Assembly (NCBI RefSeq): GCF_009914755.1
Contig: NC_060926.1
From: the human T2T-CHM13v2.0 reference genome, Homo sapiens
Direction: 5' to 3' (one strand)
Length of the DNA stretch: 64,000 nt
This document shows, piece by piece, positions 1 through 64,000 of the stretch. The position numbers were made by a program, and so were the translations under genes. The first letter of the stretch is position 1; every line of letters starts with the position of its first letter. A model generated the notes under the pieces. That model did not search any database. It saw only the letters and a program-made list of their open reading frames with translations, and was not told the DNA's origin.

Positions 1-29
1 CAATCTTCCAATAACTAACACCACTTCCA

Positions 30-470
30 GAGCAGTGGTTTTCAATTCTGGTTGCGTATTAGAAGAACCAGGGGAGAAGCGAGGCACTGTGGCTCACACC
101 TGTAATCCTAGCACTTACGGAGGCCAAGGCCGGTGGAATGCTTAAGCCCAGGAGTTTGAGACCCACCTAAGCAACATGGTGAAACCCCATCTTTAAGAAA
201 AAAATACAAAAATTAGCTGGGTGTGGTGACATGTGCCTGTAGTCCCAGCTACTCAGGAGGCAGAGGCAGGAGGATCACCTGAGCCCAGGAAGTCAAGGCA
301 GCGATCATGCCACTGCACTCCAGCCTGGGTGACAGATGCTGTCTCAGAAATCACCAGGTGAAATTTTTACATTAATACCCAGGCTTCACCCTCAGTGATT
401 CTTTCATTTGAATGTCTTTAAGCACCCTGGGTGATTTTAGTCTGCAACTAGCAATCAGAACCACTACCCT
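30..470. mobile_element. MER5-type hAT element remnants interrupted by an Alu (about 78-349)
   Basis: cagtggttttcaa… and …gggtgattttagt…agaaccact termini. Confidence 0.55.
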
Positions 471-719
471 AGAGTAAAAGCTTTCCCTAGTATGGTCTCA
501 TTCATCCATTTTACGGTAAGTCCGTAAATGCGTTTGGCTAGAATTTGCCCCCGAGCTTCACAAAGCACTTCAAGGAAAGAGTCCTGGATAAGTCAGGCTT
601 CCCAGACCAAAAGTCTATCTTGGTAAGGCCCTGGCAACTCTACAAATAATCTTGGTACCCAAGATCTCCAGAGATAAAATTGTTTTGAAAGTTGTAAAGT
701 TGAAGACACATATCTAAAC

Positions 720-965
720 CAGGGGCTGGCAAATATTGTCTGTAAAATGAAAAGGAGAGTAGATTTTACAGGCTTTGTTGGACTTTGTCACAACCACTCA
801 ACTCCACTACTGTTAGCACAAAAACAGTGACAGCCCATAAGCAAACAAGTCATAGCTGTTTCCATAAAACTTTATAAACACTACAATTTAAATTTCACAC
901 AACTTACATATGTCATAAAATGTTACAATTTTTATTCTTTTTCAACCACTTCAAAATGTAAAACA
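720..965 (+). mobile_element. MER58-like DNA transposon
   Basis: caggggctggcaaa…tctgtaaa…gctgtttccataaaacttta. Confidence 0.6.
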
Positions 966-1568
<603 letters not shown>

Positions 1569-2384
1569 TCAACTTGAGATTGGTAAAAATCAAGTTTGAT
1601 AGCCCATCAGGTAGGAACTGATACAAAGAAACAGGTACTCCTATACACTGCCATGAAGGCAAACCAACAGTACCCAGCAAAAATTATAATGCACATACCC
1701 TTTGACTCAGCAATTTCCGAGGATGATCTAGGTAAGCATGTTCACCTATCAATGATGTACTGTACTGTACATCACCTGTCAATGACGTACAGTACAGTAC
1801 ATTCACTGCAACACTAATTTTTTTTTTTTGAGACAGAGTCTTTCTGTCGCCCAGGCTGGAGTACAGTGGCGCAATCTCAGCTCACTGCAACCTCTATTCA
1901 ATCAGGTTCAAGTGATTCTCCCGCCTCAGACTCCCAAGTAGCTGGGGGATTACAGGCGCGAGCCACCGCACCAAGCAAAAAAATTTTAAAAATTAAAAAT
2001 AAAAACTGACTGATTACTCATCAGTGCTAGGCTAGTTTAGAAGGAATGAGTCTGGAGCAGCACTTCCAATCAGTGACAATCAATTTGGCAATCCCAATCA
2101 CAGAAAACAAGTGGGGGGATGCACCAAAGCTTATTTTGAAATGCATCTATCAGTAACGGGTGCCAAGTTGCACATGACCTAAGAGGTATTGGCCCAAACA
2201 GCCCTTTTCCCCACAAGGCTGGAATTTGTTTAAAACCATTTTTGCCCCTACCCCTCCTCCACACCTTTTTATCCTTTCTATACTCATTTCTAGGACGCTA
2301 CTAGCTGCCCATCCTAAAGCTACAGGATTAATGCCTCCTACTTTTGGCTGAGAGCTCCCACTTCCAAAAATTAAGTATCAGGAT

Positions 2385-3919
2385 TATTTGTTCAATCTCT
2401 GCAGATTTATTGTTGAGTAAACTTATCTTTAAATAATACAGAACAATTAAAGCTAACCAAGTGCAACAGATAAATAAGCCTGCCAGTTATACACATAACT
2501 TTATACCAACCATAATTCAGCCAGTCAAAATTCCAAAAACAATCCAAATAACTTCCAACATACTAGCGGTCAAACTACCGAATAAACTTGATGCAGACCA
2601 GTATTCCCAAGTTGCAATAGTATCCAATGACTTTGCTGAAATGCATAAAATGGACAAGCCTAGGTATCTGCGCAACCAGCAGGTTTTTTTTTTTTTGTAC
2701 CAAGGCTAGAGAATGCCTGGTAAAAGCTTGACCAGAAAACTCTCAAAAGTAACTGTTACTGCCCTACTATTCTTAAGATACTTAAAATTTGAATAAAGAA
2801 CCTACTGGCTATGTAACATTCTAAGGTCTACCAGATGCTACCAAAAAATATTAGCTACATGGAGTGTTGCTAAATATAGCTGAGATTTACAAAACCACTT
2901 TAGTCTCATTGACATTTCTGATTGACATCTTTAATTACTTTGCACCAGCCTGGCAAAATAGAAGAATGTTGTGGTTGGGAACTGCAAAACCTAGCTTGAA
3001 GATTAACAACAGGTCTTTGCTCAGAATAAGACAATCCATTTGAATAGATGAAGAGTATCTGGGCTGGAAAATTTTGCAAAGCTGGTTTACATGAAGGTGT
3101 TTTGTCCCAATTTCAGACAATTCCTCAAACATGCATTTTTTGGTATAAAACTGGTTAACTAATGTAGAAAGCAAAGAAACAAGACCATTGAGAGTAGAAC
3201 TCCCCATATCTTGGGGAGTCCTAATTAACACTATGCCACCTAGTAGCCTGAAAGCTGCAATTAGTATAAAGATCATCCAGAAATCAGTTTCTATTTCTCA
3301 TACATTTAATCAGTTTCGTTTAGTTCCTGTCATGCTCATTTAGACACATCAGTGGTCCTACTTGCTTCACCACTGATCATACAATACCTACTAACACCAA
3401 CTTCAAACGGATTAGCTAACTTAAGGATCTGTCATGATGCATTCAGGCTGTATCATAAGGGACTCAGGTCATCTTACCCAGAGCTACAAGGGTAAGATGG
3501 AATTTTCAAAGTCCCTTAAGATCCTGGCCAAGTTTTATGCATAGAATAGTGATGTTCAAGACTTAACCAACACCTTTCAATTCTGAATGTAGGTATGTAT
3601 GAATAAGGTTAACAATTATAATGTCTGACTCTCAAATATATCAAATTAAGAAGTGTTAATATTGAACACAAATCAAAAATCTAGTTAGAAACATTTTATT
3701 TAAATGTGCCAAATAAAAACCCACATTTTCAGACCATATGATGTTAATACATTCAACAAAATTTATATTATCTTACTGCTGTGAATTTACATAGTAATCC
3801 AGATCCATTTTGATTAGATGGTTGAATTATCTTTCCTAGGTTACACTTTACAGACATCACAAATCCCTTATAATAATGTAAACAAAATAACTTTTCCCTA
3901 AAGGGTGAACTTGAGAGCT
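2385..3919 (-). other. SRSF7: SRSF7 3'UTR with proximal (3695-3700) and distal (2406-2411) AATAAA signals
   Basis: Two minus-strand AATAAA hexamers in repeat-free sequence; distal end is approximate. Confidence 0.75.
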
Positions 3920-3974
3920 TCAGTCCATTCTTTCAGGACTTGCACTTCTGCGAGGACTTCCTGATGGGGAACGA
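3920..3974 (-). CDS. SRSF7: SRSF7 exon 8 coding part (…SASPERMD*)
   Basis: tttag| acceptor; TGA at 3922-3920. Confidence 0.97.
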
Positions 3975-4157
3975 CTAAAAAGAAAAACATTAGGTTTGGA
4001 TCCAATTAGTGTCAATTGAAACTCTCATGTACATGTACTAACTTTCAATAACTTCAAAGGTGGCCTAAGGTACTAATTTCCTATAGCAAAGACCTAAAAA
4101 TGACATGAAACTTACATATATTCATCTTTTGTCCCTGGCTTAAGATTAGGCTACCCT

Positions 4158-4458
4158 GGCCAGGCACGGTGGCTCACGCCTGTAACCCCAGCACTTTGGG
4201 AGAGGCCGAGGCAGGTGATCACCTAAGATCAGGAGTTTAAGACCAACCTCGCCAACATGGTGAAACTCCGTCTCTACTAGAAATACAAAAAATTAGCCAG
4301 GCTTGGCGGTGGGTGCCTGTAATCCCAACTGCTCAAGAGGCTGAGACAGGATAATTGCTTGAACCCGGGAATCGGAGGCTGCAGTGAGCCAAGATTGAGC
4401 CACTGCACTCCAAGCCTGGGGACAGAGCGAAAACTCCATCCCAGAAAAAAAAAAAAAT
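4158..4458 (+). mobile_element. AluS in SRSF7 intron 7
   Basis: TSD attaggctaccct / attaggctatcct. Confidence 0.93.
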
Positions 4459-4930
4459 TAGGCTATCCTCCTTGTCAAAATTGCAAGGTCAACCTGCAGT
4501 TAAATATGACAACTATTTGAAGTCTTCTGGTCATTAAGAAGCACTAGATAAATATGACAACTATTTGAAGTTTTCTGGTCATAAAGAAGCACTAGGCAGG
4601 TAACTATTTCCAAGACTTTTCTCCACACTTTGTATCTATTGTACATGTGGGGAAAAGGCATCTATCTTACCAAAATTTCTACCAAGTACTCACAGGACCA
4701 ATCACATCTTAATAATCACCCTAACATTTTATGACTAAGTATTTCCAGCAAAAGTATAAACTAATGTTACTGAATCAAAAAAAAAAAGTATTTCAGAAAC
4801 TTAGCATAGTATTTTAATCTATATAGCACCAATTCTCCAAAGAGCTCAAAGACTGCAAAGCAGTAAGCAAACAAATTCTGCAGAGGCCACACTTGACAGG
4901 CAAGATTTGGCAACAAAACATTTAGCTTAC

Positions 4931-4966
4931 CTTCTTTTTGGAGATGGAGATCTGGACTTTGATCGG
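4931..4966 (-). CDS. SRSF7: SRSF7 exon 7 (36 nt, frame-preserving)
   Basis: RSKSRSPSPKR; acag| and |gtaagc. Confidence 0.95.
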
Positions 4967-5480
4967 CTGTCAAAACATGAGAAATTCTATTAAAGAAAGA
5001 GTATTAACCAATCCCTTTCTTGTAGTCACCAATACCGTAAAACCCCCAAATGTCCTAAGCTTAAAATGTCAGACTGCACTTAAACTGAAAAACATCCTAC
5101 CAGTTGTTGCTAACAAAAGCCAATCTTTCAACAACTGTTTTTCAAAAAATGACTCAATTACTACATCATGATTAATCTTTTACATTCTGCTTTAAGCACA
5201 TCGATTTCAGGATGCTTCTCCATGCACCTATCAGTTCTAACAAGGGCCTCTTTAATATAATCCCCCAAGTCATAAGCTTCTTTCTCACTATAGTTTTACA
5301 TTCCCTTGTTCAGGGAAAGTCAGCCAGTAATAAATAGGACATACACAAATAAGGTACTGTGTTCCCACTAAAACCTAAGTTTAGAGTTAACACTTAAAAT
5401 TTCAACAATTAAAAACACTTTGAACTCTTTGGATATTGGTGCCATATAACTAGAAAAGCATAATCAAATTTTTACCCTAC

Positions 5481-5534
5481 CTGCTTCTTGGTCGTGAAAT
5501 AGACCTGGATCTTGATCTTGACCTCGACGGGGAT
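5481..5534 (-). CDS. SRSF7: SRSF7 exon 6
   Basis: SPSRSRSRSRSISRPRS; AG/GT boundaries; 54 nt. Confidence 0.96.
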
Positions 5535-6833
5535 CTTAATAAAAAAAGTGAAAAACACAATTATATCAATCAGTCCAAAGGAATTTCCTTAACTACTCAA
5601 CACTGTATTAGGTTGGTCAGGCATAAAGAAGCTAAAACTAAACAAGATGCAACACTTGCCTTATTCTGTCTAACACACTGTCAAACAAAGTGTTACCAGA
5701 CATAAGGAACCCCCATTTCAATTACTTGTTTCTATCACTCAATTGGTTAGTTTCTGTACAGGTATAACATTCTCAAACACTGTGTAATATCCAAGGGAAA
5801 TACATGGTTTTCATTTGATGAGACTGGTATGAAGGAAGCAAAACTAACCTCACTTAAGGCACAGATCCCTCAGCTGGGCACTGTGGTACACAATGGCAGT
5901 CCCAGCTACTCAGGAGGCTAAGGCAGGATGAAAATAACCAGACCCCTGAACTGAGACTAATTCAGGTGATAAGGCCAGACGAAAAGAAAGCCGCCCCCCA
6001 TTTGTAAGGCTTTATTCCTGGATCAAGTTATGTTTGAGAGCCATCAATCTGTCAGACAAACCAAATCAGACTGACATATCTATCTTTTAAATTTATCTAA
6101 AGAGATGGTTCATAGCTTTCTCAAATAGACCACAAGATTCAGAATTCCTGCATTTAAAGGTTTTGTGCTATTAAACAGCAATTTAACTCCCAGTAGCATT
6201 CCGTACCACGGTTTTATCGTTGGTACAGATAACAATATTGTTAATTACATGTTGCAATACTTATTTTACAATTTTTTCCATTCTATCTCCTTTTAAGGCC
6301 TTCTACAAATAGTAAAGCTCTGGTTCTTTAGTTTTTTCAGGTCTGAAACGGTCTAAAAAAAAAAATCCACATTCATTTCTGTGTACACACTACTGCCCTA
6401 GTCAACTTTCCAGTGTCTCAAATCAACCCCATCATTCCAAAAATGAGAAATGTTTCTACTTGCTTCTGATCTCTTTTCCTGGTGCTAATAGGCCTTTTTG
6501 TCGGGAAAATCAATTACCATCTTTCAGAGCTAGTATCATCCAATCTGAAGCCAGAAAAGTTTATAGCAACATGCCTACCCAGAGTGTTGAGTAGAACTGT
6601 ATTGCTTGGGACCCTTGTCTACCACACGGCCTAACAAGCCTTAAAATCTCTAGTAGCCCTTTTCTTCATCTGTAAAACTAGGTTAATATTTATGTTACAA
6701 GTTACACATAAATTCCAAACTTTTACATCTCAAATATTCCCTGAAGCAATCCATTTGAATTATGTCCTTAAGACACTCTACTGATAAGATGTGAACAATC
6801 CAAACACAAGTAAGGAAAAAAAGTGTTACATAC

Positions 6834-6944
6834 TGGAAATACCTCGATCCTTTTATAGAACCAGACCTAGATCTTCTGAGTGAAGCTGATCTTGATCTAC
6901 GAAGAGAGATAGATCTTGATCGTCGAGGAGATGCTGACCTTGAC
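6834..6944 (-). CDS. SRSF7: SRSF7 exon 5 (RS domain; alternative donor at 6843)
   Basis: [11 protein letters not shown]...GSIKGSRYF; donor CA|gtatgt; 111 nt. Confidence 0.95.
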
Positions 6945-7009
6945 CTAAAATAAAGAACTTTAAGTCCATCTCCACAGTTTTTTTTTTTTTTGGCCTGTTA
7001 AGACTTCAA

Positions 7010-7290
7010 CTGGGGAACGGTGCAGTGGCTCATGCCCATAATCCCAGCACTGCGGGAGGATCGTTTGAGCCCAGGAGCTTGAGACCAGCCTGGGAAACAG
7101 TGCAAGACCATTTCTACAAAAATAAAAATTAGCTGGGTATGGTGGCAGTGCCTACAGTCCCAGCTACTCGGGAGGCTGAGGTAGGAGAACTGCTTAAACC
7201 CAAGAGATCATCAAGGCAGCAGTGAGTCGTGGTTATGCCCCTGTACTCCAGCCCGGGTGACAGAGCAAGACCCTGTCTCCAAAAAAAATA
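7010..7290 (+). mobile_element. Old (AluJ-like) Alu in SRSF7 intron 4
   Basis: Diverged Alu dimer. Confidence 0.85.
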
Positions 7291-7365
7291 ATGAGCTTTT
7301 TCTGTGTTGGACTACCAGTGAATTTAATAATAATACAGAAAGACTTCAGTTAAACAAGATCTCAC

Positions 7366-7440
7366 CTTCGTCCCCTGCTCCTGCTGCGTGAGCGAGAGTA
7401 TCGCCTTCCTCTGGATCGAGAATGTGATCTAGACCGTGAC
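7366..7440 (-). CDS. SRSF7: SRSF7 exon 4 (RS domain)
   Basis: SRSRSHSRSRGRRYSRSRSRSRGR; AG/GT boundaries; 75 nt. Confidence 0.97.
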
Positions 7441-7684
7441 CTATTTTTCAAGTTAGAGAAAAAACAAAATGTCAGACAATAACTCGTTTTTAAGAGTTTG
7501 TGTGCCTCTGCTGAAATCAAATCTCAAAACTATTTAAATTTAGTGTCTCATTTGGAAATAAACTCTGGGCCTATTAGTTGTTGAGTATTTTTTTTTTTAC
7601 TACCTAAAAAAAGATTTGTTAAAAGCTGAATTACAACTTAGCATTACATAATATAAAACACTGTAATGTGTATTTAAAATAAAC

Positions 7685-8133
7685 CTTGCAAGTTTGCAGG
7701 TCGACCCTCTTTGGCCCATGGTCTAGTAGATCTAGACGATCTAGAAGTATCTATAGCCGATCGCTGCATCTAGATGTTTTCTTCAATCTAACGACGATCA
7801 AACTGACAGCCAAATGAGCCAGGTGAGGCTTGATTGACGCAAGAAGATTTTTCTAGTTGGGAATGTGGTCAATCTGGTGTTCCTCTTTCTAAACCGGAGG
7901 GGGGCCCCAATTGTAAGCCAAATTTACTGTTACGGCGATCACCGTCTCAAATTTTCTGCCCTTTAAAGAATAAGGTGAAGCTAGGTGTAGATGACTCGAG
8001 GGGATCTGGCCTCTTATGCTGATCACCTCAAGGTCTAGGAGGATCTTAATTGTCGGATTTGCAAGGCGCCTCAGCATGATATCATAAGGCTCGTGACATT
8101 CTGAATCAAGGCGACTGACTCAAACGAAGAAAC
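7685..8133 (-). other. SRSF7: SRSF7 intron-3 poison cassette exon (alternative internal acceptor at 7960)
   Basis: ctttcag| acceptor gives RFLRLSQSP* (TGA 8108-8106); ttaaag| acceptor gives RAENLRR* (7941-7939); candidate donor GCAAG|gtttat. Poison exons are an established feature of SR genes. Confidence 0.8.
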
Positions 8134-8315
8134 CTGAAAGGTTTTGACCAGGTTGATTATTAATATAGTAACATTTTTTTAATTAAACAAAAATTGTAAA
8201 ATACACCTGTACAATTAACATTCAAGTTTATAGAAAAACACTAGTTTCTGCCTTGCTAATAAAAGAATTACTTGATTAACTAGAATACCAACCATTCCTT
8301 TATTAAAATAAATAC

Positions 8316-8492
8316 CTGCTTCTTCTTCGCCGGCTGTAACGATGACAATCATAAGCATAATGTCCCTTTTCGCCACACTCATAGCATCTATCATTTGGAT
8401 CAAAGGGACGTCGGGCAGGTGGTCTATCAAAACGTGATCTCCGAGGCATGCCTGTCGATAGTTCAACCCTCACTCGGGAGCCACAAATCACC
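8316..8492 (-). CDS. SRSF7: SRSF7 exon 3 (end of RRM, CCHC zinc knuckle [14 protein letters not shown])
   Basis: Matches ORF 8303..8491; ttag| acceptor, |gtattt donor; 177 nt. Confidence 0.98.
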
Positions 8493-8800
8493 CTAATAAA
8501 AGCAAATTAACAAAATTCTAAAGTTAAAAATATATTCAGGACTTATAGATTTAAAAAGAACTCTTTCCAACCACTCACTCTTTCCAACCACTCCTTCCCC
8601 CCCAACAAACTTTGGCGGTCTTTACCAAGCCCTAACTCCATCTCCGCTATCTTCTTTAACCTTCGTGTGCCTTTAGCATTTAACACTATGACCAGCTATT
8701 TAAGGTCTCTTCCAGACTTCAGAATCCAAATTTAGCACTAAGTTCATTATCTAGCCACAGTATATTTTAATGAACAGAAGATTCATAACATCTTACTTAC

Positions 8801-8981
8801 TTTCCATCCAGTCCTCGTACTGCATCTTCTGCATCTCTAGGATCTTCGAATTCCACAAAGGCAAATCCTGGAGGATTTCTCGCAATCCATACAGTTCTTA
8901 AAGGACCATAATAACTGAAAGCCCTTTCTAACTCTCCTTTGCCAGCGCCAGTTCCCAGGTTACCAACATACACCTTGGTTT
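8801..8981 (-). CDS. SRSF7: SRSF7 exon 2 (RRM: ETKVYVGNL...[11 protein letters not shown]...)
   Basis: RNP2/RNP1 motifs; acag| acceptor and |gtaagt donor; 181 nt. Confidence 0.98.
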
Positions 8982-9189
8982 CTGTTTAAAAACGCAAATA
9001 GAAGAATGCACGTTACGCAAAATCTGGCCCAAGTTTCAATTACTTATTTGCCTTAAAACGGGCCATCCTCAAGATTGGGTAAAGCACATTTAATGCCCTC
9101 TATCCAAGACAAAACTTAGTCGTAAAACTGGTGAAAGTCCGCAAATCCCTGAGAAACTAGACTTTTGACAAAATTCTTAACGTTCTAAA

Positions 9190-10330
9190 TAATGCGGGGT
9201 GACCCTCCCGAACACAAGCAGAAACGCGTGGTAGGATACACCGAGGCGTGGGGCGGAACCTGGCCCGGCCCCACCCATGAGTCCCGGCAGCCCCGGGCGC
9301 ACCGGGAGCGCGCGGGCCCGCAGCGGCAGCGGCGTCGGCGGCGGGAGGGCCTCGGTAGGGGCCGGGCCAGGAGAGCAGGGCTGCGCCGGCTCTCGTCCTC
9401 CGCGGCAAACGTCCCAGGCACAGGCTCGCCCAAGACTCCAGCTCCCCGCCCCAGAGCCATAAACCGCGCTGGAAATAACTAAAAAAAACCCAGCCGCCAG
9501 TCGCAGATTACGTCCCCATTCCCATTCCGCAATTTAACCGATTGTTTGACGAGAACATGCAGCTCACAGCTGCCAATTTCGTTCTATCTCAAACACAACC
9601 ACGATCTTACAGCTGCGGCCAGATCTGTCCGCTGAAGTGGCGGGAAAGCGCTGAGGAAATGCGCCACCACGGTCCTCAATGTGCGCAAAATGGCAGCCGC
9701 CGCCGAGGGCGGGGGGGGAGGGGGGCCGGCGGGCAGCTCCGAGAAAGGCAACGCGAAAACCGTCATCTCAACCCTGCTTTAGGCTGGATTGGGCCACAAA
9801 AATGCCCAAGAGTACGGAACTCGGCAGAGATGTACACCCGCCATCCCGTCTCCCTTCAGCACCCCGCCTCCGCTGCCTCCGGCTTCGTCTGGCGTGCTCC
9901 TAAGCCGCCATTACGCACGCGGAATAACCGTCTCCCAACCTCCGCGACAACCCTACGGCCTCGCAGTGCTCACTACACCCACACCAACGTCCCTCACCGG
10001 ACTCCAGCTTCTTACCTCCTCCGTACCGCCCGTAACGCGACATGATGACAGACCCGCGTGCTCGGCTCTTTAGCAAGCAGCGCCCAGGGCTCGAGTGACG
10101 CAAAAGCTGACACACACCTTCACCCGCCAAGAGTCCCGGCGGCACTACGAGGAAGAGCCCGGGTTCGCGTTTATATATGCGGCCGCTGCGCTTTGCGCAT
10201 GCGTCATCTCGTTGTTCTGCGCGGCACAAAGGAGCTGGGCGGAAACAGCCAAGAAACGACGCGGAAGGAACTGAAGAGACTAACACGCGGGTCATGGGCG
10301 GAGGGATACGTTTCTATGGGAACGCCACGA
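9190..10330. promoter_or_regulatory. SRSF7 CpG island and promoter
   Basis: High CpG density. TATATAAA on the minus strand at 10177-10170; NRF1-type TGCGCATGCG at 10194-10203; E2F-type GGCGGGAAA at about 9639-9647; YY1-type AAAATGGC at about 9687-9694. Confidence 0.85.
10016..10043 (-). CDS. SRSF7: SRSF7 coding exon 1 (MSRYGRYGG)
   Basis: ATG at 10043-10041 then donor G|GTAAG. The eight exons sum to 717 nt (238 aa + stop) with consistent phases. Confidence 0.98.
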
Positions 10331-11514
10331 TCTCTCCAGTAAACCTGAGGCCTTCCCCATGCTGTCCCGCCCCCTCCTCTCCCCGTTTTCTACACCCTCC
10401 TTGTCTTCTTTCCCGTCTCCCTACCCTCTGCCTCCTTTCGTTTTTCCCCAGGCTAGGGACCCTCAGCCTTAACAATCTTAGTACGGATGCATTAGACCGG
10501 CCTATGAAAGGCTGTACAATTTAACCGCTGATGTTGCAGCCGTCGCGCCCTTCTGCTGGGGGACCTGGCCTAGTCAGCTACTCTGATCTTTGGGGCTCAT
10601 CAGAGGTAATCGAAGGTTTGGCCATGGTGAAAAGTCCATGAACCCCGCCATTCTGAGTAGTGGTTTTTACACCATAGACCTTGACGCACCCTGGGACTGG
10701 TGGTAAAGCCTCCTGTCCTACACGCCCCCTCCAACTTCTTTTGAACCAGTCACCAGTTTGCACCACCACGGTCTGAGTTCTTGGAGTCTGAAAGACAAAG
10801 GAATAGAGCTGTGGGGTCCCGCTCCCCCCTCCCCCCTTTATATTGAAATTGTGACAAAACCCTGAATGTTTAAAGCATTTTGGCCAGTGACAATTTGGAA
10901 ATTATTTGCATCTGAAGCTCAAAGTAACTGATTTGCTTTTCCTAATGCTTTCTGCTTTGTAACACGTGTGATCCACCAATACTCCGATCCTGAGGACTGG
11001 GACTCCTAAGTCATCTTTGTGTATCTCCACTCAGTGGAAATAGCAGCCTTGCTGCTCAGCCACTCAACAGTACCAAATAAATGCAAAACTTCTTTACATT
11101 AGAATTGCTCTAGACACCAACTACAAATAGAGAAAAAGTTCTTTTTTGCTAGAAACATAGACATTACATCGTAAATTCTTGGAATACACAAAAGTTGGAA
11201 ATGTACATAAAAAAAGACATTTAGGTATTTGCATTTTTATCTTTTTCGTCTTTTGCAACTTCATTTGGTGAGTATAGGTGTGGAATGGAGAGTACAGGGA
11301 AAGCAGGCCTAGTTGGTGAATAAAGCATGGATTCTTTCCAGGTCATGCTATGATTTTATGCATATTTTTTACGTTGATTAAGTTATGGAGAGAATTAATC
11401 TCTCTCAGGAAGATCTCTAAGAAGAAAATAGAAGCTCTGTAGAGTATATGTGTTCTCCCTTAGTCTTGGTGATTTTTTTCTTAACAAGGTTCTTCTCAAA
11501 AGAAACAATAATTA

Positions 11515-12558
<1,044 letters not shown>

Positions 12559-13727
12559 TTACTGTTGAGCCAAGCATAGATAACTGCTTGAAAGACAGTG
12601 CATGTTATACTGTATAATTCCTAATAAACCTCAATAAACTTTTTTTTTTCCAATAAACTTTTTTTGACTCTGAATACAAAGTCTAAGTCAGGTTTTGTGG
12701 CTCATGCCGGTAATCTCTGCACTTTGGGAGGTTGAGGTGGGAGGATATCTTGAGGCCAGGACTTTGAGACCAGCCTGGGCAACAGAACCAGACCCCCATC
12801 TCTACCAACAAAACAAAACAAAGTCTATAGTTGTACTAAAGAAATTTCTAAGCAAGTAATAGTAAACAGAAGCAGTTTTAAAATTTATAACCAATTGCTT
12901 TCAAATCCTGATTCACAGACATGCTTGTCTTGCAGACAGGTGTTCAATAAGCTAATTACATACTGTTTATTCCTATGAAAGCAGGGCCAGTACAAGGCCA
13001 GGCTTTGTTAATCTGGTTACCATGAAAAAATAATAGTACTGTATACTATTTCCATAGACTATTCTACTTTCTACTGAACACTCTTTCTCTAAGAACAGGC
13101 AACCAATTCTTTTCACTAAATGTCAGTCCAAATCAGGGAGATTTTACTGTGCAGAGAACTTTTATTCCTGCTGATTCTTGTTGAAATCACATTCACCCAC
13201 ATAAGTTTCTGCCTCTAGAAATCTGTTAAATTTAGATTACATTCTCAGATTGTTTGAATATGAAAACTACTTTCTTCAAATATTGTAATATTTCCTAATA
13301 TGAAATATTAGTTATTAACATGTTACTATTGTTAAATTTTAAAAATATTATTAGTTTAGGAAAGGGGAGTAATTCATAAGCCTTTTACAGCAGTTTTCAA
13401 AATGTATCTGCATTTTCTACATTTGGTATTTCCAGATAAATATTAAAGAAAAAGTTCCCTTTTTAATCGTACTTCTCTCACCATTTCAGTTTCACTTTTA
13501 AGTCATTATCACCATTTGAGCTTGGATGTGAAAACGTTAAAACAAGAAAGGAAAAAAAATTTAAATGTTTTGCACATTAGTCTATTTTGTTTGTTTTTTT
13601 GTTTTTAAGGCAGGGCAAGAAGTGGGCAGACCTCAGACTCCGCCTCCTGGACCCCAACTTCCCCCTCTGCCACACCAATATTCTATTTTTAATATAAATA
13701 AGTAGTCTATGCTAAAAAATACTAGTC

Positions 13728-14028
13728 TTTTTTTTTTTTTAATTTTATTTTTTGAGACAGAGTCTTGCTCTGTCGCCCAGGCTGGAGTGCAGTGGCACGA
13801 TCTTGGCTCACTACAACCTCTGCCTCCCAGGTTCAAGTGATTCTTGTGCCCCAGCCTCCAAAGTATTATAGGCATGAGCCACCATGCCCAGCTAATCTTT
13901 GTAATATTAGTAGAGACGGGGTCTCGCCATCTTGGCCAGGCCGGTCTCGAACTCCCGACCTAAAGTGATCCACCCAACTTGGCATCCCAAAGTGCTGGGA
14001 TTACAGGTGTGAGCCACCATGCCTGGCC
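13728..14028 (-). mobile_element. Diverged Alu immediately 3' of the SVA (probable transduced sequence)
   Basis: Alu dimer with A-tail, lying inside the TSD pair 13717-13730 / 15566-15579. Confidence 0.85.
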
Positions 14029-14040
14029 TATAGTCTATTC

Positions 14041-15565
14041 TTTTTTTTTTTTTTTTTTAATTGATCATTCTTGGGTGTTTCTCACAGAGGGGCATTTGGC
14101 AGGGTCATAGGACAATAGTGGAGGGAAGGTCAGCAGATAAACAAGTGAACAAAGGTCTCTGGTTTTCCTAGGCAGAGGACCCTGCGGCCCTCCGCAGTGT
14201 TTGTGTCCCTGGGTACTTGAGATTAGGGAGTGGTGATGACTCTTAACGAGCATGCTGCCTTCAAGCATCTGTTTAACAAAGCACATCTTGCACCGCCCTT
14301 AATCCATTTAACCCTGAGTGGACACAGCACATGTTTCAGAGAGCACAGGGTTGGGGGTAAGGTCATAGATCAACAGGATCCCAAGGCAGAAGAATTTTTC
14401 TTAGTACAGAACAAAATGAAAAGTCTCCCATGTCTACTTCTTTCTACACAGACACAGCAACCATCCGATTTCTCAATCTTTTCCCTACCTTTCCCCCTTT
14501 TCTATTCCACAAAACCGCCATTGTCATCATGGCCCGTTCTCAATGAGCTGTTGGGTACACCTCCCAGACGGGGTGGTGGCCGGGCAGAGGGGCTCCTCAC
14601 TTCCCAGTAGGGGCGGCCAGGCAGAGGCGCCCCTCACCTCCCGGACGGGGCGGCTGGCCGGGCGGGGGGCTGACCCCCCCCACCTCCCTCCTGGACGGGG
14701 CGGCTGGCCGGGCGGGGGCTGACCCCCTACCTCCCTCCCGGATGGGGCGGCTGGCCTGGCGGGGGCTGACCCCCACCTCCTTCCCGGACGGGGTGGCTGC
14801 CGGGCGGAGACGCTCCTCACTTCCCAGACGGGGCGGCTGCCGGGCGGAGGGGCTCCTCACTTCTCAGACGGGGCGGCCGGGCAGCGACGCTCCTCACCTC
14901 CCAGAAGGGGCAGCGGGACAGAGGCGCTCCCCACATCTCAGACGATGGGCGGCCGGGCAGAGACGCTCCTCACTTCCTAGATGGGATGGCGGCCGGGCAG
15001 AGACGCTCCTCACTTTCCAGACTGGGCAGCCAGGCAGAGGGGCTCCTCACATCCCAGACGATGGGCACCCAGGCAGAAACGCTCCTCACTTCCCAGACGG
15101 GGTGGCGGCCGGGCAGAGGCTGCAATCTCGGCACTTTGGGAGGCCAAGGCAGGCGGCTGGGAGGTGGAGGTTGTAGCGAGCCGAGATCACTCCTGGGCAC
15201 CATTGAGCACTGAGTGAACGAGACTCCGTCTGCAATCCCAGCACCTCAGGAGGCCGAGGCTGGCGGATCATTCGCGGTTAGGAGCTGGAGACCAGCCGGG
15301 CCAACACAGTGAAACCCCGTCTCCACCAAAAAAATACGAAAACCAGTCAGGCGTGGCGGCGCACGCCTGCAGTCGCAGGCACTGGGCAGGCTGAGGCAGG
15401 AGAATCAGGCAGGGAGGTTGCAGTGAGCCGAGATGGCAGCAGTACAGTCCAGCTTCGGCTCGGCATTAGAGGGAGACCGTGGAAAGAGAGGGAGAGGGAG
15501 ACCGTGGGGAGAGGAAGAGGGAGAGGGGGAGGGGGAGGGGGGGAGGGAGAGGGAGAGGGAGAGCC
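14041..15565 (-). mobile_element. Full-length SVA retrotransposon
   Basis: On the minus strand: (CCCTCT)n hexamer at about 15490-15562, Alu-like region, GC-rich VNTR at about 14560-15120, SINE-R, poly(A) at 14041-14058. Confidence 0.97.
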
Positions 15566-15992
15566 AAATACTAGTCTTTAATATATATTTATGTATGTGC
15601 TGTGTATGTGTGTACTGTAGGTCAAGCCAAACGGCTATGTTCAGTTTTTCTTTTTCAACATTTCATGATTTTCTGTTTCCTCTAGAATGCTGTTAGGACA
15701 TTCTGGGAAGGAAGAGGCATGTTCATAATTCTTTCATACTGTATTAAGAAATTAATTTCTCATTAGCCAAGTACAGGAGAACCATCAGTACTAAAAGATG
15801 AGAGGCTAGAGACAGCAATAGTTAAAGAACTGCAGTGCTTTGACCAACTTCAAGAGTGAAACTAGGAAAAGGAATAACGTGATGTAGGAATGCCCCACTG
15901 ATACAAATATTACCTAAATGGATGGTTTAGGTGTGTAAAACAATCTAGGTAATGGTGAGGTTTTCTGAGGAATGTTACATTGTATTATGAAA

Positions 15993-21992
<6,000 letters not shown>

Positions 21993-22297
21993 TAAATTTA
22001 GAAATTTTTTAAAAAGCATGTTTTGTTTAGTACATTCCAAATGATTTGAACTTTTCAGAAATGCATCTTCTGGGTAACTACAATTTTTTTTGTTCCCCAA
22101 TTGTCTGACATAGATGATAATATCCTAATGCTGCACCTTACAGCTGGTTGTTTGCCTCTATTTTAACAGCAACACCTCAGACTGAGCTTTGTGTGGAGGA
22201 AGTGACCTCAATCAGGAGATGAGGAGCTACCCTCATTACAACCACGTCACTCCACTTCCACTTCAGATATTTCTCATCTGTAAGTGGGGAAACAAAT

Positions 22298-24021
22298 ATG
22301 TCACTTACTCTAAATAAAATAAAAAGTAATCAGGAGGACGAGTTTGAAGATGCCTGTGAAAGTATCCCTATGGCAACAACAATGAATCTACCATCTTCCT
22401 TGGAAGAATGTACCATTGGATTGTATTTATTTCTAAATAACAGATTCTCAGATGCAATAAATCTCATTCATCCATGGTCTAAAAACAGCATGTACCATTC
22501 CCTAATGTATGGTATCCTTATGGTTGTCAAGGCCGTCCTGACTTTTGAGCCACAGGATTTACAGATTGGAATGATGGCTGCAAAGGACGCTTTGAAAACC
22601 TGTGGTAATTTCTGAAAAAAAACTAAAATGACATTGTCTCATCTAGTAAGTAGACAGGGAATAACAGCTATCACAGAAGAGGAATTGCACACAGAAGTCT
22701 GTTATGCTGAGTGTTTGATCTTGAAATCCTTTACGTCATGTATACAGGATGAAAGCATGCTTGCTTTTCTTAAAAGAGAGATCGGTGTTGGGTTAAGTTA
22801 CCAAATATACAAAGACTGTCAACAAGTATTAACACAGATACTTGACAACCAAAGCAAAGCCCACAAACACCTGGTTGGAGGTATAAAATTTGGACTTGGA
22901 GCATTCAATCTGATGTTATCACTTATGCCACCAAGGATACTTAAACTACTCAATATTTTTGGATATTCTGGTGATAGAGAAGTGGGCTTGGCTTTGCTTC
23001 ATGAGAGTGCATCTGAAACCCATATAAATAATATCTTAAGTCTTTTGACTCTACTCTTTTATTACAATTATATCTATGTAGCTTTTGGTGTTGAAAAGGT
23101 TTACAATTCTGCTACAGAGGATCTCTTCCTAGTCTACCTCAAGAAATTTCCGAACTGTGTCATATTTAAATTTTTCCATGCACGTTCTAGTATGTTGAAA
23201 GGAGATTTTGAAAATGCACAGCTAAAATTACAGGAGTGCATTTTTACTCAGAGTGAATGGAAGCAGGTTCATCACCTCTGTTACTGGGAATTCATGTGGT
23301 GCCACATTTTACTGCAGGATTGGAGGCAGGCTTACCACTATGCCAATCTACTGTCTCAACACAGCAGATGGTCCAAGGCAATATACATGTACAGTAAAGC
23401 CATCATCCTGGCTTTGCTTCCTTCCGATTTTGTGAAATCAGCAAGTGAGAATATGAACTCTCTCTTCTTAAAAGTGGAAAGCCTGAAAAGTAATTTTTAG
23501 GCAGTTCTGTGCCAATAGAGAAGTTTGTTGCAGAGAAGGGTCAGCGCTATGGTACTACAATCGGCTGGTTTACAGCCCAGCCCCTTCTGGAGTTCATTTA
23601 TGCCTGGAGTGGTTTCCGAGTCATGAGCAAAAAGAATGAGCTTATTTCAAGCTGGCTATCAATAATTGACAAAGGAGAAGATCTTTTACAAGAAAATCCA
23701 CATAAAGAGTATGGCACAGATGACATAAGTTTATTAAATTTACTGAAAGGCCTATGCCTGAAACACTTAGGCAAATATTCAAAGGCTGAGTATTACTTTA
23801 ATCGTGTCATTCAAAAGGAGAAATTATTAAAATATGACCACTATTTGGTGCCATATACTTACTATGAACTGGGAATCTTGCACTATCTAAAAGGAGACTA
23901 TGCCAGAGCAACAAAAAACCTAGACAATGTAAGAAATTACAAAGACTATTCCATGGAAGCCCGATTACACTTTAGGACCCACATAGCACTTGAACAAATA
24001 GCCAAAGAAAAAATGACTTAA
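22298..24021 (+). pseudogene. TTC39DP: Intronless TTC39-family (TTC39D) pseudogene
   Basis: Three consecutive ORFs with TTC39 motifs (FLNNRFSDA, HTEVCYAEC, HHLCYWE, YDHYLVP, YSMEARLHFR); in-frame TGA at 22613-22615; frameshift at about 23492-23494. Confidence 0.92.
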
Positions 24022-24420
24022 ACACAAAGTGTGGTTTTGTTTAGTGTAAGTGAAATATCTACAGTGAGCAAGTCATTAACAGGTAGTAGAAAAATCATAT
24101 CTTTGTGGGAAAAAATCCAAGAGGCGGCTGCCAAGAATCTGATCAGTAACGAGAAAGGAATGGGCCATGACTTTTCCCTCTTTCTTTCTCACACTTATAA
24201 AATGCGATGTCTTAGAGGCAAATGAGGTGAAGCACATTCTTGAAAAAGAAAAGGCAAATGAAGTACATTTAAAAAAATTCTCTCCTATGTTATAAATTTG
24301 TCAATTATGTTAGAGAACATTTTCAAAACCTCAAAAACATTTTTAACATCTCACTAGATAATGTATACAACTCACTATGCTAGGGATCCCAGTGCCCTAT
24401 ACATATTTTTATTTAATTGT

Positions 24421-24840
24421 TTTTCTCTCGGCATTAGTGCCGTCTTCTTGGAAACCTCTATGCCATGAGAACCAAGTGGAGGAAGACGTGAATGCACAGG
24501 CTGAAGTGCAAAGGAAGAAAGATGAGGCAGACGTCCAAGTCAACCAGTAGCTTGTGTACCCAGAAACATGGAATGCCAGAGGCTGGAGATGCTGGTACAA
24601 GTTGTTGGACTGCATGCTGCTGTCTAAGTGGATCTAGAGCTTCCATCACCATCTGATCACGGAAAGCACCTCTGAGACCCACCTTGCTTGTAACCAAAAC
24701 AGCCCATGATGGTTCTTTGCCCTGGACCTGTTACATTCTGGACTATTTCTGTGTTCACTTGTGGCTGAGCATAAAAAACAAGCATGCAATAAATCACCTC
24801 TTCCGCTGTCTTAGCGAAGAATTAAAAAATTAAAAAAAAA
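24421..24840 (+). pseudogene. RPL41 processed pseudogene
   Basis: Pyrimidine-rich 5' end. From ATG 24465 it reads MRTKWRKT*MHRLKCKGRKMRQTSK, against RPL41 [31 protein letters not shown] at 24788-24793; A-tail at about 24821-24840. Confidence 0.93.
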
Positions 24841-25373
24841 GACAAATTTCCAAACAATGATGCACTGAATGGCACAGACTCTGAATGATTTTCCCTTATA
24901 CACAATCATTTTTATTGGCTTTTTATACCAGAGGGTCTTGTCCGCCCTGTGTGATCAGTAGTATTTCTTACCCTTTTTTAGTAAGAAGCAGAATGTGAGT
25001 TTATAATTTGCCACAGGATAGAGAAGAAAGCCCTCTCCTTATTTTACACACACATAAATTCTTTGAAGATAACTGGGAGAGGCCAAGAGGATAGATGCAC
25101 TGGCTGTCAGAGGAAGAGTTTTGTTACCATGTAACCCTCCCTTTAGTTGTCCTCCCTATGGTGTAATTCTTAATAAGACCAGCTCTTCAATATAATTAAA
25201 CCGATTGCATCCATCCATTGTGAGTGGGTCAATCTGAGAGTAAATAGTAGCTGTAGGGATGGGGCTTGGTATTATTTTACTTGCCTTAGGGATTGAAAAA
25301 TGACCTAATTTCCTGGTCATTAAGTCTGGCTAAGTGTGTCTTCCTGGTAGTCACCCTTTGAAACAGAAGTTGC

Positions 25374-25808
<435 letters not shown>

Positions 25809-25894
25809 TTACTTTTAAAAACATTTTCCTCGTAAATTAAAAATAGACTTTGAAGTGAATAATTGTGCTTGAGTTATTCTTTGTTATTTAATTA

Positions 25895-26080
25895 GTATGG
25901 TTATAGTGGTTAAGAGGGCAGGTTCTGGCCTGATTACCTGAATTTGTATCCTAGTTCTGCCACTAACTAGCTGTGTGTGGCCTTGGGCCTCTGTATCTCA
26001 GATTCCTTGGCTATAGAATAGGGATAATAATAGTATCTGTCTTGTGGTTTTGCTATGTTAAGATCGAGCTAATAAACATT
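25895..26080 (+). mobile_element. MIR
   Basis: atagtggttaagag…ctgccactaactagctgtgtg…gggataataatagta core. Confidence 0.75.
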
Positions 26081-26421
26081 TATTATTATCATTACTACTA
26101 CTACTACTACTACTACTACATTGTTCTGCAGTGGAGGGAACTTTCTTTGAAAAAGCAAAGGTCCTGTTGTTACTTGCTTTGGCAATCTGAAATTTGACCT
26201 GTTAATTTACTTTTTCTGTTCTGTTTATTTTGGTTACTTATGAAACAAGAAACTCTCTGCCTAAATAATGTTTTTGTGTTTTGTAAAGTATTTCAACTTC
26301 TTCCAATGAAGAGCACATTTATTAATTGGTTAAAGAAATATGTATTGAATGCCCACTGTATGCAGGTACTGAACAGTGCTGAGGATATGAAGTATGGTTT
26401 CTCTCCTGACGGCCTTATTAG

Positions 26422-26514
<93 letters not shown>

Positions 26515-26799
26515 TGAGGTCAAGAGTTTGAGACCAGCCTGGCCAACATGGCGAAACTCCATCTCTACTAAAAATACAAAAATTAGCCGGGCATGGTGGT
26601 GCTCGCCTGTAATCCCAGTTACTGGGGACACAGAGGCATGAGAATCACTTGAACCAGCAAAGCGGAGGTTGCAGTGAGCCAAGATTGCACCACTGCACTC
26701 CAGCCTGGGCGACAGAGTGAGACCCTGTCTCAAAGAAAAGCAAAGAAAAGGGTTTCGTTTGGGTGGAAACGCTCAAAACACAGGGATTAGACAGGCATT

Positions 26800-27200
26800 A
26801 ATTTGTCCCAAACAAAAGAAATCTGAAGGTAGGTAGTTCAGGTGTGATAGTTCATGGCTTTTCTGATTTTTCTTTTATCTTTCTACTTAGCATGTAAGTC
26901 TTCTCATGAATGTCTCCTCATGATGGAAAGAGGCTGCCTCACCTCCAGGCCTTATGTCCAAGCCAGGCAGGCTGAAGGAAGAATGGTAAAGAGACAAAAA
27001 GATCTTTCTCCTTCCTAGGAGGTATTGCCTTTTTTATTCCAGAAGGGATGGCCTTCTTAGAGACTTCCATGTGTATCTCATTGGCTAGAGGTATTCATAT
27101 GGCCAGTCCTACCTGCAAGCGAAACTGAAGATTTTCAGCTTTGAAGCCTCATAAGAAGGCTGTGGGAAATGGTTAAGTGAACCAAGCTACATTCAGCAGC
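26800..27200 (-). mobile_element. Old MLT1-type (MaLR) LTR fragment
   Basis: agacttcc…tctcattggctagag…catatggcc motifs. Confidence 0.45.
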
Positions 27201-27334
27201 TGCCAAAACATATCTGTCAATAATAATAAGCTACCAAGTGGTATCAAGGGACACAGTTAAAAAGGGTAGTAGGTCGGGCGCAGTGGCTTACATCTGTAAT
27301 CCCAGCACTTTCGGAGGCCTAGGCAGCTGGATCA

Positions 27335-29575
<2,241 letters not shown>

Positions 29576-29706
29576 AACACTGAGCTACAGCATTTAGACA
29601 GGTACTTTAAAACCAAATTATAACATGACTGAACTATATACAACTATGAATGCACCAGCTCATTTGGCTGTTCAGTCTAACTCTAGAGCACATGCTTTCA
29701 GATTAA

Positions 29707-30980
<1,274 letters not shown>

Positions 30981-31072
30981 ACATTAGAGTTAGATGAGGA
31001 CTTGCTTTAGTTCTATAACTAAAAGGTCTTTTCTCACAACAAAGCAAAGACCTTCTGCAAAGATGAATTTAA

Positions 31073-34879
<3,807 letters not shown>

Positions 34880-35469
34880 TCACACTGTGATAACAATTGG
34901 CACTTATATGAGCTCTTAGTAGATTTACAGAGGGCTTTAACCAGCAAAATCTAAGAATCCACTAAAACTACATTAATATAATCAGCCAATCATGCAACGA
35001 ATAAAGGCTATGGGAAAGATTCAAATGATGACAATAAGAAAATATACTTTGAAGATTATATGGAACCTAAATCTCAAGGAGTAAGGAAAAAGCTGATACA
35101 TTTTTGATGTTTTCTACACCTTTGTTTAATAGTGTTTTCATTTGGTTTTTGTAAATCTCCCTTGGTTTTTACATTTCCAGGAATTCAGCGTTTACCACCT
35201 TGTACCGTTTTTCAGTCCTAAAAAAGATTCTGGATCATGCCAGAAGCCAGTTAAGTGCGTGACCAGAAATCCGTAGCAGAAGCAAGTCTTTTGCACTTTT
35301 CCACTGGAGGGGTTTATAGAGAGTGATCTGCTAGACAAAATTCAACCCGGTTTGGTTCATTTCTTTCCAGCTTCTGCACCTTTCTCAAGATTGTACTGAG
35401 GGCACATCCCAAAGGAGCAGGCATTTTAATTGCCTATACAAGCCAAGCAAACAAGAAATACCTTGGCCG

Positions 35470-36293
<824 letters not shown>

Positions 36294-36468
36294 ACCCTAT
36301 CGCTCTTCTCCACGGCACGTTCACCTCACATTCCTAGAGCTTTAGGATTTACTCTGAGGGTTCATGTGCTTTGATTCTAAGGCGAAAGTGCATTTCCAAG
36401 TCTACTATCATTGAGGACCTGGCACGAGCTTTTTCCTCTTTATTTATTTTTATTTTTAATTTTTTTGA

Positions 36469-36629
<161 letters not shown>

Positions 36630-36889
36630 TAGTAGAGACGGGGTTTCACCATGTTGGCCAGGCTGGTCTCGAACTCCTGACCGGTTTCGAACTCCTGATC
36701 CACCCGCCTCGGTATCCCAAAGTGCTGGGATTACAGGCGTGAGCCACCGCGCCCGGCCGCTTTTTCCTCTTTAAAGAAAAAAAGATTATTTGAACTGTCC
36801 GTCGTGGCAATGGAGAGGGATAGCCTTAGAGGACATGGCGGTTCATTATTATTATTATTATTACAGAACAATCTTAGACTCTGTCCGCA

Positions 36890-37068
36890 CCCTGCACTCT
36901 AGGTCCCGCGACTCTCAGACCTCCAAGTAGGACTACAAAACAGAGGTTTCTGGGGGAAGGAAGTGACGATCGGCGCAAAGCATGCTGGTCTCAGGCGGTC
37001 TCCGCTCAACGATCCTTCCTCAAAGCATGGTTGCTGAGTACCCAGAGTTGCGAGGAGTTTTTTAACTG
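36890..37068 (+). promoter_or_regulatory. GEMIN6: GEMIN6 promoter and non-coding exon 1
   Basis: CpG-enriched; GGAAGTGACG ETS/CRE composite at 36959-36968; GACTACA motif at 36931; candidate donor CTG|gtattt at 37068. Confidence 0.7.
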
Positions 37069-37777
37069 GTATTTTTCTCGTTTGTCAGGGTTAAACGTTA
37101 AGTACCATTTGGTTTTTAGTACAGTGTTAGGTATCGTGTGGCTGCAGGACAGGACCAGAAATCTAAGCTCTAGAGCTGTAGCCGCTGGCCCTTCGTTTGT
37201 GCATCCTTCAAACAAATTTTAAGGGGCAGTTGTCATAAATCGGGGGAGCCTCTCGATGGCGGGATCCAGCGGAGACACAGAGCCAGAGAGCGCGTGGGTG
37301 GATATCAGGAGAGTTTTCTGGTTCAGTTGAGGAGTGGGGTGAACTCCTTTGATCGATGGAAGGAAAAGCAGAGTTGAAGGGTTTGAGCATCATCTGCAGG
37401 CCAGAGTGAAAGCGATTTGGAATGTGGTTGTGGATCGGAATAGACCTGTGCCAGATGAATTTCCTCAGACTGCACCCGCGGCAAATCGGTGACCCCTCTG
37501 CTTTAGGCCGAATTGTACATATTAACTATTTTCCTTTTCCTGATAAAAATTCTCAAGCAGCCTTTACACGTGTTCTTTTCCCCAACTATAGTATCAGTTC
37601 CTATCAGTACATGCATTAATACTTAATTGTATTAAGTTACTTATTACGAACTTGAGGCAAATCACAGATGTTCTCTGTCTCTAGGATAGGATGGAGATTA
37701 GGGATAAGACATTTGCTTACGTGGAACATATATTAACCAGCACTGGTGGTTGTTTCAGATTTAGCCAGGTGGCAATC

Positions 37778-37905
37778 ATGAGTGAATGGATGAAGAAAGG
37801 CCCCTTAGAATGGCAAGATTACATTTACAAAGAGGTCCGAGTGACAGCCAGTGAGAAGAATGAGTATAAAGGATGGGTTTTAACTACAGACCCAGTCTCT
37901 GCCAA
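37778..37905 (+). CDS. GEMIN6: GEMIN6 first coding exon (exon begins at 37759)
   Basis: MSEWMKKGPLEWQDYIYKEVRVTAS…DPVSA (Sm-like fold); donor AA|gtgag; 128 nt. Confidence 0.97.
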
Positions 37906-38024
37906 GTGAGTATGCATCCTACTTGCCTGAAATCTTGACACCCCTTTGTGCTGCCTGTATGTTATAGACAAACTAAGAAAGCAGATAAATGAAAAGCTAA
38001 TTATTAATATTTTCATATAAGAAT

Positions 38025-40061
<2,037 letters not shown>

Positions 40062-40311
40062 TACCCTGCCTTCTTTTCTAATACACATTTAAGGCATTCA
40101 TAACTTGTTTAATCCTTTAACTGTATCCCACAATGATTGGCTGTAGGCTGGGCAAAAAGTTTACCTATTTAGGATCCTTAGTGAATGTTTGTTGAATAAA
40201 TGGAAGCATTCATTGGTGACAGGATTAATTTCAAACAGAGTAGAGTGTCATCTATTATTTTAGTGACCTACTTGGGTTGATGATGCCTCTAAACTTACTT
40301 TTCCTCCAAAG

Positions 40312-40687
40312 TATTGTCCTTGTGAACTTCCTTGAAGATGGCAGCATGTCTGTGACCGGAATTATGGGACATGCTGTGCAGACTGTTGAAACTATGAATG
40401 AAGGGGACCATAGAGTGAGGGAGAAGCTGATGCATTTGTTCACGTCTGGAGACTGCAAAGCATACAGCCCAGAGGATCTGGAAGAGAGAAAGAACAGCCT
40501 AAAGAAATGGCTTGAGAAGAACCACATCCCCATCACTGAACAGGGAGACGCTCCAAGGACTCTCTGTGTGGCTGGGGTCCTGACTATAGACCCACCATAT
40601 GGTCCAGAAAATTGCAGCAGCTCTAATGAGATTATTCTGTCGCGTGTTCAGGATCTTATTGAAGGACATCTTACAGCTTCCCAATGA
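40312..40687 (+). CDS. GEMIN6: GEMIN6 last coding exon
   Basis: aaag| acceptor; NIVLVNFLEDG…HLTASQ*; total CDS 504 nt (167 aa). Confidence 0.97.
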
Positions 40688-40882
40688 GAGGCCAGGAAGT
40701 GTGAACATACTGATAGAAAAAGACTATATTTTATCCCTCATAAAATGTTTTAAATGTAAATGTACATGACTGTGTGTGTGTATGTGTGTGTGTGTATAAT
40801 TCTTTGTTGTTTTGGTAAAATCAGAGGAGTGGGTTATAAGTGCTAATTTCCTTGGGAAATTAATGAACTAGGGCAAGTATAG

Positions 40883-41182
<300 letters not shown>

Positions 41183-41402
41183 TAGGCAAGAAAAGCATTT
41201 GGAAAAAAATGTAACATGTTAGATTCAATATAAAATATTATGGTAAGATCATGGTCTTGTTAAGTCTCTTCACTAACTGTATGTGTCTGTTTTTAAAAGA
41301 TGTGTCTTGGTGGGGCGCGGTGGCTCACGCCTGTAATCCCAGCACTTTGGGAGGCCGAGGCAGGTGGATCATGAGGTCAGGAGATCGAGACCATCCTGGC
41401 TA

Positions 41403-41624
<222 letters not shown>

Positions 41625-41682
41625 TTACCTATTGAATTACAGTTTTCTGGTTTTTTTGTGGAGTTTTTGTTTTGGTTTTTGA

Positions 41683-41787
<105 letters not shown>

Positions 41788-42644
41788 TGAGTAGCTGGTA
41801 TTACAGGCATGCACCATCACGCCCCACTAATTTTGTATTTTTTTAGTAGAGACGGGGTTTTTCCATGTTGGTCAGGCTGGTCTCAAACTCCCGACCTCAG
41901 GTGATCCGCCCGCCTCGGCCTCCCAAAGTTCTGGGATTACAGGTGTGAGCCACCGTGCCCGGCTGTTTTTTGTGGGTTTTTTGTTTGTTTGTTTGTTTTT
42001 GAGACAGAGTCTTGCTCTGTCACTCAGGCTGGAGTGCAGTGGCACAATCTCGGCTCACTGCAACCTCTGCCTCCTGAGTTCAAGCCATTCTCCTGCCTCA
42101 GCCCCCTCAGTAGCTGGGATTACCAGGCACATAGCACCATGCCCAGCTAATGTTTGTATTTTTAGTAGAGACAGGGTTTCACCATGTTGACCAGGCTGGT
42201 CTTGAACTCCTGACCTCATGATCTGCCTGCCGTGGCCTCCCAAAGTGCTGGGATTATAGGCATGAGAGCCTCCGTGCCTGGCTTTTTTTTTTTTTTTTTT
42301 AAAAGAGGGTCTTGATATGTTGCCCAGGCTTGTCTTCAACTCCTGGGTTCAAGTGATCCTTCCACCTTGGCCTCCCAAAGTGCTGGGAATATAGGTGTGA
42401 GCTGCCATGTCCAGCTGTAAGAAATATTTTAAAATATTTAAGCTTCAGGGCCTTTGAATACAGGCCCTGATAACATAGCTATTTTCCTGCATAGTTGTCT
42501 AATAACAAGATGGTATAGCCCAGTGCTTCTTGCACTTTAGCAAGCATCAGAATCAGCAAATATTTAGGTTTCAGGGCCTTTGAATACAGTCTGATAACAC
42601 AGCTATTTTCCTGCATAGTTGTCTAATAACAAGATGGTATAGTC

Positions 42645-42825
42645 CAGTGCTTCCTGCATGTTGGCAAGCATCAGAATCAGCTGCAGGGCTTTTCAAAACA
42701 GATTGCTGGACCCTCCTCCCAACAGATTCTGATTCAGTAGTTCTAGTTGGGACCCAGGAATTTGCATTTCCAACAGACTCCCAGATAATGATGTTACCGT
42801 TCCCAGACCACACTTGCAGAAGCAG
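42645..42825 (+). mobile_element. MER5A
   Basis: gcatcagaatca…aaaacagattgctggaccc…ctgattcagtag…gaatttgcatttccaaca. Confidence 0.75.
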
Positions 42826-43768
42826 TTCAGAAACTTCAGGGGAACAGAAAGTTCCTCCCTCACGGCTTCAAAGTTCCATGATCCTGAAAGCAAAATTTAG
42901 CACACATCACCTTTCTCCTAGTGGCTAAGACTCTCCTGTTCAAACCCTGGATGTCTTCAGAAAGCAAATAGAAGGGGAATATGAACAGACTGAAGTCAGC
43001 AAGGAAATGACTGACAAGATGAGGGAGGCCTTTGAAAAGGAAGAAGCCAGCTGGGCGCGGTGGCTCACGCCTGTAATCCCAGCACTTTGGGAGGCCTAGG
43101 CGGGCCGATCACTTGAGGCCAGGATTTGTGACCAACCTGGGCAACATGGTGAAACCCTGTCTCTACTAAAAAAAAAAAAAATAGCTGGGTGTGGTGGTGA
43201 GCGCCTATAATCTCAGCTACTCAGGAGGCTGAGGCACTCGCTTGAATCTGGGAGGTGGAGGTTGCAGTGAGCCGAGATTGTACGCATTCCAGCTTGGGCA
43301 GCAGAACGAGACTCTGTCTCAAAAAAAAAAAAAAAGCCACGTAGGAAATTATCCACAGCATCAATTGGACTTGATCTTGGCTCAGGGACCAGGCCCGGTG
43401 CCTTGATATTGGTAGATTTATTTGCCATCAGACTAATGAGCTGGGGACATTGACTGTTTCCTGGCAACTGAGTCCTCTGATTGTGTAAACAATTTGCCTG
43501 CAAACAAAACCTGAGTGCTTGAAAGGGTAAGTGATCCTGATCTGCCATAGAAACCTTCATGCTTAGGGAGTTTCCCTAGCTAATTCCTCAGCTAAGATTC
43601 TCCCCAGGAGTTTCACTCACCTGTTTCCAGTGCCTCCTTTGGGCTGTCAGCATCTGTGATTCCACATTCCCCAGAGGGAGATTCCTCCCCAAAGCTGGTT
43701 GTATTTACTGCCAGTCCTGGGCTGTAGCCAGGGCAGTCTTTGAACACATTATCAAGAATACTTTTTAA

Positions 43769-43774
43769 AATAAA
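43769..43774 (+). terminator. Candidate distal GEMIN6 poly(A) signal
   Basis: AATAAA followed by GU/U-rich tgtgtattttttgtct. Confidence 0.55.
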
Positions 43775-44002
43775 AGTCTGTTTCGACTTCCACTGTGTAT
43801 TTTTTGTCTCCTTGGAAGCAAAGTTTCCACTGTTTGCACTGATTTCTCACCATCCCCTTTTCATCTGATTTCCTAAGTCCACTTTTTTCTTCTAAAGATA
43901 CTGAAGTTGATTTTTCCATGCACTTAGTTTTTTTTAAGTGACATTTAAAACATTCAATCAATTGTTTTAATTTGCTGAGAATTGATGAAAATTTCACAAT
44001 CC

Positions 44003-56112
<12,110 letters not shown>

Positions 56113-56532
56113 CTGAGGTCTAAACAAACATACAAATATTTTTTCTACTCAGCAATTTGGGATCCTTCCTCGCCATACTGATAGATGTCCAGGGAAAATG
56201 TAAATCCCCTGATGTTTTTCCAAAATGCTAGCGCCCCATTAACCTAACAGGTGGTTGAAAATAAGCAATTTCATGGAAAGCATTGTGGTGGCTGTAAATC
56301 CGATGGTAACCTTTTTGACCTCATCCATGCCAACTCTGCCCCAGGAATGCTATTAAAATTCTCCTTCGGTGATTCGTGTCTGGGTGAGTTGATAAGACAG
56401 AGTAAAGATTCCTAAATGTAGAACTATGACGACATCTAGATTGTTCTGCTTTTAAGAATAGGAGTGTTATCGATAAGACCAGCTTGCACTTTAATACCAA
56501 AAGAGAACTCATTCAATTTTTTTAAGTTGACT

Positions 56533-56538
56533 TTTAAT
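56533..56538 (-). terminator. Candidate DHX57 poly(A) signal (ATTAAA)
   Basis: Minus-strand ATTAAA about 550 nt past the stop; a second ATTAAA at about 56490-56495. Confidence 0.55.
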
Positions 56539-57085
56539 GAGTAAAAATAAAAACCCCTCACAAGTCAAGTTTACTCAGTAGCCAATAGCCTAAAATGAAA
56601 TTTTAATTTTGCTTGTTCACATAATTTTGGGTTTTTTTTCCCCTTCTCTGTTCTGACTTCTCTCAGTCGAGCCTTGGCGACAGGAAAAGAAAAAAAAAAA
56701 GGCGTATTTCTCTTCATGCCCCTCTCACCCCAGTAAAAAGTAGGAGAAAAAGAATACACAGATTAAAACAGAATTGTATTATACATTCACTTTTGAGTTA
56801 TCAGGTGAACTTAATTCACTCCAGAACAATCACAGAGACAAAGACAGGCAAGCTGGGTTTTAGGCTCTCACCCTTGACACTCCAAATTGTGCTGGGAGTG
56901 GCCAAGGCTTTGTTAGAAATGGCCCTAAGGGTATATACACTGCCTCAGCTGCCTTGGGCTTCATGCCCTGGGCTCCTCCACCAGGGCCAGCCCCAATAGG
57001 TCTTTAGTTCGAGGTAGAGGTTCTGCTGTTATTTCCCAGGTGAGCTAGAAGCAGGTGAGTAGCAAGCACTCTCTAAGACTGCTTT

Positions 57086-57229
57086 TTATTGTGTGGTGAC
57101 AAGTTTCACAATTGTGCTGATGATCCGGGATCCTCGAGGACACGTACACAGATCAATGCTTGGGTTTTTAATTTTATCCTGGAGAAGCTGATCAAGTTCG
57201 CAACGAAGCTCCTTTACCAGTTCAGCCAC
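57086..57229 (-). CDS. DHX57: DHX57 last coding exon (VAELVKELRCELDQLLQDKIKNPSIDL…LVTTQ*)
   Basis: ttttag| acceptor; in frame with the previous exon; TAA at 57088-57086. Confidence 0.93.
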   Translation of the reverse strand: MAELVKELRCELDQLLQDKIKNPSIDLCTCPRGSRIISTIVKLVTTQ

Positions 57230-57620
57230 CTAAAATGAAAGCTACAATATAAGCAGTGCTTGGAGGAACAGGCAGGATAGGTTATTGGAGGGAAATACCC
57301 AAGTTATGATTACCATTATTTAGATTTCTGGTACTAATTTTAACTCCATTAGGAGCAAAAACCCTAAATACATTTTCATTTTGTAATAGACTAAATGAGG
57401 TCCATTGTAAAAAAGTGCCTCTATCACATCTCATCTAAAGAAAAGATTCGGGCCAGGCGCAGTGGCTCACGCCTGTAATCCCAGCACTTTGGGAGGCCAA
57501 GGCGGGCGGATCATGAGATCAGGAGTTCAAGACCAGGCTGGCCAACATGGTGAAATCCTGTCTCTACTAGAAATACAAAAATTAGCGAGTTGTGGTGGCA
57601 TGCGCCTGTAATCCCAGCTA

Positions 57621-57818
<198 letters not shown>

Positions 57819-58007
57819 TTATTCCACGAGGAGAAGCAGGAAAATGGGGAATTAAAAGTGGTAGAGAGGGCCGGGCCCGGTGGCTCACGCCTGTAATCCC
57901 AGCACTTTGGGAGGCCGAGATGGGCAGATCACCTGAGGTCAGGGGTTCGAGACCAGCCTGACCAACGTGGAGAAACCCCGTCTCTTAGTACTAAAAGTAC
58001 AAAATTA

Positions 58008-58151
<144 letters not shown>

Positions 58152-58276
58152 TCAAAAAAAAGAAAAAAAAAGGAAAAGAAAATTTACTGATCACCGATCA
58201 CTCCACTGCAGACCTTGTTGTCTCAAAAAAAAAAAAAAAAAAAAAGGGTGGTAGATAGGCTGGGCCGGGTGGCTCA

Positions 58277-59400
<1,124 letters not shown>

Positions 59401-59599
59401 TCACAGGGATTGGTTTAGGAGGGGAGCTTTGATTGAGCTTGTAGGCAAGAAAGTTTCTGGCTCTTCTTCTGGACCATATGCTGCATACATGTGATGCCAG
59501 GAGCTATTGCAGCCCTTTCGATACCACTAGGTTAACCACGTTTTTGTCACCACTGAACTGCTAAATCAAACCAACGTTGCCTGGCCTTCTTGACCTGGA

Positions 59600-59915
59600 C
59601 TATCCAGTAAGGTAGCCACTAGTCACAAGTGGCTTATCTAATGTCTATATGAAATGTGGCCAGCCCAAACTGAGATGTGCTGCGAATATAAAATATATAC
59701 CCGATTTTGAAGACTTAATATGAAAAGGTAATGTAAACTATCTTAATAATTTTATATTGATTACATGTTAAAATTAAAACATTTTGGATGTATTAGGTTA
59801 AATAAAATATATTAAGATTAATTTCATCTATTTCTTTTTACTTTTAAAAATGTGGCTACTAGAACAATTAAAATTACATATGTGGGTCACATTATATTTC
59901 TGTTGGACACTGCTG
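59600..59915. mobile_element. MER33-like hAT-Charlie element
   Basis: gtagccactagtcacaagtggct…gagatgtgctg…atgtggctactaga…ttggacactg. Confidence 0.75.
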
Positions 59916-60017
59916 CTCTGGACTTTAAAGTTAAATATGCCAATCAATTTCTTTTAATGTTTGAGTTGGCATATCTGCTTCTTGTAACATAAGAATTCTA
60001 ACAGATGCAGATATTAA

Positions 60018-60176
<159 letters not shown>

Positions 60177-60179
60177 TGA

Positions 60180-60323
<144 letters not shown>

Positions 60324-60366
60324 TGAGTAGCTGGGATTACAGGCGCCCGCCACCACGCCCAGCTAA

Positions 60367-60717
<351 letters not shown>

Positions 60718-61066
60718 TGATATGTTTTTCACAGAGACTCCATATAGGGAATAATTGAGACCTGAGAATAAATGAAGAATTCAGACCCATTATCTTTTTC
60801 TCAAAATGGTAGTGGTGGAATCAGGGTGGTTTTTATTTACTTATTTTTGCTTATCTGTATTTTCTGACTTTTCTTTGGTGAACATCTATTATTTATATAA
60901 CAATAAGGAAGGTCCAGCACCCTCACTTTACAGCTTCTGTCCTAGCCTTTTATACTAACCTCAGCCCGTACCAGACTTCCCCTCACAGTGTGCTTTCTGG
61001 AACTCTTACTAGGGCTCCACTCCTGGCTTCACTTCAGCCTCACTCTTTCTTAGTGTCTCATTGTAG

Positions 61067-61201
<135 letters not shown>

Positions 61202-61504
61202 TGAGTAGCTGGGATTACAGGCACCCACCAACATGCCCAGCTAATTTTTGTATTATTAGTAGAGACGGGGTTTGACCATGTTGGCCAGGCTGGTCTCGAA
61301 CTCCTGGCCCCAGATGATCTGCCTGCCTCGGCCTCCCAAAGTGCTGGGATTATAGGTGTGAGCCACTGGGCTCGGCCACCGTCATTCATTTTTAATTAGC
61401 TCTGTTACCTTGGTCCCTAGAGGAATGCCCTTGACTTCATAACTTCATATTGTCAAAGCCCCTCATGGCCTGAGCCTCATAAAACAGACCAATTCTGCCT
61501 TTAC

Positions 61505-61705
61505 CTGATGGGAAGCAGCTACAAAACGGATCCAACCATCATCCAGGGAGACAACGAACTCTCCTCTTTGAAGCTGCACATTCACTTGGCCTCCTCCAAA
61601 CAAGACCAGCGGGTACACAGACACCATGCTGCAGTCTCGGATGAATACTCGACTAGTTTTTATCTTCTCGTGGTACAACAGGTAGGGGCTGTCAAAGTGT
61701 CTCAC
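61505..61705 (-). CDS. DHX57: DHX57 penultimate exon (VRHFDSPYLLYHEKIKTSRVFIRDCSMV…AASHQ)
   Basis: DEAH-helicase C-terminal OB-fold-like sequence; acag| and |gtaaag; 201 nt, phase 0. Confidence 0.93.
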
Positions 61706-61784
61706 CTGTAACAAAAAACCTCAGATGATGACAGTGATGTCACTGGCAACAAAAAGGGAACAACCCCCCAGTCCCACGGATTTA

Positions 61785-63880
<2,096 letters not shown>

Positions 63881-64000
63881 TGGATTCTCAAAAGAGGAGT
63901 AGTTCTTTCTTGAGAAACATGCAAAACAACAACAACAAAAAGTATATATAAAAAAGGAGGGGGTGTGGAGCTAACTCAGGCGTCTGGTTCCTAACAGGCT

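What the first reader, a model, noticed from the sequence alone, without database searches (positions are those of the whole stretch)
13717..15579. SVA and adjacent Alu share one TSD: probable SVA-mediated 3' transduction upstream of SRSF7
Seen: a perfect 14-bp repeat AAATACTAGTCTTT at 13717-13730 and 15566-15579 brackets SVA + 12-nt spacer (14029-14040) + diverged Alu. The minus-strand target reads TT|AAAG, like an L1 endonuclease site. No TSD flanks the SVA alone. The SVA ends in ATTAAA, while the Alu tail carries AATAAA (13749-13744). Inference: read-through from a source SVA carried the downstream Alu, and the spacer GAATAGACTATA tags the source locus.
Basis: partly seen in the sequence, partly recalled or inferred. 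Interest (0 to 1): 0.7.

Follow-up and report, generated by a model that had tools for sequence, protein, structure and literature searches.

The report
SVA carrying Alu from chromosome 11
A jumping element (SVA) next to the SRSF7 gene carries a copy of one particular Alu repeat from chromosome 11, where no SVA sits in this genome; it was likely copied from a parent SVA that has since been lost, a known process of modest interest.

Summary
One 14-bp target-site duplication (13717-13730, 15566-15579) encloses a full-length SVA, its A18 tail, a 12-nt spacer and an old Alu, all on the minus strand. Spacer plus Alu has one near-identical copy among the hits scored: contig C11:119,167,163-474 (97%; the next best Alus are 83-86%), about 1.9 kb upstream of an ABCG-type gene promoter. 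So the Alu is a passenger, and 'Alu resident first' is very unlikely. But the donor site has no SVA in this assembly, no sibling shares the passenger, and the AATAAA is too close to the tail to be a normal signal. A published table lists the SVA as SVA_D1, shared with chimpanzee and absent in gorilla. Best reading (0.65): read-through from a source SVA since lost. Rivals: the Alu retrocopied later into the SVA's A-tail (0.18; the donor junction matches the TSD at 7 of 8 nt), or a template switch (0.12). Three derived A>G changes in the passenger weakly suggest ADAR editing. A related SVA on C3 has 14 A>G among 17 changes. This is a new case of a known kind.

The parts
15566..15579 (-). TSD, copy at the element's 5' side (minus strand AAAGACTAGTATTT, preceded by TT)
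15468..15565 (-). SVA 5' end: GG, then the CT-rich hexamer region. A 5' G is attributed to the RNA cap for another SVA in PMC6139936 Fig. 5; several relatives also begin with G.
15120..15467 (-). SVA Alu-like (antisense Alu) domain, with a private 14-nt deletion near 15192
14576..15119 (-). SVA VNTR, about 540 nt of 37-40 and 47-50 nt units
14056..14575 (-). VNTR end plus SINE-R, ending in the variant signal ATTAAA (14061-14056); 98.3-99.2% identical to the 29 closest relatives
   Evidence: listed as hs_SVA_D1 in PMC6139936 supplement 2
14041..14058 (-). SVA poly(A), A18; its last two A also match the donor
14029..14040 (-). 12-nt spacer, the upstream flank of the donor Alu on C11 (11 of 12 nt; 13 of 14 counting the two A before it)
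13754..14028 (-). Passenger Alu body, AluS-type (AluSx/Sz label recalled). It has 7 differences from the C11 donor. With its tail it shares 26 alignment columns with the donor that depart from the majority of 36 other Alus, 7 of them one deletion.
13731..13753 (-). Passenger tail: donor-templated A-rich start containing AATAAA (13749-13744), then an A-run (13 A with the three inside the TSD) where the donor has a 14-nt (TAAA)n-type tract
13717..13730 (-). TSD, copy at the element's 3' side
13996..14747 (.). RefSeq enhancer lying wholly inside the insertion (Alu 5' end, spacer, SINE-R, VNTR end), 3.7-4.5 kb upstream of the SRSF7 start (10281); target gene not tested
   Evidence: annotation added by the hub; positions compared

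Best explanation
This is a full-length SVA with L1-type insertion marks that carries a spacer and Alu copied from chromosome 11, likely as a 3' read-through (transduction) from a parent SVA that probably once sat at that site and was later lost. Shown: one TSD around everything, the single donor locus, no SVA at the donor in this assembly, and (from a published table) SVA_D1 shared with chimpanzee and absent in gorilla. Inferred: an SVA_D1 inserted at the TC|AAGA site 14 nt in front of the old Alu on C11. RNA polymerase II started at its 5' end and passed the weak ATTAAA into the spacer and Alu. L1 ORF2p nicked TT|AAAG here, primed in or at the Alu's A-rich tail and copied the whole 1.8-kb RNA. 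The parent allele never fixed, or was sorted out in the human-chimp ancestral population.
For: One 14-bp TSD and an endonuclease-type target. Donor identity is 97% against 83-86% for the other full-length hits among the 40 candidates scored of 8655. An internal 34-nt pattern finds exactly 2 places in the genome at up to 3 mismatches. The junction falls on TC|AAGA: 5 of 16 credible TSDs of relatives start with AAGA, one exactly TC|AAGA, while only 16 of 3022 donor positions (16 of 190 AA starts) are YY|AARA. The needed geometry occurs naturally: relative L059 sits directly in front of a sense Alu outside its TSD (1 of 29), as does the SVA_F1 source H10_1 (PMC3287187, passages). The signal is the weak ATTAAA. 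Lost sources are ordinary: 16% of transduction-carrying polymorphic SVAs had no identifiable source (PMC12593883, passages), and SVA_D sources were lost by lineage sorting (PMC6139936). Only about 2 changes fall on the donor side, which fits an age like the SVA's (inference).
Against: No SVA at the donor in this assembly. No row at the expected chr11 place among the rows seen in the SVA_D table (first 30 of 164 chr11 places, which cover the chimp D1 rows, plus prefix searches; gorilla contigs cannot be mapped). No sibling offspring. The AATAAA is too close to the tail, and priming within the first 20 nt of an Alu tail was rare in culture (PMC3415434, passages). The donor junction is the only 7-of-8 match to TSD bases 2-9 in 1.8 kb of donor sequence, and only 69 of 3447 AAGA sites have TAG at that offset; this model must treat that as chance. 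The A>G changes lie only in the Alu (3 of 80 A) and not in the SVA arm (0 of about 50 A), although the two arms are predicted to pair over about 200 bp (p about 0.15).
Confidence: 0.65

Rival explanations
1. Two insertions, SVA first. The SVA inserted normally. Later an RNA from the C11 Alu (a Pol III transcript starting a few bases early, or a Pol II transcript running away from the ABCG-type promoter) was retrotransposed into the SVA's tail. The nick would be at the TT|AAAA that the ATTAAA variant creates. The long T-run would prime on the donor's A-rich tract, and the 5' end would join by microhomology. The hidden second TSD would be A-run + AAAGA.TAG (16-19 nt).
For: It explains the missing source and the 7-of-8 match between TSD and donor junction. 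It explains an A13 run replacing a 14-nt A-rich donor tract. It also explains A>G only in the Alu, because the donor Alu has an inverted Alu 36 nt upstream and is predicted to form a 227-bp hairpin in its own RNA. The donor appears to keep A- and B-box motifs (motif consensus recalled).
Against: The prior is very low: an old, short-tailed, much-mutated AluS must move with at least 6 nt of upstream flank and hit a 20-30 nt target (my rough estimate: hundreds of times rarer than lost-source transduction; not computed from data). The base at the mismatch (A) fits neither the TSD (C) nor the donor (G). The divergence from the donor suggests it is not much younger than the SVA.
Confidence: 0.18
2. 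One insertion with a template switch. ORF2p began on a C11 Pol II RNA at the Alu tail, copied the Alu and 14 nt of the hairpin loop, then jumped from the T-rich cDNA end onto the poly(A) of an unrelated SVA_D1 RNA.
For: No source SVA is needed. The junction lies in the loop of the predicted donor hairpin. The donor lies about 1.9 kb upstream of a CpG-island promoter and points away from it. An SVA template-switch chimera has been proposed for SVA-CKS1B (PMC12593883, passages).
Against: It is rare: one proposed case in that set of 543. The microhomology is only 2 nt. It does not explain why the junction sits on an endonuclease-type site or the TSD likeness. Divergent transcription over the donor was not tested.
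Confidence: 0.12
3. The Alu was resident at this site and the SVA inserted later at its 5' end.
For: The spacer resembles the TSD, and TAGTCTAT recurs at 13578 and 13703.
Against: The spacer matches the C11 flank. The C11 copy is embedded between older Alus with no TSD of its own, so it is the donor. The SVA has no TSD repeated after its tail.
Confidence: 0.02
4. The SVA at C11:119.079-119.080 Mb (L066), 88 kb from the donor on the same strand, is the parent, joined to the Alu through an 11-nt homology.
For: Its 3' flank matches the chr2 junction at 11 of 11 nt where the donor matches 10 of 11. Such closeness is unlikely by chance (roughly 1e-4, post hoc estimate).
Against: It differs from the chr2 SVA throughout: 96.7% with 2 gaps over VNTR end plus SINE-R, against 98.3-99.2% for relatives, with a different VNTR and a different deletion. 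Its tail has GG, which chr2 lacks. It lies downstream of the Alu. The search also gave one non-SVA hit and one control hit.
Confidence: 0.01

Closest known systems
SVA-mediated 3' transduction (Xing et al. 2006, citation only; PMC12593883 passages and discussion; PMC9311842 passages; bioRxiv 10.1101/2021.07.12.451456 passages: 55 high-confidence SVA 3' events in CHM13)
   Same: Non-SVA sequence between the SVA poly(A) and the 3' TSD, traced to another chromosome. The length (about 310 nt) is near the reported 3' median of 258 bp. The SVA signal is weak.
   Different: No source SVA at the origin in this assembly; the event predates the human-chimp split; single offspring; no properly spaced downstream signal.
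SVA_F1 H10_1 with 3'-transduced AluSp (PMC3287187, passages)
   Same: SVA + A-tail + sense Alu at the 3' end of one mobilised unit. In culture the Alu raised mobilisation about 25-fold in that paper, and 2-fold or less in the study it cites.
   Different: Here it is SVA_D1 with an intact Alu-like domain, so a long SVA-Alu duplex is predicted. It ends in the Alu tail instead of beyond the Alu's TSD, and it founded no family.
hs_SVA_D1 (Damert 2018, PMC6139936 supplement 2)
   Same: This element is the row hg19 chr2:38982415-38982908, with chimp orthologue chr2A:39,322,508-39,323,001 and absent in gorGor5. The mapping uses a recalled SRSF7 offset and gives the expected start to the base.
   Different: The row carries no remark on a passenger or its origin.
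Template-switch chimeric retrocopies (SVA-CKS1B, PMC12593883 passages)
   Same: An SVA joined to RNA from an unrelated locus with no SVA at the origin.
   Different: Here an intact SVA poly(A) separates the parts, and the junction is endonuclease-site-like.

Membership tests
SVA retrotransposon | Hexamer region, antisense Alu-like domain, VNTR, SINE-R and poly(A), in that order | tested here: met
SVA_D1 subfamily | Assignment by SINE-R diagnostic substitutions | tested here: met
   Taken from the published assignment at matching coordinates, not re-derived. Three close relatives on C11 fall at positions consistent with D1 rows.
L1-mediated (TPRT) insertion | TSD of 7-20 bp, endonuclease-type target, 3' A-tail | tested here: met
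   14-bp TSD, TT|AAAG, A-run
SVA 3' transduction, operational definition (PMC12593883) | Non-SVA sequence inside the TSDs, 3' of the SVA tail | tested here: met
   13731-14040
SVA 3' transduction, operational definition (PMC12593883) | The passenger maps to one origin locus that lacks the pure poly(A) | tested here: met
   C11:119,167,163-474
Read-through transduction with confirmed source | A source SVA directly upstream of the origin, whose TSD is found in the passenger | tested here: not met
   No SVA in 19.5 kb around the donor in this assembly. It is therefore not filed as source-confirmed.
Read-through transduction with confirmed source | A source SVA at the orthologous site in apes or other human haplotypes | not testable with these tools
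   No ape genomes held. Table and supplement searches found no row there but are incomplete.
Read-through transduction with confirmed source | A downstream poly(A) signal 10-30 nt before the tail (spacing recalled) | tested here: not met
   AATAAA lies 3-6 nt from the end; internal priming is more likely
ADAR-edited retrocopy | Cluster of derived A>G on the RNA strand in a duplex, on both arms | tested here: inconclusive
   3 A>G of 5-6 derived changes in the Alu (p 0.002-0.05 under assumed rates), 0 in the SVA arm. Ape outgroups are lacking.

The most novel reading that the evidence does not exclude
The passenger Alu is a fossil of ADAR-edited double-stranded RNA written back into the germ line, and it reached this SVA from a hairpin RNA made at the C11 promoter by a second insertion or a template switch, not by read-through. 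Together with the hyper-edited SVA on C3 (14 A>G of 17 changes) and a three-fold excess of A>G over T>C in the Alu-like domain of SVA_D relatives, this would make A-to-I editing a direct, heritable source of SVA and Alu sequence change.
Probability: 0.2. Interest if true: 0.6.

Novelty: new member of a known kind. Interest (0 to 1): 0.32.

Why it matters
As a single event it matters little: SVA 3' passengers, including Alus, are well described. It does give an exact address for an extinct SVA source (or for a rare alternative route) that one look at ape assemblies can test. It also shows that the RefSeq enhancer 3.7-4.5 kb upstream of SRSF7 lies wholly within DNA gained around the human-chimp ancestor. 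The side result, A>G clusters confined to the Alu-like domain of genomic SVA copies, bears on a point a 2016 review called undetermined (a role of ADAR editing in retrotransposon evolution; PMC4982230, passages) and can be tested genome-wide.

Tried and rejected
Siblings sharing the 14-nt deletion: none (self plus one unrelated 2-mismatch hit; the other 39 of 40 scored are 92-93%). SVA ends followed by the spacer: 3 hits, namely self, a non-SVA site and L066, with 1 control hit; L066 was rejected as parent. None of 29 close relatives has the spacer. The reverse direction (C11 derived from chr2) was rejected: no TSD at C11 and older repeats on both sides. The AATAAA as the signal used was judged unlikely. 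ADAR editing of the SVA arm was not seen. TSD calling on relatives: 29 examined, 7 lacked a 5' end, 3 gave none and 3 calls of 8 nt or less were dropped, leaving 16. Literature on this locus: the search SVA+SRSF7+retrotransposon listed 4 papers, none about it by title or abstract start (listing only). Supplement searches of PMC12593883 and PMC6191304 (only 27,318 characters held, so uninformative) found nothing. Xing 2006 and Carmi 2011 are not held, and bioRxiv supplements are closed, so their event lists could already contain this locus or edited SVAs. Searches for ADAR-edited genomic SVA copies listed nothing on point by title or abstract start.

Full report
Observation. The 14-bp repeat is exact at 13717-13730 and 15566-15579, cannot be extended, and has no other exact copy in the window. 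On the minus strand it encloses GG, a CT-rich hexamer region, the Alu-like domain, about 540 nt of VNTR, SINE-R ending ATTAAA, A18, the 12-nt spacer, a sense Alu, an A-rich tail with AATAAA and an A-run. The target reads TT|AAAG.

The SVA. The VNTR end plus SINE-R is 98.3-99.2% identical to its 29 closest fetched relatives. Supplement 2 of PMC6139936 lists hs_SVA_D1 at hg19 chr2:38982415-38982908, with a chimpanzee orthologue and 'absent' in gorGor5. With a recalled SRSF7 offset this is window 14058-14551. The insertion therefore dates to about the human-chimp ancestor. ATTAAA is shared by 5 of the 29 relatives; none has the spacer. A 14-nt deletion in the Alu-like domain is private.

The passenger. 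A 22-nt junction pattern found the window itself, one 1-mismatch hit and seven 2-mismatch hits. The 1-mismatch hit, C11:119,167,163-474 on the minus strand, is 97% identical over spacer, Alu and the start of the tail. The other full-length Alu hits among 40 scored of 8655 candidates are 83-86%, and an internal 34-nt pattern occurs at exactly these two places. The two copies share 26 columns that depart from the majority of 36 other Alus, including a 7-nt deletion. The C11 copy lies between an inverted Alu 36 nt upstream and a further Alu arm downstream, with no TSD of its own, so it is the donor. It sits about 1.9 kb upstream of a CpG island and points away from it. The first coding exon there matches ABCG1 structures at E 1.6e-6; by position it is ABCG4 (name recalled).

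The missing source. No VNTR or SINE-R sequence lies within 19.5 kb around the donor. The first 30 of 164 chr11 places in the SVA_D table, which cover the chimp D1 rows, and number-prefix searches show no row at the expected place. Gorilla rows use contig names and could not be placed, and comma-formatted numbers would be missed. The supplements of a 2025 catalogue of polymorphic SVAs gave no hit. So read-through cannot be shown directly. It remains the likeliest route for three reasons. The junction sits on TC|AAGA, a typical SVA target (5 of 16 credible TSDs of relatives start with AAGA; 16 of 3022 donor positions are YY|AARA). One of 29 relatives has exactly the source geometry, an SVA in front of a sense Alu (L059). 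And lost sources are common in print (PMC12593883: 84% of transductions traced, the rest inferred without an SVA; PMC6139936).

What does not fit. The AATAAA ends 3-6 nt before the templated sequence stops, so internal priming on the A-rich tail with slippage is more plausible than cleavage at that signal. PMC3415434 documents both, but found priming in the first 20 nt of a tail rare (passages). The donor junction is the single 7-of-8 match to TSD bases 2-9 in 1.8 kb of donor sequence, and 2% of AAGA sites share that pattern. This would be expected if the Alu RNA had inserted later into the SVA's tail, with a hidden TSD of A-run plus AAAGA.TAG and 5' microhomology. That model also accounts for an A13 run in place of a 14-nt A-rich donor tract. 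Its prior is far lower by my rough estimate, which is not computed from data, so I give it 0.18. A template switch gets 0.12 and read-through from a lost source 0.65. An SVA 88 kb from the donor (L066) has a flank matching the junction at 11 of 11 nt but is a different SVA throughout. I leave its closeness unexplained.

Editing. Of 8 differences in spacer and Alu body, the chr2 copy carries 3 derived A>G (13956, 13942, 13897), one G>T and one CpG G>A. The donor carries one CpG change and probably one more, and one cannot be polarised. Three or more A>G has p 0.002-0.05 under assumed rates, noticed after the fact. The whole element is predicted to fold the Alu against the SVA's Alu-like domain (about 200 long-range pairs), yet that arm has 0 A>G among 9 changes (p about 0.15). 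The donor Alu would instead pair with its own inverted neighbour (227 pairs), which mildly favours the two rivals. The case that edited RNA can be fixed is much stronger in a relative. L037 on C3 has 14 A>G of 17 changes in the Alu-like domain and 0 of 3 in SINE-R (binomial 4e-13 against the other 23), with no close relative among 40 scored (95% or less). The other 23 show A>G at 1.3% per A against T>C at 0.4% per T (Fisher p 0.008; shared changes were not collapsed). These relatives were chosen for SINE-R likeness, so comparisons between domains are biased, but the A>G versus T>C contrast within the domain is not.

Papers seen. PMC6139936: part 1 of 5, passages, and supplement 2 (part 1 and searches). 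PMC12593883: passages, first part of the discussion, and a supplement search. PMC9311842, PMC3287187, PMC3415434, PMC4982230 and bioRxiv 10.1101/2021.07.12.451456: passages. PMC6191304: listing and a supplement search. Xing 2006 and Carmi 2011: citations only. Their lists, and closed bioRxiv supplements, may already hold this event or edited SVAs. I found no description of this passenger or its donor, and none of ADAR-edited genomic SVAs (listings only).

Verdict. The feature is real, and it is an SVA 3' passenger by the operational definition, with its origin now identified but its source element absent. It is a new member of a known kind; interest 0.32.

Noticed in passing
L037 (G000:C3:187820045-187820409, minus strand): An SVA with 14 A>G among 17 changes in its Alu-like domain and none in SINE-R; the nearest relative is 95%. 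It looks like ADAR hyper-editing fixed by retrotransposition. It sits in L1-like sequence with no Alu in the 900 nt 3' of it.
   Followed up: partly
Alu-like domains of 23 other SVA relatives (from L031-L059): A>G 15 against T>C 8, three-fold higher per base (Fisher p 0.008). L055 has 5 A>G of 6 changes in SINE-R.
   Followed up: partly
L066 1490-2880 (G000:C11, about 119,079,000-119,080,320, minus strand): A full-length, apparently older SVA with its own 14-bp TSD, about 1.3 kb upstream of a CpG-island promoter and 88 kb from the donor. Its 3' flank matches the chr2 junction at 11 of 11 nt. Unexplained.
   Followed up: partly
L057, L048, L052, L051: Relatives whose TSD lies 38-128 nt past SINE-R with non-A sequence in between, probably short 3' transductions. 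L057 has a mutated signal (AGTAAA) and about 100 nt of passenger.
   Followed up: no
L002 1522-1085, minus strand: The donor Alu is followed by a third, 3'-truncated Alu arm, and TAGACTATA before and TAGACCATA after bracket the whole unit: possibly a TSD remnant, which would make the spacer the old Alu's own target site.
   Followed up: no
window 13578-13585, 13703-13710, 14031-14038 (also 13054-13061, minus): TAGTCTAT occurs 4 times within 1 kb of the junction (5 in the window; shuffle mean 1.33, 2 of 100 shuffles reach 5). Unexplained.
   Followed up: partly
L059, L046, L047, L050: SVA relatives with sense Alu sequence shortly 3' of their tails, i.e. candidate sources for Alu-ending read-through.
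   Followed up: no
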